Assembly (NCBI GenBank): GCA_029211095.1
Contig: JARGFS010000001.1
Coordinates: 851-64,850, forward strand
Source of the DNA: a bacterium
Lineage (GTDB): Bacteria; Zixibacteria; MSB-5A5; GN15; FEB-12
Length of the DNA: 64,000 bases
Reading direction: 5' to 3'
Both the position numbers and the translations under genes were made by a program. The notes beneath the pieces were generated by a model. It saw nothing but the letters and a program-made list of their open reading frames with translations. It had not been told where the DNA came from and did not search any database. Below, one piece after another: positions 1 through 64,000 of this stretch (positions within the stretch are counted from its first letter, which is position 1; each line of letters begins with the position of its first letter).

Positions 1-2
1 GC

Positions 3-560
3 CGGGAGTTTTTTGTAGTCGCGCTCGCTTTCCTTGTTCTAAATGCGCTTTACAGCCTCTGGCTTAAGCATGGTGTGATAATTGATGTCATGAGCATTTC
101 CATCAGTTTTGTACTGAGAGCCTACGCCGGTGCCGTAGCTATCAGCGTTCCGGCTTCCAAATGGCTGCTGCTCAATACACTATTTTTGGCCCTGTTTTTG
201 GCTCTCGGCAAAAGGCGGCACGAGATTCTCCTGTTGGAAGAGAACGCAATTGACCACCGGAAGATTCTTGACCGGTACTCCCCCTACCTGCTGGACCAAA
301 TGATAGGGGTGGTGACAGCTTCGGTAGTCGTCATGTACATGCTCTATACACTGTCTACCGAAGTATCCGAAAAACTGAATACGGAGAATCTGTTTGTTAC
401 TATTCCGTTTGTTGTCTACGGGATATTCAGATACTTGTACCTCATTCATAAGGAAGAGAAGGGCGGCTCACCAACCAGTGTCCTGATAAGCGATACGCCG
501 ATCCTGATCGATGTTATCCTCTGGATCATGTCTGTTTTCGCCGTTCTCTATGTGCTCTGA
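3..560 (+). CDS. UbiA-family polyprenyl-phosphate phosphoribosyltransferase (Rv3806c / DPPR-synthase-like); 5' end lies outside the window
   Basis: The frame is open from nt 3 (REFFVVALAFLVLNALYSLWLKH... precedes the GTG at 75 used by the ORF track). The C-terminal half matches my recollection of M. tuberculosis Rv3806c (LKH..V.D/E, LRA.AG.VA..VP.SKW.LL, GKR..E, F/LRY near the C-terminus). It has several TM helices. TGA stop at 558-560. Confidence 0.7.
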   Translation, partial: REFFVVALAFLVLNALYSLWLKHGVIIDVMSISISFVLRAYAGAVAISVPASKWLLLNTLFLALFLALGKRRHEILLLEENAIDHRKILDRYSPYLLDQMIGVVTASVVVMYMLYTLSTEVSEKLNTENLFVTIPFVVYGIFRYLYLIHKEEKGGSPTSVLISDTPILIDVILWIMSVFAVLYVL

Positions 561-562
561 TC

Positions 563-1498
563 ATGAAATACTCAATCGCACAAAAATCTCTGCTGGCTAT
601 CTCATTGGCCCTTTTGATCTCCTGCTCCAAGACATCGGAGCTGGACATTTCTCAGCAATCGGTCCCTTCCGTACCACTTCTGCAATGCACGGCGGCCGAA
701 CGCATGCCGGAGTCGATTGAAGCGATTGAGGCAGTTCGTCTGGGCGAACCGCGCACTATCCTACCCGATTCCGCAACCGCCTATGTTGGGGAATCTGCCA
801 ACCTCTACCGTTACTACCATTTTGTCGGGCTGGCGACGACCAAGTACCTGATTGGGAGCGATACGATTGAATTTGAACTGGCCCAGTTTGAAACTGATGT
901 TGATGCTTTTGGATTCGCGACATCGTTCCGAACTAACGGGGCTGAATACCAGGGCGTCGGAACCGCCTCGTTTATGATCGGGAAATCATTTTATGCTACT
1001 ATCGCCGATTTTGTCCTGACTGCCGCTCCCTTGACCGAAACGGAGAACAGCGCGACGAGAACGGCTGAGCTGGTCCGGGAGATCAGCAATCTGATGGAGG
1101 CCACGCCACCGCCCGCCTGGTATACATTTTTCCCTTCGCGTGATCAGGTATCGCAGTCGGCCCGATACTACAGCTATGATTATCTTGGCGTGAATGGACT
1201 CAACAAAGTTTACACGATCGATTATGTCGCCGGCGAAGACACCGCTACCTTTTTCCTGGTACCGGACACGAGCGGCCAAAAATTCGAGCGTCTCAAGATT
1301 CTGGCCGAATCAACCGAGCGAGCTATTGGCAGCCCAAAAAGGATGCCCTATGATACCGGTTTGGGGATGGCCTTTGAGCACCCGGATTTGGGGATAATTA
1401 TTTTTGGGGTGAAGCAGAAAAAGATTCTGGGTGTGATCGGTTATGACCCGCGTCAGATCGAGTCACTGGTCAGAGGCTGGATAGAGGGATTTAAGTAA
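563..1498 (+). CDS. hypothetical lipoprotein
   Basis: 311-aa ORF. The N-terminus MKYSIAQKSLLAISLALLISC has a signal peptide plus lipobox Cys. It starts 3 nt after the upstream stop. No family recognised. Confidence 0.6.
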   Translation: MKYSIAQKSLLAISLALLISCSKTSELDISQQSVPSVPLLQCTAAERMPESIEAIEAVRLGEPRTILPDSATAYVGESANLYRYYHFVGLATTKYLIGSDTIEFELAQFETDVDAFGFATSFRTNGAEYQGVGTASFMIGKSFYATIADFVLTAAPLTETENSATRTAELVREISNLMEATPPPAWYTFFPSRDQVSQSARYYSYDYLGVNGLNKVYTIDYVAGEDTATFFLVPDTSGQKFERLKILAESTERAIGSPKRMPYDTGLGMAFEHPDLGIIIFGVKQKKILGVIGYDPRQIESLVRGWIEGFK

Positions 1499-1503
1499 GC
1501 CGC

Positions 1504-1812
1504 CTAATCTTTGAACAGATCGTCAAACTTTTTCTTGGCATCCTCTTTCGGTCTCTGGCTGGAAATCCCCCCGGCCACTTTGGTCACATCCCGTTTCTGA
1601 AAAAGATCACAAAAATTAGTCTTCTCTTTATTTTGCTGGGGATGCTCAATGCTCTCGCGGCACTGGAATCTTCGGGTCGGGTCAAAATGACGGCAGCCCC
1701 GACAACATCTGAGATCCGCCATACACTCAGTACAAGTATCGGATCGCAGTACTTTGTCCACAATCCCGGTCGGTTTGCCGCAATTCCAACATAGCAGTCC
1801 ATCATTGGCCAT
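1504..1812 (-). CDS. small Cys-rich zinc-ribbon-like protein, function unknown
   Basis: 102-aa ORF with paired Cys motifs (CWNC...CTEC...CCRGC...C) and a basic/acidic tail. Convergent with the upstream lipoprotein gene. Confidence 0.5.
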   Translation of the reverse strand: MANDGLLCWNCGKPTGIVDKVLRSDTCTECMADLRCCRGCRHFDPTRRFQCRESIEHPQQNKEKTNFCDLFQKRDVTKVAGGISSQRPKEDAKKKFDDLFKD

Positions 1813-1897
1813 ATTAGATAATAATATTAATCACCGGATTGCGCAAGCCTCTCTGAGAAGCAGCTAAGACTGCCCAACTGATCTACTTTCCGACCAT

Positions 1898-2908
1898 TTA
1901 ACTGCGGCTGCCAATCTCTTTAATGAGTTCATCGCGATATTCGGTAGTGGTCGCTTTTCCACCCAGGTCACGGGTCAGATTATTACCCATAGCCAGGGTA
2001 ACGACAATCGATTTCCATATCCTATCAGCGGCTTCGATCTGTCCCAGATGCTTTAACATCAGGAGGGCGGAAAAAAGAAGGGCGGTCGGATTGGCGTAAT
2101 TTTTCCCGGCTATATCCGGAGCGGTCCCATGCACTGCTTCAAAGATCGCGTATTCATCCCCCAGATTTGCTCCCGGAACAACTCCCAGCCCCCCAACCAG
2201 ACCGGCCGCAAGGTCTGAGACAATGTCCCCAAACATATTGCCAAGCAGAAGCATGTCAAACTTGGTCGGGTCCATGACCAGATTCATACAGATAGCATCA
2301 ACAATCCTGTCTTCAGCTTCAATATCCGGGAACTCCTTGGCCACCTCTTCAAACGTCCTCAGGAACAGGCCGTCCGATATTTTCATGATATTCGCTTTGT
2401 GCACCAGCGTGATCTTTTTGCGCCCATGCTCCCGGGCATACTCAAACGCCCAGCGGGCAATTCTCTCCGAAGCGCGCTCGGTAACTACCTTGATCGCCTG
2501 GGTAACGCCGGGTGAGATCAGGTTCTCAATCCCGGTATAGAGGTCTTCGGTATTCTCCCGGACAATAATCAGATCAACTTTGTCGTAACGGCTGGGCACC
2601 CCGCCAATACTTTTGACCGGCCGCAGATTGACAAAAAGATCGAGTTTCTTGCGCAGCGTCACATTGGCTGACCGGAAGCCCTTGCCGACCAAAGTGGTTA
2701 TTGGTCCCTTGAGAGCTACTTTATTCTCTTTAATGGAGTCAATGAGGCCGTCGGGGACAGATTTCCCAAACTCCTGAATGGCCGGAATCCCCGCCTCGTG
2801 CTTGTCCCATTCAATCTCAACCCCGGCCGCATCAATTATCTTCACTACGGCATCGGTAATCTCCGGTCCAATACCATCGCCAGGTATCAGAGTAACTTTA
2901 TGTGCCAT
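1898..2908 (-). CDS. isocitrate/homoisocitrate dehydrogenase (NAD-type, isopropylmalate dehydrogenase superfamily)
   Basis: Motifs LIPGDGIGPE, LFVNLRP, IVRENTEDLYTG (the ENTE..Y form is typical of isocitrate/homoisocitrate rather than isopropylmalate enzymes) and GDIVSDLAAGLVGGLG. I prefer the ATG at 2908; the ORF track uses a TTG at 2917. Confidence 0.8.
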   Translation of the reverse strand: MAHKVTLIPGDGIGPEITDAVVKIIDAAGVEIEWDKHEAGIPAIQEFGKSVPDGLIDSIKENKVALKGPITTLVGKGFRSANVTLRKKLDLFVNLRPVKSIGGVPSRYDKVDLIIVRENTEDLYTGIENLISPGVTQAIKVVTERASERIARWAFEYAREHGRKKITLVHKANIMKISDGLFLRTFEEVAKEFPDIEAEDRIVDAICMNLVMDPTKFDMLLLGNMFGDIVSDLAAGLVGGLGVVPGANLGDEYAIFEAVHGTAPDIAGKNYANPTALLFSALLMLKHLGQIEAADRIWKSIVVTLAMGNNLTRDLGGKATTTEYRDELIKEIGSRS

Positions 2909-2951
2909 ATCTGCCAACTTTCCAGTTTTTCTTCAATTATGCCAGTAGCCA

Positions 2952-2981
2952 GTAGGTCGAAATCCCCTTGCGGGTTTCGAC
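2952..2981 (+). repeat. REP-like palindrome, GTAG + GTCGAAA(T)CCC-loop-GGGTTTCGAC
   Basis: Reads gtag gtcgaaatcccc ttgc gggtttcgac. Same family as 24265-24294 and 62747-62773. Confidence 0.7.
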
Positions 2982-3002
2982 ATTAGTGCTGGAATTTCAG
3001 GC

Positions 3003-3035
3003 GTCAAAACCCTCTGACGAGGGATTTTGACCTAC
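3003..3035 (-). repeat. REP-like palindrome (GTCAAAACCCTC variant), inverted relative to 2952-2981
   Basis: The plus strand reads gtcaaaaccctc tgac gagggattttgac ctac, a 12-bp perfect stem. CTAC is GTAG on the minus strand. Confidence 0.7.
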
Positions 3036-3067
3036 AACTACAACAACAACTACAACGACAACTAACG
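3032..3067. repeat. hexanucleotide microsatellite (CTACAA-like x6)
   Basis: ctacaa ctacaa caacaa ctacaa cgacaa ctaacg, starting at the CTAC tail of the preceding palindrome. Confidence 0.8.
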
Positions 3068-3135
3068 ATTCAATAAGTTGCTATTCATATCAGGGGCTGA
3101 GTATATCCATATTACGGCCCAATGTCAACTGCTCC

Positions 3136-3321
3136 CTATTCATAAGACAGCAATCCGGTTCCAATCCCGACATCCAGAATTTTCAACCGGTCAGGATTGC
3201 CTGCCAGCCTCTCTATCTCCGACAGAACATCGTAGTAGCCGATAAACGGAAATTCGGTGGTATCATCCTTCATCCCGTCATCGTAGGAGGCGGCCCATTT
3301 GTCAAAATCAGAGTCTTTCAT
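3136..3321 (-). pseudogene. N-terminal remnant of a class I SAM-dependent methyltransferase
   Basis: The 61-aa ORF ends with TAG just after SAM motif I (KILDVGIGTGLLSYE*). The roughly 100+ residues of the Rossmann fold expected after motif I are absent, and no frame continues coding downstream. The remnant abuts the REP pair. Confidence 0.5.
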
Positions 3322-3438
3322 CTTATTTGAATATAGCTACAATCGGACGTTCCAATCAAGCTGGAATTATGACTCCCCTGCTGCAAAATCTGGCTTTGGC
3401 TCGTTGCCTCGCGGTCCGCATTGTGTTATACATTAAGG

Positions 3439-4494
3439 ATGGAAGATAAGCGTAAGGAAGCGTCTATCAAGCTCACGGCCGAAGTCAGCTGCGCCGGTTG
3501 AGCTTCAAAACTCTCGCCAGCGGTGCTGGCCGAAGCATTAAAAAATCTGCCGGCTTCATCCGACCCCAACCTTCTGGTTGGGTTCAACAAGGCTGACGAT
3601 GCCGGGGTCTACAAGATCAGCGACAGCATGGCGCTGGTCCAGACGCTGGACTTTTTTCCACCGATAGTCGATGACCCGTACTATTTCGGTCAGATTGCAG
3701 CGGCTAACGCCCTCAGCGATGTATACGCAATGGGCGGGCGTCCGTTGACGGCCTTGAACATTGTCGGATTTCCGGTCAGCAGCATGCCTCCCTCGGTTCT
3801 CAACGATATCCTTCGGGGGGGCTGTGAGAAGATAGAGGAAGCAGGCGCGGTTGTTGTTGGCGGTCACTCGATCAACGACAAGGAGCTGAAATACGGTGTC
3901 TCGGTAACCGGCCTAATTGATCCTGCCAGAGTAATCCGCAACGATGGAGCCAGGGTTGGCGACATACTCTTCCTTACCAAGCCACTCGGGACAGGTCTGA
4001 TAACCACCGGGATCAAGCGTGGAGTTGTTGAAAGTGAGTTGATTGAATTGGTCACGTTTCAGATGGCCGAGCTAAATAGAACGGCGGCCGAATTGATGAT
4101 CCGTTTTGAGGCTCGCGCCGCCACGGACATCACCGGATTCGGATTGGCCGGTCACGCTTATGAAATGGCCGACGGATCAGGTGTGACGATTGAATTCCGG
4201 GCCAACAGTCTGCCAAAGCTGCCCAGGGCACTGGAACTGGCCGAAGCCGGGATGATTCCAGGGGGCGGAAATGCCAACCTGAATTATTTGTCAGACAAAA
4301 TTGAAATTGCTCCGACGATCAATAAGAACATAGTCACCCTTGTTTTTGACCCTCAGACTTCGGGCGGCATATTGATAGCTATTGATGCCAGCCGGGCGGA
4401 TGAATTTGAAGCAGAATTGAAAGAGAAACTTCCAAATGCGGCGCGGATTGGACAGGTGGTTGAAAAACGCGCCACAGCTTTGATCTTAAACTGA
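3439..4494 (+). CDS. selD: selenide, water dikinase SelD (selenophosphate synthetase), selenocysteine-containing; TGA 3499-3501 read as Sec
   Basis: The ORF-track body (3523-4494) has SelD motifs (DDAGVY, DFFPPIVDDPY.FG.IAA.NALSDVYAMGG.P, GGHS). Upstream in the same frame: ATG 3439 MEDKRKEASIKLTAEVSCAG-TGA-ASKLSPAVL. This aligns residue for residue with E. coli [20 protein letters not shown], placing the TGA at Cys17. A hairpin lies downstream of the TGA. Confidence 0.85.
3502..3536 (+). promoter_or_regulatory. putative bacterial SECIS element of selD
   Basis: Inner hairpin GCCAGC-GGU-GCUGGC (3516-3530) starts 15 nt after the UGA. Its apical GGU lies 21-23 nt after the UGA, comparable to the fdhF SECIS apical GGUC. 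An outer GCUUC/GAAGC pairing is possible (3502-3506 with 3532-3536). Confidence 0.55.
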
Positions 4495-4503
4495 TGGGGA
4501 TAT

Positions 4504-6618
4504 ATGAGACTTAGCAATGCAAACCGGAAGCGTTTGTATTTGGTCGCCACGATTGCGCTTGTGATCGGCGGTGTCCTCTTTTGGATGTCGGACCTGACCA
4601 GTGACCCACCCATGTACTACTCCGGGTTGGGACAATCTCTTTCAACAGACCCGGCCCAATATGTGCATCATGCCCGAAACAAAACTCTGTTCGATGAATT
4701 TGACCCGTTTGATTATCCCCGCTGGACTGTCTATCAGCATTCAATAATCTCCCTTTTCAGCTACATCTGGTTTGAGATTGCCGGTGTTTCGGCCAAACAG
4801 GCGGCTGTTGTGGGAGTGCTGGTCTCGTTTCTCTCATTGCTGTTCCTGCTTTTGGCCGTCTATCGCTACCACTCCGGCTGGGTGAGCGCGCTCATTGCGT
4901 TCTGTTTTGTCTCGAATGTGACCCTGATCACCTATGGCCGCCTGACCTATCTTGAGAATGGCTTACTGCTGATTGCCTCCGTTATTTTCTGGGTCTATTC
5001 CCGCTGGGGAGAGAAACTATGGGGCCTCCTGTTGGCAGGAGCGTTGGCCGCCGCGGCCACACTCACCGGCAAGCTCTTTGGAGCCTTGTTGCTGCCTGCC
5101 CTGTTACTGACCGTTTTTTTCTCCGCCGAGCGGCGCCGCCTGGTGATGGCCATCTCCACGGCTGCTTCGTTTGCCCTGACGACTGTTTTGCTGGTCCTGA
5201 TTCTCTATGGAACAGATTTTTCCGCCGCCCTGGCCTACATTACTGAACAGTCCTATGGCCTTCGTGGTTACCCGGCCGGGCTCGCTTCGCCGCTGAGTTT
5301 TGTAGAACATCTGATTTCGTACGGATTCTCAAATCGTCTCTTCTACCTCGATCCGGACATACTGGTTTTCATGGTTGCTTCAATAGTTATTTTTGCAGTC
5401 GTCCGACTCAACGGTTTTCGCTTCAAGCGGCTTTCCGCTATTTCAAGACTGTCAATTCTGTGGACCGTGATCGCATTTCTCGGACTCATGCCGCTAAACT
5501 ATTCACCGGTCCGCTATGCCGTGATCATGCTTCCTTCGGTGATCGTTGCTTTCTTCGCTCTGTCCGACCATCTCCGCATGGCGGAGTTGTCCGCAAGTAT
5601 CAGGAGTGACTGGAAGTCAATCTCGCTTGTCGCACTCGCTTTCTGGCTTCTGGGCTATCACCTGATCGCCAATGCATTTTTCTTTAATGTCTTCCCCTCC
5701 CCCACCGCGAAAATCGTCTGGATCACCCTTCCCTTTGCAGCCCTGGCCGCATACGGAATGATGCGCCTGATTTCCAAGCGGCCACAATTGCTCTCTTCCC
5801 GAAACCTGGTGGCAATAATGGTCCTGATACTAATCATGTCGGCCACCGGCAACGGGTTCAGAATCCGCCGCCTCCATTACCTTGATCACAATTTCAACCT
5901 CATGGAAGCTAACCGTGATGTAGCCCAGATACTCAATCCGGAAGCAGTTCTTTCCGGCCCGTACGGTCCGGCGTTGACCATGGATAACGAGGTGAAATCA
6001 TTCATTCACCTCTTTGGCGTAGCCGATATAGACTCTTCTCTATTTGATCGCTATCCGATTACTCATTTGGCTGTAGATTCATCCAACTGGGCTTTGGCCG
6101 TTTCGGATTACCCGGAGCTTAGAGATTTGAAACCGGTGACTTCGTACTGGATTCGCGATTACCAGGTTGACATTTATAATATCAGTAAGGTCTTCGCAAA
6201 TCCGACAGCCAATAACTACCGGGAATCAACTTATGAACAAGCTCTGGCGGCTTATTACAAAGAGAATCCGGACAGTGCCCTCTTTGAGATTCAGAGCTTT
6301 CTCAGCGAGAATCCGGATTCCAAATCGGCAGTCATTCTCCTGATTGATTTACTTTCCGACAAGCAACGGTTTACCGAAGTCCAGAATGTACTCACGGCCC
6401 TGGCTAATCGGCATCCGACTGACTTCTACATTCAGGTGCAGGCCGGTCGGTTTTACCAGATACTGGCCACCCTCAGAAAAGACCAGTCCCTGCTCTCCCT
6501 GTCACAGTTCTACTATGAACGGGGAGTTGCCGCCAACCGTTTCAAAGCCAGTTATGCCTCGCAGATTTTCTCTCTCACCGCCCAGCAACTGCGCGGGGCA
6601 AATCCCCAATCTCCATAA
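4504..6618 (+). CDS. polytopic membrane protein, probable GT-C type (ArnT/PMT-like) glycosyltransferase with soluble TPR-like C-terminal domain
   Basis: 704 aa. About 12 or more hydrophobic helices over the first ~450 aa, with an N-terminal loop (SDLTSDPPMYYSG...DPAQYVHHARN) in the style of family 39/83 glycosyltransferases. The C-terminal ~230 aa are helical-repeat-like. It starts 10 nt after selD. Confidence 0.45.
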   Translation: MRLSNANRKRLYLVATIALVIGGVLFWMSDLTSDPPMYYSGLGQSLSTDPAQYVHHARNKTLFDEFDPFDYPRWTVYQHSIISLFSYIWFEIAGVSAKQAAVVGVLVSFLSLLFLLLAVYRYHSGWVSALIAFCFVSNVTLITYGRLTYLENGLLLIASVIFWVYSRWGEKLWGLLLAGALAAAATLTGKLFGALLLPALLLTVFFSAERRRLVMAISTAASFALTTVLLVLILYGTDFSAALAYITEQSYGLRGYPAGLASPLSFVEHLISYGFSNRLFYLDPDILVFMVASIVIFAVVRLNGFRFKRLSAISRLSILWTVIAFLGLMPLNYSPVRYAVIMLPSVIVAFFALSDHLRMAELSASIRSDWKSISLVALAFWLLGYHLIANAFFFNVFPSPTAKIVWITLPFAALAAYGMMRLISKRPQLLSSRNLVAIMVLILIMSATGNGFRIRRLHYLDHNFNLMEANRDVAQILNPEAVLSGPYGPALTMDNEVKSFIHLFGVADIDSSLFDRYPITHLAVDSSNWALAVSDYPELRDLKPVTSYWIRDYQVDIYNISKVFANPTANNYRESTYEQALAAYYKENPDSALFEIQSFLSENPDSKSAVILLIDLLSDKQRFTEVQNVLTALANRHPTDFYIQVQAGRFYQILATLRKDQSLLSLSQFYYERGVAANRFKASYASQIFSLTAQQLRGANPQSP

Positions 6619-6683
6619 GCCGCAGTTGCACCCAGCCCGATCCTGATAGTTTCAAGTTTGTCGAAAGTAATTAGCAGGAGCGT

Positions 6684-7880
6684 TTAGCTCCGAACAGCGT
6701 TGCGAATAATCTCCGCATAGCGAGCCGCCGAAGCGGAGGAGGTGAAGCGTGAGCGAGCCGATTGCAGCCCGGACCGGCCAAGACGAATTCGGAGGGCTTC
6801 ATCGGTCAGCAGGTTGGCGAGATTGTCGGCCAGTTCCGAAGGGTTATCCGGTTCCACCAGCAGTCCGTTCTTGTCATGATCAATGATATCGGGTATGCCA
6901 CCGGAATTTGTCCCCACTACCGCAGCGCCACAGAGCATAGCTTCGGACAGGGCCAATCCAAATCCTTCTCGTACTGAATTGAGAACCACAATACCGGCCC
7001 GGTTGTAAATGTCGGCCAGTTCTGACTGAGGCACGGCCGAAAAGAGGCTGACTTTTTCAGACAGTCCCAGGCGGTCGATGAGTTCCACAATCTGCTGCCT
7101 GAGGTCCCCTTCGCCGTAGATATGCAACCGGAAGTGGAGACTCTTTTCAGATAGCAAGGCCATTGCTTTAACAAGCATGTCGACCCGCTTCTGTTCCGTA
7201 AACCGTGTCACCGCTACAATCAAGTTCCCGTCTCGGACCACTTCATCCTTTAGATAGAACAAAGACTCATCATGCGGCATCGGCAGAACTTCCAGAATCC
7301 GGTTCAGTGTATGGTCTACGCGAAGCAGTTCATCCCGAAGGTAACTTGAGACGAAAGTCCAGCTCCTGAGTTGACGGCAGAATGACTTCAGGTAGCGATA
7401 AGCCGCCCCGGCATACTTGCTAATCAGCCTGATATCAGTCCCATGCGAAGACATTATAGTCGGCAGCCCGGTTCTCTTTGCAATCGGTTTCATTACCAAC
7501 CCGGCCGGAATAAGCCAATGGCCGGCCAGAAGCTCTATCTTTTCTTTCTTAATCACCTCCATGGCCGCCATCCTGAACCGATCCAAAAAGCTCTTGAACT
7601 TGAATATCCCGCTCACCGATCCCAACACCAATTGGTGCATCTGCCCGCGATAGGCAATGTTCTGCTCCGACTCCCGATCGGCATATTGAAACCTGTAGAC
7701 CCTGACTCCATCCATCTCTTCGCACTTCTCGGCCCCGCTATCATGCGGCGCTATCACAATCGGGTCAACACCATACTGTGGCAGCTGACGCATTAGCAGG
7801 TGAAGAAATACTCCGGCAAAGTCCCCCTCAAAGCGCGGGTAGTTATGCGTGATGACCAGAATCCGGATTCTATCGTTCAT
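6684..7880 (-). CDS. glycosyltransferase family 4 (GT-B, RfaG-like)
   Basis: N-terminal ILVITHNYP...GG-type donor domain. C-terminal EGFGLALSEAMLCGAAVVGTNSGGIPDII (E-x7-E region) is typical of GT4. Confidence 0.8.
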   Translation of the reverse strand: MNDRIRILVITHNYPRFEGDFAGVFLHLLMRQLPQYGVDPIVIAPHDSGAEKCEEMDGVRVYRFQYADRESEQNIAYRGQMHQLVLGSVSGIFKFKSFLDRFRMAAMEVIKKEKIELLAGHWLIPAGLVMKPIAKRTGLPTIMSSHGTDIRLISKYAGAAYRYLKSFCRQLRSWTFVSSYLRDELLRVDHTLNRILEVLPMPHDESLFYLKDEVVRDGNLIVAVTRFTEQKRVDMLVKAMALLSEKSLHFRLHIYGEGDLRQQIVELIDRLGLSEKVSLFSAVPQSELADIYNRAGIVVLNSVREGFGLALSEAMLCGAAVVGTNSGGIPDIIDHDKNGLLVEPDNPSELADNLANLLTDEALRIRLGRSGLQSARSRFTSSASAARYAEIIRNAVRS

Positions 7881-7961
7881 GACAACAGTCTATGCAATTC
7901 ATAAGCTTGCTGAAATATATTTTTTTTCTGATCCAATCCACCTATATTCTACAAACAGATT

Positions 7962-8900
7962 ATGAGTAAGAAACAGCCCAAAACCCTCGATTTTGCCACC
8001 GAAGTGGACTTTAGCCAGATTCTCACCAACCCGATTCTGGATATCGCCGCTCGCTTGTGGGATGAAAAAAGATATCACGCTTTTCAACTCTGTTACCGTT
8101 CCATGCGGATCATTGATGATCTCGTTGATGACCGCCGTGAACTGAACGAGAGTTTGAGTACCGAAGAACAAAAGGAGCTCCAGATATCAATTGAAATCTG
8201 GAATCAGGCCCTGGTTACCGGGCGACCGGTAGATGACTTTCAGGAGGAACTCCTGGACACTATGAGAGATTTTCGAATTCCTTCGTGGCCCTGGTCGCGG
8301 CTCTGCAAGGCAATGATTTTTGATCTCTACCATGATTCATTCCGTTCTTTTTTGATTTTTGTCCGCTACACCGAAGGCGCTGCGATAGCCCCCGCCTCCA
8401 TCTTCATGCACCTGTGCGGAACAAAAGAACAAGACCAGAGATTCCACCCCCCCGATTATGACATCCGGCTGGCCGCCCGTCCCCTGGCTCTATTCTCCTA
8501 CCTGGTTCACATTATGAGAGATTTTGAAAAGGACCAGAAAGCCGGTCTCAATTATTTTGCGACCGACCTGCTCAAGCTTCACAAAGTTCCAAGCGAGCAA
8601 CTCCAAAAAATAGCCTTTACCGGACAACCGACTGAAAGTTTTCGCGCCCTGATTGCCCACTACCATGAATTGGCTGAAAAATACCGGCAGAAAGCCGAAC
8701 AGAATATCGGACGGCTGCTCCCGCATTTGGAGCCGAGATATCAACTCAGCCTGGGCATGATCTATTCCCTTTATCTCCAAATCTTTGAGCGGGTTGACCC
8801 GCAAAATGGGCAGTTTGGAACAGATGACCTTAATCCGACCCCGCACGAGGTTCAGAAGCGGATTGACGAGACTATATCCTCTTTTGCCGCACTAAGTTAA
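7962..8900 (+). CDS. squalene/phytoene synthase family protein
   Basis: First Asp-rich motif FQLCYRSMRIIDDLVDD and second region HIMRDFEKDQKAGLNYF match the trans-isoprenyl diphosphate synthase head-to-head family pattern. Confidence 0.7.
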   Translation: MSKKQPKTLDFATEVDFSQILTNPILDIAARLWDEKRYHAFQLCYRSMRIIDDLVDDRRELNESLSTEEQKELQISIEIWNQALVTGRPVDDFQEELLDTMRDFRIPSWPWSRLCKAMIFDLYHDSFRSFLIFVRYTEGAAIAPASIFMHLCGTKEQDQRFHPPDYDIRLAARPLALFSYLVHIMRDFEKDQKAGLNYFATDLLKLHKVPSEQLQKIAFTGQPTESFRALIAHYHELAEKYRQKAEQNIGRLLPHLEPRYQLSLGMIYSLYLQIFERVDPQNGQFGTDDLNPTPHEVQKRIDETISSFAALS

Positions 8901-9012
8901 AACTTTTCCTGGAAGAATAAGGAGCCTATGCTGGTATCAATGCTGGTACCGGAAAGGGTAACTTGTACCCCAACAGGTACTCAATTGTATAAGAAACTGT
9001 GGAGGATATAAA

Positions 9013-10362
9013 ATGAAAAACTCTGTGCTATTTGTCGCCCTGTTGATAGCAACTTCGATTTCTGCCGAAGAAATCTCGGTCACTGTCTATAATTCCGATC
9101 TGGGCGTAATTACTGAGTCCCGAAAGTTGGAGTTTGAGAAGGGAATCAACCAGGTCCCGTTCACCGATGTCCCTTCCCGGATTGACCCTAACTCGGTACG
9201 ATTCAAATTAGTCGGTCCGGACCAGATTAGTATCCTGGAACAAAACTACGTCTATGATCTGGTGCATCCAAACAAAATGTACCAGAAGTACCTGGACAAA
9301 GAGATAGAACTCTTTGACATGGATGGCAAACTATACACCGGCACTCTTCTGGCCAGTTCTCAAGCCGGAAATGGCACCGTTACGCTGCAGGAGAAATCCG
9401 GACGGGTAAAAATTATCCTTATGCAAAACATTGCTGAAGTAAGCTTTCCCTCACTTCCCGAAGGACTAATCACACGCCCGACCCTGTTCTGGAAATACAG
9501 CTCTCCCGTTTCCGGGGCCAGGGATTGTGAAGTCAGCTATCAGACAACCGGCCTCAATTGGTCGGCGGAGTATGTCGGGATTCTGGATCAGTCAGAGACG
9601 AGTCTTGACCTGTCCGGGTGGGCTGCTATCTCCAACAACTCCGGCAAAAGATACAATGATGCCGTCCTAAAACTCGTGGCTGGTGACATCAATCGCGCCC
9701 AACAGCCACGCGGTCGGCAGCCAATGAAAATGTACGCAGCCGATGCCGCCATGGAATCCGGCTTTCAGGAGAAGGAGTTCTTTGAGTACCACCTCTATAC
9801 TCTTCCAAGAGCGGCAACACTGGCGGATCAGGAGATAAAGCAGATCTCGCTCTTTGATCCGGCCACATCCGCCGTTTCCAAGAAATTTATCTACCGCCCG
9901 GACAATAATGCTGATCAAGTAGAAGTTGGCCTCAGTTTCACAAATTCAACTAAATCAGGACTGGGCAAACCGCTGCCAGCCGGACGGGTAAGGATTTTTC
10001 AAAGTGATAGTGACGGTTCCTTGATTCTTTTGGGCGAAGACAACATTTCACATACCCCAAAGGATGAAGAAGTTGACTTGAAAGTCGGCTACGCTTTTGA
10101 CATCAGTGCCGAGCATAAGTTGCTCAAACAGACGCGGGTGTCGGCGCAGATCGAAGATTACGATTATGAGATTGAGCTACGCAACCACAAGAAAGAGAAC
10201 GTGGTGGTGGCGGTGGAAAAACAGCTATACGGAAGCTGGGAAATTTCCGGCTCCAATTTCGAATATGAGCGGAAAAACGCTAATTTAGTCCGTTTTGATA
10301 TCCCGGTGCCGGCAGATGGAGTGGCCGTATTGCAATTTAAGGTACGTGTTACCCGTCCATAG
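9013..10362 (+). CDS. secreted DUF4139-like protein
   Basis: Signal peptide MKNSVLFVALLIATSISA. The mature N-terminus VTVYNSDLGVITESRKLEFEKGINQVPFTDVPSRIDPNSVRF matches the DUF4139 / mucoidy-inhibitor-A-like family as I recall it. A GGAGG RBS precedes the ATG. Confidence 0.6.
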   Translation: MKNSVLFVALLIATSISAEEISVTVYNSDLGVITESRKLEFEKGINQVPFTDVPSRIDPNSVRFKLVGPDQISILEQNYVYDLVHPNKMYQKYLDKEIELFDMDGKLYTGTLLASSQAGNGTVTLQEKSGRVKIILMQNIAEVSFPSLPEGLITRPTLFWKYSSPVSGARDCEVSYQTTGLNWSAEYVGILDQSETSLDLSGWAAISNNSGKRYNDAVLKLVAGDINRAQQPRGRQPMKMYAADAAMESGFQEKEFFEYHLYTLPRAATLADQEIKQISLFDPATSAVSKKFIYRPDNNADQVEVGLSFTNSTKSGLGKPLPAGRVRIFQSDSDGSLILLGEDNISHTPKDEEVDLKVGYAFDISAEHKLLKQTRVSAQIEDYDYEIELRNHKKENVVVAVEKQLYGSWEISGSNFEYERKNANLVRFDIPVPADGVAVLQFKVRVTRP

Positions 10363-10373
10363 AGGGAACAAGG

Positions 10374-10402
10374 TTGACAAGAGGAAAACGTAAGCTTAAA
10401 TT
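10374..10402 (+). promoter_or_regulatory. sigma70-like promoter (TTGACA-17-TAAATT)
   Basis: Perfect -35 TTGACA at 10374-10379, 17-nt spacer, TAAATT at 10397-10402. It lies 46 nt upstream of the ATG at 10448. Confidence 0.4.
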
Positions 10403-10447
10403 CGGTGCATTAAATCTGGTTAGAAAACAGACCGAAGGGAGTCTCTT

Positions 10448-11827
10448 ATGAGATTGATTGGGAAATACATACTTCTGGTAATACTTGCACTTTCTTTTTC
10501 GGCTCTCAGTGCAGAGGCCGCAAAGAGGCCGAGAAAACTCCCGGCCAGTGCCTACATCAAATCGGCCAAAATTGAAATCCTCTCCGGTGATAAAGAGCGT
10601 TATCTGGTTGCCGTTGCCATGCTTGACTCTCTGTTCATGCATTACGGCCCCCATGCCGAGGGTCTGAACCTGATGGCCGCCACCTATATCGATTTCACTG
10701 ATAAGACACCCGATCCCTGGGGGAAAAAGCCTTACGCTGAGAAAATTGTAGCCTACTTTGACTCGCTGCGGATCTGCTGCGCATCCAAAAAAGTGAAGAG
10801 CAATTACAAAAAAGACTGCAAGAAACTGGTTGAGAAGTCGGATTCCACCAGGGTGAAATACTGGCGTGAATTCTATAATGCCGGTATTGAACAGCTGAAC
10901 TATATGGGGGATGTAGCCAAAGACTTGAAGGAAATCAAGGACTCAGCCTCGCGCGAGTTCTCTCTCAATGTGATCCAGACCAATATCGACTCCTGTATTG
11001 CCAATATGGAACTGGCTATTCTCTTTGACTCGACTGACTTCCAGACTTATATCGCGGCCGGATCGGCTTATGAGCACAAGGAAAACTGGACCCAAGCTAT
11101 CTTCTGGTTCTCCAAGGGACTGGAAGCCGCACCGGACTCAACCCGCGATCAGCTCCTGCCCTACATTGCTTATGATTACATTCGTCTCGATGAATACTGT
11201 GAAGCGATTCCTTATTTCAAAGAAATGGTTGAACGTAACCCTGAGGACTCCAAAACAATGGGGCATTTGGCCTCCTGCTACAATAATTGCGAGTTCTTTG
11301 ACTCGGCGGCCGTTGTCTACCGCAAAATACTGGCTAACGATCCGGAAAACGGTGACGTGCTAACCAATATCGGTCGCTATTTCAACCAGATAGCCCGAAC
11401 GGCTTCGGACTCTTCCAATTTCTACCGCGATGCCAAGAATGAAGAGAAGGCTAATTTCTGGCGGGATGAGCAGATGAAAGCTTTTGACTCATCTTCGGCC
11501 TACTTTAAGCAGGTCTTTGATCTCATGCCGGATAATCCTTCGGCTGCCGAAGAATACGGATTGGTGAGTGCAATCCGCTCTGACTATGAAAACGCCGCCA
11601 TCGCCTATTCACGCCTGACAACTATGGAGCCGGACAATTCCGGCCACTGGACTTATCTGGGTGACTGTTACCTGAACCTTCAGAGATTCCCCGAAGCGGT
11701 TGAAGCGTACGAGCATGTGGTGGCCATTGATGACTCTGACCGGAAGACCTGGCTCCGGCTGTACGATCTGTACCGGGAGCTGGGGCAAACGGCCAAAGCT
11801 GCCGAAGCCAAAAAGAAGTCCGAATAG
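10448..11827 (+). CDS. secreted TPR-repeat protein
   Basis: Signal peptide (LLVILALSFSALSAEA) and multiple TPR-like A..Y/W...G...A repeats. GAAGGGAG RBS. Confidence 0.65.
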   Translation: MRLIGKYILLVILALSFSALSAEAAKRPRKLPASAYIKSAKIEILSGDKERYLVAVAMLDSLFMHYGPHAEGLNLMAATYIDFTDKTPDPWGKKPYAEKIVAYFDSLRICCASKKVKSNYKKDCKKLVEKSDSTRVKYWREFYNAGIEQLNYMGDVAKDLKEIKDSASREFSLNVIQTNIDSCIANMELAILFDSTDFQTYIAAGSAYEHKENWTQAIFWFSKGLEAAPDSTRDQLLPYIAYDYIRLDEYCEAIPYFKEMVERNPEDSKTMGHLASCYNNCEFFDSAAVVYRKILANDPENGDVLTNIGRYFNQIARTASDSSNFYRDAKNEEKANFWRDEQMKAFDSSSAYFKQVFDLMPDNPSAAEEYGLVSAIRSDYENAAIAYSRLTTMEPDNSGHWTYLGDCYLNLQRFPEAVEAYEHVVAIDDSDRKTWLRLYDLYRELGQTAKAAEAKKKSE

Positions 11828-11863
11828 AACAAAAATAGAATATTCGGAGCAGATTTATTGAGA

Positions 11864-11900
11864 ACGGCAGGTAAACAACCTGCCGTTTTCTTTTTCTTTT
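11864..11900 (+). terminator. rho-independent terminator
   Basis: acggcagg taaacaa cctgccgt followed by ttttctttttctttt. Confidence 0.75.
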
Positions 11901-11914
11901 GATATATTCCCATC

Positions 11915-14329
11915 ATGCCAGAACAGAAACAGTCTGCCGAAATTGCTGTCCCCGGTCCGGTCCGAAGAACATTCAGCTACAGTATCCCCTCGGGCAATGA
12001 ATCTCTACAGCCCGGCTGCCGGATCATTGTGCCATTTGGCAATCGGAAGCTGGTCGGTTTTTTCATCCGCTTGGCACCTCCCCCGTCCGACATCAAGCTG
12101 AAAAACATCAGCCAGATTCTCGATCAGACCTCGTTGTTCAACAAAGAGCTTTTCGATTTTCTGCTCTGGATGTCAGACTACTATTTCGCCAATCCGTATG
12201 ACTGTCTGGCGGCGGCTCTTCCCCCATTGCTTAAGAAAGCAATGACCCCGGAGTATAGTTGGTCCGGCAATGCCTATCGACTGGTTGAACAGAAGTTCAA
12301 GCGTCTTCCCCGCGATATTGGCGCTCTGGTTCGCCCCGGTCAAAAACTCTCAACGTCCGATCTAAAACTACTCCGCACTTCGGGCGCTTCCCTGTTCCGA
12401 CGGATAGTCAGTTCCGGTCTACTTCAACTCAACTGGCCGGAACCAAATTGGGGCAGCAAACAAAAGCTGGTGGGGTATCGCGCGACAACAGACTCGGACT
12501 GGGATGACTTTTTTGCGCGACGCCGGAACTGCTTGCCTATTTTTGACGGGTTGAAAAGACGATCTGAACTGATTGAAGCTGGCTGGGGGGATCACACCAT
12601 TCGCGAAGCCTGCAAGGCGGGGCTGTTGACGGATGAATATTCGGATTCACCCGCCACCCTGTTGCAGTTCATCGAAGCTAAAGAAGCGGTCAAGGAACTT
12701 GAACTCAATCAAGAACAGAGTGCGGCCTTTAATAAGATTCGGAACGGACTGGATGATGGTTTTGGAACAACCCTTCTTCATGGCGTCACCGGGTCCGGGA
12801 AGACATTAGTCTACTGCCATCTTTGTCGTGAAATTATCAAGCGGGATCGGACTGCCCTGGTCTTAACGCCGGAGATCGCCCTGACCGGCAGCATGCTCTC
12901 TTACTTCCGCTCTTTCTTTGGGGATGAAGTTGCGGTGATTCACTCTTCGATGACTGACCGAGAGAGATATGAGAGCTGGAAAGGGATTAGCGAGGGACGC
13001 TATCGCGTAGCCATCGGCCCCCGCTCGGCCCTCTTTGCCCCGATCCAGAAACCGGGGATTATTATTGTCGATGAAGAACATGATGGCTCTTATAAGCAGG
13101 ATGATCCTTCGCCGAGATTCCATGGCCGGGACGCCGCCATTATGCGAGCGAAACTGGCCAATATCCCTATCCTGCTCGGCTCTGCCTCCCCCTCGTTTGA
13201 GTCATATCATAACAGTCGTGAGGGGCGCTACCAGCTGATCTCAATCAGGAATCGACCGAGCGGTGCAAAACTCCCGGCCGTCAACCTTGTCGATATGCGC
13301 CGTGATCGACTTGGGGGGGACCTCTCATACTTTTCCCACCAGCTTAAACAGGCAACAGACAAGCGCAACCAGCAGAACGAGCAGGTGATCCTCTTTCTGA
13401 ATCGACGCGGCTTTGCTCCTTCTATCCAATGCGGAGAATGCGGCCATGTTCCTTCCTGCCCGCAATGCCAGGTGACCCTGACTTTCCATAAGGTCGGGAA
13501 AAGACTGAGTTGCCACTACTGCGGCCATGTTGATCGATCATACGACCGGTGCGAGAAGTGCCTCAAGACGTATCTGATTTTCAGAGGAGTTGGGACCCAG
13601 AAAGTCGAAGAGAACCTTCCGCGACTATTCAAAGATATCTCTGTTCTGCGCATGGATTCCGATGTTGTCTTTGGTCGGCGCAAAGCGTACGATATCCTTC
13701 AGTCATTCGCCAGCAAAGAGGCTACCATTCTGCTTGGCACCCAGATGGTAACCAAGGGGCTTGATCTCCCCGAAGTCACACTGGTCGGTGTCCTCTCCGG
13801 GGACGCTGGACTCGATCTGCCGGACTTTCGTTCCAAAGAGAAAGCGTTTGCCCGGCTGCTCCAGGTGTCGGGGCGATGCGGCCGGGCCGACAAGCCGGGT
13901 GAGGTTCTGATTCAGACTTTCAATCCGGAAGATGAACTCATTACCGATGCCGCTCGACAGGACTACGACACCTTCTTTGATCGCGAGATAGAGAATCGTC
14001 GCGCCCTCAGCTACCCCCCCTTTTCACGGATTGTCAATTTTATCCTCTCGTCTGAAAACGAAGAAGCGCTTGCGACAGCCATGCGCAAATTCCATCAGGA
14101 CTTGCTGCATCAGATAGAGATAGCCAAAGTCTCAGTTACTCTTTTGGGTCCGGCTGAGTGCCCGCTGTATTATCTTCGCAAACAGTTCAGACGCCACCTT
14201 TTTGTAAAGACGAAACAGCCAACCAAGCTTACCCGCATGCTGACCAAGTGGGAAACGGCACAACCGAGATTTGGACTGCCAGCTTCGATAAAGATTGTCA
14301 TTGATGTCGACCCCGACTCCATGATGTAA
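11915..14329 (+). CDS. priA: primosomal protein N' (replication restart helicase PriA)
   Basis: Walker A GVTGSGKT, DEEHD box and the Cys-rich zinc insert CGECGHVPSCPQCQVTLTFH...LSCHYCGH. 804 aa. Confidence 0.92.
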   Translation: MPEQKQSAEIAVPGPVRRTFSYSIPSGNESLQPGCRIIVPFGNRKLVGFFIRLAPPPSDIKLKNISQILDQTSLFNKELFDFLLWMSDYYFANPYDCLAAALPPLLKKAMTPEYSWSGNAYRLVEQKFKRLPRDIGALVRPGQKLSTSDLKLLRTSGASLFRRIVSSGLLQLNWPEPNWGSKQKLVGYRATTDSDWDDFFARRRNCLPIFDGLKRRSELIEAGWGDHTIREACKAGLLTDEYSDSPATLLQFIEAKEAVKELELNQEQSAAFNKIRNGLDDGFGTTLLHGVTGSGKTLVYCHLCREIIKRDRTALVLTPEIALTGSMLSYFRSFFGDEVAVIHSSMTDRERYESWKGISEGRYRVAIGPRSALFAPIQKPGIIIVDEEHDGSYKQDDPSPRFHGRDAAIMRAKLANIPILLGSASPSFESYHNSREGRYQLISIRNRPSGAKLPAVNLVDMRRDRLGGDLSYFSHQLKQATDKRNQQNEQVILFLNRRGFAPSIQCGECGHVPSCPQCQVTLTFHKVGKRLSCHYCGHVDRSYDRCEKCLKTYLIFRGVGTQKVEENLPRLFKDISVLRMDSDVVFGRRKAYDILQSFASKEATILLGTQMVTKGLDLPEVTLVGVLSGDAGLDLPDFRSKEKAFARLLQVSGRCGRADKPGEVLIQTFNPEDELITDAARQDYDTFFDREIENRRALSYPPFSRIVNFILSSENEEALATAMRKFHQDLLHQIEIAKVSVTLLGPAECPLYYLRKQFRRHLFVKTKQPTKLTRMLTKWETAQPRFGLPASIKIVIDVDPDSMM

Positions 14330-14338
14330 GTGGCATAG

Positions 14339-14418
14339 CCACGTTATGGCTTGGCCACGTTATAGCTTGGCCACGTTGTAACTTGGCTACGTTGTGACTT
14401 GGCCACATTGTGGCATGG
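14339..14418. repeat. five tandem 16-bp units (CCACGTTRTRRCTTGG-like)
   Basis: ccacgttatggcttgg / ccacgttatagcttgg / ccacgttgtaacttgg / ctacgttgtgacttgg / ccacattgtggcatgg. Degenerate partial units flank the array and reach the priA stop codon. Confidence 0.85.
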
Positions 14419-14429
14419 TCACCTCTCTC

Positions 14430-14914
14430 CGAATCAGTCGCCCACCGCTTGCGGTGGGTACTTATTGAACGGCAGCCGATTTTTCTGGCTCCCACGGCAA
14501 GCCGTGGGCGACCATAAATACAAGTGGTGGGCCATCCATCCCAGAACTTGCGAAGCATAAAGCCTGCTATGCAGGTGTCGGGTCCGGATGTGTAATCCCC
14601 ACTCCGAACCCGACATTTCTACCACCCCGCCTCTGAATGTATAAGAGGCCGGAACTGCTGCGCCACTGCTTCGATACGAGTTGCACTATCCCGTATCGAG
14701 AGATGAGATGCAACAATCCAGCCACCTGCCAGTGTTTATTGCAAAGCGTGTGCCAATGGCCTTCGCTGTTCCTGGTTTGTTGTAACTGATTGGGCGGCAT
14801 TGGTAAGGAACATGAGTTGAATGTTATGTGGAAGTTCAGGCCAGGCGCATACGACGCATAACTCGTATGAACAGACGAGGTTGGTGATTACAAACCGATT
14901 GAAGGAACCGTAGA
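14430..14914. other. hairpin-dense non-coding block (no credible ORF)
   Basis: Besides the pair above: 14577-14614 (12-bp stem with 1 mismatch), 14671-14699 (tcgatacg/cgtatcga) and 14848-14869 (catacga/tcgtatg). The only ORFs here are repeat-derived low-complexity ones. Confidence 0.5.
14437..14512. repeat. inverted pair of GC-rich palindromes GTCGCCCAC(C/G)GCTTGC(G/C)GTGGG
   Basis: 14437-14458 gtcgcccaccgcttgcggtggg on the plus strand. 14491-14512 is the reverse complement of gtcgcccacggcttgccgtggg. Confidence 0.7.
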
Positions 14915-16957
14915 CTAGCGAATTCTTGAGCTGAGCTGACTAGCAATTGTAGAATCGAGCCCAGAGGCAATTGCTCGATTTAGTGAAATCCTGGCTGAGT
15001 TGTACAGGCCACCCTGAATGAATATCTGTGTTACATCGACTAGATTCTGAAGGGAAGCCCTAGGGTGTGAAGACAATACTGCAGCGAATACCAGTTTTTC
15101 CTCACGATTTTGGAGAGCCTCGTATATTTGTATCAGCCAAACAATTGGCATTGTGAATTCTGGATCAAGACGATGCGCAATTAGAGCATTTTTCTCTGCA
15201 CGTTTCGCCTGGCCGGATTTCAACGCAGCCACAGCCAAATGCGCGTGAAATGAAGCGTTGTGACGATTTAGACGAACGAGTGTGTCCAGGAGCTCTGCCG
15301 CCTGTGGAAACCTACCGAGATCCATAAGACACAGTCCCTTGTTGAACAGTGCTTCGACAACTTTCGGATTCATTTTGAAAGCTCGCTCAAAATATGGGAT
15401 TGCTTCCTCATATTTCCCATCGTAGAATAACGTTAATCCAGCGCGATTGACTTCTCTCTCCGGATAATTCTGATCAAAGAACCGTGTTAGTTCATTGAAG
15501 TTATTGTCATCCCCCTGGCTCTTGCAATAATCTTTAGCGATTCCAATGTAGTGCATACTCTTCTTGACATCCAGATCAAAGTAGTTCTGCACCTGTGCGA
15601 CAGCCGCCTCGGGAACTACCTGACAATATACCCGCGGAATCATTGTGAGCACTCCCAAGGCAATCATCATGCCAACTATCCGACGTCCCGTACTAGACGA
15701 CTCATTGAACTTCAGAACAAAGTAGAGTACTGCGATTGACAGGGGCAGTCCTGCGAAGCTGAGCAAATCCCAGTCGCGAGGCATGCCGAGGTGTGGTTCA
15801 AGGAGGAAAGCCGAAATTAGTGTCGAAGTCGACAACACCATGAGAAATGTTCGGACACCTTGCTCAGCAGAGGCCTTTCGAGACAATCCGCTAACGACAA
15901 CGGTCACAAGCGGCAGCCCAGGAACCAAGATTAGGATTAGATTGAGAAAATCAAGAAGATGGGCGATAGAAAATAACGTGTATCCGTCAATCGTAAAACA
16001 ATCTTCAAAAATCGGAACAATGGCAAATCTGAGAATCAGGAATTCCCTTGTAAGGTAAAAATACAAGAGGATCAATCCTGCCGTCAGAGTCATAGAGCCT
16101 ATGATCAGTGTCCTCCGGCCGATTCGATTTATGCTCTCAACAACTCGCGTATGTCTCAGAAATAGAATTAGGGCTGCTGGCAATAGTATTAGCCCAAAGA
16201 TATGGAGTGTTGTCGCAACTATCGTGCTTATCAAAGGCCATGCTGAAGAAATACTCCCTTTAGCAGCTTTTACACCAAGGAAAGTGAATAGCAAGATCGA
16301 AGGAACAAAGATCGAATAATATTCCACATATCCAAAAAACAGAAGCATGTAACCGCCCGAGACAAACGCAGTGAAGAACATAAATTGACTGCGCGCATTT
16401 CGAAACAACGTGATTGAAGTTGTTAACGACAAGATAAGAAAGGCCACTCCACTGACTCCTGAGACAACAATGAATGTCAATCTGGCAGGGTCCTCAAATC
16501 TGTCGCTCAACACAGAATATACCCAGCGATGAATAGCCACCTCACCATAGCTATGAATTTTGAGTGTCTGATTGTTGGCACCAATTCTGCTCAAAGTCTC
16601 ATACCCGTCACCAAGAAAATGCGTGTTGGCACTGAAGACAAAGAAGCCCGTTGTGAATATCAGCAAGATTGGCAAAGCGATTACAATAATTCTGCGTAAG
16701 GAAGCCGGACCGTCAGTATTCTCCACAAAGCCCGAATTTGCTGATTGCTGTCGAGTGAAGTAAACTATCACCGGCGGGGAAATGAAACCAAGGGTAAGAA
16801 GCGTCCAAGCCAGAGAATCAGGAATGTACCGCCACATATCTAACGACCAGAGTCTCGTGGGAGGAAATTCTGGAAGGAAGAAATACACGGCCAGAATCAA
16901 GTAATAAATAACTACGGAGAAACTATCCCTTGACAAAGTCTTGATCCTACGGAACAA
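14915..16957 (-). CDS. polytopic membrane protein with C-terminal TPR domain (function unknown; AT-richer than neighbours)
   Basis: 680 aa. About 12 or more TM helices are followed by clear TPR repeats (YDGKYEEAIPYFERAFKMNPKVVEALFNKGLCLMDLGRFPQAAELL...). The TTG start is uncertain. Hand counts of three 60-nt lines gave 43-47% GC versus 55% in an acnA line. Confidence 0.5.
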   Translation of the reverse strand: MFRRIKTLSRDSFSVVIYYLILAVYFFLPEFPPTRLWSLDMWRYIPDSLAWTLLTLGFISPPVIVYFTRQQSANSGFVENTDGPASLRRIIVIALPILLIFTTGFFVFSANTHFLGDGYETLSRIGANNQTLKIHSYGEVAIHRWVYSVLSDRFEDPARLTFIVVSGVSGVAFLILSLTTSITLFRNARSQFMFFTAFVSGGYMLLFFGYVEYYSIFVPSILLFTFLGVKAAKGSISSAWPLISTIVATTLHIFGLILLPAALILFLRHTRVVESINRIGRRTLIIGSMTLTAGLILLYFYLTREFLILRFAIVPIFEDCFTIDGYTLFSIAHLLDFLNLILILVPGLPLVTVVVSGLSRKASAEQGVRTFLMVLSTSTLISAFLLEPHLGMPRDWDLLSFAGLPLSIAVLYFVLKFNESSSTGRRIVGMMIALGVLTMIPRVYCQVVPEAAVAQVQNYFDLDVKKSMHYIGIAKDYCKSQGDDNNFNELTRFFDQNYPEREVNRAGLTLFYDGKYEEAIPYFERAFKMNPKVVEALFNKGLCLMDLGRFPQAAELLDTLVRLNRHNASFHAHLAVAALKSGQAKRAEKNALIAHRLDPEFTMPIVWLIQIYEALQNREEKLVFAAVLSSHPRASLQNLVDVTQIFIQGGLYNSARISLNRAIASGLDSTIASQLSSRIR

Positions 16958-16960
16958 GGA

Positions 16961-16989
16961 AAGAGGCCTTCTAATACTGGCGGCCTCTT
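16961..16989 (-). terminator. probable terminator of the rplY operon
   Basis: 8-bp stem aagaggcc/ggcctctt with a 13-nt loop. On the minus strand it is followed by TTCCTTGTTCC. It lies 42 nt downstream of the rplY stop and 4 nt upstream of the annotated start of the next gene. Confidence 0.4.
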
Positions 16990-17031
16990 AATTAAGAATC
17001 CTATCTACAAACTGAAGAAGCAGCTTCGCTA

Positions 17032-17730
17032 CTATTCTTTCTTCTTGTCATCAGCAGGAGCGGCACCTTCGGCAGGAGCAGCACTTTCAGCGCCCTCAGC
17101 ACTTTCAGCACCTTCAGCACCTTCAACTCCTTCAACGCCCTCTTCGCCTTCGGCCGCTTCATCAGTTGACTTGATGACGGTCGGAGCGGCAATAACAACA
17201 ATCGTGCGATCCTTTTCGGAGAGAATCGTTGCGTTGGGGATATCAATATCTTTAACGTGAACCGACTCACCAATGTTAAGTTCGGATACGTCAATGACAA
17301 TATTGTCCGGTAATTCAGACGGGAGGCAGGAGATTTCAATAGTTCTCATATTGGTCTGCATAATTCCGCCATCAGTTGTTACCCCTACCGGAATGCCCTC
17401 AAACTTGATGGGAACCGAGATATTCATCGGCTTAGTCAATGAAATGGCATGAAAATCTATATGCAGCACATGGCTGCTGATTGGGTCGCGCTGCAGGTCA
17501 CGAATAATAGCCTTACGAGCGTTGCCACCAACACTGACATTAAAGATGGCATTAGTTCCGGCAACGGCTTTCATCGCGACACCAAACTCCCGGCGGTTGA
17601 CAACCAGTGACTGCGGCTCAATTTCCGGACCGTACATAACCGCCGGAATATTACCTGCCGCTCGTGTCTTGCGCGCGACTCCTTTGCCGGTACCTACTTT
17701 TGGCTCGGCGACCAACGTTACTTCTTTCAT
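17032..17730 (-). CDS. rplY: 50S ribosomal protein L25 / general stress protein Ctc, with acidic low-complexity tail
   Basis: N-terminus ...GTGKGVARKTRAAGNIPAVMYG... is typical of L25/Ctc. The C-terminal tail reads EGEEGVEGVEGAEGAESAEGAES. Confidence 0.9.
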   Translation of the reverse strand: MKEVTLVAEPKVGTGKGVARKTRAAGNIPAVMYGPEIEPQSLVVNRREFGVAMKAVAGTNAIFNVSVGGNARKAIIRDLQRDPISSHVLHIDFHAISLTKPMNISVPIKFEGIPVGVTTDGGIMQTNMRTIEISCLPSELPDNIVIDVSELNIGESVHVKDIDIPNATILSEKDRTIVVIAAPTVIKSTDEAAEGEEGVEGVEGAEGAESAEGAESAAPAEGAAPADDKKKE

Positions 17731-17768
17731 GGTTCCTTAAAAACCTCCAAACATATTGTTATATATAC

Positions 17769-18734
17769 TTATTTATTTGCCGCTTGCGGTTGCTCCTCAA
17801 ACAATGAAGAGACCGACTCTTCCACAAAAATTCTCCGGATAGTCTCACCAATTAGCTCAGAGCAGGTCAGAATTTCAAACTTGTCCGACAGGTTTCTACT
17901 GGCTTGATCTATTGAATCAGAAATAATCATTTTTTTGATTGGCGATTTCTCAATCCGCTCAAGGGCCTCGCCGGACAACACGCCGTGCGTACAGGCCGCA
18001 TAGATATCCAGAGCGCCTCTGTCCTTAAGGAACTTGGCCGCATGACAAATGGAACCACCGGTATCAACCATGTCATCACGAATCAGAATATTCTTGTCTT
18101 CCACTTCACCAATGAGATTCATTACCTCCGAAACGTTAGCTCTCTGTCGGCGTTTGTCGACAATGGCCAGTTCTGCGCCCAGTGATGCCGAAGTTGCCCG
18201 GGCCAGCTTGATTGAGCCGACATCGGGTGAAACCACACAGAGATTTTTTAACCCGAGACCGCGGAAATAGTCATTAAATATTATGGATGAATACAAGTGG
18301 TCGTGCGGGAGGTCGAAAAAGCCCTGAAGCTGACTGGCGTGAAGGTCCATCGTAATAATTCGGTCAACTCCGGCCTGGGTAATCAGGTTGGCTACCAGTT
18401 TGGCGGTAATGGCCACACGCGGACGGTCTTTACGATCCTGTCGAGCATAACCATAGTAGGGAATAACAGCGGTGATGCGCATAGCCGAAGCCCTTCTTGA
18501 GGCATCAATGAGCATCAGTAGTTCCATCAGATTCTCAGCCGGTGGGTTGGTGGGCTGAACGATAAAGAGGTCGGCGCCGCGGATGTTATCATTGATCTGG
18601 ACAAAAACCTCGCCATCAGAAAAACTGGTGACAATGGTAGCGGCAACTTTAATCCCGAGGTATTTGGCAATTTCTCCGGCCAGAGGGACATTGGAGTTTC
18701 CCGTAACCAGTTTTATTTCATCGCGGAGAATCAT
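17769..18734 (-). CDS. prs: ribose-phosphate pyrophosphokinase
   Basis: Family motifs SFSDGEV.VQI..NIRG.D.FIVQPT, YYGYARQDRK and the PRPP-binding loop DDMVDTGGS. Confidence 0.95.
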   Translation of the reverse strand: MILRDEIKLVTGNSNVPLAGEIAKYLGIKVAATIVTSFSDGEVFVQINDNIRGADLFIVQPTNPPAENLMELLMLIDASRRASAMRITAVIPYYGYARQDRKDRPRVAITAKLVANLITQAGVDRIITMDLHASQLQGFFDLPHDHLYSSIIFNDYFRGLGLKNLCVVSPDVGSIKLARATSASLGAELAIVDKRRQRANVSEVMNLIGEVEDKNILIRDDMVDTGGSICHAAKFLKDRGALDIYAACTHGVLSGEALERIEKSPIKKMIISDSIDQASRNLSDKFEILTCSELIGETIRRIFVEESVSSLFEEQPQAANK

Positions 18735-18786
18735 ATTTTTCTCAACTCACTCTTTCAATTCGTTTTACTCTTGTCGGCCTGATAAG

Positions 18787-18858
18787 CTGGGGCGCCAGGA
18801 TTCGAACCTGGGAATGCCAGCTCCAAAGGCTGGTGTCTTACCACTTGACGACGCCCCA
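18787..18858 (-). tRNA. tRNA-Gln (anticodon UUG)
   Basis: The minus strand reads TGGGGCG TC GTC AAGTGGTAA GAC A CCAGC CTTTGGA GCTGG CATTC CCAGG TTCGAAT CCTGG CGCCCCA + discriminator G. This gives a 7-bp acceptor stem, a GTTCGAAT T-loop and anticodon TTG. No CCA is encoded. Confidence 0.9.
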
Positions 18859-18873
18859 AACTTTGCGCCGGGA

Positions 18874-19143
18874 CTATTCGACCTGGTGAGCGTGAAGCTC
18901 CTTCTCGTACGCTTCCAGAACGCTCGTCTCGATCAAATGCCGCATCTCACCATTAACGGGGTGAGCGATGTCTTGATGAGTACCGTTGGGACGCTTGCGG
19001 CTTGGCATGGCTACGAAGTAACCGGTGTTGCCCTGAATGATCTTCATTCCGCGCACCACAAAGGCATTGTCAAAAGTTACATTGGCAAAACCTCTAAGCC
19101 GATCTTCATCACGCAAGGTGACTCTAATCTCAGTAATCTCCAC
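18874..19143 (-). CDS. spoVG: septation protein SpoVG
   Basis: MEITEIRV...LRGFANVTFDNAFVVRGMKIIQGNTGYFVAMPSRK is the canonical SpoVG sequence. Confidence 0.92.
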   Translation of the reverse strand: MEITEIRVTLRDEDRLRGFANVTFDNAFVVRGMKIIQGNTGYFVAMPSRKRPNGTHQDIAHPVNGEMRHLIETSVLEAYEKELHAHQVE

Positions 19144-19158
19144 GGTTGCCCTCCCTGT

Positions 19159-20055
19159 TCAGGTTGACCCATCATGGGTGTAAGTAATTGGCCTAACCGC
19201 GCAAAAATGCCAATCGCCTGAAAAACGACTTCTCAGCTGCTCCAGATCAGGGGCTTTGTCAAAGAGGCCGAACAGGGTCGGACCCGATCCGGACATCCTT
19301 GCCAAAAGCGCTCCATTATTCAAAAGCCCGTCCAGGATTATACCCAGCTCGGGGTGAAATCCCACGGAGACTTCCTCAAAATCGTTACCACATCTCTCAA
19401 GTTCCTTAACCAACTCAATAACCGTGGCGCAACGCGCTAAGTTAAAGGGCTCCTTAGAGAAAGTCAAGCCTCTTTTGAGCCGGGCGTACGCCTCGGCGGT
19501 TGAAATGGCGATCCCCGGATTAACCAAAACCAGGTGGTAATCGGCTGGAACTGGCCAATTCTCAACAATTTCCCCCCTTCCCCGGACCAAAGACTGGCCG
19601 CTTCCAAAGAAAAAAGGAATATCAGAACCGATCTCAGCCCCCAGATCAGCCATCCGGCCACTGTCAAGGCGAAGCTCAAATAGCTTATTACAGGCGTAAA
19701 TTGTTGCCGCTCCATCGGTTGACCCGCCGGCCAGCCCGGCGGAAACCGGTATGTTCTTTTCCAATTCGATATTCAGCCCACTTTTGATTGAAAACCTCTC
19801 GACCATCAATTGAAATGCCTTCACCACCAAGTTGTCATTTCCGGTCGACAACTCCCTGTTGTTAAGTATTTTAAGGTCTATTCCCGGCTCCGGTCTTGTC
19901 TCAAACTTCAGCCGGTCAAAAAGCGAGACTGCTTGAAAGAGGGAGTTGATATTATGGAATCCATCTTCGCGGCGATTGAGAACTTGCAGGAAGAGGTTGA
20001 TCTTGGCCGGGGCAAGGATCTGCAAAGCTGAATCTGTTAGTTTTTCGATAATCAT
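19159..20055 (-). CDS. ispE: 4-diphosphocytidyl-2-C-methyl-D-erythritol kinase
   Basis: APAKINLFL.V..RR.DGFH, and GHMP kinase motif PVSAGLAGGSTDGAA. Confidence 0.9.
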   Translation of the reverse strand: MIIEKLTDSALQILAPAKINLFLQVLNRREDGFHNINSLFQAVSLFDRLKFETRPEPGIDLKILNNRELSTGNDNLVVKAFQLMVERFSIKSGLNIELEKNIPVSAGLAGGSTDGAATIYACNKLFELRLDSGRMADLGAEIGSDIPFFFGSGQSLVRGRGEIVENWPVPADYHLVLVNPGIAISTAEAYARLKRGLTFSKEPFNLARCATVIELVKELERCGNDFEEVSVGFHPELGIILDGLLNNGALLARMSGSGPTLFGLFDKAPDLEQLRSRFSGDWHFCAVRPITYTHDGST

Positions 20056-20070
20056 TCTGGAATATAAATC

Positions 20071-20826
20071 CTATCTGCTTGCAATCGCAAAAACTCGCAC
20101 TTCGTCCTCGGGCGCGGCCAACGGCGCGGCTAAGTCGTCAAGTGCGGCAAAGTAAACATTTTTCCACCCGATATCGACAAGTGCGTCGCTCACTTTTTCC
20201 AGGCTAAAGACAGAATTGAACACTGTTTCTTCAAATCGCTTGAACAGACCGTCGGGTAGACGCTCAAAAACCGTAATCTTCATCGTCGCTCTTCCTTGCT
20301 GTTCATCAAAACGACCGCGATTGACAATAAGAAGATCGTCCTCGCTGTCGTCGACCCGATCAGCCGCCCAGTTTCTCAGTCCTCGTTCGGTATTCAGATC
20401 GAATATGAAGAAGCTGTCACACACTTCGAAGAGAGATCGGAAGCACTTAAACAGTGCCTGCTCACTTTCGAGATGATTCAGCGAATCATAAGTGGAGACA
20501 ACCAGCCCGAATTTTTCATCCAATTTGAAGTCGGTCGCATCGGCTGGAACAAACTGGCTCTGACCAGATTCATGGTACTGAATTGTGTTTTTTTGGGCCC
20601 ATCGCAACATGGACTCGGACAGATCGAGTCCCATCACCCGGTAGCCGTTTGATAAAAACTGCTCCGCGAGATGACCGGCCCCGCAACACAGATCGAGCAC
20701 CGAGTTTTTTGCCGGACCATTCGATGCGGCTGCGTAAAAACTGAGAATTGGAGGTCCTACTATTCGAGCGAAGTTTGGCCACCTCAAGTTATATATGCGG
20801 GCAAAGTCAGGGCCGTATGCTTGCAT
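20071..20826 (-). CDS. class I SAM-dependent methyltransferase
   Basis: Motif I VLDLCCGAGHL followed by GLDLSESML. 251 aa. Confidence 0.7.
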   Translation of the reverse strand: MQAYGPDFARIYNLRWPNFARIVGPPILSFYAAASNGPAKNSVLDLCCGAGHLAEQFLSNGYRVMGLDLSESMLRWAQKNTIQYHESGQSQFVPADATDFKLDEKFGLVVSTYDSLNHLESEQALFKCFRSLFEVCDSFFIFDLNTERGLRNWAADRVDDSEDDLLIVNRGRFDEQQGRATMKITVFERLPDGLFKRFEETVFNSVFSLEKVSDALVDIGWKNVYFAALDDLAAPLAAPEDEVRVFAIASR

Positions 20827-21090
20827 CCGATACTTCCATCAGCAGGTTTCCAACGCCGAACAGGTCACATTGTTGGCGGATGATAGAGAGCCGAACTCTG
20901 AATTCTTGGCTCAATATGACTCGCTCCCCCAAACATCAATATTGGTGATTTGTTTCACAAGCATTATATTTCTCACTTTTCATGCAAATGGCCGCTTCCG
21001 CGGCTCGAATTGTTTAGAAGCTCTTATAAGATAAGCAATTCCGGAGAGAGAGAAAAGCAGAAAAAGTATCTTTTAGGAACCGCTTGGAGC

Positions 21091-21119
21091 TTGAGTACGG
21101 AGGAAAATTCATGTATATT
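21091..21119 (+). promoter_or_regulatory. sigma70-like promoter (TTGAGT-17-TATATT) for acnA
   Basis: The spacing was counted by hand. It lies ~50 nt upstream of the acnA ATG, in an AT-rich region. Confidence 0.35.
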
Positions 21120-21171
21120 GAGGTTTATAAATTTTCTGTTGTTCGACCCTTTTAGAGATCGGAGGTCCCAG

Positions 21172-23835
<2,664 letters not shown>

Positions 23836-23884
23836 CATAGTCACTTTTTCCGCTTCGTGCCGCGCCAGAGAGTAGATTCGAACA

Positions 23885-23920
23885 GGGCGGGACCCTTTAG
23901 TGGTCCCGCCCATTTGTTTT
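23885..23920 (+). terminator. rho-independent terminator of acnA
   Basis: 10-bp perfect stem gggcgggacc / ggtcccgccc with loop ctttagt, followed by atttgtttt. The stem core cgggacc...ggtcccg resembles the GGGACC-type REP variant. Confidence 0.75.
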
Positions 23921-23983
23921 GGCAGAACTACTGAAGAGTTCTGTCTACTCAAACTGCTCTACTCAGCTGTTTTGTCTACCCAA

Positions 23984-24054
23984 GTCATCCCCGTGTAAAC
24001 GGGGATCCAGTGGGCAAGAGAAGAAACCTGGATTCCAGCTTTCGCAGGAATGAC
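23984..24054. repeat. inverted pair of RTCATYCC-hairpin-CCAGG palindromic units
   Basis: 23984-24010 reads gtcatccccgtgtaaacggggatccag. 24027-24054 is the reverse complement of gtcattcctgcgaaagctggaatccagg. A third copy lies at 24359-24386. Confidence 0.7.
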
Positions 24055-24089
24055 TTGGTGAAGAGCCCATTCTGCCCTTTCACAACCCC

Positions 24090-24118
24090 TTGACATGGCC
24101 TATCATAGCTCGTAAATT
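24090..24118 (+). promoter_or_regulatory. sigma70-like promoter (TTGACA-17-TAAATT), ~300 nt upstream of gcvT
   Basis: Perfect -35, 17-nt spacer and TAAATT, the same architecture as the promoter at 10374. Confidence 0.4.
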
Positions 24119-24195
24119 GTTGGGCTGAAAATGTTTCCGGTCTGTCAGGTCACAATTTGCAGTGGCAAATCAAGAACTGACAGAACCAAACTGCT

Positions 24196-24294
24196 GTCGA
24201 AACCCCTTCGTCAGGCTCAGAACAAGCCACAAAGAGATTTCGACCGGCAAGCTGCCATATGGATGTCGAAACCCATAAGGGGATTTCGACCTAC
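24196..24294 (-). repeat. two GTCGAAACCC-type REP-like units (one interrupted by a 31-nt insert)
   Basis: 24196-24244 reads gtcgaaacccc...(insert)...atttcgac. 24265-24294 reads gtcgaaaccc ataa ggggatttcgac ctac. Confidence 0.65.
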
Positions 24295-24311
24295 AACCCC
24301 ACCATAAAGGG

Positions 24312-24356
24312 TGGGGCACCCAGAGATGGGGCACCCAGAGATGGGGCACCCAGAGA
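24312..24356. repeat. perfect 15-bp tandem repeat x3 (TGGGGCACCCAGAGA)
   Basis: Three identical units were read directly. The first unit overlaps the 3' arm of a ccccacc/ggtgggg hairpin (24297-24316). Confidence 0.9.
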
Positions 24357-24358
24357 AA

Positions 24359-24386
24359 CCTGGGCTCCCGCGTGCGCGGGAATGAT
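24359..24386 (-). repeat. third copy of the RTCATYCC-hairpin-CCAGG unit
   Basis: The plus strand reads cctgggctcccgcgtgcgcgggaatgat. Confidence 0.6.
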
Positions 24387-24414
24387 TTACAGATGTGGTG
24401 AACAATAAGAAAGA

Positions 24415-25539
24415 TTGTGGGAAAACAAAGTGACAAACGCAACTACCGATACTATCAAAAAAACGCCGTTCTATGACAAGCATGTCGCGGCCGGGGCTAA
24501 AATGGTCGAGTTCGCCGGGTACCATATGCCAATCCAATACCAGGGAATTACAGCCGAACATCTGGCGGTTCGGGAAAACATAGGCCTGTTTGACCTCACC
24601 CATATGGGGGAGTTTGAAGTCAGCGGCGAAGGTGCCACCGCGTATCTACAGAAAGTAACCACCAACAATGTAGAAGCGCTTGCAATTGGTCAGATTCAGT
24701 ATAGCTGCATGACCCTCCCGACCGGCGGGATTGTTGATGACCTCCTGGTCTACCGTCTGGAAGACAGCTACCTGCTGATTGTCAACGCCTCTAACCTTCA
24801 GAAAGATTTCGACTGGCTCAGTTCGCAGCTGGACCCGGAAGTGCAGCTGACCAACCTGTCTGATCAGACCGCTCTTCTGGCCATACAGGGACCAAACGCG
24901 CAGAAACTGATGGCTGAGTTGACGGACTACGATCTTGACGAAATGAAATACTACACCTGGGCGATTGCCGAAATTGCCGGGGTGGACCTGCTCTTCTCCA
25001 GAACCGGTTACACCGGCGAAGATGGTTTTGAGATTTACATGACTTATGAGCAGGCAGAAACGATCTGGAAGGAGATTCTTGAAAAAGGGAAAAAGCACGG
25101 GCTGGAACTGATTGGTCTGGGAGCGCGCGATTCTCTTCGGCTGGAGATGAAGATGGCCCTGTACGGGAACGACATTGATGAATCAACCACGCCCATTGAA
25201 GCCTCGCTGGGATGGATTGTGCATCTGGATAAGGAGTTCATTGGAAAAGAGGTTATCGCCATGCAGAAAGCTGAGAAGCCTTCGCGACGCCTGGTCTGTC
25301 TGGAACTTGAAGGCCGCGCATTTCCGCGCAAGGGATACGATGTGATTGTCAATGGAGAAGCAGCCGGGAAACTGACCAGCGGGACGTTCTCCCCTTCGCT
25401 GCAGAAACCGATCGCCATGGCGTATGTTCCAAGAAGTCATACCAAGTCCGGATCAGAGGTGGAAGTTGAGATTCGGGGCAAGAAGATTGCGGCCACGGTA
25501 GTAAAACCGCCGTTTTACAAGAACGCATCGCACAAGTGA
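24415..25539 (+). CDS. gcvT: glycine cleavage system aminomethyltransferase (T protein)
   Basis: KKTPFYDKHV..GAKMVEFAGY.MP..Y, and GYTGEDGFEI. The start is uncertain (TTG 24415 or GTG 24430). Confidence 0.9.
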   Translation: MWENKVTNATTDTIKKTPFYDKHVAAGAKMVEFAGYHMPIQYQGITAEHLAVRENIGLFDLTHMGEFEVSGEGATAYLQKVTTNNVEALAIGQIQYSCMTLPTGGIVDDLLVYRLEDSYLLIVNASNLQKDFDWLSSQLDPEVQLTNLSDQTALLAIQGPNAQKLMAELTDYDLDEMKYYTWAIAEIAGVDLLFSRTGYTGEDGFEIYMTYEQAETIWKEILEKGKKHGLELIGLGARDSLRLEMKMALYGNDIDESTTPIEASLGWIVHLDKEFIGKEVIAMQKAEKPSRRLVCLELEGRAFPRKGYDVIVNGEAAGKLTSGTFSPSLQKPIAMAYVPRSHTKSGSEVEVEIRGKKIAATVVKPPFYKNASHK

Positions 25540-25592
25540 GCCGCGAGAGCAGTCTGTCACAACTAATAAGCCGGAAAAGAGTATAAGGGAAA

Positions 25593-27488
25593 ATGAAGAA
25601 AACCCTGATTTTAGCAGCTATAGCGATAGTCCTGATGGTTCAGACAGCCGCCGCCTCCAAGGGAGTGGTCTGTCTTCTGTCGACCTACCAGAAAGCGGAG
25701 GATGGAACCCACACGCTGGCCTGGTCGGACAGCGTACATTTCGCCGAGAGTACCCTTACGTCCGGATTCATGACCGCTTTCAGTTGTGACATAAGGTTCA
25801 CGGATATTGATACCGGGTCGGTCAAGTTCGAGCTGCATATCATCACACTGGACAAACAGCCGCATAATTATTCACAGCGCTTTACGGTTGAGTACGGACT
25901 TCCGGCTATGATCGACAATATTGCGGGGAAAAATGACAGCCGCTTTCAATTCACCCTGACACCGCTCAGGGCAGAAGAGTATGATTCTACCCTCTGCCAG
26001 GTGGACCATCGCGATCCGGGACAGTTCAAAGTCTCCCCTTCGGCCAATACTGACATCTACTGCGTGCCGAACTCGTTTGGAGATTACTACTGGACCGTAG
26101 CCAAGTCTATTCTGGAAGAGAAGTACACGCAGCTTTCGGCTCTTTACAAATTCAACCTCCCCGGCAAGTACAATATTTATCTGACGCCGTGCGCCCTTAA
26201 GAGTGTTATCTGGGACCGCCGCTTTGGGATGTCGGTGGACCCGACCCGCAATTCCGGATATGCGATTTACAATTGGAATCTAACCACCTTTGATCCGTTT
26301 GTGCTACTTCAGACAGCGGTGATGCGCAACTTTGGTTACTCCCCTATCTTTCTGACCGAGGGACTGGCCAGTTATGTTTCCTATAGCGAACTGGACATGA
26401 AAAAGATTGTAGCTGATTCCAACAACATAGGACTGGAGCAGTTGCTGGACAGCTATGAATATCTAAACGCCAATGCCTACGTGGCGGACAAGAGTTCTGC
26501 TTCGTTCACCCGGTATCTGGTTCGTCAGTACGGATTTGATCGTTTTTCCCAATGGTATCAGGCGGCTGATGAGATAAACCAGGTAGTAACCTTGCAGGAG
26601 ACCTACGCCAAATCGGTCAGTGAATTGGAGCGGGAGTGGCTGCACTATATCGACACCCTGACCCTGGACAAGATTAAGATTGTACGTGAGATTGATCTGG
26701 CCGAGGCCCTCTTTGACTTTAACCGCATGCTGTTTCTGGCCGAGACATTGCGTGATTTGTCTACCGGGGTGCCGGACTCCATTGGGAGTTTGGTCCTTCT
26801 CAAGCGGGCTTACTTCAACACCGGCGATTACTACCGTGCCCTTGAGACGCAGGAGGCGCTGCTGACTCTTCAGAACACCGCCCAGGACTGGATGGGGATG
26901 GGGCTGTACCGAATGATGAGCGGTGATTATGAGAAGGCGTATTCGGATCTATTGACGGCGCAGTCGGAGGATACAACCTCTTCATTGATAAGATTCAACC
27001 TGGCCCTCAATACGCTGATCCGCGGGGACACGGCCGCCGCCATTGAGCGGTTCAAGGGGATGTTGGTTCCGGGGAAAGATGCCACCGGGCAGTCTGAGAG
27101 TCGCGTGATTCTTGGCAAGTTGCTCAAAGGTTCTGAAGACAAGAACGAGAAAGCGTTGGCGGCCACCTACTTTTCTGAGGCGACCGCAACCTTCACCCGG
27201 GCCGTGCAGGCGGGGCAACCGGCCCCGGTTTACCAGATGTGGCTGGGTATTTCATTTTTGGGAAGTGATGACACTGACAACGCCTACAATCATCTTCAGA
27301 CGGCGCTATACCTGGAGCAGCGACCATTCTACCTGGGGATGATAAATCTCTGGCTGGGGAAACTGGCTGATCTCACCGGAGACAGGAAGGCGGCTCGGGA
27401 TTTCTACGGGGCGGTACTGGCTAACAACAGCGCCGCATATCACCAGGCCGAAGCACAACAGTACATTGAGACAGCATTCAGTTGGTAG
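25593..27488 (+). CDS. secreted protein, C-terminal TPR repeats; central region resembles a peptidase-MA-like core lacking HExxH
   Basis: Signal peptide. ...FLTEGLASYVS...SFTRYLVRQYGFDRF resembles the EGxAxY / ...YG... part of MA-clan peptidase-like domains, but the expected HExxH position reads LLQTAVMRN. TPR-like repeats lie in the last ~250 aa. Confidence 0.45.
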   Translation: MKKTLILAAIAIVLMVQTAAASKGVVCLLSTYQKAEDGTHTLAWSDSVHFAESTLTSGFMTAFSCDIRFTDIDTGSVKFELHIITLDKQPHNYSQRFTVEYGLPAMIDNIAGKNDSRFQFTLTPLRAEEYDSTLCQVDHRDPGQFKVSPSANTDIYCVPNSFGDYYWTVAKSILEEKYTQLSALYKFNLPGKYNIYLTPCALKSVIWDRRFGMSVDPTRNSGYAIYNWNLTTFDPFVLLQTAVMRNFGYSPIFLTEGLASYVSYSELDMKKIVADSNNIGLEQLLDSYEYLNANAYVADKSSASFTRYLVRQYGFDRFSQWYQAADEINQVVTLQETYAKSVSELEREWLHYIDTLTLDKIKIVREIDLAEALFDFNRMLFLAETLRDLSTGVPDSIGSLVLLKRAYFNTGDYYRALETQEALLTLQNTAQDWMGMGLYRMMSGDYEKAYSDLLTAQSEDTTSSLIRFNLALNTLIRGDTAAAIERFKGMLVPGKDATGQSESRVILGKLLKGSEDKNEKALAATYFSEATATFTRAVQAGQPAPVYQMWLGISFLGSDDTDNAYNHLQTALYLEQRPFYLGMINLWLGKLADLTGDRKAARDFYGAVLANNSAAYHQAEAQQYIETAFSW

Positions 27489-27497
27489 CAGCTTAGT

Positions 27498-29564
27498 ATG
27501 TTCAGTTTTCTAAATTCAACGGTTCTCTTTGCGGCTGCGGCTGCGCTTATACCGTTGATTATACATCTTTTTTCGCGGCGCAAAGTAAAGGTTGTTGAGT
27601 TTTCTTCGCTAAAGCATCTCAAGGCGATGCAGCGAAGGCAGGTGCGGAAACTAAAGATCCGCCAGCTGTTGCTGCTGCTGTTGAGAATGCTGATAATTCT
27701 TTTGATCGTGATGGCTTTTGCCCGGCCAACTTCGGAAGGCGGAAGTCTTGGCTCGCATGCCTCGGTTTCGGCGGTGATTGTACTGGACAATACTGCTTCG
27801 ATGAACCGATACGTAGCCGACGGCAATCTGTATGAATTGGCTGTAGCAAGAGTTGAAAAGCTGCTGGATAGTTTTGGGGAGTCCGACCTGGTCTGCCTGA
27901 TGCCGATCATTTCCAGCGGTTCATCGGCATCCCCGGAGTTTGCCTCGGCCGCGGCAGCGCGAAAACTTCTTCGTGAAACTACTGTCACGGCCAAGTCAAC
28001 CAATCTGGGGGCGGTCCTTGAATCGGCCTGTGAATTGATTGGGGATGATGCCAATCTCAACAAAGAACTCTATCTGGTATCAGATCGTCAAACCAACCTC
28101 CTGCCGGACAGCAACCCTCTGGAAAATTGCGACGCGAGAGTTTATTTTCTTGATCTTCCCCTGGAGACAATCCAGAATGTCGGCCTGACCCGGATTGATT
28201 TTGGCGGACAGTTGATTCTCCCCGGACATGATTTTGAACTGAGCGCAACGGTAAAGAACTACTCCGGAAGCAGCTTTGAGCACCTGATTGCATCCCTTTT
28301 TATCGATGGCAACCGCGTATCCCAGGTTGACTTCTCCATTGAGGCTGACAAAGAGACGGTCGTCCGGTTTGAGCGGTCGGTTTCGCGAACCGGTTTTCAT
28401 AGCGGCTATGTGGAGATTTCCGATGACCCCTATATGGAAGATAATCGCTTTTATTTCAGCTTCCGCATCCCGGAACGATTCAATCTTCTGATTGTTGGCA
28501 GCGATGCCGCTTCGCAACTGATCAAACTGGCCCTCTCCCCTTCGGCCGATCTTAATCAATACTGGTCAATCAAGCAGGTCTCAGCCGAAGAACTCGCCGG
28601 GGTGAATTTCTTTGACTACGATGTTGTTTTCATTCCGGAGACACCCCGTATCAGTCCGACCTACCTGAAGCGATTGGAAGGGTTTGTTCTGAGCGGTCGG
28701 GCGCTGTTCATGGGTTTATCGGCGCTGTCTGATGTCGATCAGGTCAATAACAGCTGGTCGGCGTTGACCGGTGTCACGGTGACCGAGCCGATCAAGACGG
28801 CCGTCAGTAGGGCCGGGTTTTACAGTTTTCAGTCCTTTGACGCCAGCCATCCCGTATTCTCAATCTTTGAACTTACCCAAGGAGAACTCCCGGAGGTACA
28901 CTTTTACTCATTGCCGAAAGTAACGACCGATGAATCGGCCAGAGTGCTGATGCGCTTTACCGGAAACCGGGCGGCCCTGGTTGAAAGCCAATATGGACAG
29001 GGGAAAGTAATCAGTTTTGTGGGGCCAATCTCTCCGGAGTATTCTGATCTGACTTCGCACGCCTTCTTTGTGCCGTTCGTTTCCAGAATCGCCGAGTACC
29101 TGGCCAGCGATCTCTCGACTTTTGATCTCGATATTCTGACCGATGACAATATCATCCGGTCGGTGGCGGTTGCCGGGTCGATTGAGGCAGCCCTGGAAAT
29201 AACCCAACCGGACAGCGCTACGTATCGGGTGGTTCCAATGGAACAGCAGGGATCACTGGTTATCAATCCGAGCCCGACCGATCAGGCCGGGGTCTACCAT
29301 GTGCGCTATCTCGGCAAGGAGATTGATCGCTTTGCGGCCAATGCCGATCCTCTTGAAGGGGACTTGCACCGCTTGGCGGTTGACGATATGGCCACCGGGC
29401 TGGGACTGTCCGAATCAGCATCAATTGAGTACGAGTCAGACATAACAGAGGAAGTAACCGAGGCCAGATTTGGTCGTGAGATGTGGCAGCTGTTCCTCTG
29501 GCTGGCGGCATTGATTATCGCGGTGGAGCTCATTCTTTCCCGGTCTACGCCTGTCGAGGAATAG
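27498..29564 (+). CDS. BatA-like N-terminal double-TM protein with vWA-like domain
   Basis: N-terminus FLNSTVLFAAAAALIPLIIHLFSRRK...LLLLLLRMLIILLIVMAFARP is the characteristic double-transmembrane aerotolerance-type N-terminus. It is followed by VIVLDNTASM (MIDAS-like DxTxS) and a C-terminal TM helix. Confidence 0.6.
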   Translation: MFSFLNSTVLFAAAAALIPLIIHLFSRRKVKVVEFSSLKHLKAMQRRQVRKLKIRQLLLLLLRMLIILLIVMAFARPTSEGGSLGSHASVSAVIVLDNTASMNRYVADGNLYELAVARVEKLLDSFGESDLVCLMPIISSGSSASPEFASAAAARKLLRETTVTAKSTNLGAVLESACELIGDDANLNKELYLVSDRQTNLLPDSNPLENCDARVYFLDLPLETIQNVGLTRIDFGGQLILPGHDFELSATVKNYSGSSFEHLIASLFIDGNRVSQVDFSIEADKETVVRFERSVSRTGFHSGYVEISDDPYMEDNRFYFSFRIPERFNLLIVGSDAASQLIKLALSPSADLNQYWSIKQVSAEELAGVNFFDYDVVFIPETPRISPTYLKRLEGFVLSGRALFMGLSALSDVDQVNNSWSALTGVTVTEPIKTAVSRAGFYSFQSFDASHPVFSIFELTQGELPEVHFYSLPKVTTDESARVLMRFTGNRAALVESQYGQGKVISFVGPISPEYSDLTSHAFFVPFVSRIAEYLASDLSTFDLDILTDDNIIRSVAVAGSIEAALEITQPDSATYRVVPMEQQGSLVINPSPTDQAGVYHVRYLGKEIDRFAANADPLEGDLHRLAVDDMATGLGLSESASIEYESDITEEVTEARFGREMWQLFLWLAALIIAVELILSRSTPVEE

Positions 29565-29565
29565 C

Positions 29566-31455
29566 ATGACTCTTCTTTCGGCGGCCAATCTCAGCAAGAA
29601 ATTCAACAAGCAGACCCTTCTTGAGAATGTCTCTTTCTCTATTACCTCCCACGACCGAATTGGTCTGGTGGGCCGCAATGGGAGCGGCAAGACGACCCTT
29701 TTTGAAATTTTGGTCGGGCTGGCCGAGGCTGACAACGGGGCGATCAACAAGTCGAAGAACTGCCGCATTGACTATGTGGAGCAGGAAAAGACTGATCACC
29801 TGGATACGCAACTGTTTGAGTTTGTCTCCCTGGCGCGGCAGGACCTGCATGACCTTCGGGCGGAAATATCTGAGATGGAACGAGCGCTGACTTCGCGACC
29901 CGATGACAGTGCCGCTCTCAACCGACTCGGGCAGCTTCAACAGGAATTTGAAGCGGCTGGCGGCTTTACCTTTGAGAGCGAGATTAAGCTGATCCTGATC
30001 GGGTTAGGGTTTGAAGCCTCAAGGCACTCAGAACGAATCCAGAATTTCTCCGGCGGTGAAAAGAACCGGGCCGGACTGGCCCGCGCGCTGGCTGGAAATG
30101 GGAACCTGCTGCTGCTGGATGAGCCAACCAACCACCTTGATATTGAATCGACCAAGTGGCTCGAAGAATACCTGGTGTCGATTGACAAAGCCTTTCTAGT
30201 CGTCTCTCATGACCGGGCTTTTTTGTCGGCCACGGTCAGCAAAGTCTGGGAGATACATTTTGCGCGGATTGATTTCTACTCCTGTAAATTCGAGCAGTTC
30301 ATTGAGGAACGAAAACAGCGCAACGATCAGCACGATCACCGGTATCAACTCCAGCAAGCGGAGATCAAGAGAATCGAAGATTTCGTGCGGCGCAATATGG
30401 CCGGGCAAAAAACCAAGCAGGCGCAATCCAAACTGAAGTATTTGAGCCGGATGAAAAGACTGGAGCCTCCCAAGTCCGATGGACGCTCCGATATCATCCG
30501 GATGACTTCATCGGGACGCTCATACGCCCATGTGCTTTCGGCGCGTGAAGTGGCGCTTGGTTACTCGGACCGGGAGGTGGTCCGGGATGTTGATTTTGAT
30601 ATTTATCGCGGGGATAAGATTGGTCTGGTAGGAAAAAACGGCAGTGGCAAGACGACCATTCTGAAATCTCTCATTGGAGCCCTGGCCCCGATCCGAGGTG
30701 AAATCAAGTTGGGGAGCAATACCGATGTTGCCTATTTCGACCAGGAACTGTCCGATCTGAACCCGGATGCTACCGCCCTGGACACTATCTGGGAGCTGGA
30801 CCCGATGGTGGAAATCGGTCAGATACGCAGCTACCTGGCCCGCTATGGGTTCAGTGGCGAAGAGTCGCTCAAGAAAGTTGTCACCCTCTCAGGCGGCGAA
30901 AAGACAAAACTCTCTCTGGCCCGCATCCTGTACCACCCGGCCAATTTTATCATTTTTGATGAGCCCACCAACCATCTTGATCTTGACTCCCGCGAAACGC
31001 TGGAACAGGCCTTGATTGACTACGACGGCAGTTGCCTGATCGTCAGTCATGACCGCTTTCTGCTTGATCAGGTGGCCACCCAGATTATGCATATCAATAA
31101 CGGCTTTCTCAAAAGCTACCCGGGGAACTACTCCTATTTTGCTGAGAAGATAGCTGAAGCCACCGCCGCTATGCCGACAGTTGAGAAATCAAGCAGCAGC
31201 AAAGAATCCTACCTTGCTTTCAAAGATAAGTCCCGGCAGAAGACTCGCTTGAAAAAGCAGATACAGTCGACCGAATCCAAAATTGCGGACACCGAAAAAG
31301 AGATTGAAAAGCTGTCGCGCCGGATTGATTCGGAAATCCCCCGGAGTGACTGGGAAGCGCTGGGGAAAGCGGCCAGTTCCAAGTCCGAACTCGAAGAGTT
31401 ACTATTGCAGCTCTATGACCGGTTGGAGGAGCTGAAAGGAATCCAGCTTGATTAA
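29566..31455 (+). CDS. ABC-F family ATPase (two ABC cassettes, no TM domain)
   Basis: Two Walker A motifs (GRNGSGKTT, GKNGSGKTT), two signatures (FSGGEKNR, LSGGEKTK), Walker B LLLLDEPTNHLD / FIIFDEPTNHLD, and a coiled-coil C-terminal tail. Confidence 0.9.
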   Translation: MTLLSAANLSKKFNKQTLLENVSFSITSHDRIGLVGRNGSGKTTLFEILVGLAEADNGAINKSKNCRIDYVEQEKTDHLDTQLFEFVSLARQDLHDLRAEISEMERALTSRPDDSAALNRLGQLQQEFEAAGGFTFESEIKLILIGLGFEASRHSERIQNFSGGEKNRAGLARALAGNGNLLLLDEPTNHLDIESTKWLEEYLVSIDKAFLVVSHDRAFLSATVSKVWEIHFARIDFYSCKFEQFIEERKQRNDQHDHRYQLQQAEIKRIEDFVRRNMAGQKTKQAQSKLKYLSRMKRLEPPKSDGRSDIIRMTSSGRSYAHVLSAREVALGYSDREVVRDVDFDIYRGDKIGLVGKNGSGKTTILKSLIGALAPIRGEIKLGSNTDVAYFDQELSDLNPDATALDTIWELDPMVEIGQIRSYLARYGFSGEESLKKVVTLSGGEKTKLSLARILYHPANFIIFDEPTNHLDLDSRETLEQALIDYDGSCLIVSHDRFLLDQVATQIMHINNGFLKSYPGNYSYFAEKIAEATAAMPTVEKSSSSKESYLAFKDKSRQKTRLKKQIQSTESKIADTEKEIEKLSRRIDSEIPRSDWEALGKAASSKSELEELLLQLYDRLEELKGIQLD

Positions 31456-32065
31456 GCTCCTCGCAGTTTCCGGGTCACCGGTCGAGGGTTCTTCGACCGA
31501 CCTCATTCTGGACCGCCTGTCTGAACAGCTGTCCCAGAAGATTGGCAAAGACAATCTCTCCACAGAAAGAGTTAGTCTCAACGGCCTCACTATCAAACCT
31601 TGTCAGGCTTGCGGCAAAGCGCCCGATGATGCGTTCTGTTTCTATGATGATGACATGACCAGATTGTATGATCAGATAGTCGAGTGTGACTGTTTCCTGT
31701 TCGGCTCCCCCATCTATTTTGACACCGTCTCGGCGCAGTCCAAACTCTTTATTGATCGGTGCAACTGCATCCGACCGCCGGATTTCGACAACCGGCAGCC
31801 AGAGCACCTCTTTATCAAACGGCTGACCAGAAAGCGACCGGGCGCGATGGTACTTGTTGGAGGGGAAAAGGCCTGGTTTGAAGGGGCCCGCCGGACAATT
31901 GCCGGATTCTTCAAATGGATTGAGGTCGAATCGCACGGTCTGATAACCTACGGCTCCCCTGACTATAACCGGAAGGGAACGGCTTCTACATCTGACGAAG
32001 TTCTCCGGCAGGTTGAAACAACAGCAGACAGACTCAGGGAGCAGATTGAGGCGAATCATGCCTGA
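31448..32065 (+). CDS. NAD(P)H-dependent FMN reductase / flavodoxin-like fold protein
   Basis: LLAVSGSP..GSST...; FLFGSPIYFDTVSAQSKLFIDR. The TTG start overlaps the ABC-F stop by 8 nt. Confidence 0.65.
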   Translation: MIKLLAVSGSPVEGSSTDLILDRLSEQLSQKIGKDNLSTERVSLNGLTIKPCQACGKAPDDAFCFYDDDMTRLYDQIVECDCFLFGSPIYFDTVSAQSKLFIDRCNCIRPPDFDNRQPEHLFIKRLTRKRPGAMVLVGGEKAWFEGARRTIAGFFKWIEVESHGLITYGSPDYNRKGTASTSDEVLRQVETTADRLREQIEANHA

Positions 32066-32738
32066 CCTTGATGACCGGGAAGAACTGATCCAATACTACT
32101 GCCAGCGTGCTCCGGAGTACGAACAGATTTACTATCGAGACATGCCGGAACGACGCCGGGAGATTGACGACGAAATTGCACGACTGCAGGAGCTATGCAA
32201 AGATAAGTCGGTCCTGGATATTCCGTGCGGCACCGGCTACTGGACCGCCATCATGCAGGATAGCGCTGATCAGATCGTGGCGGCCGATCTCTCCCGGGAG
32301 ATGCTGGCCGAAGCATCCGGGAGAATACGGAATGAGAAGGTCAGTCTGGTTCAGGCCGATATAAACAAGCCCCCGTTTGCCACGGGAGCGTTCGACCTGG
32401 TTGCACTCGGGTTCTGGCTCTCGCATCATCCCCGTCAGCATTTTGTTACTCTATTTGAGAGTCTAAAGCGACTGATCAAGCCTGCCGGGAAAATCTGGAT
32501 GATTGAGAACAATCCACCGGCCGAAGGGGATCGTCCGGAGTCATTTGGCTCTGACAAGCATGGAAACAACTTCAAAGAGCGTTTTCTTGACAGTGGAAAA
32601 CGGTTTGTGATCATGAAAAACTACTTCTCAGAAGAGGAAATAAGGGAACTACTTTCGGCCAATTTCCGAATTGAGCGCCTCACTTACGGCAAATACTATT
32701 GGTCGGCTGTCCTGCTGAGCCCTGACAGCCCCAGCTAA
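32058..32738 (+). CDS. class I SAM-dependent methyltransferase
   Basis: Motif I VLDIPCGTGYW followed by AADLSREML. I prefer ATG 32058, which overlaps the upstream stop as ATGCCTGA, over the ORF-track start at 32013. Confidence 0.7.
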   Translation: MPDLDDREELIQYYCQRAPEYEQIYYRDMPERRREIDDEIARLQELCKDKSVLDIPCGTGYWTAIMQDSADQIVAADLSREMLAEASGRIRNEKVSLVQADINKPPFATGAFDLVALGFWLSHHPRQHFVTLFESLKRLIKPAGKIWMIENNPPAEGDRPESFGSDKHGNNFKERFLDSGKRFVIMKNYFSEEEIRELLSANFRIERLTYGKYYWSAVLLSPDSPS

Positions 32739-32809
32739 AATATTGTAGTTCAGCGTGTTACATGGTTCCTCGGGGTTATTGAGCAGAAGCTCCCTCAATA
32801 TAAATCGAC

Positions 32810-32838
32810 TTGCCAAGAGGCGCATAGTTATTATATTG
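32810..32838 (+). promoter_or_regulatory. possible sigma70-like promoter for rpmE (TTGCCA-16-TATATT)
   Basis: Hexamers read directly, ~100 nt upstream of the rpmE GTG. Confidence 0.3.
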
Positions 32839-32936
32839 GGTAACTGGGTTTGACCCGAGTTGGAAAGATATTACTCGGGAACCCCGTTTGGTTTGGTGTG
32901 TTAGAGATACAATTGAAATAGTGAGGACAGGATAAA

Positions 32937-33149
32937 GTGAAATCAGGAATTCATCCCAAATACAACGAGCTGGTGGTGAAATGTGCCTGTGGCGCCAGTT
33001 ATGCAACTCGGTCGACGGCAAAAGAGATCAGCGTTGAAATCTGTTCCAATTGCCATCCCTTTTTTACCGGTAAACAGAAGTTGATTGATACTGCTGGTAG
33101 GGTGGAGAGATTCCGTCGCAAATACGGTACTCAGGAAAAAGGCAAATAA
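32937..33149 (+). CDS. rpmE: 50S ribosomal protein L31 (Cys-containing type A)
   Basis: MKSGIHPKY...CACG...[22 protein letters not shown]. Confidence 0.92.
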
Positions 33150-33169
33150 GAGACCGACTTTCAAAACTC

Positions 33170-33221
33170 AATGCGCAGGCGATGCTGATCACTACTGGTG
33201 GGCGTTGCCTGTTTGCGCATT
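33170..33221 (+). terminator. long imperfect inverted repeat downstream of rpmE (possible terminator)
   Basis: aatgcgca(ggc)...(gcc)tgtt tgcgcatt with 8-bp perfect outer arms, followed by tatt. The T tract is weak. Confidence 0.3.
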
Positions 33222-33261
33222 TATTGAACTGTAGGTAGGGCAAAACCGAAAGATTGAGACT

Positions 33262-34236
33262 ATGCCAGATCTGAACGTAGGTGGACAAGCTGTAATAGAT
33301 GGTGTCATGATGCGAGCCAAAGATAAGATTGCCACCGCCGTGAGAGTACCGAGCGGGGAGATCATGGTCAAGACGCAGTTGTACCGTTCTCTGGCCAGTC
33401 GATATAAAGTGCTCAATCTACCTATTCTTCGCGGGGCCGTCGCGTTTGTCGAAATGATGATTATCGGGATCAAGACGCTTAATTTTTCGGCGGATATCTC
33501 GATCAAAGAGCAGGAAAGACAGGAAGCACAGACCAAAGGGGAAGAGTATGTGGAAAAGCAGAAAGGGTCCAATTCATTTGCCCTGGCGATGAGCGCTATC
33601 TTTGCTTTCGCGGTCGGAATATTCATATTCTTCTTCCTCCCGCTTGCCATCTCCAATTGGACCGGAATTGATAAGAACGCGGTCGGATTCAACCTCCTGG
33701 CCGGTGGCATCCGCCTGACCATGTTTGTCCTTTATGTCTGGGGCTTGTCCCTGCTGGGAGAATTCCAGAGAATATTCCAGTATCATGGGGCGGAACATAA
33801 GTCTATATATGCCTATGAAATGGGCGAAGACCTCCTGCCGGAAAAAGCCGTAAAGTATACTCGCTTTCACCCTCGCTGTGGCACTTCGTTTGTACTTATA
33901 GTCGCTTTGCTGGCGATTCTGACTTACGCCATCTCAGACACAATTTACGCTATCGTCGTGGGTCATCCGCCAACACTGCTGGTCCGTTTTGCGGTTCACT
34001 TTTCACTTCTGCCACTGGTCAGTGGAATCTCTTACGAATTGCTGAAACTGTCCGGGAGAACTCGTGACAACCGCGTGACTCGCTTTTTTATCCAGCCCGG
34101 CCTCTGGCTGCAGAAAATAACGACCAAAGAGCCGAATCTGGAGCAGGTTGAAGTTGCTCTGGCCGCTCTTGAGGCTGCTCTCGGAGTAGAGCCCGAGAAA
34201 TCAAAATTGACTTCGCAGCGCACTGCTGTCTCTTAG
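33262..34236 (+). CDS. DUF1385 (YqhQ-like) membrane protein
   Basis: GGQAVIDGVMMR...; GAEHK; RFHPRCGTSF. Its position between rpmE and prfA is the usual one for this family. Confidence 0.8.
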   Translation: MPDLNVGGQAVIDGVMMRAKDKIATAVRVPSGEIMVKTQLYRSLASRYKVLNLPILRGAVAFVEMMIIGIKTLNFSADISIKEQERQEAQTKGEEYVEKQKGSNSFALAMSAIFAFAVGIFIFFFLPLAISNWTGIDKNAVGFNLLAGGIRLTMFVLYVWGLSLLGEFQRIFQYHGAEHKSIYAYEMGEDLLPEKAVKYTRFHPRCGTSFVLIVALLAILTYAISDTIYAIVVGHPPTLLVRFAVHFSLLPLVSGISYELLKLSGRTRDNRVTRFFIQPGLWLQKITTKEPNLEQVEVALAALEAALGVEPEKSKLTSQRTAVS

Positions 34237-34311
34237 CTATTCTCATTTATCTTGTTGCCTGCGGCGGCAACCCTCCCGTATTATGTGCATCATATTATAG
34301 AGTAGATTGTA

Positions 34312-35388
34312 ATGATTGATATTGTAGAGAAAATAGAGCAAAAGCTCGTGGCGCTGGACGAACAACTGGTCGATCCGGAGATAATGTCCAACAACGCCCG
34401 TCTGATTGAACTCAACCGGGAACGCAGACATCTGGACAACATCGTAAAGGTCGGATCAACCTATCGTGACCTGATCGTTGGCATTAACGAAGCGCGTGAG
34501 ATTATCGAGGCCAATGAGGATGCGGATCTGGTGGCGATGGCCAAGGAAGAGCTTGAAGATTTTGAGACCCGGCTGCCCGAAATTGAAAGGGAACTCAAAT
34601 TACTTCTTCTGCCGCGAGACCCGGATGATGACAAGCCCGCGTTTGTTGAGATTCGGGCCGGGACCGGCGGTGATGAGGCGGGGATATTTGCGGGTGATCT
34701 CTTTCGTATGTATCAACGCTATGCCGACACCAGGGGATGGAAGCTTGAGATAATGAACTCCAGCCCGGCCGGGATGGGGGGATTTAAGGAAGTTATTTTT
34801 TCTCTTTCCGGGGATGGCGTCTATGGAGTGGTCAAATATGAATCCGGTGTGCACCGCGTACAGAGAGTTCCGGCCACAGAGTCACAGGGACGGGTGCATA
34901 CTTCGGCGGTAACGGTCGCGGTCTTCCCCGAAGCTCAGGAGGTTGATATCTCCATTGCCGAGAATGAAGTCAAGGTGGATGTCTACCGTTCCAGCGGCCC
35001 CGGTGGTCAATCGGTCAATACTACCGACTCTGCCGTCCGCCTGACTCACCTTCCCACCGGACTGGTCGTGATGTGCCAGGATGAGAAATCGCAGATCAAA
35101 AATCGCACTAAGGCGATGAAAGTGCTGCGGGCCAGGCTGTACGATCAGAAAATGGCCGCTCAGCAAGAAAAAATTGCCGCTGAGCGGAGATCAATGGTCT
35201 CAACCGGAGACCGATCAGCCAAAATCAGAACTTATAATTTCCCCCAGTCACGAGTGACTGATCACCGCATCAATCTTACCCTTTACAAACTGGACGAGGT
35301 GATGAAAGGGGATTTGGATGAATTGATCATAGCCATCAGGCAGCATGATCAGGAGAAGAGACTACAGCTACAATCGGAGGATGCATAA
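34312..35388 (+). CDS. prfA: peptide chain release factor 1
   Basis: The PAT tripeptide ([14 protein letters not shown]) and GGQ motif ([16 protein letters not shown]) identify RF1. No frameshift site, consistent with RF1 rather than RF2. Confidence 0.95.
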
Positions 35389-35394
35389 GCAGGT

Positions 35395-36360
35395 ATGAAA
35401 CTGGTCAAGATTGGATTTGCGGTCCTACTATCATTGGCTCTGTTGTATGTCGCCCGAACCAACTCACGCGGGCAGCCAAAGTTTTACAGTCACACGGACA
35501 ATGGCATCACCTTTGAGATGACTTCGGTACCGAAGGTCTTTGAGAAGGGTCTGGCCAAAATCTCAGTAAAAGTCACCGGGCTGGCCGACTCAAACGTCAC
35601 TCCGGTTATCAGAACTACTTCGTTCGGCCAGGACGCGACAACAAAACTTCATGAATACCGCCAGGCCCCCCTTATCCTTGAGGATTCAGCACAGTCAATC
35701 TACCGGGCGGAACTGACCGCCGGACTCAAAGGGGGACGGCAGTATTATTATTTTGAAGTGCGAGACAATGTGGGCGGAAGGCGAGCCACCTTCACCGATG
35801 AAGAAGCAAAGCCATTCATTCTTAAATACATTGGACATGTCCCCACCCTGGTTCTGGTCAGTCACATTTTCTTTATTTTTGCTTCGGTCTTTATGATCAC
35901 TCTCGCCTCCATTGAGTCATTCCTGATATTCCGGGGAACCGGTGATCTGGCTAAGGGGATGAAGCTCTTTTTCTGGGCGACTCTATTCATGTTTATTGGC
36001 GGCTATCCGATTGGGTTTGCAATGAACTGGTTTGCTTTTGACGGCTTCTGGGAGGGGGTGCCATTCGGGACCGATGCCACCGACAACAAGACCCAGCTGA
36101 TCTTTGTCTATCTCCTGTTCATGCTGGCCAGCGGCTTCAGGTCACTCACGGCCAGCAAACTGGGTCGGAATGTGTTTTCCCCCAAAGCTCTCGGCCTGTT
36201 TGGTATGGGCGCTTTCTTGGTCCAGTTAGCTGTGAATCTTATACCGCATTCAATTCAATTTGAGCCTACGGCCACCTATATCGCCTGTTACGGTTTTATT
36301 GGTATGATGGCGCTGATTTACCTGACCGGGCTGATTTCGTCAAGAGGTAAGCCGACTTGA
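35395..36360 (+). CDS. membrane protein of unknown function
   Basis: 321 aa. An N-terminal TM/signal is followed by a ~140-aa soluble domain and about 5 TM helices. It is tightly packed between prfA and prmC. Confidence 0.5.
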   Translation: MKLVKIGFAVLLSLALLYVARTNSRGQPKFYSHTDNGITFEMTSVPKVFEKGLAKISVKVTGLADSNVTPVIRTTSFGQDATTKLHEYRQAPLILEDSAQSIYRAELTAGLKGGRQYYYFEVRDNVGGRRATFTDEEAKPFILKYIGHVPTLVLVSHIFFIFASVFMITLASIESFLIFRGTGDLAKGMKLFFWATLFMFIGGYPIGFAMNWFAFDGFWEGVPFGTDATDNKTQLIFVYLLFMLASGFRSLTASKLGRNVFSPKALGLFGMGAFLVQLAVNLIPHSIQFEPTATYIACYGFIGMMALIYLTGLISSRGKPT

Positions 36361-36413
36361 TATTCTGTGACCGAAACTGCTCCGGCTGTGTTGGTTAAAA
36401 TGGACCAGGCCGG

Positions 36414-37277
36414 ATGATGGAACAACTCCCAAAATTTATCGCCGACAAGGGGAAAATACTCCAGGCGGCTGGTATTGAACAGGGGCCGGCGGAGATAGAG
36501 ATCATTTTCTGTTTTCTTTTGGAAGTTGACCGGTTGCATTTGCACCTCTACGGTCCAACCCTCATTAACGATAACGTACTCGAGAAATTTGATTTGATCC
36601 TGACCCGGCGCAAGAACCGGGAACCGCTCCAGTACATCCTTGAAGAGGCTTGGTTTTATGGCCGCCGCTTTTTTGTATCACCGGCCGTGATGATCCCAAC
36701 CCCGGAGACCGAACTCCTATGTGAGTCGGCCATTCGATTTCTCCGCAAAGAAGCGTTTGAATCTCCCCGCCTGCTGGATGTGGGAGTCGGTTCGGGAGTA
36801 ATCTCGGTAACGATGGCCGCTGAGGTTCCATCCGCCTCACTGTTGTCTCTCGACATCTCAGCCGATGCAATTGCGGTTGCACAGAGGAACGCGGAGACTC
36901 ATTCGGTTTTAGACCGGATTGTCTTCCGGGAATCAGATATGCTGCAAGGGCTGGATTTATCCGAGAAATTTGAACTAATTCTCTCCAACCCCCCTTACAT
37001 CTCTGACGAAGAATACCAGAGCCTTCCACCGGAAGTACTGGCTGATCCCAAAATAGCGCTGACTTCGGGCGAACAGGGGATGGATGCCATCATTGAACTG
37101 CTCAGAAGTGCTCCCGCTCATCTGGCCCCTGGAGGACGTATCATGTTTGAGATCGGATACAATCAGGCCGAGCCGGTTATGGATGCCACCGCCGGAATGA
37201 AAGAGTATTCATCGATAGTCGTGCTGAAAGACCTTAATGATATTGACCGCCTGGTCATTCTGACCTGTTCTGAGTAA
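36414..37277 (+). CDS. prmC: release factor glutamine N5-methyltransferase
   Basis: EPLQYILEEAWFYGRRF.V...V.IPTPETE, motif I LDVGVGSG and the NPPY motif (ILSNPPYI). Confidence 0.85.
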   Translation: MMEQLPKFIADKGKILQAAGIEQGPAEIEIIFCFLLEVDRLHLHLYGPTLINDNVLEKFDLILTRRKNREPLQYILEEAWFYGRRFFVSPAVMIPTPETELLCESAIRFLRKEAFESPRLLDVGVGSGVISVTMAAEVPSASLLSLDISADAIAVAQRNAETHSVLDRIVFRESDMLQGLDLSEKFELILSNPPYISDEEYQSLPPEVLADPKIALTSGEQGMDAIIELLRSAPAHLAPGGRIMFEIGYNQAEPVMDATAGMKEYSSIVVLKDLNDIDRLVILTCSE

Positions 37278-37279
37278 CT

Positions 37280-37930
37280 ATGCCACGCGAGTCCCTGAAA
37301 TTAAAATCCGCCCGGGCGGCAGAGATTGTCTCGCGACTGAAGAGAGAGTATCCAGACTCGCACTGTTCGCTGACTTTTCAGACTGTTCATCAATTGATGG
37401 TAGCAACTATCCTCTCAGCGCAGTGCACCGATGAGCGCGTCAACGCGGTCACACCGACCCTGTTCAAAAAGTATCGCTCGATCAAGGATTTTGCCGAGGC
37501 CGACCTGGCTGAACTGGGTCAGGCGGTTTTCACAACCGGGTTTCATAATAGCAAAGCCCGGTCGATCAAGCTGTCCGCACAACAACTGCTGGAGAACTTT
37601 GGCGGCGAGATTCCGAGAACTCTTGATCAACTGGTGACGCTGGCCGGGGTGGGACGCAAGACCGGATCGGTAATTCTGGGTGTTGGATTCGGATTGGCCG
37701 AGGGGGTTGTGGTGGATACCCACGTTGGCCGTATTTCCCGCCTGCTCAGGCTGACCAAGGAAAAGGATGCTGTGAAAGTGGAACGCGACCTGGTCAAGGT
37801 TATTGATAGGGCGGACTGGATTCTTTTTTCGCACCTTATGATTGATCACGGTCGGGCTATTTGCAAAGCGCGCCGGCCAAACTGTCAGCAATGCTTCCTT
37901 ACTGATCTCTGCCCCTCCTCTCAGAAATAG
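37280..37930 (+). CDS. nth: endonuclease III
   Basis: HhH-GPD region LVTLAGVGRKTGSV and the C-terminal 4Fe-4S loop C-x6-C-x2-C-x5-C (CKARRPNCQQCFLTDLC). Confidence 0.9.
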   Translation: MPRESLKLKSARAAEIVSRLKREYPDSHCSLTFQTVHQLMVATILSAQCTDERVNAVTPTLFKKYRSIKDFAEADLAELGQAVFTTGFHNSKARSIKLSAQQLLENFGGEIPRTLDQLVTLAGVGRKTGSVILGVGFGLAEGVVVDTHVGRISRLLRLTKEKDAVKVERDLVKVIDRADWILFSHLMIDHGRAICKARRPNCQQCFLTDLCPSSQK

Positions 37931-37984
37931 CCACGCTTTCTGCCCAAGGAAGGCGGGATTTGTAATAAATTAGTATGGAGCACC

Positions 37985-38012
37985 TTGACTACAACAGGAT
38001 GTTAGCTATATT
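37985..38012 (+). promoter_or_regulatory. sigma70-like promoter (TTGACT-16-TATATT)
   Basis: Hexamers read directly, 45 nt upstream of ATG 38057. Confidence 0.4.
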
Positions 38013-38056
38013 TATTGTTCAATAAAGTAAAAACTTAAATGGTTTTGGGAGGAACT

Positions 38057-39850
38057 ATGTCCAATCAATTCAAACTGCTGGCGGTTCTATTCGCCGTTCT
38101 ATTTGCATTCAGTTTTATCGGTATCGGTTGCAGTGAGGATGGACCAACCGGTGGAACAGACACCCTTGATACTACCGGCGGGGGGGACGGAGGAGGCGGA
38201 GGGTCTCTGACCAGTGACTCCCTTGCTGATTCCATAGCTAAGGCGGCCAACGATGAACTAGCTGATTTGTTGAACGACATGATCAACAATACTCTCAACA
38301 ATCCGGACACCTCTTTCCGTCCGGATGATCTTGATTTCACCGGGATTCACGATATGTATCAAAAGGCATTGAGCTATAGTCCCGAACATTCCAATGCAAA
38401 GTTTGGTGCCGCCTTCACCGGGATGATGCTCTTTTTGCAGTACCCGGCATTGAACGACCTGATTGACGAGATAAAAGACGTGGCTGACACCGGTCTCTTT
38501 TATCCAACCAAGATGCTGCCCGGAATTGGGATGGGGGGGGATTTGGCTCCGGATGGCGTTCCTCTTACTACCTCCGGTTTGTACGGTATCTTTCCGGACT
38601 TCACAAAACTGGACCACCTGACTATGGCTGCGGCCGTAACCGGACCCAAAGTTAGTGAACTTCAGGACATACTTGAAGCCGACCTTCTGCCCAGAATCAC
38701 GGAGGCCATTTCATATCTCGATGACCTGATTGCTGATCCCGGCTTTGTCTTTTATATCACTCCGCAGATGCAGGGAGACCCCGGGGCTGAAGCGATTGAG
38801 ATCGACAATACCGACTTCCATCTCTTCCGGGCTGTCCTGCACGCTTTGCGGGCATCGTTGAACATATTTTTCTCACGCAATCTTGATCTGGTTTCGTACG
38901 ATGTTGCCGGACTTGAGAATGCGATCCAGCAGAACAGTGACTTTTTGGGACTTCGGACCGGGACTTATATGGTCGACGCCAAGGCGGACATTATCGCGGC
39001 GGCCAACGGCGCTGTTGGGGTGCTTCAGGGGTTGATCGATGAGGTGGACTCAGGAGAATTGCAAGAGGATGATCTCATTCCGGCTTACGCCAGTGATCGG
39101 GATGACTATGTCCTGGCCCGAGATTCGTTGCCGTTTTACGTGGACTACTTCAATGGCGCCAAAGATCTCATGATCAAGTGGACCGAGTGGGATTGCTTTT
39201 ATTATGATCCCGGGTCTGGTTGGTATTATTACAATTGCACCACTTACACCGACTCATTCATTGAGAATATTGACGTGAGTAAGTTTTTTGACGATCCGGT
39301 AACAAATCCAAAGCTCCTTCTGCCGGATTACTATTTCAGTATGAGCCCGTTGCCAAACTATGCTCAGGACTACGCCGATGCGCATTGGGATGAAACTCGA
39401 TATTGGGATAACATTAAGTCAATTTTTGGAGCGGCCGATGAGGCGGCTCTGCAGGACTCAGTTGCTGCGTACAACTACTATGGCTACTACAGCCTTCCAA
39501 CTGTCGGTTCCGCTCAGTTTTATGATGCGCTGATTAATCGGCCGACGGCTGATCAATTTGTGTTCGGTTGGGATGATGTTACATCTTACAATTGGGGCAG
39601 TAAGAACCTGTATTACTACTCGTCCAATCACAGATATGATTACCAGAGGACCAGGTGGGATGACTATTGGGTTTCTTCCTGCTACGGCTGGACGGCCAAT
39701 AGCTATGCCGAGTGGATATTCCCCAATCCGACCCTCAATGGACTGCTCCCCAATATGACTTCGGACCGTATTAAAGATATGATTCTATCTGATCCCTTGG
39801 ATTGGGAGAAAGAAGGGTGCGATACGGTGAGCATTGAGGACATTCTTTAA
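38057..39850 (+). CDS. hypothetical lipoprotein, Gly-rich linker, Tyr/Trp-rich C-terminal half
   Basis: I prefer ATG 38057, which is preceded by GGGAGG. MSNQFKLLAVLFAVLFAFSFIGIGC is a signal plus lipobox. The gene contains G7 (38180-38186) and G8 (38533-38540) tracts. No family recognised. Confidence 0.6.
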   Translation: MSNQFKLLAVLFAVLFAFSFIGIGCSEDGPTGGTDTLDTTGGGDGGGGGSLTSDSLADSIAKAANDELADLLNDMINNTLNNPDTSFRPDDLDFTGIHDMYQKALSYSPEHSNAKFGAAFTGMMLFLQYPALNDLIDEIKDVADTGLFYPTKMLPGIGMGGDLAPDGVPLTTSGLYGIFPDFTKLDHLTMAAAVTGPKVSELQDILEADLLPRITEAISYLDDLIADPGFVFYITPQMQGDPGAEAIEIDNTDFHLFRAVLHALRASLNIFFSRNLDLVSYDVAGLENAIQQNSDFLGLRTGTYMVDAKADIIAAANGAVGVLQGLIDEVDSGELQEDDLIPAYASDRDDYVLARDSLPFYVDYFNGAKDLMIKWTEWDCFYYDPGSGWYYYNCTTYTDSFIENIDVSKFFDDPVTNPKLLLPDYYFSMSPLPNYAQDYADAHWDETRYWDNIKSIFGAADEAALQDSVAAYNYYGYYSLPTVGSAQFYDALINRPTADQFVFGWDDVTSYNWGSKNLYYYSSNHRYDYQRTRWDDYWVSSCYGWTANSYAEWIFPNPTLNGLLPNMTSDRIKDMILSDPLDWEKEGCDTVSIEDIL

Positions 39851-39904
39851 CGGTATGGTTCATGTAATAGATTGAGACTGAAAGAACGGATCACCTGATT
39901 AGAA

Positions 39905-39936
39905 CCGCCGACAGCAATGGCTGTCGGCGGTTTTTT
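39905..39936 (+). terminator. rho-independent terminator
   Basis: 11-bp perfect stem ccgccgacagc / gctgtcggcgg, loop aatg, followed by tttttt. Confidence 0.85.
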
Positions 39937-39962
39937 ATGGCAAAAAGTGTCTCAGTTCCCGT

Positions 39963-39991
39963 TTGACCTGCCGGTCGGGCCTCGCTATATT
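39963..39991 (+). promoter_or_regulatory. sigma70-like promoter (TTGACC-17-TATATT) for purL
   Basis: Hexamers and spacing were counted by hand. It lies 25 nt upstream of the purL ATG 40016. Confidence 0.4.
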
Positions 39992-40015
39992 CTCTTCTTA
40001 AATCAAAAAGGAGAA

Positions 40016-42283
40016 ATGATGTCCGCCCCGTATAAACAGCCTGAAGTTACCCCTGAAATGGTTAAGTCCCACGGACTTACAGACGAAGAATACCGCCTGA
40101 TCAAAAAGATACTCGGCCGCGAACCAAACTACACCGAACTCGGTGTCTTCTCTGTCATGTGGTCTGAGCACTGTTCATACAAAAATTCGATTGCCCTGCT
40201 GAAAACTCTTCCTCGCGAAGGGGACGCGTTGCTGGCCGAGGCTGGCGAAGAAAACGCGGGGGCGGTGGATATCGGCGACGGCCTGGCGGTCGTTTTCAAG
40301 ATTGAATCGCACAATCATCCTTCGGCAATTGAGCCATACGAAGGGGCCGCAACCGGAGTCGGCGGAATTCTCAGAGATATCTTCACGATGGGAGCCAGAC
40401 CGATAGCCGCCCTGAACTCTCTTCGCTTTGGATCACCCGAGAATGCAAGAGTACGGTACCTGGTTGACGGTGTTGTTCGCGGGATCGGAGATTATGGGAA
40501 CTCCTTTGGAGTACCGACCGTGGCTGGCGAAGTTTATTTCGACGAGTCTTATACGGGAAACCCGCTGGTCAACGCTATGGCGGTCGGGATTGTCAAACAT
40601 AGCGAGATGGCTTCGGCAACCGCCGAAGGTGTCGGGAACCCGATCATGATTGTCGGCTCAAAGACGGGGCGCGACGGAATTCATGGGGCGACCTTTGCCT
40701 CGGAGGAGATATCTGAAAAATCTCAGGAAAAGAGGCCTTCGGTACAGATTGGGGATCCATTCACGGAGAAGCTGTTACTGGAAGCGACCCTGGAGATTAT
40801 TCGAGAAGATTTGATTGTCGGTATCCAGGATATGGGGGCGGCCGGAATCACCTGCTCCTGTTCTGAGATGTCCGCCAAAGGAGAGTCCGGGCTGGAGATC
40901 GACATTGACAAAGTACCGGTACGAGAAGAAGGGATGATCCCTTACGAAATACTTTTGTCAGAATCACAGGAGCGGATGCTGGTCTGTGTTAAGAAGGGGA
41001 ACGAAGGACGCGTTACCGAGATATTTGATAAATGGGGTCTGGACTCAACTCTCGTCGGTCATGTCACTGATGACAAAATGTTCACGGTGAAACTAAACGG
41101 TGAAGTCGTCTCACGGATACCTTCGGAATCACTCGTCCTCGGCGGTGGCGCACCAGTTTATCATCGTGAGACCAAGCGGCCCGATTACCTTGACAAGCTG
41201 CACCAGTTTGATCCGGAGTCACTCCCCCTTGATCGCGATTGGAATGAGACCGTCCTGACAATGCTGGCCTCGCCCAATATCTGCCAGAAGGGCTGGGTGT
41301 TTGACCAGTATGATTCGATGGTCCGGACCAATACGGCCGTCGGCCCCGGTTCGGATGCGGCCGTGATACGCCTTCGCAAAACGCGCAAAGCTCTGGCTAC
41401 ATCCACTGACTGCAACGGCCGCTATTGCTATGCCAACCCCAGAGTTGGGGCGCAGTCCGCGGTGGCTGAATCGGCCCGTAATGTGGTCTGCTCCGGCGGT
41501 CAGCCGGTCGCTATAACCAACTGTTTGAATTTTGGCAATCCGTACAAACCGGAAGTCTATTACGGCTTCAAAGAAGCTATTGGCGGCATGAGCGATGCCT
41601 GCCTGACGTTTAAGACACCGGTGACCGGCGGCAACGTTTCATTCTACAACGAAGACCCGGACCGGGCCGTCTTCCCCACGCCGACCATTGGAATGCTGGG
41701 GGTTATTGAAGATATAGATCATATCACCACCCAGTGGTTCAAGGATGATGGAGACGTTATTCTGCTGGTGGGCAATAATACTAACGAGTTGGGCGTGTCG
41801 GAATATCTGCACACAATTCATAATCAAACCCGTGGGGATGTTCCCAGGCTGGACCTTGAGTTTGAAAAACGGATGCAGGACTCACTGCTGGCGCTCATAC
41901 GAAAAGGTGGTATCAAGTCTGCGCATGACTGTTCCGAAGGGGGACTGGCGGTTGCTCTGGCTGAATGCTGTGTCTCCAACCCGGATCTTTCACGCGGCGC
42001 TGAAGTTACGTTAAACGAAAAACTGCGGGCCGATGCTCTCCTGTTTGGGGAGAGCCAGTCACGAGTTGTTATCTCATGCAACACTGCCGAGGCGGCGAAC
42101 ATTATCAAGCAGTTTGAAAGCAACTCTGTAACCTGTCGGCAAATCGGGCTGGTCGGCGGCACAAAACTCAAGATTGATAAGCTGGTGGACCTGCCGCTTG
42201 AAAGTGTCGCCTCTGCATACTTGAATGCCATGACTGGGTTTATGGACACGCGACCGGTGGAACCAGCTACCGGAACCGTGTAG
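40016..42283 (+). CDS. purL: phosphoribosylformylglycinamidine synthase subunit PurL
   Basis: [32 protein letters not shown] and [13 protein letters not shown] prefer ATG 40016, preceded by AAAGGAG, over the ORF-track start at 39917, which would run through the terminator. Confidence 0.95.
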
Positions 42284-42310
42284 CCGGTCAAGCAAAGCGC
42301 AAGGAACCTG

Positions 42311-43027
42311 ATGGCGCTCTATCTATTCTCCGATGCTCACCTGGGAAGCAACGGCCCGGCCTCCGAAGCACTCAAGATTGAGAAGCTGATAACTCTGTTT
42401 GAGCTGATAAAGCAGGACGGCGACCGAGTGATAATTCTCGGTGACCTGTTTGATTTCTGGTTTGAATACAAGCATGCCATCCCCAAAGAACACCATCAGG
42501 TTCTATTCGTGCTGAGCGATCTGGTCCGGCGTGATATCAAGGTTGATTATATCAGTGGCAATCATGATTTCTGGATCGATAATTACTTCAGCCAGCAGTT
42601 AGGTATCTCGGTTCATCAGGATGATTTTGACTTTGAGTACCAGGATTACAAACTGCATTGCACGCACGGCGATGGCCTGGCCAAGGCGGATCGGGGCTAC
42701 CGATTCCTGAAGCGCGTCCTGCGGAATCGGTTCAATATCTGGGCTTATCGCAAACTGCCGGTCGACTGGGCAATTCCGCTGGCGAAATTCGTAGCGGGGT
42801 CATCGCGGAAGCATACTTCGAAACGAGTATATGATTTTGACGAAGATTACGAGCAGTACGCCCGGACCAAACTGGAGTCAGGCTATGACATTGTAGCTAT
42901 TGGTCATTTGCATCGCGCGACCATGAAGCATTTTGACCAAGGGACTTATATCAACACCGGCGATTTCATTGATGCTTTCAGCTATGCCCGCATAGACTCT
43001 GACAGCATCCAGTTGTTGTATTTGTAG
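42311..43027 (+). CDS. lpxH: UDP-2,3-diacylglucosamine diphosphatase (LpxH-like metallophosphoesterase)
   Basis: It matches E. coli LpxH along its length: FSDAHLG, ILGDLFDFW, GNHDF, HGD and GHLH. Confidence 0.7.
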   Translation: MALYLFSDAHLGSNGPASEALKIEKLITLFELIKQDGDRVIILGDLFDFWFEYKHAIPKEHHQVLFVLSDLVRRDIKVDYISGNHDFWIDNYFSQQLGISVHQDDFDFEYQDYKLHCTHGDGLAKADRGYRFLKRVLRNRFNIWAYRKLPVDWAIPLAKFVAGSSRKHTSKRVYDFDEDYEQYARTKLESGYDIVAIGHLHRATMKHFDQGTYINTGDFIDAFSYARIDSDSIQLLYL

Positions 43028-43048
43028 GCGACTATCCTGAGATGGCAG

Positions 43049-43258
43049 CTACTCTTTTATCAACAGCACATTGACCGCTTTAGCGACGATCTTGACCTTG
43101 TCTCCCTCTTTGATGCCGAGATCATCCAGTGACTCAATCGTCATGACCGAACTCATCTCACTGTCGGCAGGGATTTCAAGTTTCACTTTGGCCATAATCC
43201 CTCCCTTTTCAATCCCAACTACTTTTCCTTCGAGTTTATTACGTGCGCCATACTTCAT
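43049..43258 (-). CDS. TOBE/Mop-type molybdate-binding domain protein
   Basis: ARNKLEGKV..I..G...A.V.LE......S..T..S...L....GD.V....KA..V is the single-TOBE-domain pattern. I prefer ATG 43258 (69 aa). Confidence 0.65.
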   Translation of the reverse strand: MKYGARNKLEGKVVGIEKGGIMAKVKLEIPADSEMSSVMTIESLDDLGIKEGDKVKIVAKAVNVLLIKE

Positions 43259-43278
43259 GTGAGCATTCCGTCCTCTCA

Positions 43279-44256
43279 TTATCTTTCAACCGTGGCACTC
43301 AGTAGTGCCTTTGATTCGACAGCTTCCAATTCCTGCTGAAACGGATTGGAGGCCTGCCAGCCAAGTTTTCCATTGTTTCTATAGTTTTCAAGTCGTCTGA
43401 TGGTAATCTCAGCAAAAATCGGGTCCAGGTCCAGGGTCAGACATCTCCGGCCCAGTCGTTCACAGGCCAACAGGGTTGTTCCGGAGTGGGAAAAGAAATC
43501 AAGGACCGTCTCCCCCATGACCGATGAAGATTCCACAATTCGTTCAATTGCTTTCAACGGCTTCTGCGCATAGCAGCCGGAGACGTTTTCTTCCATCCTG
43601 TAGAAGACCTGTTGAATATCGACCCAGACATTCCCCGGCCGGATCGTCTCAGACCGGCTTCGCTCCCCGTTCTCGGTTCGTGCCCCGGCGACCTCCTTGA
43701 AGTAACCGGACAGGAGCCTCGGGATATCTGTGTATTGTACTTCGAATTTCGGATTCCCCTTACTGTACGATATCAACTCCTGCCGGACAGCCATCCAGTT
43801 TTTCTGAGTTCCATATCCACGCTGGTTCCGCATGGTCACAAAGGAGCGGGAGTCAAACTGGCTCTCGGCCATCATCTGTAGGAACTGGCCCAGCGGCTGA
43901 AAATGATCATTCTGATCCGCCCCCATCCAGATATAGAGGGCGGCGTTGTCGGCCAGCAGTTCAAAGCTGCTATTCACCCAGAGTCGACACCAATTAATAA
44001 AGGCTGTGACCGAACTCTTTTTTTCCATGACCAGATTGTACGGCGGATCATGCACGGCCAAGGTGGGGGGCGCAAACTCGCCCGCCCGGTAGAGCTCTGT
44101 GGTTAGGTCCGAATTGGTTGCATCCCCGCAGCCGACCAGATGCTTCTTCTCCGGGTCGGACCAATACTCCCCCGGTTTCAGTCTACAGTAGGGCAGGAAG
44201 TTGGCGCGAATCGATTTTTCGGCGGTATCAAGCCTCGGCAACGGGAATCGTTTCAT
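43279..44256 (-). CDS. DNA methyltransferase, N6A/N4C family, beta class (orphan)
   Basis: CGDATNSD near the N-terminus, catalytic motif IV HDPPYN, then SAM motif I VLDFFSHSGTT near the C-terminus. The order IV before I defines the beta class. No endonuclease gene is adjacent. Confidence 0.8.
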   Translation of the reverse strand: MKRFPLPRLDTAEKSIRANFLPYCRLKPGEYWSDPEKKHLVGCGDATNSDLTTELYRAGEFAPPTLAVHDPPYNLVMEKKSSVTAFINWCRLWVNSSFELLADNAALYIWMGADQNDHFQPLGQFLQMMAESQFDSRSFVTMRNQRGYGTQKNWMAVRQELISYSKGNPKFEVQYTDIPRLLSGYFKEVAGARTENGERSRSETIRPGNVWVDIQQVFYRMEENVSGCYAQKPLKAIERIVESSSVMGETVLDFFSHSGTTLLACERLGRRCLTLDLDPIFAEITIRRLENYRNNGKLGWQASNPFQQELEAVESKALLSATVER

Positions 44257-44315
44257 GGTTTCATAGAATCAGAACCGGCCGGGCTGATCAACAAAAAGTC
44301 TCTTGCAGACCGAAC

Positions 44316-44897
44316 TCAATAAGCCAGAGCGGCAATGGTAATGACAAATTGCGAATGGTTATACTCTATCGCTGAATCGGATGTTTTCCCAAATGAGAAG
44401 GAAGTATGAATCTGCAGGTGCCGCCTGAACTCATACCCGCCCCCCAGGAGCAGACCAAATCCGGGATCATGGGAATCATAGTCACTACCAGGCGATATAT
44501 AACTCTGAAGTCCGAGACCACCCACTATGTAAGCGCGACTATCCAGTCCGAAATAATGCTGCCAGCCCACCCCACTGAACCCCTGAACAAAATTCAGATT
44601 TTTCCCCGAAGTGACGGAAGTTGAGAAAACAACCGCGTCTTCAAAGTAAGCCAGCAGGTTTTTCTCATTGAGCGCATAGCCGATTACAAAATTCAGGGCC
44701 AGTCCGGTTCTGTCGGTACTGGTGTCCGGAAGAAGATCGGCCGATGTATGCGCAGCCGGTCCGATCCCGAGTCCGCCTCCCAGCACAAACCCTTGCCGGA
44801 CGCCATCAAAACCGGAGGCGGTGACGGCCAGAGTAGCCGTCAGCATGATTGATAGCCGGAGCGGCTTGAGCCTTGAGATTTTCCTGGTCGGTTTCAT
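44316..44897 (-). CDS. small outer-membrane beta-barrel protein
   Basis: Signal peptide, alternating Gly/aromatic-hydrophobic strands (GGGLGIG, GLLLGGGYEF) and a C-terminal aromatic residue (…AALAY). Confidence 0.55.
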   Translation of the reverse strand: MKPTRKISRLKPLRLSIMLTATLAVTASGFDGVRQGFVLGGGLGIGPAAHTSADLLPDTSTDRTGLALNFVIGYALNEKNLLAYFEDAVVFSTSVTSGKNLNFVQGFSGVGWQHYFGLDSRAYIVGGLGLQSYISPGSDYDSHDPGFGLLLGGGYEFRRHLQIHTSFSFGKTSDSAIEYNHSQFVITIAALAY

Positions 44898-45095
44898 CGG
44901 TATAAATCATAGGGAGAGTATCGAGCCATTTCAACAACAGACCTTGTGGCCGGCGGTTATGACGGACTCTCGACCGGGCATCCGATTATGGTAATTGACC
45001 AGCAACGTCATCAGTCACAACGGCTTACGAGGCGAGCTTTCATTTTACCCTATTTGCGTTTGATTAATCAGAAAAATTGTATATTTTGTAGAGTT

Positions 45096-45584
45096 ATGAG
45101 TGACAAAATCTTATGGGCCCCCTGGCGCTACAAATTTATCAAGAGCAAGAAAGAGAAAGGGTGCGTGTTCTGCAACCGGATCAAGATGAAAGATACGGTC
45201 AAGAACCTGATTGTCCATCGGGGCAAGAAGGTCTGCGTAATTATGAACAAGTATCCTTACAATACCGGGCATGCGATGGTGGTACCTTACCGGCATCTCG
45301 GGCAGGTCGAGCGCATGACCCTTGAGGAGTCAACAGAGTTTTTTGAAACCACCCGTTTTGCCGTCAAAGTGATTAAGAAGGCGCTTGGTCCGGACTCCAT
45401 GAACTTGGGGATGAACCTGGGACGCATCTCCGGGGCGGGCATCCCGGGACATATTCATATGCATATTGTTCCGCGCTGGAGCGGGGATACCAATTTTATG
45501 CCGGTGGTAGGCAGGACCGAAGTCATCTCGGTTCCACTTGAACCGATCTATCGGAAGCTGGTAGAGGAGTTCTCCCGCCAATGA
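45096..45584 (+). CDS. HIT-family nucleotide hydrolase/phosphorylase (GalT/Ap4A-phosphorylase-like branch)
   Basis: PWRYKFI...CVFC (N-terminal Cys motif), NKYPYNTGHAMVVP and the histidine triad GHIHMHIVPR. I prefer ATG 45096. Confidence 0.8.
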   Translation: MSDKILWAPWRYKFIKSKKEKGCVFCNRIKMKDTVKNLIVHRGKKVCVIMNKYPYNTGHAMVVPYRHLGQVERMTLEESTEFFETTRFAVKVIKKALGPDSMNLGMNLGRISGAGIPGHIHMHIVPRWSGDTNFMPVVGRTEVISVPLEPIYRKLVEEFSRQ

Positions 45585-47221
45585 GCCCGCGCAAGAAAAT
45601 CCCAACAAAAACCGAACTGCTGCAGTTACAGAAACTGTACCGGACCGACGAGAAAATTGGGGAGCGGCTTGGTGGTGTCCCCGCCTATCTGGTCGCCTAT
45701 TGGAGACGCAAGAAAGGGGTGCCGAAATACTCGCTGCCGAAATTTTCCGAGAATGAAATACGGACGCTGTGGGAACGGTATGGGGATGATGACAAATGCG
45801 GGCTGGAGCTGGGCATCTCCAAGGCCGCTTTTTACAACTGGCGGAGACGGTATGGGATTCGGGAAAAACCGGCCTTTCTTAAGCTGGAACAACTGGAGCT
45901 GAATTTCCCCGGCCTGCGCTCAAGTACTGGTTCCATCACACTTTTTGGAGAGCAGACGGTCGCTCAGAAAATCCTGGCCAGGTTGGCTTCGGCCCAGAAG
46001 GCGGAGATCGGACAGCAGATAGAGATTGAACCGAACCTGATTGTCTGCAATTCTGATACTTCGGATGTTATCGATGCATTCAAGGCGCTGGGCAACGGAT
46101 ATGTCAAGAATCCGAATCGGATAGCCTTCTCTCTGGCATTGCCGGATGATATCAACGGCAATCAGGCGGCAACGAACCAGACCATACGGGAGTTTGCCCG
46201 TCGCCAGACGATTAAATCCGTCTTTGAATTTGCTCAGGGCTCCTGCCACCAGGTGCTGGTTGAATCCGGTATGATCAAACCGGGAGAACTTATTACCGGC
46301 TGCGAAGCGGGACTGCACGGATACGGCTCTGTCTCCGCCCTGGCTGTCTCGCATTCGGCTGAAGTTGTGGCCAATTCTTGGGCCAGCGGCACGCTGACTA
46401 TGGAAGTCCCGCCCTCGATCCGAATTGATGTCAACGGCCGCCGGGTTCGCTCGGTTATGGCCAAGGATGTGGCTCTGTACGTCAGCAGCCAGATCAAAAA
46501 AGAGGATTCCGAAAACCGGATCGTGGAGTATCACGGCACTTTGATTTCCCAGTCCAGTATGAGTGAGCGCTTTACACTGGCCGGGATGGCGCATACGCTA
46601 AAGGCGCGCGGGGCAATCTGCCATTTTGATTCAACCATTCGCCGCTATTTGACCAATCGAAATAATTCCCAATATGCCCCGGTAGTAGCTGACAAAGATG
46701 CAATCTATGACGGTCTCTATCAGATGAATATCGACCATCTCCCTCCCCAGATTGCCGGTCCGAATTCCTTTGAGAGTATCAGGGCTGTTTCGGAACTGGA
46801 AGATACCCATATAGACCAGGTGGTGCTGGGGACCTGTGCCAGTGGACGATTTGATGATCTCCGGATTGGGGCCGAGATTATTAAAGGGAAAAAGATCAGC
46901 AAGAACTGTCGGCTGCTGGTCGTGCCGGGCTCCACCGCCGTCTATCTTGAGGCGGTCAAGAAAGGGCTGATCAGGGCCTACATTGAGGCTGGGGCGATCA
47001 TCATGTATCCCGGTTATGGACACTCGCCGCAGGCAATTTTGAATCTACTCGCTCCCGGTGAAAAATGTCTGGCTACTATTGGGAATATGCCGGAGCTATC
47101 GACCGAAGAACAGATTCAGAACGAAGCTAACCCGCCTGAGATATTCATCTGCTCCCCGGCCACCGCGGCGGCCTCGGCTCTGACCGGTTCCATCACCGAC
47201 CCGACCCGGTATTTGTCATAG
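45581..47221 (+). CDS. tandem-HTH N-terminus fused to a degenerate aconitase-superfamily (LeuC/HacA-like) domain
   Basis: The start overlaps the HIT stop (ATGA). Two HTH-like repeats are present (…GGVPAYLVAYWRRKKGV / …GISKAAFYNWRRRYGI). The LeuC-like body (GSCHQVL, GTCASGRFDDL, LLVVPGS) has GDSHT replaced by GCEAGL, PGCxxC by PGYGHSPQ and SNRNFEGR by IGNMPELS. Confidence 0.7.
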   Translation: MSPRKKIPTKTELLQLQKLYRTDEKIGERLGGVPAYLVAYWRRKKGVPKYSLPKFSENEIRTLWERYGDDDKCGLELGISKAAFYNWRRRYGIREKPAFLKLEQLELNFPGLRSSTGSITLFGEQTVAQKILARLASAQKAEIGQQIEIEPNLIVCNSDTSDVIDAFKALGNGYVKNPNRIAFSLALPDDINGNQAATNQTIREFARRQTIKSVFEFAQGSCHQVLVESGMIKPGELITGCEAGLHGYGSVSALAVSHSAEVVANSWASGTLTMEVPPSIRIDVNGRRVRSVMAKDVALYVSSQIKKEDSENRIVEYHGTLISQSSMSERFTLAGMAHTLKARGAICHFDSTIRRYLTNRNNSQYAPVVADKDAIYDGLYQMNIDHLPPQIAGPNSFESIRAVSELEDTHIDQVVLGTCASGRFDDLRIGAEIIKGKKISKNCRLLVVPGSTAVYLEAVKKGLIRAYIEAGAIIMYPGYGHSPQAILNLLAPGEKCLATIGNMPELSTEEQIQNEANPPEIFICSPATAAASALTGSITDPTRYLS

Positions 47222-47389
47222 GATTCACAGAAGCAGAATTGGCGGGACCGTAAAGGACCCGATCTACAGTTTTGTAGCTTCTTACTGACCGGTTCCATCA
47301 CCGGCCCGACCCGGTATTTGTCTTAGGATTCACGTAAGCAAAATTGTCGGGACCGTAAAGGACCCGATCTACAGTTTTGTAGCTTCTTA
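47180..47389. repeat. 105-bp tandem duplication (2 copies, 6 mismatches by hand alignment)
   Basis: Copy 1 spans 47180-47284 and copy 2 spans 47285-47389. Each contains the last 13 codons plus stop of the upstream gene (LTGSIT(D/G)PTRYLS*) and a GGGACC-GTAAA-GGACCC REP-like hairpin plus a ctaca/tgtag hairpin. Confidence 0.9.
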
Positions 47390-47396
47390 CAATTAC

Positions 47397-47744
47397 CTAC
47401 TCGATCTCTGTTTTTTCATCCACTTCCTCATCCTTTCCCGCTTCCTCATCCTCAGGATTGTCATCAAGCAGACGGGACAATGGGGTCAGCAGGAACAATA
47501 CGAGTACCAGCATCGGGATAAAAATTGGCAGGTACTGTTGGTAGACAGGGATATTGACACTTGGTTGAGTCGGCATTGGACTTGTGGGCTCTCCATGCCT
47601 GACCCAGCCGCCGGACTGGTCGGGCAGCCAGCAGTCCTCTCCCTGCCAGATACTATAGGAGTCACCATAGCTCGCTTTGAGCACAACGGTCGGGATCAGG
47701 TAGAGCAGGATCAGGAGCATCAGGAAAACCAGGTTGCGTTTCAT
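47397..47744 (-). CDS. small membrane protein with acidic C-terminal tail
   Basis: 115 aa with two hydrophobic helices and the tail DDNPEDEEAGKDEEVDEKTEIE. No family recognised. Confidence 0.45.
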   Translation of the reverse strand: MKRNLVFLMLLILLYLIPTVVLKASYGDSYSIWQGEDCWLPDQSGGWVRHGEPTSPMPTQPSVNIPVYQQYLPIFIPMLVLVLFLLTPLSRLLDDNPEDEEAGKDEEVDEKTEIE

Positions 47745-47810
47745 GCCCCATGTTACTGATCCGGGTGGTCGAAGTCAATCAGCGGCAGTCTAAAACAGCG
47801 TAATTTGAGT

Positions 47811-47839
47811 TTGCGCCTTCCCCCCTCTCTTGTTATTAT
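47811..47839 (+). promoter_or_regulatory. possible sigma70-like promoter for ppa (TTGCGC-17-TATTAT)
   Basis: Hexamers and spacing were counted by hand, 28 nt upstream of the ATG. Confidence 0.3.
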
Positions 47840-47866
47840 GCCAAAAATTGAAACAAAGCAGGTAAT

Positions 47867-48409
47867 ATGACAAATCCCTGGCACGACGTTAGTCCTGGGA
47901 TAAGCCCGGAAGATTTATTCTACTCCATTATTGAAATATCCAAAGGCTCCAAAAATAAGTACGAGTTGGACAAAGTGACCGGACTGCTGAAAGCTGACCG
48001 GGTACTCTATAGTTCGGTACATTACCCGGCCAACTACGGCTTTGTGCCCCAGAGTTATTGCGATGATGGTGACCCGCTGGATGTACTGGTTCTTTGTCAG
48101 GAACCGATTGTCCCGCTCTGCATTGTCGAATGCCGCGCGATTGGTATGATTACCATGAGCGATGAGATGGGACGGGATGATAAGATCATCGCCGTTCATG
48201 CCAACGACCCGGCCTACAACAGCTATCAGGACATTTCCGCCCTTCCGCCGCACGTCATTGTGGAACTGAAACGCTTTTTCCAGGACTACAAAATTCTGGA
48301 ACACAAGGAAGTTGTGATCGACAATCTTCGCGGAAGAATAGATGCGGTGAACTGCATCAAAGAGGGATTGGAATTGTACCAGCAGGAATTTATAAAAAAC
48401 AAAAAGTAA
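47867..48409 (+). CDS. ppa: inorganic pyrophosphatase (family I)
   Basis: IEISKGSKNKYE.D, YP.NYGF.PQ and DGDP.DVLVL. Confidence 0.95.
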   Translation: MTNPWHDVSPGISPEDLFYSIIEISKGSKNKYELDKVTGLLKADRVLYSSVHYPANYGFVPQSYCDDGDPLDVLVLCQEPIVPLCIVECRAIGMITMSDEMGRDDKIIAVHANDPAYNSYQDISALPPHVIVELKRFFQDYKILEHKEVVIDNLRGRIDAVNCIKEGLELYQQEFIKNKK

Positions 48410-48431
48410 CCGGTCACGGTAGGGAGTTGTC

Positions 48432-48989
48432 ATGTCGCAAAAAGAAAGGTATCCGACCCAACCCTCTCTGGTAGGACGCAAGGTCTACCTGAGGCCGGCC
48501 ACTGCCGATGATATCCTCAGTCACCATACCTGGTTTGTCCAATCAGAACCGCAAACACAGTCTTGTCGTCCGCATCCGTTTCGGTCTGCGTCCGAGACCG
48601 CCGAAGCTTACAAAAAGAAGGAAAAGAGCCCCTATGATCAGCGTTTTGCTATCGTGCGCAAAACCGATAAGCTCCTGGTCGGCTCGATCTCCTTTTTTAA
48701 TTACAACAATCTGAATCGGTCCGCGGAACTGGGAATCTTGATTGACCCGGACGAGCGGAAGAACGGCTTTGCGCAGGACGCTATGAAAACCCTGATCGGT
48801 TTCCTGTTTCTCCAGCGCGATCTTTACAAAGTCCACGCCCAGACCTGGGAGAAGAACAGCGGGTCAATCAAATTGCTGGAGTCAATCGGTTTCAGCCGGG
48901 ACGGGGTCTTGCGTAACCACCACTTCCACAACGGGGAATTCAGCGCCGACTATATCTATTCACTGCTCAGAGCCGAGGTAGACTGGTAG
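48432..48989 (+). CDS. GNAT-family N-acetyltransferase (RimJ/RimL-like)
   Basis: V.LRPAT..D, and the acetyl-CoA pocket region RKNGFAQDAMKTLI.F.F....L.KV.A. Confidence 0.75.
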   Translation: MSQKERYPTQPSLVGRKVYLRPATADDILSHHTWFVQSEPQTQSCRPHPFRSASETAEAYKKKEKSPYDQRFAIVRKTDKLLVGSISFFNYNNLNRSAELGILIDPDERKNGFAQDAMKTLIGFLFLQRDLYKVHAQTWEKNSGSIKLLESIGFSRDGVLRNHHFHNGEFSADYIYSLLRAEVDW

Positions 48990-49007
48990 CGAATAGAATC
49001 TATCCTA

Positions 49008-49934
49008 CTATTGATTTCCCTGATTCTCAGGTTTTGATTCGGAAACCGCCTGCTCTCCATGATTCTCATTCTGGTTTTCTCCCGGCAGAGAGCTGGGCGG
49101 GGCGGGCATCTGGTTCTCTTTGTTGCCTGACTTTATATTGTAGACCGCATCATTTAGTTTCTGCAACTCCTGCCGCGCTCGCTGGGCGAAATCATCCCCC
49201 TGTGAAGCATACAGTACCGAGCGGGAGACATTGATTACCGCCAGTTTACGGAAATTATCGGTTCCATATCTGGCCGCCAGTTCCAATGAACCTCCCTGCG
49301 CTCCAACCCCTGGAATCAGAATGGGCATATCACCGGCGATCCCCCGCACATTGGCCAGTTCTTCCGGCTGCGTGGCTCCAACTACCAGACCGCAGTTTCC
49401 ATCTTTGTTCCAGAAAGCAACTTTGTCAGCCACAACTTTATAAAGCGGTCGGCCACCTACATCCAGCATCTGGAAATCCTTGGAGCCGCTATTGGAAGTA
49501 AGACAGAGAATGAACACCCCCTTGTCCCGGTTTTCAATAAACGGGCGGATGGAATCATACCCCATGTACGGGTTGATTGTCACCCAGTCGGCATCCATTT
49601 TATCAAAGAGGGCCTGCGCATAGTGCGAAGCGGTGTTTCCAATATCCCCCCGCTTGCCATCGAGAATCACCTGTACGGTATCCGGAATGCGTTCCAGGAT
49701 TAGTTTCAGAAGAGAAAAACCATCGGTTCCGAGACTCTCGTAAAAAGCCAGATTCGGTTTATAGGCACAGACAAGATCAGAGGTTGCCTCGATAATTTTC
49801 TGGGCAAAATTGAACATTTCTCGCAAGGAACCGGTGTACTGCTGGGGCATTTTTTTAGGGTCAAGGTCCAGCCCGAGGCAGATCATGGATTTTTGGGTTT
49901 CCTGTATTTTCTTTAATTTATCACTAACGCTCAT
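49008..49934 (-). CDS. pyrF: orotidine 5'-phosphate decarboxylase (type 2) with Q/N/E-rich C-terminal extension
   Basis: ICLGLDLDP, KPN.AFYE and LDGKRGDIGNT. Confidence 0.9.
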   Translation of the reverse strand: MSVSDKLKKIQETQKSMICLGLDLDPKKMPQQYTGSLREMFNFAQKIIEATSDLVCAYKPNLAFYESLGTDGFSLLKLILERIPDTVQVILDGKRGDIGNTASHYAQALFDKMDADWVTINPYMGYDSIRPFIENRDKGVFILCLTSNSGSKDFQMLDVGGRPLYKVVADKVAFWNKDGNCGLVVGATQPEELANVRGIAGDMPILIPGVGAQGGSLELAARYGTDNFRKLAVINVSRSVLYASQGDDFAQRARQELQKLNDAVYNIKSGNKENQMPAPPSSLPGENQNENHGEQAVSESKPENQGNQ

Positions 49935-50851
49935 TAGTACTTCCTAATCTGTCCTATCAATTCGGTAACCGAGGACATCTTTTTTCGCTTGAGGTATTGT
50001 TTTAGATCCTGAATAATTTTGACCGGAGTATACGGATCGATAAAGAGAGCCGTTCCGATCTGCACAGCTGTAGCTCCGCACAGCATGAATTCCACCACAT
50101 CCGAATAATTGGAGATACCGCCGATCCCGATAATTGGCAAGGAGCAGCCCTCGTGCACTCGATTGACCATCGCCAGCGCCACCGGTTTGATAGCCGGACC
50201 GGTCAGCCCCCCCTTGTTGTTGGTAAGTCTGGGGCGGAAGGTATCGATATCAAGAGTGGTCCCGACCAGTGAATTGATCACCGAGAGGGCATCGGCTCCC
50301 CCCTGCTCCGCCGCCAGGGCGATCTCAACGATATTGGTAACGTTGGGCGAGAGCTTTGCAATCAACGGGCGCGGGAACACTTTCTTCACGGCAGCAACCG
50401 CCTTTTCGGTCAGGGCGGCGTTGGCGCCAAACTCCATGCCTCCTTCATCAACATTGGGGCAGGAGATATTGAGTTCAATCATGTCAACCGGTCCGCAGTC
50501 GGCCAGCCGGGAACAAACATCGACATACTCCTGAATGGTGGATCCGGCCACATTGACAATGAAGCGCGTCTTGTGCTCCTGCAGGAAAGGCATCTTGTCC
50601 TGCACAAAGGCGTCAATACCGACATTGGCCAGACCGATGGCGTTGAGCATACCGGATGCGGTCTCGGCCGTTCTTGGAGAGGGATGCCCCAGGCGCGGTT
50701 TGGCAGTTATTGATTTGGTGACCAATGCTCCCAGTTTGGAGAGCGGATACATTTTTGCCAGTTCTTCGCCATAACCGCAACAGCCGGAGGCGGTCATAAT
50801 CGGGTTGTCAAACTTCGTCCCGGCGATTTCTATTTTCAGATCGGGTGTCAC
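49934..50851 (-). CDS. pyrD: dihydroorotate dehydrogenase, class 1B catalytic subunit
   Basis: F.NPIMTASGC.G, ELNISCPNV, and GGI in the C-terminal FMN site. Confidence 0.92.
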   Translation of the reverse strand: MTPDLKIEIAGTKFDNPIMTASGCCGYGEELAKMYPLSKLGALVTKSITAKPRLGHPSPRTAETASGMLNAIGLANVGIDAFVQDKMPFLQEHKTRFIVNVAGSTIQEYVDVCSRLADCGPVDMIELNISCPNVDEGGMEFGANAALTEKAVAAVKKVFPRPLIAKLSPNVTNIVEIALAAEQGGADALSVINSLVGTTLDIDTFRPRLTNNKGGLTGPAIKPVALAMVNRVHEGCSLPIIGIGGISNYSDVVEFMLCGATAVQIGTALFIDPYTPVKIIQDLKQYLKRKKMSSVTELIGQIRKY

Positions 50852-51642
50852 AGGAGCACCTCGCCAATTTTAAATACCGGACCATCGCAGCAAACTCGCG
50901 CGTTGCCGCCTTTCCGCAGGGGGACAATACAGCCAAGGCAGATACCCACGCCGCAAGGCATGGGAGCTTCCAATGAGACCTGTCCCGGTACGTTGAGCTT
51001 CTGACCTAAATCGTCCACCGCCTTGAGCATACCTTCCGGTCCACAGGCATACATTCGCAGTTTACTGTCACCGTTTTGCATAATGTACTTTTTCACTTCG
51101 GTAGTCACCAGACCGCGGGCCCCCACGGAACCATCTTCCGTGACAGGAAAGAGGTTCAGACCCATCCGCTTGAGTCTCGCTTTTTCAACAATGTCACCCG
51201 CAGACCGGCCGCCATAAAAGAACTGGATTGATTTTGGATTGTACCCCTTTTCAATCATCCGCTGAGCCAAAAACATAAGCGGCGGGAAGCCGACTCCTCC
51301 GGCTACGATTATAGTCTTTTCTCTCTTTGAAGGGAGCTTGAAGGGGACTCCGAGCGGACCAAGAACATTGACGCTCTCCCCTTTGCAGTAGTCAGACAGA
51401 ATTTTAGTGCCGCGGCCAAAGACTTTGAAGATGATCTCAAGACCGTCCTTATTCTCCGTCACACCGGCAATTGAAAAGGCCCGCCTGAAAAAGAGCTCGG
51501 GTGATGGTATCTGGAGATGCACAAACTGTCCGGGCTGGCATTTGGCGGCATGGGGAAAAGGGGCGACCGTAATGGAGAAGTAGTCAGCTTTGAGGTCTTT
51601 TATTTTCGTTAGGCTGCCATCATGGCACGCCGGCTTGGTCAT
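50848..51642 (-). CDS. pyrK: dihydroorotate dehydrogenase electron-transfer subunit
   Basis: FAD/NAD-binding fold (RRAFSI, GGVGFPP) and the C-terminal 2Fe-2S motif CGVGICLGC...C. It overlaps pyrD by 4 nt. Confidence 0.9.
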   Translation of the reverse strand: MTKPACHDGSLTKIKDLKADYFSITVAPFPHAAKCQPGQFVHLQIPSPELFFRRAFSIAGVTENKDGLEIIFKVFGRGTKILSDYCKGESVNVLGPLGVPFKLPSKREKTIIVAGGVGFPPLMFLAQRMIEKGYNPKSIQFFYGGRSAGDIVEKARLKRMGLNLFPVTEDGSVGARGLVTTEVKKYIMQNGDSKLRMYACGPEGMLKAVDDLGQKLNVPGQVSLEAPMPCGVGICLGCIVPLRKGGNARVCCDGPVFKIGEVLL

Positions 51643-53762
51643 CGCAATTCTCTTGGCTTCTGGACCTGGTGCTTATACACTTTCCACTGCCCCTGATCTT
51701 CGATAGGCATGGGAGCAATGTCAAAAATCATCCCTTGTACATATCGGAGCAACCGGTTATCCAGTTCTTCGATACTTGAAGGCGTCATTAGCCTAAGGTC
51801 CTCAACACGGCCGGAAAAATCAAGCTTGATTTGAAAATAAAAGTCCATCTGTATCCACTGGACGCGGTATGCTTCGAGAGGGAACTCAAATTCCTCCCGG
51901 AAGACGGTCGGTTTTACTTCCGGATACAAGAGGGTTATCGAGTCACCATCGGGGCCAATGTAGATGGCGGCATAGGGGTCGACATAATCGCTGGTATCTG
52001 CCGTGCCATCTACCGGAGCGATCTCCTGAGAAGTCGAATCAATCACTTCCTGATCGGCCAGTTCATCCCGGAAAGAGCGTTGCGGCGTGTAGCTGGTGCG
52101 CTTGCGGGCTTCTTCACTCCAGAACGTATTGGGGAAGGAGTCAACAAACTCGTTATAAGCAAATATCAGCGAAGAATCACCCGGGCTCTGGTATTGTTCG
52201 GTCAACCAGATGGTCGCAAATTTTGCCTGCAGGAAAAACTTGGAATCTTCAAAATTGTCGACCACATACTGGTAACGGGCTCTGGCCGAATCAATCTGGC
52301 CTTCGTCAATGAACTCTTCGGCCTGACGAATATAGACCTGGGCGTAGCCGGTATCGGCTTCGGTACCGATAAGATTTCTCATCTCCATTAGCTCGCCAAC
52401 GTAATCGGAATTAGAATAGTTGCTTATGATCAGATCAATGATTGAGTCAGCCGCGGTGGAATCGTTGGTTCCTTCGGTATACATTCGAGACAGAGCCAGC
52501 ATAGCTTTGGGGACTTCATAGGCTGTCGGAAAGGAATCAATTAGGTACTGCATTTCCAGCATGGCCGAGTCCGGTTTATTCAATTGGAACCAGTATAGCT
52601 CCGACAACAGGTATTGGGTGTGAGCGGCTTCGTCAATCTGAGTTTGGGTTGTGGCCGAGTCAATAGTCAGAGAGCGGGCGTAGGTTTCAATCTTCCCGAT
52701 ATCGGATGATTTCTGAAGGGCCAGTCTCCCAATGTCTGAGGAGCGGGAGAGTCTTGTGGAGAGATCATAATACTCTTTGGCCTTTTTGAGATCATCATAT
52801 TCATACTGGTAGATCAACCCGAGATTCAGGTTTGCTTCACCGGCGGCCCGGCTGTTAGCTTCGTCCAGCGAGACTTCTTCATAGATAGAGATGGCCCCTT
52901 CAATATCCTCATCCAATTCGTATCCATAGGCGGTGGCCAGTTTTAGAACGGCCAGGGAATCAAAATAGAGTTCGTCATCGGATAGCTGCTTGAGATAATC
53001 CATCCCATCGGCAATCCTCTGCAGACGATAAGAACAGATAGCCGCACTGTAGAGGGCATGGTATTTCAGGTCTTTCTCCGGCTCCAGCCCCAGCACCTGT
53101 AAGTAAGCGCCCAGAGCTTTGTCAAATTGGAAGGAGTTGAAGTAAGCATCGGCGACAAATTCCTGTGCCTTTTCAACCTCTTCATTAGTGCCAACGGAGT
53201 CACGCACAAAGAGAAAATATGGTTCGGCCAGATCATAATCACGATTCTCGTAATGATATTCTCCAATCGCCATGCCTGCTTCGGCTCTTATAGAACGGTC
53301 GTATTCATCACTCAACAGGACTTCGAACAGTGTCATCGCCTCGGCCATCTCATTCTGTTGCAGTTTTGCTTTGGCCAGGTAGAGGTTCACTTCCTTGATA
53401 AATTGGGACTCAGGGTAGTTGGCCAGCAGTTCGCGCATGCGGCGCTCGGACTTCAGGTATTGACCGGTTTGAAAATATGAGACACCCAGAACATAAAGAG
53501 CGTCATCATACCACTTGGAGTTAGGGTGATTCTCAATGACTTTGAGCGACTTTTCAATAGCAATATTGTACTGTCCGGCATTAATACTTGGATGCCCTCT
53601 CTTGAGGCCTTCTTTACGAGCATTCTCGGCAATATTGAAAGCTTTCCGGGCATTGTAGAACGTGTTGTAGTAGACACAGCCTGACATGGCCAGCACTAAC
53701 AGCGAGATAGCCAACAGGAGCGTGGATCGTCTAATGGTCAAGTCTGATATTCTCCGCTTCAT
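51639..53762 (-). CDS. large TPR-repeat lipoprotein
   Basis: MKRRISDLTIRRSTLLLAISLLVLAMSGC is a signal plus lipobox-like Cys. There are many TPR units. It overlaps pyrK by 4 nt. I prefer ATG 53762; the ORF track uses TTG 53780. Confidence 0.6.
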   Translation of the reverse strand: MKRRISDLTIRRSTLLLAISLLVLAMSGCVYYNTFYNARKAFNIAENARKEGLKRGHPSINAGQYNIAIEKSLKVIENHPNSKWYDDALYVLGVSYFQTGQYLKSERRMRELLANYPESQFIKEVNLYLAKAKLQQNEMAEAMTLFEVLLSDEYDRSIRAEAGMAIGEYHYENRDYDLAEPYFLFVRDSVGTNEEVEKAQEFVADAYFNSFQFDKALGAYLQVLGLEPEKDLKYHALYSAAICSYRLQRIADGMDYLKQLSDDELYFDSLAVLKLATAYGYELDEDIEGAISIYEEVSLDEANSRAAGEANLNLGLIYQYEYDDLKKAKEYYDLSTRLSRSSDIGRLALQKSSDIGKIETYARSLTIDSATTQTQIDEAAHTQYLLSELYWFQLNKPDSAMLEMQYLIDSFPTAYEVPKAMLALSRMYTEGTNDSTAADSIIDLIISNYSNSDYVGELMEMRNLIGTEADTGYAQVYIRQAEEFIDEGQIDSARARYQYVVDNFEDSKFFLQAKFATIWLTEQYQSPGDSSLIFAYNEFVDSFPNTFWSEEARKRTSYTPQRSFRDELADQEVIDSTSQEIAPVDGTADTSDYVDPYAAIYIGPDGDSITLLYPEVKPTVFREEFEFPLEAYRVQWIQMDFYFQIKLDFSGRVEDLRLMTPSSIEELDNRLLRYVQGMIFDIAPMPIEDQGQWKVYKHQVQKPRELR

Positions 53763-53830
53763 AAGCAATACCGGTTGCAAAGCTTATACTTCCGATACTC
53801 TCTCCCGTTTCAAAGTCAGCCCGGCGGATT

Positions 53831-54574
53831 CTACTGGTCCGCAACACGTTCAGACTTCAGATTAGCTACCATATCAGGAAGAAACTGACCCGAGGGCAAG
53901 TTAAAACAGAAATCGGCCATTTCCGAAATCGGGGTCGGTTCCACGTTGATCTCAACCAGGATGGCCCCGTGACGTTTAGCCGCAACAGGCAATGACGCGG
54001 CCGGGTGGACGAGGGCCGAAGTGCCAACGGAGAAAAAGATATCGGCCTGTTCTGATTCTTCAAAAGCGCTGTTTATTACCTGCTCGTTAAGCAATTCTCC
54101 AAACCAAACGACATCCGGCCTGATTTTTCCGCCGCACTTTTTGCATTTGGGAATGGCGTCCGGATCAATGTCACCTTCGTCAAGAAACGGGCTGGAACAG
54201 TCGGCACATTTGTTTCGCAGGATATTACCATGCAATTCAAGCACCTCCTTAGAGCCAGCCGCCTGGTGCAGGGAATCTACGTTCTGGGTTATGAGGCAGA
54301 AGCTGTCAAAGAGCTGTTCCATCTCACTCATAGCAAAATGTCCCGGGTTCGGCTGGACTTTTCCAAGAAGTTCCCGGCGCCAATTGTACCACTCCCAGAC
54401 AATCGATGAATTGGCCATAAATGCATCCATCGTGGCCAATTCCTCCGGGCGAAACTTCCCCCAGAGTCCTTCTTTCCCCCGAAAGGTAGGTACACCGGAT
54501 TCGGCTGAGACTCCGGCCCCGGTCAGGACAACACATCGCTTGCAGGACTTGATTCGTTTCAGAAGGTCTTCCAT
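53831..54574 (-). CDS. cobB: NAD-dependent protein deacylase (sirtuin, CobB-type)
   Basis: TGAGVSAESG.PTFRG, QNVDSLH and a Zn ribbon C-x2-C...C-x2-C. Confidence 0.9.
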   Translation of the reverse strand: MEDLLKRIKSCKRCVVLTGAGVSAESGVPTFRGKEGLWGKFRPEELATMDAFMANSSIVWEWYNWRRELLGKVQPNPGHFAMSEMEQLFDSFCLITQNVDSLHQAAGSKEVLELHGNILRNKCADCSSPFLDEGDIDPDAIPKCKKCGGKIRPDVVWFGELLNEQVINSAFEESEQADIFFSVGTSALVHPAASLPVAAKRHGAILVEINVEPTPISEMADFCFNLPSGQFLPDMVANLKSERVADQ

Positions 54575-54656
54575 ACGGATTTAAGATAATCGGCCGCAGG
54601 GGAAAAGACAATCTATTATAGAAAGGTGTCGCCCGTTGCGGGAAATTGCCGAGCCT

Positions 54657-56834
54657 TCAGCCGTTTTGGCCTGACCTGGCTTTGCTCCCTACCAGGTAAG
54701 TCTCCGGAACTGTTTCTGAATGGCCGGCGTACATTCTGAACTCTAAAACCTGCGGTGTGGAGCTGAGCGACAGGCGGAAGAGGTGGAGCAGGGTTGTTCC
54801 CTGATAGACCTTCTCAAAGCCGCCCTCGGAAAGAGAGACGGTGAAGATGGGCATCCGCCAGAGTTCGGCCGGTTCGCTGGTCTGCTGGGCGACAGCAATA
54901 GAACGGTATTGATCGAACAGGATCAGGCTGGAGGCGTTTTCATGCCGATCCAGAGAATCCAGATATGACCGCTCCGGCCTGATATTATCAACCAGAACAA
55001 ATCTATCCTCAGCATGACCGGCCTGGAAGTTGAAGTTATTCTCCACTCCAAAGGCAACATTGATAGGAGAATCAGAGCTGGTTGTGAGGGTATAGCGTAC
55101 TGTCAACTCGTTGGACGATGCCTGAAAAATGAACTCTTTGTTTATCTGAACCGGAAGCACCCCTTCCGGCCGCCAGAGATGTCCGGATCGACTGAGCTTG
55201 ACTGTCCCTGGCTCAGGGTTGTCTTCCACAGTATAAGGTTCCAGAACAAAATCCCCTTCTTCGCCAAACTTAGCTGAGAAGAATTTGCTTAGGTCTACAT
55301 CCGGGGTCAGGAAGTGATCAATAAAGCAGCGCTTGAGATACCAGTCCTCTACCAGAAGTTCCTTCAGCCCCGGCTCCTTGGCCAGGATGAGGTCATGAAT
55401 TGAACTCGTGTTTGAAGGCTCGCCATCCAGAACAGCTATATCGAGATGAGTATGGTAGCCTTCGGTTCGGCGGGTCAGGGTATCGGTTATGTCAAAATTC
55501 TGACCTTTGAGATTCAAATTGAGCAGGCTTCCGCCCCGAGAGGGTTTGATAATGGCGTGGAACTGCTCGGTGGCTACGCCTATCTCTTCCTGGCCATCGA
55601 AATCCAGGTCTTTCCGAAACTCCTTAACACCTGAGAACTCAGTCAGCCGGTCAAGTTCGGAGTCAGCCGAAATTAGTGCTTCCCAGATCGCCTGCCGGAT
55701 ATGCGGCAGATAGAGCCCCCCAAAGACGCCGTGCCAGTAAGGGCAATTGCACTGAGCAGCCTGGAGCCGGTCACGGGCCCGGCTGGTGTCGAGCGCATGG
55801 TTTTCGCTTTCAACCAGAGCCAGCCGCTCAGAGACAGCCAGCATCCGCTTGTGCATCAGATTTGATTCTTCATACTTGGTCAAAAAGCCGCGCCAATGTC
55901 CGCCCCGAACAAAACGTCCAAAACGTTCTTCCATTTTGGCCTGCTTGAGTGTCTCTTCAAACTTTTCGTATTCCACGTACGCTTTGGTGGGAAGGGACCA
56001 GTGGAGCATCTCTTGATAAGAGGCCGAAGGGAGATAGGCGCGTCCAACCGTCTTCAGGGCGGCGGCCTCGTGAAGCGGGATTATTTCCAGCCAGTCGGAA
56101 TTTTGCCGAACGGCCTGGAAAAACTCCCGCAGCCAGCCATCTTCATAGCAGTGCTCGTAGGTCTTGGGCCAGACGCCGAATTTCTCACCATCATCAGCAT
56201 ATACGGCTAACCCGTTGGGATCACGATCAGCCTGACTTTTTAATTCAGCAATGAGGTCTTCAACTTTTCCAAACGGCATGAGATAGCGAAGTCTCTTCTG
56301 GATCGGCAGGAGCACAACCGAGGCGCCGCTTTCTTCGGTCAGGAACGGGCCGGTTAGCTGGCTCTGTTCAAATCCGGCGTAGATAAAATGGGTATCATCG
56401 ACCGGAAGGTACTTCACCCCGGATTCGTTCAGCAATCGAGGCAGGTGCGGCTCCCAAATTCTCTCCGTGAGCCAGAGGCCGCTGGGGTCGATTTCGAAAT
56501 GCTCGCGAAGATACTGGCTTAGCCTATGAATCTGCGCCCTGGAGTCCCGTTCGGGAATCGAGGTGAGGATCGGTTCATAAAAGCCGCCGGTCATCAGTTC
56601 AATCTGCCCTCGGTCAACCATCGAACCGACCAACCGGAAATACTCCGGATGGGTCTGTTTTTGCCAGTCCCAGAGAATCCCGGACTGGTGCAATGAGATT
56701 CTTATCTCTTCAAATTTGCTCAATAATTCCAGAAAGGGAAGGTAGGCCCGCTGGTGTGCTTCTTCAAATACAGCCGTGAAATTTCCGACCGGTTGATGAT
56801 TGTGAATTCCAAAGGCGAGTTTGAATTTGTCCAT
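54657..56834 (-). CDS. glycoside hydrolase family 57 alpha-glucan enzyme (amylase / 4-alpha-glucanotransferase type) with C-terminal extension
   Basis: The N-terminus FGIHNHQPVGNF....E.A...Y.PFL is the GH57 signature start. 725 aa. Confidence 0.85.
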   Translation of the reverse strand: MDKFKLAFGIHNHQPVGNFTAVFEEAHQRAYLPFLELLSKFEEIRISLHQSGILWDWQKQTHPEYFRLVGSMVDRGQIELMTGGFYEPILTSIPERDSRAQIHRLSQYLREHFEIDPSGLWLTERIWEPHLPRLLNESGVKYLPVDDTHFIYAGFEQSQLTGPFLTEESGASVVLLPIQKRLRYLMPFGKVEDLIAELKSQADRDPNGLAVYADDGEKFGVWPKTYEHCYEDGWLREFFQAVRQNSDWLEIIPLHEAAALKTVGRAYLPSASYQEMLHWSLPTKAYVEYEKFEETLKQAKMEERFGRFVRGGHWRGFLTKYEESNLMHKRMLAVSERLALVESENHALDTSRARDRLQAAQCNCPYWHGVFGGLYLPHIRQAIWEALISADSELDRLTEFSGVKEFRKDLDFDGQEEIGVATEQFHAIIKPSRGGSLLNLNLKGQNFDITDTLTRRTEGYHTHLDIAVLDGEPSNTSSIHDLILAKEPGLKELLVEDWYLKRCFIDHFLTPDVDLSKFFSAKFGEEGDFVLEPYTVEDNPEPGTVKLSRSGHLWRPEGVLPVQINKEFIFQASSNELTVRYTLTTSSDSPINVAFGVENNFNFQAGHAEDRFVLVDNIRPERSYLDSLDRHENASSLILFDQYRSIAVAQQTSEPAELWRMPIFTVSLSEGGFEKVYQGTTLLHLFRLSLSSTPQVLEFRMYAGHSETVPETYLVGSKARSGQNG

Positions 56835-56838
56835 GTTG

Positions 56839-57741
56839 TTAGAATAGCTCGAATTTCAGGTTGATATATTTACGTGGATCGGCTTTGATATCGTTTACCA
56901 AAGCGTCAATGTCATCGGCGGTCTTGCGAAGATCGTCATAGAGCTTTCTATCTTCAAGCATCATTTGCAAAGAGCCGTCCGGGCTGTTGAGTCGGTCGGC
57001 AAACTCCTGGGCGGCCAGCGAGAGTGTGTCCAGTCGAGCGACCAACTGTTCCATCCCGGCCGTAACTCGATCAACCCGCGTGATTGATGAATCAATTTTC
57101 CCGGAGTTGGTTTCTATCATCCGGTTGAGTTTTTTGGACGCAGCAAGAAAGTTGTCCGCGGTCTGGTCAAGTTTGCCTTCGCTTCGCTCCATATAGTTAG
57201 CCATTGAGCCTGAAACTCGTTCCAGATTGGCCACAGCACTGTTGAATTTCCCCAGGCTGGAATCTGACCCGACGGTTCTTTTGAAAGTAACCACCAGTTC
57301 ATGCAGTTCGGTAATCATCTCCCCCATCAACCCCATGACTTCCGGCATCCCGCTGTCATACTCACCAATGGCAGCCACGGTTGTATCCAGAAGCGTGGCG
57401 GATTCACCCGGATAGATGGCAACAAAGCGCTCCCCCATCAGCCCGTAGTTGCGGATAATGAACCGGGCATCCTCTTTGAGCAGGACTTCGCGCCCCAAGA
57501 GCAGTTCTGTCATCACCCCGGATTCGGTCAGGGTCATCCCGTTTACTTTTCCTTTTATGACCCCCGCCACGGTGACAATATTCCCGACTTTCAGCATCCC
57601 GGCATCCTGGAACTTGACCGTAACCGAGCGGGACCCTTCCCGCAGCTGAACGCCCTGCAGCCAGTACAATGACCCGACCAGAACCAGGATTCCGACTATA
57701 ACAAACAGGCCGACCTTGAATTCTAAGTTTTTAGCAGCCAT
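56839..57741 (-). CDS. MlaD/MCE-family protein
   Basis: N-terminal anchor EFKVGLFVIVGILVLVGSLYWL is followed by an MCE beta-barrel region and a helical C-terminus. Confidence 0.8.
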   Translation of the reverse strand: MAAKNLEFKVGLFVIVGILVLVGSLYWLQGVQLREGSRSVTVKFQDAGMLKVGNIVTVAGVIKGKVNGMTLTESGVMTELLLGREVLLKEDARFIIRNYGLMGERFVAIYPGESATLLDTTVAAIGEYDSGMPEVMGLMGEMITELHELVVTFKRTVGSDSSLGKFNSAVANLERVSGSMANYMERSEGKLDQTADNFLAASKKLNRMIETNSGKIDSSITRVDRVTAGMEQLVARLDTLSLAAQEFADRLNSPDGSLQMMLEDRKLYDDLRKTADDIDALVNDIKADPRKYINLKFELF

Positions 57742-57801
57742 AAGATATACTTAACCTATCGGTAAGTTATTACCTTGTTTTAGTTTATCCGGCTCAATTT
57801 G

Positions 57802-58710
57802 TTACAGGGTGGCCGCAATGGCAAGATAATTTTCATGGCGAAAACGGCTGATCAAACCCTGCTCTACGGCCGTTTTTACGGCGCAATCCGGCTCATGGCT
57901 GTGGCTACAGGGCTGAAACCGGCACAGCGGGGAGAATTTGCCGAATTCAGGAAAGTACTCGGCCAGCATCTCTTTTTCTACTTCCCAGAGCCCCATCACT
58001 TTCAGACCGGGCGAATCGACCAAATAACCGCCACTGGGGATTTCAAATAGCTCAATATTGGTGGTGGTGTGGCGACCCTTGTTGGAATAGTCAGAGACTT
58101 CCCCAACTTTGCGGTCAATTCCGGGCAGCAGTAGATTCAGTAGCGCGGATTTCCCAACCCCGGAATTTCCGGCAAAAAGGGTCCGATGATCGACCAGCGC
58201 CTGCCGGAGTTGATCGGTCCCTTCTTCTTTGATGGCCGAAGTGAGAAACAGCTGATAACCGATTTTTCGGTATTCTTCGACGAAATGCTCCAAGTTCTCC
58301 TGAGGTTCCAGATCGGTCTTGTTGACAATTATCAGCGGGGTCATATCTCCGTTCAGCGCGGCAATCAGCATGCGATCAATCAGGCCGGTCTTGAATGGCG
58401 GAGAATTGACCGAAGTGACAATGGCCAATTGGTCCAGATTGGCAGCTATTACCTGTTTGATTGACTCCGAGCGAATTGAAGGACGGTAAAAAGAGGAGCG
58501 CCGCTCCATTACCTTTTCAATCGCTCCCCGCCCCCCTTCGGGCCGACTGAACAACACATCATCCCCCACCGCCACCGGCGTGACTCCGGGGATTTCGAGC
58601 TTTACTTTTCGGCGCACTTCGCACTTGACCCGGTCGCCGTTTTCAGCGCGAACTTCAAAAAGACGTCCTCGGGTGGCAATGACTATGCCGGATTCAAAAT
58701 CGTTCACCAT
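57802..58710 (-). CDS. rsgA: ribosome small-subunit-dependent GTPase A
   Basis: OB-fold N-terminus, circularly permuted GTPase (NKTDL ... [12 protein letters not shown]) and Zn knuckle C-x-x-x-x-C-x-H-x5-C ([14 protein letters not shown]). I prefer ATG 58710 over the upstream TTG. Confidence 0.85.
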
Positions 58711-58859
58711 ACCAAAAGGTATATCGCAATTGGCCCGGTTACAAGCTCCGAAGTTGGGCGGGGAGGACCGGGAGTCCTGATCCACTTGACATATATGATT
58801 CCGCAATCTGTGTTAAGATAGGTGAAATATTCAGTCTAATTCGATGCAAAACAGGAGGT

Positions 58860-59387
58860 TTGAATGAAGTGGCCATCCAAAGGTTTCTGATTCCTTTCTG
58901 CGTTATTTGCATTTTCTGCTCAAGCATCTCAAGCCAAAGTCTCTATTTGGACAAGAACGAGAATGGATTCGGAATTGGGATGAGCCTCTCGACAAACGAA
59001 AATGCATCCGGTATAGGAGGTAGTGCCTCAATGGCATTCTCGGGCATGATTGATATTGGGCTCGGCATAGGAAGAACGTCTTCAAAGGATATTGATGATC
59101 GTACAGCCCTCTCAATTGGACCGGCGATTTCGTTTATGGTTATCAAAGAGGATGGCGTAAATTATCCCATTTCAGTACAATTAGGTACCGGATATACACA
59201 CACTTCGTTTAACGACGATGCTCTATCACAATCTGGCAATAAAAAGTCTGCACGGACCTGCCCTACTGAGCTTGCCAAATTGTCAGGAGGGCCCTTCGGC
59301 AAGCTCAGGACAAGCAGGCCTCCTGACCTACTACTACTACAGGACCTACCCTGCCAAGCAATCTGGGAGACCATTATCTTGCAATAA
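58860..59387 (+). CDS. signal-peptide ORF immediately upstream of secA; beta-barrel-like N-terminal two thirds with a REP-encoded tail (possible truncated gene or pseudogene)
   Basis: Possible starts are TTG 58860 or GTG 58869, after AGGAGG at 58853-58858. The signal-like segment is AIQRFLIPFCVICIFCSSISS. There is no C-terminal aromatic beta-signal. The last ~45 codons are encoded by palindromes and (CTA)4. One hand-counted 60-nt line gave 43% GC. Confidence 0.35.
   Translation: MNEVAIQRFLIPFCVICIFCSSISSQSLYLDKNENGFGIGMSLSTNENASGIGGSASMAFSGMIDIGLGIGRTSSKDIDDRTALSIGPAISFMVIKEDGVNYPISVQLGTGYTHTSFNDDALSQSGNKKSARTCPTELAKLSGGPFGKLRTSRPPDLLLLQDLPCQAIWETIILQ
59267..59339. repeat. two interleaved perfect palindromes plus (CTA)4
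   Basis: S1 pairs tgagcttgcc (59267-59276) with ggcaagctca (59298-59307). S2 pairs gtcaggagg (59282-59290) with cctcctgac (59319-59327). Then ctactactacta (59328-59339). Confidence 0.85.
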
Positions 59388-59442
59388 TTGCCCAATTTTC
59401 GTATTCTCTAAGCATTCTGGGAGTATAAATTGAAGTGAGACT

Positions 59443-62436
59443 ATGAAAAATATAATTACCAAGATATTCGGTACCAAGCACGAGCGGGACACCAAAAAAG
59501 TGCAACCGCTGGTCGATGAAATTAACCAGCACTTTGAAAAGCTGAAGGATTTGTCCGAAGAAGCGCTGATCGCAAAAACGGCTGAGTTCAAGCAGCGACT
59601 GGCCGATGGAGAAACCACCGAAGATATCATGACCGAGGCGTTCGCGGTGGTCAAGGAAGCGTGCCGCCGTCATATGGGAACCTCGTGGGAGGTCTCCGGC
59701 CAGGAGGTTTCCTGGAATATGGTACATTTCGACGTCCAGCTTATTGGCGGTATTGCGCTTCACCAGGGGAAAATCACGGAGATGGCCACCGGTGAAGGAA
59801 AGACGCTGGTTGCCACCCTGCCCACCTACCTCAATGCCCTGACCGGAAAAGGGGTTCATGTTGTAACTGTCAACGACTACCTGGCCCGTCGTGACCGGGA
59901 CTGGATGGGTAAAATATATGAATATTTGGGCCTGACTGTCGGCGTTGTCCAGAACCAGATGAATAACGCCGAACGGCGGGAAATGTATGAGTGTGATGTA
60001 ACTTTCGGTACGGCCAATGAATTCGGTTTTGACTATCTGCGTGACAATATGGCCCAGACAGCCGAAGATCGCGTGCATCGCAATTACCACTACGCCATCA
60101 TTGACGAAGTTGATTCAATCCTGATTGATGAAGCCAGAACGCCGCTCATAATTTCCGGCCAGGTGGAGAATTCGGTTCATGATCGGTATCGCGAGATGCG
60201 GCCGACCGTTGAACGGGTCGTTCGCAAACAGACAGTGCTGATAAATGAAATGGTGGCCAAAGCAGAAAAGATGCTTTCAGATGAAGTGGCCGAGAACGAA
60301 TTTGAAGCAGGAACACTACTTCTGGCCGCCAAACGAGGGGCACCCAAAAACAAGCGCCTGCTGAAACTGCTGAATGAGACTGGCGTCACGAAACTGATCA
60401 GCGATGTTGAAGGTTCTTACATGCGGGACAAAAAACTGCATGAAATTGATGACCGACTCTTTTTCTTCATTGATGAACGGGAACACTCTATCGCCCTGAC
60501 CGACCGAGGGACGGAGATACTCTCCCCCGAAGAACAAAAACTGTACGAGATCCCGGACATCTCAACCATGCTGTCCGAACTTGAAGGGAACGAATCCCTC
60601 TCGGTTGAAGAACGCCAGAAGAAGACAGATGATATTTATAAGATTCATGCCGAGCGCTCAGAGAAAGTCCACGCCATAAGCCAGCTCCTTCGGGCCTACT
60701 CACTCTATGAAAAAGATGTTGAGTACGTGATTCAGGAGGGGAAGGTGATGATTGTCGATGAGTTCACCGGTCGTGTTCTGCCCGGACGGCGTTACTCAGA
60801 CGGACTCCACCAGTCCATTGAAGCTAAAGAAGGGGTCCGGATTGAGGCGGAATCGCAGACACTGGCCACAATCACACTCCAGAACTATTTCCGCATGTTT
60901 GACAAGCTGGCCGGTATGACCGGTACGGCCGAAACCGAAGCGCAGGAATTTTGGGACATCTACAACCTGGATGTCATGGTGATTCCGACCAATGTCCCCT
61001 GTATCAGAGATGACCGCGAAGATCAGATCTATCGCACCCGGCGCGAGAAGTACAACGCCATCATCAATGAAATTGTAGAAAAGCACAATGATGGACAACC
61101 GGTGTTGGTGGGGACCGTGACAGTTGATGTCTCGGAGACGTTGTCGAGAATGCTCAAGCGGGCCAAAGTGCCGCACAATGTTCTCAATGCCAAGCAGCAT
61201 CAGAGCGAAGCCGAAATTGTCGCCAACGCCGGTCGCTCCGGAGCGGTGACGATAGCAACCAATATGGCCGGTCGTGGAACTGACATTCGTCTCGGTGAAG
61301 GAGTCGCGGACCTGGGCGGACTGCATATTGTCGGTACTGAGCGGCATGAGTCGCGCCGGATTGACCGCCAGCTGCGGGGTCGTGCCGGTCGCCAGGGAGA
61401 CGCGGGTTCTTCGCTGTTTTTCCTGTCGCTCGAAGATGACCTGATGCGTCTCTTTGGCGGAGATCGGCTGGGGTCAATCATGGATCGACTCGGGGTTGAG
61501 GATGGCGAAGTTATCACGCACGGCATGGTCACCAAGGCGATTGAACGAGCCCAGAAGAAGGTCGAAGCACAGAACTACGCTATTCGTAAGCACACTCTCG
61601 AGTACGATGACGTGATGAACGTCCAGCGCAAATGGATCTATGAGCGAAGACTCTCAGCGCTGGAGCGGACCTCTATTAAAGAAGAGGTCGTGGAACTGAT
61701 CTCTGAAGTCATGGACGGGCTGATGGAAACCTACTGTCCGGAATCTGACGATCCGGGAGCCTGGAACCTGACGGGACTTACCGATGACCTCCGCAAAATT
61801 TATCTGCTCAATCTTCAGTTCAAAGAAGAGGATATCCCCAAACTCACGCCGGAGAAACTGAAGACCGACGTCCTTGGCGCGGTCATGAAGTTCTACAATC
61901 AGAAAGAGGAAGCGTACGGCGAAGAGATCATGCGGCAGTTGGAACGCTACGCGGTGCTGTCGACCATTGACCGGAACTGGCGGGATCACCTGGCCGAGAT
62001 GGAAGAACTTCGCACCGGTATTGGCCTTCGTGCCTATCACCAGGGGCTGGGGAAACCGATTGATATTTATAAGCGGGAAGGATTCAAAATCTTCCAGGAT
62101 ATGATTGGTACAATCGACCAGGAGATTATCTCGCTTGTCTACAAACTGCAGGTGAACATTCCGGAAGAATCCCGGGCAAAGCGTCGGGCCGTCCATGAGA
62201 ATACAGCCATACACGCTGACTCTACCGGCATGGGGTACGCCTCGGCAGGCGCTGAGGCTTCCGCTCCGACCGGCTCTTCAATTGCAACCGCACAGCCAAG
62301 CCCAATGGCGCAGGCTTCGCAGGCCGGGAAACAGGATAGGACTATTAAGCGGACGCAACCAAAAGTTGGTCGCAACGATCCCTGCCCCTGCGGTTCTGGC
62401 AAAAAATACAAGAAGTGCCACGGAGCGAATGGGTAG
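59443..62436 (+). CDS. secA: preprotein translocase ATPase SecA
   Basis: Full-length SecA with [39 protein letters not shown] and the C-terminal zinc motif [14 protein letters not shown]. Confidence 0.97.
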
Positions 62437-62465
62437 GTTCTTTTATGTTGTACACCCAATCATAG

Positions 62466-62560
62466 ATAGAATGGTCGGGACCGTAAAGGTCCCGACCTAC
62501 GAATAACTGCCGCCCACCGGATAGAATTGTCGGGACCGTAAAGGTCCCGACCTACGAATA
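62466..62560 (-). repeat. two 40-bp direct copies (55-bp period) of the GTAG+GTCGGGACC-TTTAC-GGTCCCGAC REP-like unit
   Basis: 62466-62505 and 62521-62560 both read atagaat(g/t)gtcgggaccgtaaaggtcccgacctacgaata on the plus strand, with 9-bp perfect stems. Confidence 0.9.
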
Positions 62561-62704
62561 GCTTAGTCGAAGGGTGGTTTTCTCATCTAAACAATCGTGC
62601 TTCGACAGACCCAGCATGACTTAAGTCTGGGACTGGTTGAAATGCTTAAGGATGCATCGCCTGCTTTCAAAAGCTGTCCGAGGGAATAATTGTGCCATAG
62701 GCAC

Positions 62705-62733
62705 AAAAAAAAGGCGCCTCCCGCATGGGAGAC
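62705..62733 (-). terminator. probable terminator of rpmA
   Basis: On the minus strand a short hairpin (ctccc atgc gggag, with flanking G-C) is followed by T8. Confidence 0.45.
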
Positions 62734-62746
62734 ACCCTAAATTCTA

Positions 62747-62773
62747 GTAGGTCGAAACCCCTTTGGTTTCGAC
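62747..62773 (+). repeat. REP-like palindrome GTAG+GTCGAAACC-CCTTT-GGTTTCGAC
   Basis: 9-bp perfect stem, 17 nt downstream of the rpmA stop. Confidence 0.75.
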
Positions 62774-62789
62774 TATCCATGTCCAGCTA

Positions 62790-63056
62790 CTAATTGACTG
62801 CTTCAGGAGCGTAGACAGAGACTTTCTTGCCAGTCTTGCCGACCCGCTCAAAAGTCACGAAGCCATCAATCTTGGCAAAGAGCGTGCAGTCCGATCCAAC
62901 ACCAACATTGTGGCCGGCTTTGATAGGAGTGCCAACCTGACGAATGATGATTGATCCGGCCGAAACCAACTGGCCGCCGAACGCTTTGGTGCCTCTTCGC
63001 TGTCCGTTCGAGTCCCGTCCGTTCTTGGAGGAACCAACACCTTTTTTATGTGCCAT
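62790..63056 (-). CDS. rpmA: 50S ribosomal protein L27
   Basis: [38 protein letters not shown]....G.NVG.G.D.TLFA..DG.V.F. Confidence 0.95.
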
Positions 63057-63162
63057 AACTAACCTCTATGGTCAAAAGTCAAAATTTACAAAACCAATTG
63101 CTTTGGACTCTATCGGCCAATCCAGAGCAAACCCGAACAGGGCATACCTGCCCGAGCCTGTA

Positions 63163-63191
63163 ATTATAGCAGATCGGCCACAGAAACGCAA
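63163..63191 (-). promoter_or_regulatory. sigma70-like promoter for rpmA (TTGCGT-17-TATAAT)
   Basis: On the minus strand: -35 TTGCGT (63191-63186), 17-nt spacer, perfect -10 TATAAT (63168-63163). This leaves a ~100-nt leader before ATG 63056. Confidence 0.5.
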
Positions 63192-63271
63192 GCGGAAAGG
63201 TAAGACACTACTGCACATAGGGTTATGGTGTCGCCGGGTCAATAATTCACCCGGCCACGGCCATCGACTTC

Positions 63272-63300
63272 AAAAAAAGGCCGGATCAGATGATCCGGCC
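63272..63300 (-). terminator. rho-independent terminator of clpC
   Basis: ggccggatca / tgatccggcc form a 10-bp palindrome, followed on the minus strand by T7. Confidence 0.8.
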
Positions 63301-63331
63301 TTTCTCAATTAATGGAATATTGGAAGTATCC

Positions 63332-64000
63332 TTAGTGAACTTCTTCTTTCTTCTCTGAGCCTTTGCCGTTGAACGTGAAGGTCAGTTTTTCATTGTCGGT
63401 GCCAATCAGCAACTCACTGTCACCGGCATGCTGGCCGCGAAGAATCTCTTCGGCCAGTGGATCTTCCAGATACCGCACCAGGGCTCTCTTGAGCGGTCGG
63501 GCGCCGTATTCCGGATCGTATCCTTTCTCAGTCAGGAAAACACGCGCTTCCTCAGTAAGATGGAAACTGATCCCTTTCTCAGCCAGACGTTTGGCGATAT
63601 CGGTCACCAGGATGTTGATGATCTTGGCAATATGCTCACGTTCCAGATGATGGAACACAATTGACTCATCAATACGGTTGAGCAGTTCCGGATTAAACAG
63701 CTTCTTGAGTGAAGCCATAATCTTTTTCTGCATACCGCCGAACGAAGAGTCAAGTTCCTCAGCATCAAATCCGACCGATTTACTGTCGCGGATTTCCTTG
63801 GTCCCGATATTGGAAGTCATTATGACCACCGTATTCTTGAAATCAACCTTACGGCCGAACGAATCGGTAAGGGAACCATCATCCATAAGCTGCAGGAGAA
63901 TATTGAAGACATCCGGATGTGCTTTTTCAATCTCATCAAGCAGCACCACCGAATACGGTTTCCGTCTGACCTTCTCCGTCAGCTGGCCGCCCTCTTCATA
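63332..64000 (-). CDS. clpC: Clp/Hsp100 AAA+ ATPase, ClpC/ClpA-type, C-terminal part (5' end outside window)
   Basis: The frame is open to the window edge (YEEGGQLTEKVRRKPYSVVLLDEIEKAHPDVFNILLQ..DDG.LTD..GR.VDF.NT..IMTSN.G; GARPL.R). Confidence 0.85.
   Translation of the reverse strand, partial: YEEGGQLTEKVRRKPYSVVLLDEIEKAHPDVFNILLQLMDDGSLTDSFGRKVDFKNTVVIMTSNIGTKEIRDSKSVGFDAEELDSSFGGMQKKIMASLKKLFNPELLNRIDESIVFHHLEREHIAKIINILVTDIAKRLAEKGISFHLTEEARVFLTEKGYDPEYGARPLKRALVRYLEDPLAEEILRGQHAGDSELLIGTDNEKLTFTFNGKGSEKKEEVH

Follow-up and report, generated by a model that had tools for sequence, protein, structure and literature searches.

The window analysed here, meaning the whole stretch of 64,000 nucleotides, carries on its forward strand a complete selD coding sequence (3439..4494, +; 351 codons and a stop) for selenide, water dikinase (selenophosphate synthetase), in which codon 21 would encode selenocysteine (Sec). 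The selD frame opens with an ATG at 3439-3441 and reads MEDKRKEASIKLTAEVSCAG before an in-frame TGA at 3499..3501 (+), after which it reads ASKLSPAVLAEAL and continues uninterrupted to a second TGA at 4492..4494 (+). The TGA at 3499-3501 is the sole interruption of the frame 3439-4494. The second TGA is taken as the true stop of selD, the alignment with Escherichia coli SelD reaching residue 345 of the 351 in the query, and the gene 3' of selD begins at 4504. Directly after the in-frame TGA lies a predicted bacterial SECIS element (3502..3536, +), the upper hairpin of which (3516..3530, +) is the part expected to bind SelB. Mechanical ORF calling lists only 3523..4494 for selD, picking as start the GTG at 3523..3525 (+), which lies inside the SECIS apical loop and is not regarded as the real start. 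An earlier sequence-only reading of the window had placed the ATG, the in-frame TGA, the GTG and the hairpin at these same positions, all of which were correct on re-reading. The AAGGA at 3435-3439 was considered as a Shine-Dalgarno sequence and dropped, as it abuts the ATG without a spacer.

Translation of 3439-4494 and comparison with the SelD family model, a check proposed in that reading, gave 387.3 bits against TIGR00476 (cutoff 125; model positions 1-309 of 311) and 349.7 bits against NF002098 (cutoff 299; model positions 3-340 of 347) with Cys put at codon 21, and by these NCBIfam equivalog cutoffs the locus is SelD. The product matches solved SelD structures along its entire length, with the PDB chains 3u0o, 2yye and 2zau found at E-values of 7e-73 to 5e-61 (7e-73 for E. 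coli SelD 3u0o and 1e-66 for Aquifex aeolicus 2yye), and its close relatives carry the PurM-like AIRS N- and C-terminal domains (PF00586 and PF02769). The HMMER alignment with 3u0o is ungapped at the N-terminus, query residues 7-40 lying on E. coli residues 3-36, so that Cys17 is matched by the TGA codon (residue 21) and Lys20 by Lys24. The placement of the TGA on the catalytic Cys17, as originally claimed, therefore stands. Both Cys17 and Lys20 are known essential residues in E. coli SelD, and the match to this loop requires translation from the ATG at 3439 through the TGA.

The minimum free energy (MFE) fold of 3499-3548 (-13.7 kcal/mol) contains an outer stem, in which GCUUC (3502-3506) pairs with GAAGC (3532-3536), a 9-nt internal loop (3507-3515) and the upper hairpin, formed by a 6-bp GCCAGC/GCUGGC helix and a GGU triloop (3522-3524). 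This is the hairpin with outer pairing that had been proposed before any folding. The upper hairpin by itself folds at -8.9 kcal/mol, and in several relatives with an A-U-rich stem the upper hairpin alone reaches only -4.7 kcal/mol. Numbered from the U of the UGA as 1, the apical loop spans positions 24-26, and 20 nt (3502-3521) lie between it and the UGA. The published model of bacterial SECIS elements (PMC13188914, Fig. 2A) sets four criteria: an upper stem of 4-16 bp carries an apical loop of 3-9 nt, a G occurs among the first two loop nucleotides (usually as G[G|U]), 16-37 nt separate the apical loop from the UGA, and the MFE is at most -7.5 kcal/mol. The window element lies within all four, with its 3-nt GGU loop, 6-bp stem, 20-nt spacing and fold of -13.7 kcal/mol. 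Against shuffled sequences the window fold has a z-score of -1.8; the established E. coli fdhF SECIS has a z-score of -0.08 in the same test, so the shuffle z-score has little power to discriminate. An Rfam search of 3400-3620 with all families and E-values up to 10 returned only two chance-level matches, both downstream of the hairpin, and a search of the whole window at gathering thresholds returned no relevant match; because bacterial SECIS elements are short and gene-specific, the missing Rfam match was not counted against the SECIS reading.

Relatives were collected as 80 selD loci from a scan of one genome per species. The closest shares 83% identity with the window, and it and about 19 others are Candidatus Zixiibacteriota or similarly placed MAGs, which places the window in that lineage. 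The hairpin occupies the same alignment columns in 19 of 19 Zixibacteria-type loci and occurs there in two forms. The GCCAGC-GGU-GCUGGC form is present in the window and in locus L001, with a variant in L008 (GCCGGC-GGU-GCUGGC) that has a G-U at alignment pair 33/41, and the GCCAAA-GUU-UUUGGC form is present in most of the other Zixibacteria-type loci. The first loop G (alignment column 36) is invariant, the window loop reading GGU and that of most relatives GUU. A seventh hairpin pair is either G-C or C-G, with GC/CG swaps at pair 29/45, and compensatory changes at pairs 34/40 and 35/39 bring the number of such inner-helix pairs to three, although those at 34/40 and 35/39 occur in three sequences (the window, L001 and L008) and may represent one or two evolutionary events.

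Over the 20-sequence alignment, which holds 19 distinct sequences, 90.8% of cells are paired in the whole structure, and sliding the 3' partner by 1-3 columns lowers this to 33-50%. Both sides have changed in 5 of the 12 pairs, and the covariation score of 0.225 compares with at most 0.084 for the slid structures and was reached by none of 500 shuffles. RNAalifold independently gives the 6-bp inner hairpin. The helices differ in how far they bear out the structure first proposed: the inner helix (94.7% paired) is upheld by covariation, whereas the outer GCUUC/GAAGC extension (85.3% paired), the middle pair of which is broken in 11 of the 19 distinct sequences, is only partly supported.

The two stem forms also differ in the protein that they encode, CCA GCG GUG CUG specifying Pro-Ala-Val-Leu and CCA AAG UUU UUG specifying Pro-Lys-Phe-Leu. 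Retention of the stem needs coupled amino-acid changes, which points to a constraint on the RNA; the coupled replacements would be hard to explain by protein constraint alone. In a simple hairpin search of the allowed zone, the mean best hairpin was -7.4 kcal/mol in loci with TGA at the Cys17 position (Sec-type; n=53), 49 of the 53 having a G among the first two loop nucleotides, versus +0.4 kcal/mol in loci with a Cys codon there (Cys-type; n=5), where such a hairpin is missing.

The locus is very probably a Sec-containing selD, with UGA and SECIS, in a Candidatus Zixiibacteriota-type bacterium. Translation would begin at the ATG at 3439, and the UGA at 3499-3501 (codon 21) would be decoded as selenocysteine and not as a stop. 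The mRNA just 3' of the UGA would fold into the SECIS at 3502-3536, with its upper hairpin at 3516-3530. By analogy with E. coli, SelB carrying Sec-tRNA(Sec) would bind this hairpin and deliver its cargo to the ribosome with the UGA in the A site, and the residue put in would be Sec rather than another. The predicted product is a 351-residue enzyme with a flexible N-terminal loop, Gly-Sec-Ala-Ser-Lys, bearing the catalytic Sec and Lys, and its translation would end at the ordinary TGA at 4492-4494.

The machinery for such decoding was sought in the window and around related selD genes. The sole tRNA in the window is a tRNA-Gln, and ARAGORN found no tRNA-Sec in the window, in 30 related loci or in two 21-kb loci. 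Among some 50 window ORFs searched against Pfam, none matched SelA, SelB or a known selenoprotein family, and tblastn with E. coli SelA and SelB gave no match in the window or in the Zixibacteria-type loci. The flanks of selD contained no selA, selB or tRNA-Sec, over 3 kb in the Zixibacteria-type loci and over 10 kb in two megabase-scale contigs. The same tblastn search over all loci found selA and selB directly adjoining selD in nine non-Zixibacteria loci, eight of which were typed in the hairpin survey and are all Sec-type, the ninth (L054) being untyped there. By gene neighbourhood, these adjoining loci link Sec-type selD in general to the selA/selB machinery. Purifying selection on the UGA together with the SECIS argues strongly that the organism would have the Sec-decoding trait, and selA, selB and selC would be expected elsewhere in its genome.

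It is in this setting that reading of the UGA by a near-cognate tRNA (Cys or Trp), without Sec machinery and with a hairpin that merely slows termination, has to be weighed. Downstream hairpins stimulate stop-codon read-through in other systems, and this explanation draws on that precedent as well as on the lack of located Sec machinery in the window and near selD in Zixibacteria-type loci. It is at odds with the presence of SelB-type SECIS traits, including the G[G|U] loop start, the spacing and the stem length (PMC13188914), with the selA and selB genes that adjoin selD at nine other loci, the eight typed ones being Sec-type with such hairpins, and with a UGA codon at the sole position known for Sec in the SelD family. 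Only a slim chance is given to near-cognate reading.

Decoding of the UGA as Sec presupposes that the segment upstream of it is translated. Across the 14 codons 5' of the TGA in the 20 Zixibacteria-type sequences there are 1084 synonymous versus 719 non-synonymous pairwise differences in frame, compared with 118/1631 and 237/1615 in the two other frames. Changes are found at third codon positions in 14 of the 14 codons, at first positions in 9 and at second positions in 7. The stretch 3' of the UGA gives 848 synonymous and 612 non-synonymous differences in frame, a pattern that is likewise lost out of frame. The peptide IKLTAEVSCAG before the TGA is almost invariant among the Zixibacteria-type sequences. 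In most Zixibacteria-type relatives the start Met is aligned 20 codons 5' of the TGA (19 in L015 and L016), L005 having Val in its place; upstream of the aligned Met there is no similarity, and stops are present in some sequences. The synonymous-rich pattern, the aligned Met and the end of similarity upstream of it together indicate a translated N-terminus. A lack of conservation of 3439-3522 in relatives had been named in the sequence-only reading as grounds for abandoning the proposal, and the opposite is seen, 3439-3498 being conserved as protein.

These observations bear directly on the possibility that the TGA is a genuine stop, with SelD starting at the GTG at 3523 or later and 3439-3498 serving as a leader or a 20-codon mini-ORF. 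Mechanical ORF calling gives exactly this shorter frame (3523..4494), and public records agree with it: the best 120 matches in a large protein collection are all of 301-331 aa and cover 85-93% of the query, and in 12 of the 12 that were aligned the protein begins after the TGA, without the catalytic loop, a result whose generality is limited in that the collection may leave out full-length Sec-annotated entries. Two of the 12 are the NCBI entries 'selenide, water dikinase SelD [Candidatus Zixiibacteriota bacterium]' of 327 aa and of 301 aa (partial). That the true start is missed by ORF calling, as first remarked for the window, thus holds beyond it. An exact look-up of the shortened SelD forms and of the neighbouring 704-aa protein found none on record. 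Against a genuine stop, the 14 upstream codons evolve as coding sequence in the selD frame alone, the shortened protein would be without the residues aligned to E. coli Cys17 and Lys20, the GTG at 3523 is not conserved, and the same loop is continuous in Cys-type homologues. The comparative data effectively refute this reading, which is left with a very small probability. Re-initiation at the GTG to yield a regulated shorter isoform was also considered and rejected, in view of the lack of conservation at this codon.

The codon at the Cys17 position is TGA in 64 and TGT or TGC in 14 of the 78 loci in which it could be resolved, two more loci being cut by a contig end; because the 80-locus sample leans toward relatives of a Sec-type protein, the 64 of 78 should not be read as the frequency in all bacteria. 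The TGA is present in 19 of 19 Zixibacteria-type loci and likewise in two further loci, L083, from a 3.18-Mb chromosome (CP070777.1 of GCA_020346225.1), and L084. This distribution leaves little room for a sequencing or assembly error, or for a pseudogene arising by nonsense mutation of TGC or TGT. Such an origin would take one substitution, and the window probably comes from a metagenome assembly. The same TGA, however, recurs in 64 independent assemblies from many phyla, as well as in L083 and L084, the remainder of the gene is intact and scores over the SelD equivalog cutoffs, and a conserved structured element follows the codon. The recurrence in 64 assemblies excludes an assembly error, which the sequence-only reading had allowed for, and equally a private nonsense mutation, and it is exceedingly unlikely that the TGA arose in either way.

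TGA terminates 8 of the 36 window ORFs of at least 250 codons, selD among them, and the TGA codons at 558-560 and 45582-45584, cited originally as ordinary stops, are real ORF stops. The gcvT gene also ends at TGA, its Pfam profile being matched to the last position at residue 369 of 374, and gene lengths in the window are normal under table 11. As TGA is the ordinary stop of long ORFs here, its reading as Sec at 3499-3501 would be site-specific recoding. The final selD stop at 4492-4494 is without a SECIS-like hairpin. A screen of the 64-kb window for further TGA-interrupted frames found only nested or antisense frames and short extensions, and no second window gene with an in-frame TGA and homology on both sides. 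The one strong hairpin in this screen follows the TGA at 39896 and looks like a terminator. TGA-sense codes exist in some uncultured bacterial lineages, but a variant code that reads TGA as sense (Trp or Gly), with no recoding signal, has a negligible probability here, given that 8 of the 36 long ORFs end at TGA, including the Pfam-complete gcvT, that gene lengths are normal under table 11, that selD is the only window gene in which homology flanks an in-frame TGA, and that the aligned homologue residue is Cys and not Trp or Gly.

With the observation confirmed and its interpretation as Sec decoding supported, the feature is an ordinary member of a well-known kind, with nothing new on the mechanism of selenocysteine insertion. 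The SelD proteins of A. aeolicus and Haemophilus influenzae are natural selenoproteins. The A. aeolicus protein, represented by PDB 2yye/2zod, in which the depositors' construct has Cys in place of Sec, is likewise a TIGR00476 member, and its SGCAAK in 2yye aligns with AG-U-ASK of the window. As in other Sec-containing bacterial SelDs, the UGA lies in the N-terminal Gly-rich loop and the SECIS lies inside the coding sequence just 3' of it; the window differs from known Sec-SelDs in its lineage, Candidatus Zixiibacteriota, and in a hairpin sequence that is lineage-specific. E. coli SelD (3u0o) is the same enzyme end to end, with query residues 7-345 on E. coli 3-339 and the equivalent of Lys20 kept, but it has Cys (TGY) at position 17, where recoding is unneeded, in place of the UGA and SECIS of the window. 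By breadth of distribution SelD ranks second among prokaryotic selenoprotein families (PMC13188914, PMC1794560), SelD and FdhA being the most widespread bacterial selenoproteins (PMC1794560), and Sec-containing SelD is routinely checked in selenoprotein surveys (PMC12013277).

The E. coli fdhF SECIS resembles that of the window in being a stem-loop right after the UGA with a loop that starts with GGU, and both fit the consensus SECIS model. Folded alike from the K-12 sequence, fdhF has its GGUC loop at positions 22-25 versus 24-26 in the window (U of UGA = 1), in keeping with the proposal that the two apical loops lie at about the same distance from the UGA. Unlike fdhF, the window element has a loop of 3 nt instead of 4 and a predicted fold without a bulged U in the upper stem, and it has a 9-nt internal loop where fdhF has a nearly continuous lower helix. 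Outside the loop the two sequences share no similarity.

For annotation, calling SelD from the GTG at 3523 removes the catalytic Sec and Lys, and the result would be taken for a fragment or be mis-modelled. Sec-type selD is a reliable marker of UGA decoding as Sec. By this marker the lineage, which is uncultured and associated with sediment and groundwater, would use selenium, and standard gene calling may split further genes of its members (fdhA, hdrA, peroxiredoxins and others). In the literature library searched, selenoproteins in Zixibacteria or Candidatus Zixiibacteriota returned incidental mentions and author names only, with no paper that treats the subject. If Sec-containing SelD is universal in the lineage and the public records are shortened, a Sec-decoding trait would have gone unrecognised in the phylum and its selenoproteome uncatalogued. 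The wider proposition is evenly balanced between right and wrong; it holds that Sec-SelD is universal in the Zixibacteria-type lineage (19 loci with L083 and L084), that a compact, lineage-specific SECIS forces the Ala-Val versus Lys-Phe replacements, that the Sec-decoding trait has gone unrecognised and the selenoproteome uncatalogued, and that the SECIS was relocated or had an independent origin.

The last of these points rests on comparison with the selD SECIS elements of Clostridia, Planctomycetota and Anaerolineae (L019, L024, L030, L032, L033, L044 and others). These have the UGA at the same position, a G-U-N triloop and a stem of 6-8 bp, and some of the loci cluster selD with selA and selB, which the window does not. 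Their loop starts 36 nt after the U of the UGA, in an Ala-Gln-Val-Leu segment, whereas the Zixibacteria-type loop, together with a few others, starts at 23 nt, the Zixibacteria-type element being encoded by Pro-Ala/Lys-Val/Phe-Leu. A single family with two classes of SECIS position (23 and 36 nt), if true, would point to SECIS relocation or independent origin. The Zixibacteria-type SECIS is itself compact, its stem being 6-7 bp long and its G[G/U]U triloop starting 23 nt after the U of the UGA.

Across phyla, the SECIS hairpins downstream of the in-frame UGA of selD fall into two positional classes among related loci from public genomes (L001-L079), defined by the start of the loop counted after the U of UGA. 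The 23-nt class comprises the Zixibacteria type together with L017, L022, L042 and L050, and the 36-nt class comprises Clostridia, Planctomycetota and Anaerolineae, with a stem resembling GCGCAG-GUU-CUGCGC. The selD of the 3.18-Mb Zixibacteria chromosome CP070777.1 (locus L083, 10001-10903) shares both the TGA and the hairpin with the window in its 5' part. Its 3' part enters a masked stretch, read as a run of X in translation, which is why the public SelD protein of this locus is labelled partial.

The genomic neighbourhood of selD also differs between the Zixibacteria type and other phyla. In nine non-Zixibacteria genomes (L017, L031, L035, L036, L039, L045, L047, L054 and L064), selA and selB directly adjoin selD, forming selD-selA-selB clusters, whereas Zixibacteria-type selD is flanked by icd upstream (in the window, L002, L003, L006, L009 and L010) and by a membrane protein gene downstream. 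In the window this downstream gene (4504-6618, plus strand) begins 10 nt past the selD stop and encodes a protein of 704 aa with at least 10 hydrophobic segments within residues 1-450, for which a Pfam search returned no match. Its pairing with selD is kept in L001, L005, L006, L008 and L010, and the two genes could be co-transcribed.

On the upstream side, icd lies on the minus strand, divergent from selD, and the two are separated by an unusually long intergenic region of 520 nt (2918-3438), in which an Rfam search found no match. On its minus strand, at 3128-3100, this region contains a predicted sigma-70-like promoter close to consensus, which probably serves icd. The Zixibacteria-type locus L001 lacks icd at the corresponding place, and two genes further upstream are still conserved there.

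Elsewhere in the window, a 15-bp hairpin (AGAACCGCCGACAGC-AATG-GCUGUCGGCGGUUUU, 39901-39934, -27.3 kcal/mol) is located between the ORF at 38039-39850 and purL, and is probably a terminator. The listed purL start, ATG 39917, falls inside the loop of this hairpin, and the true start may lie further downstream.
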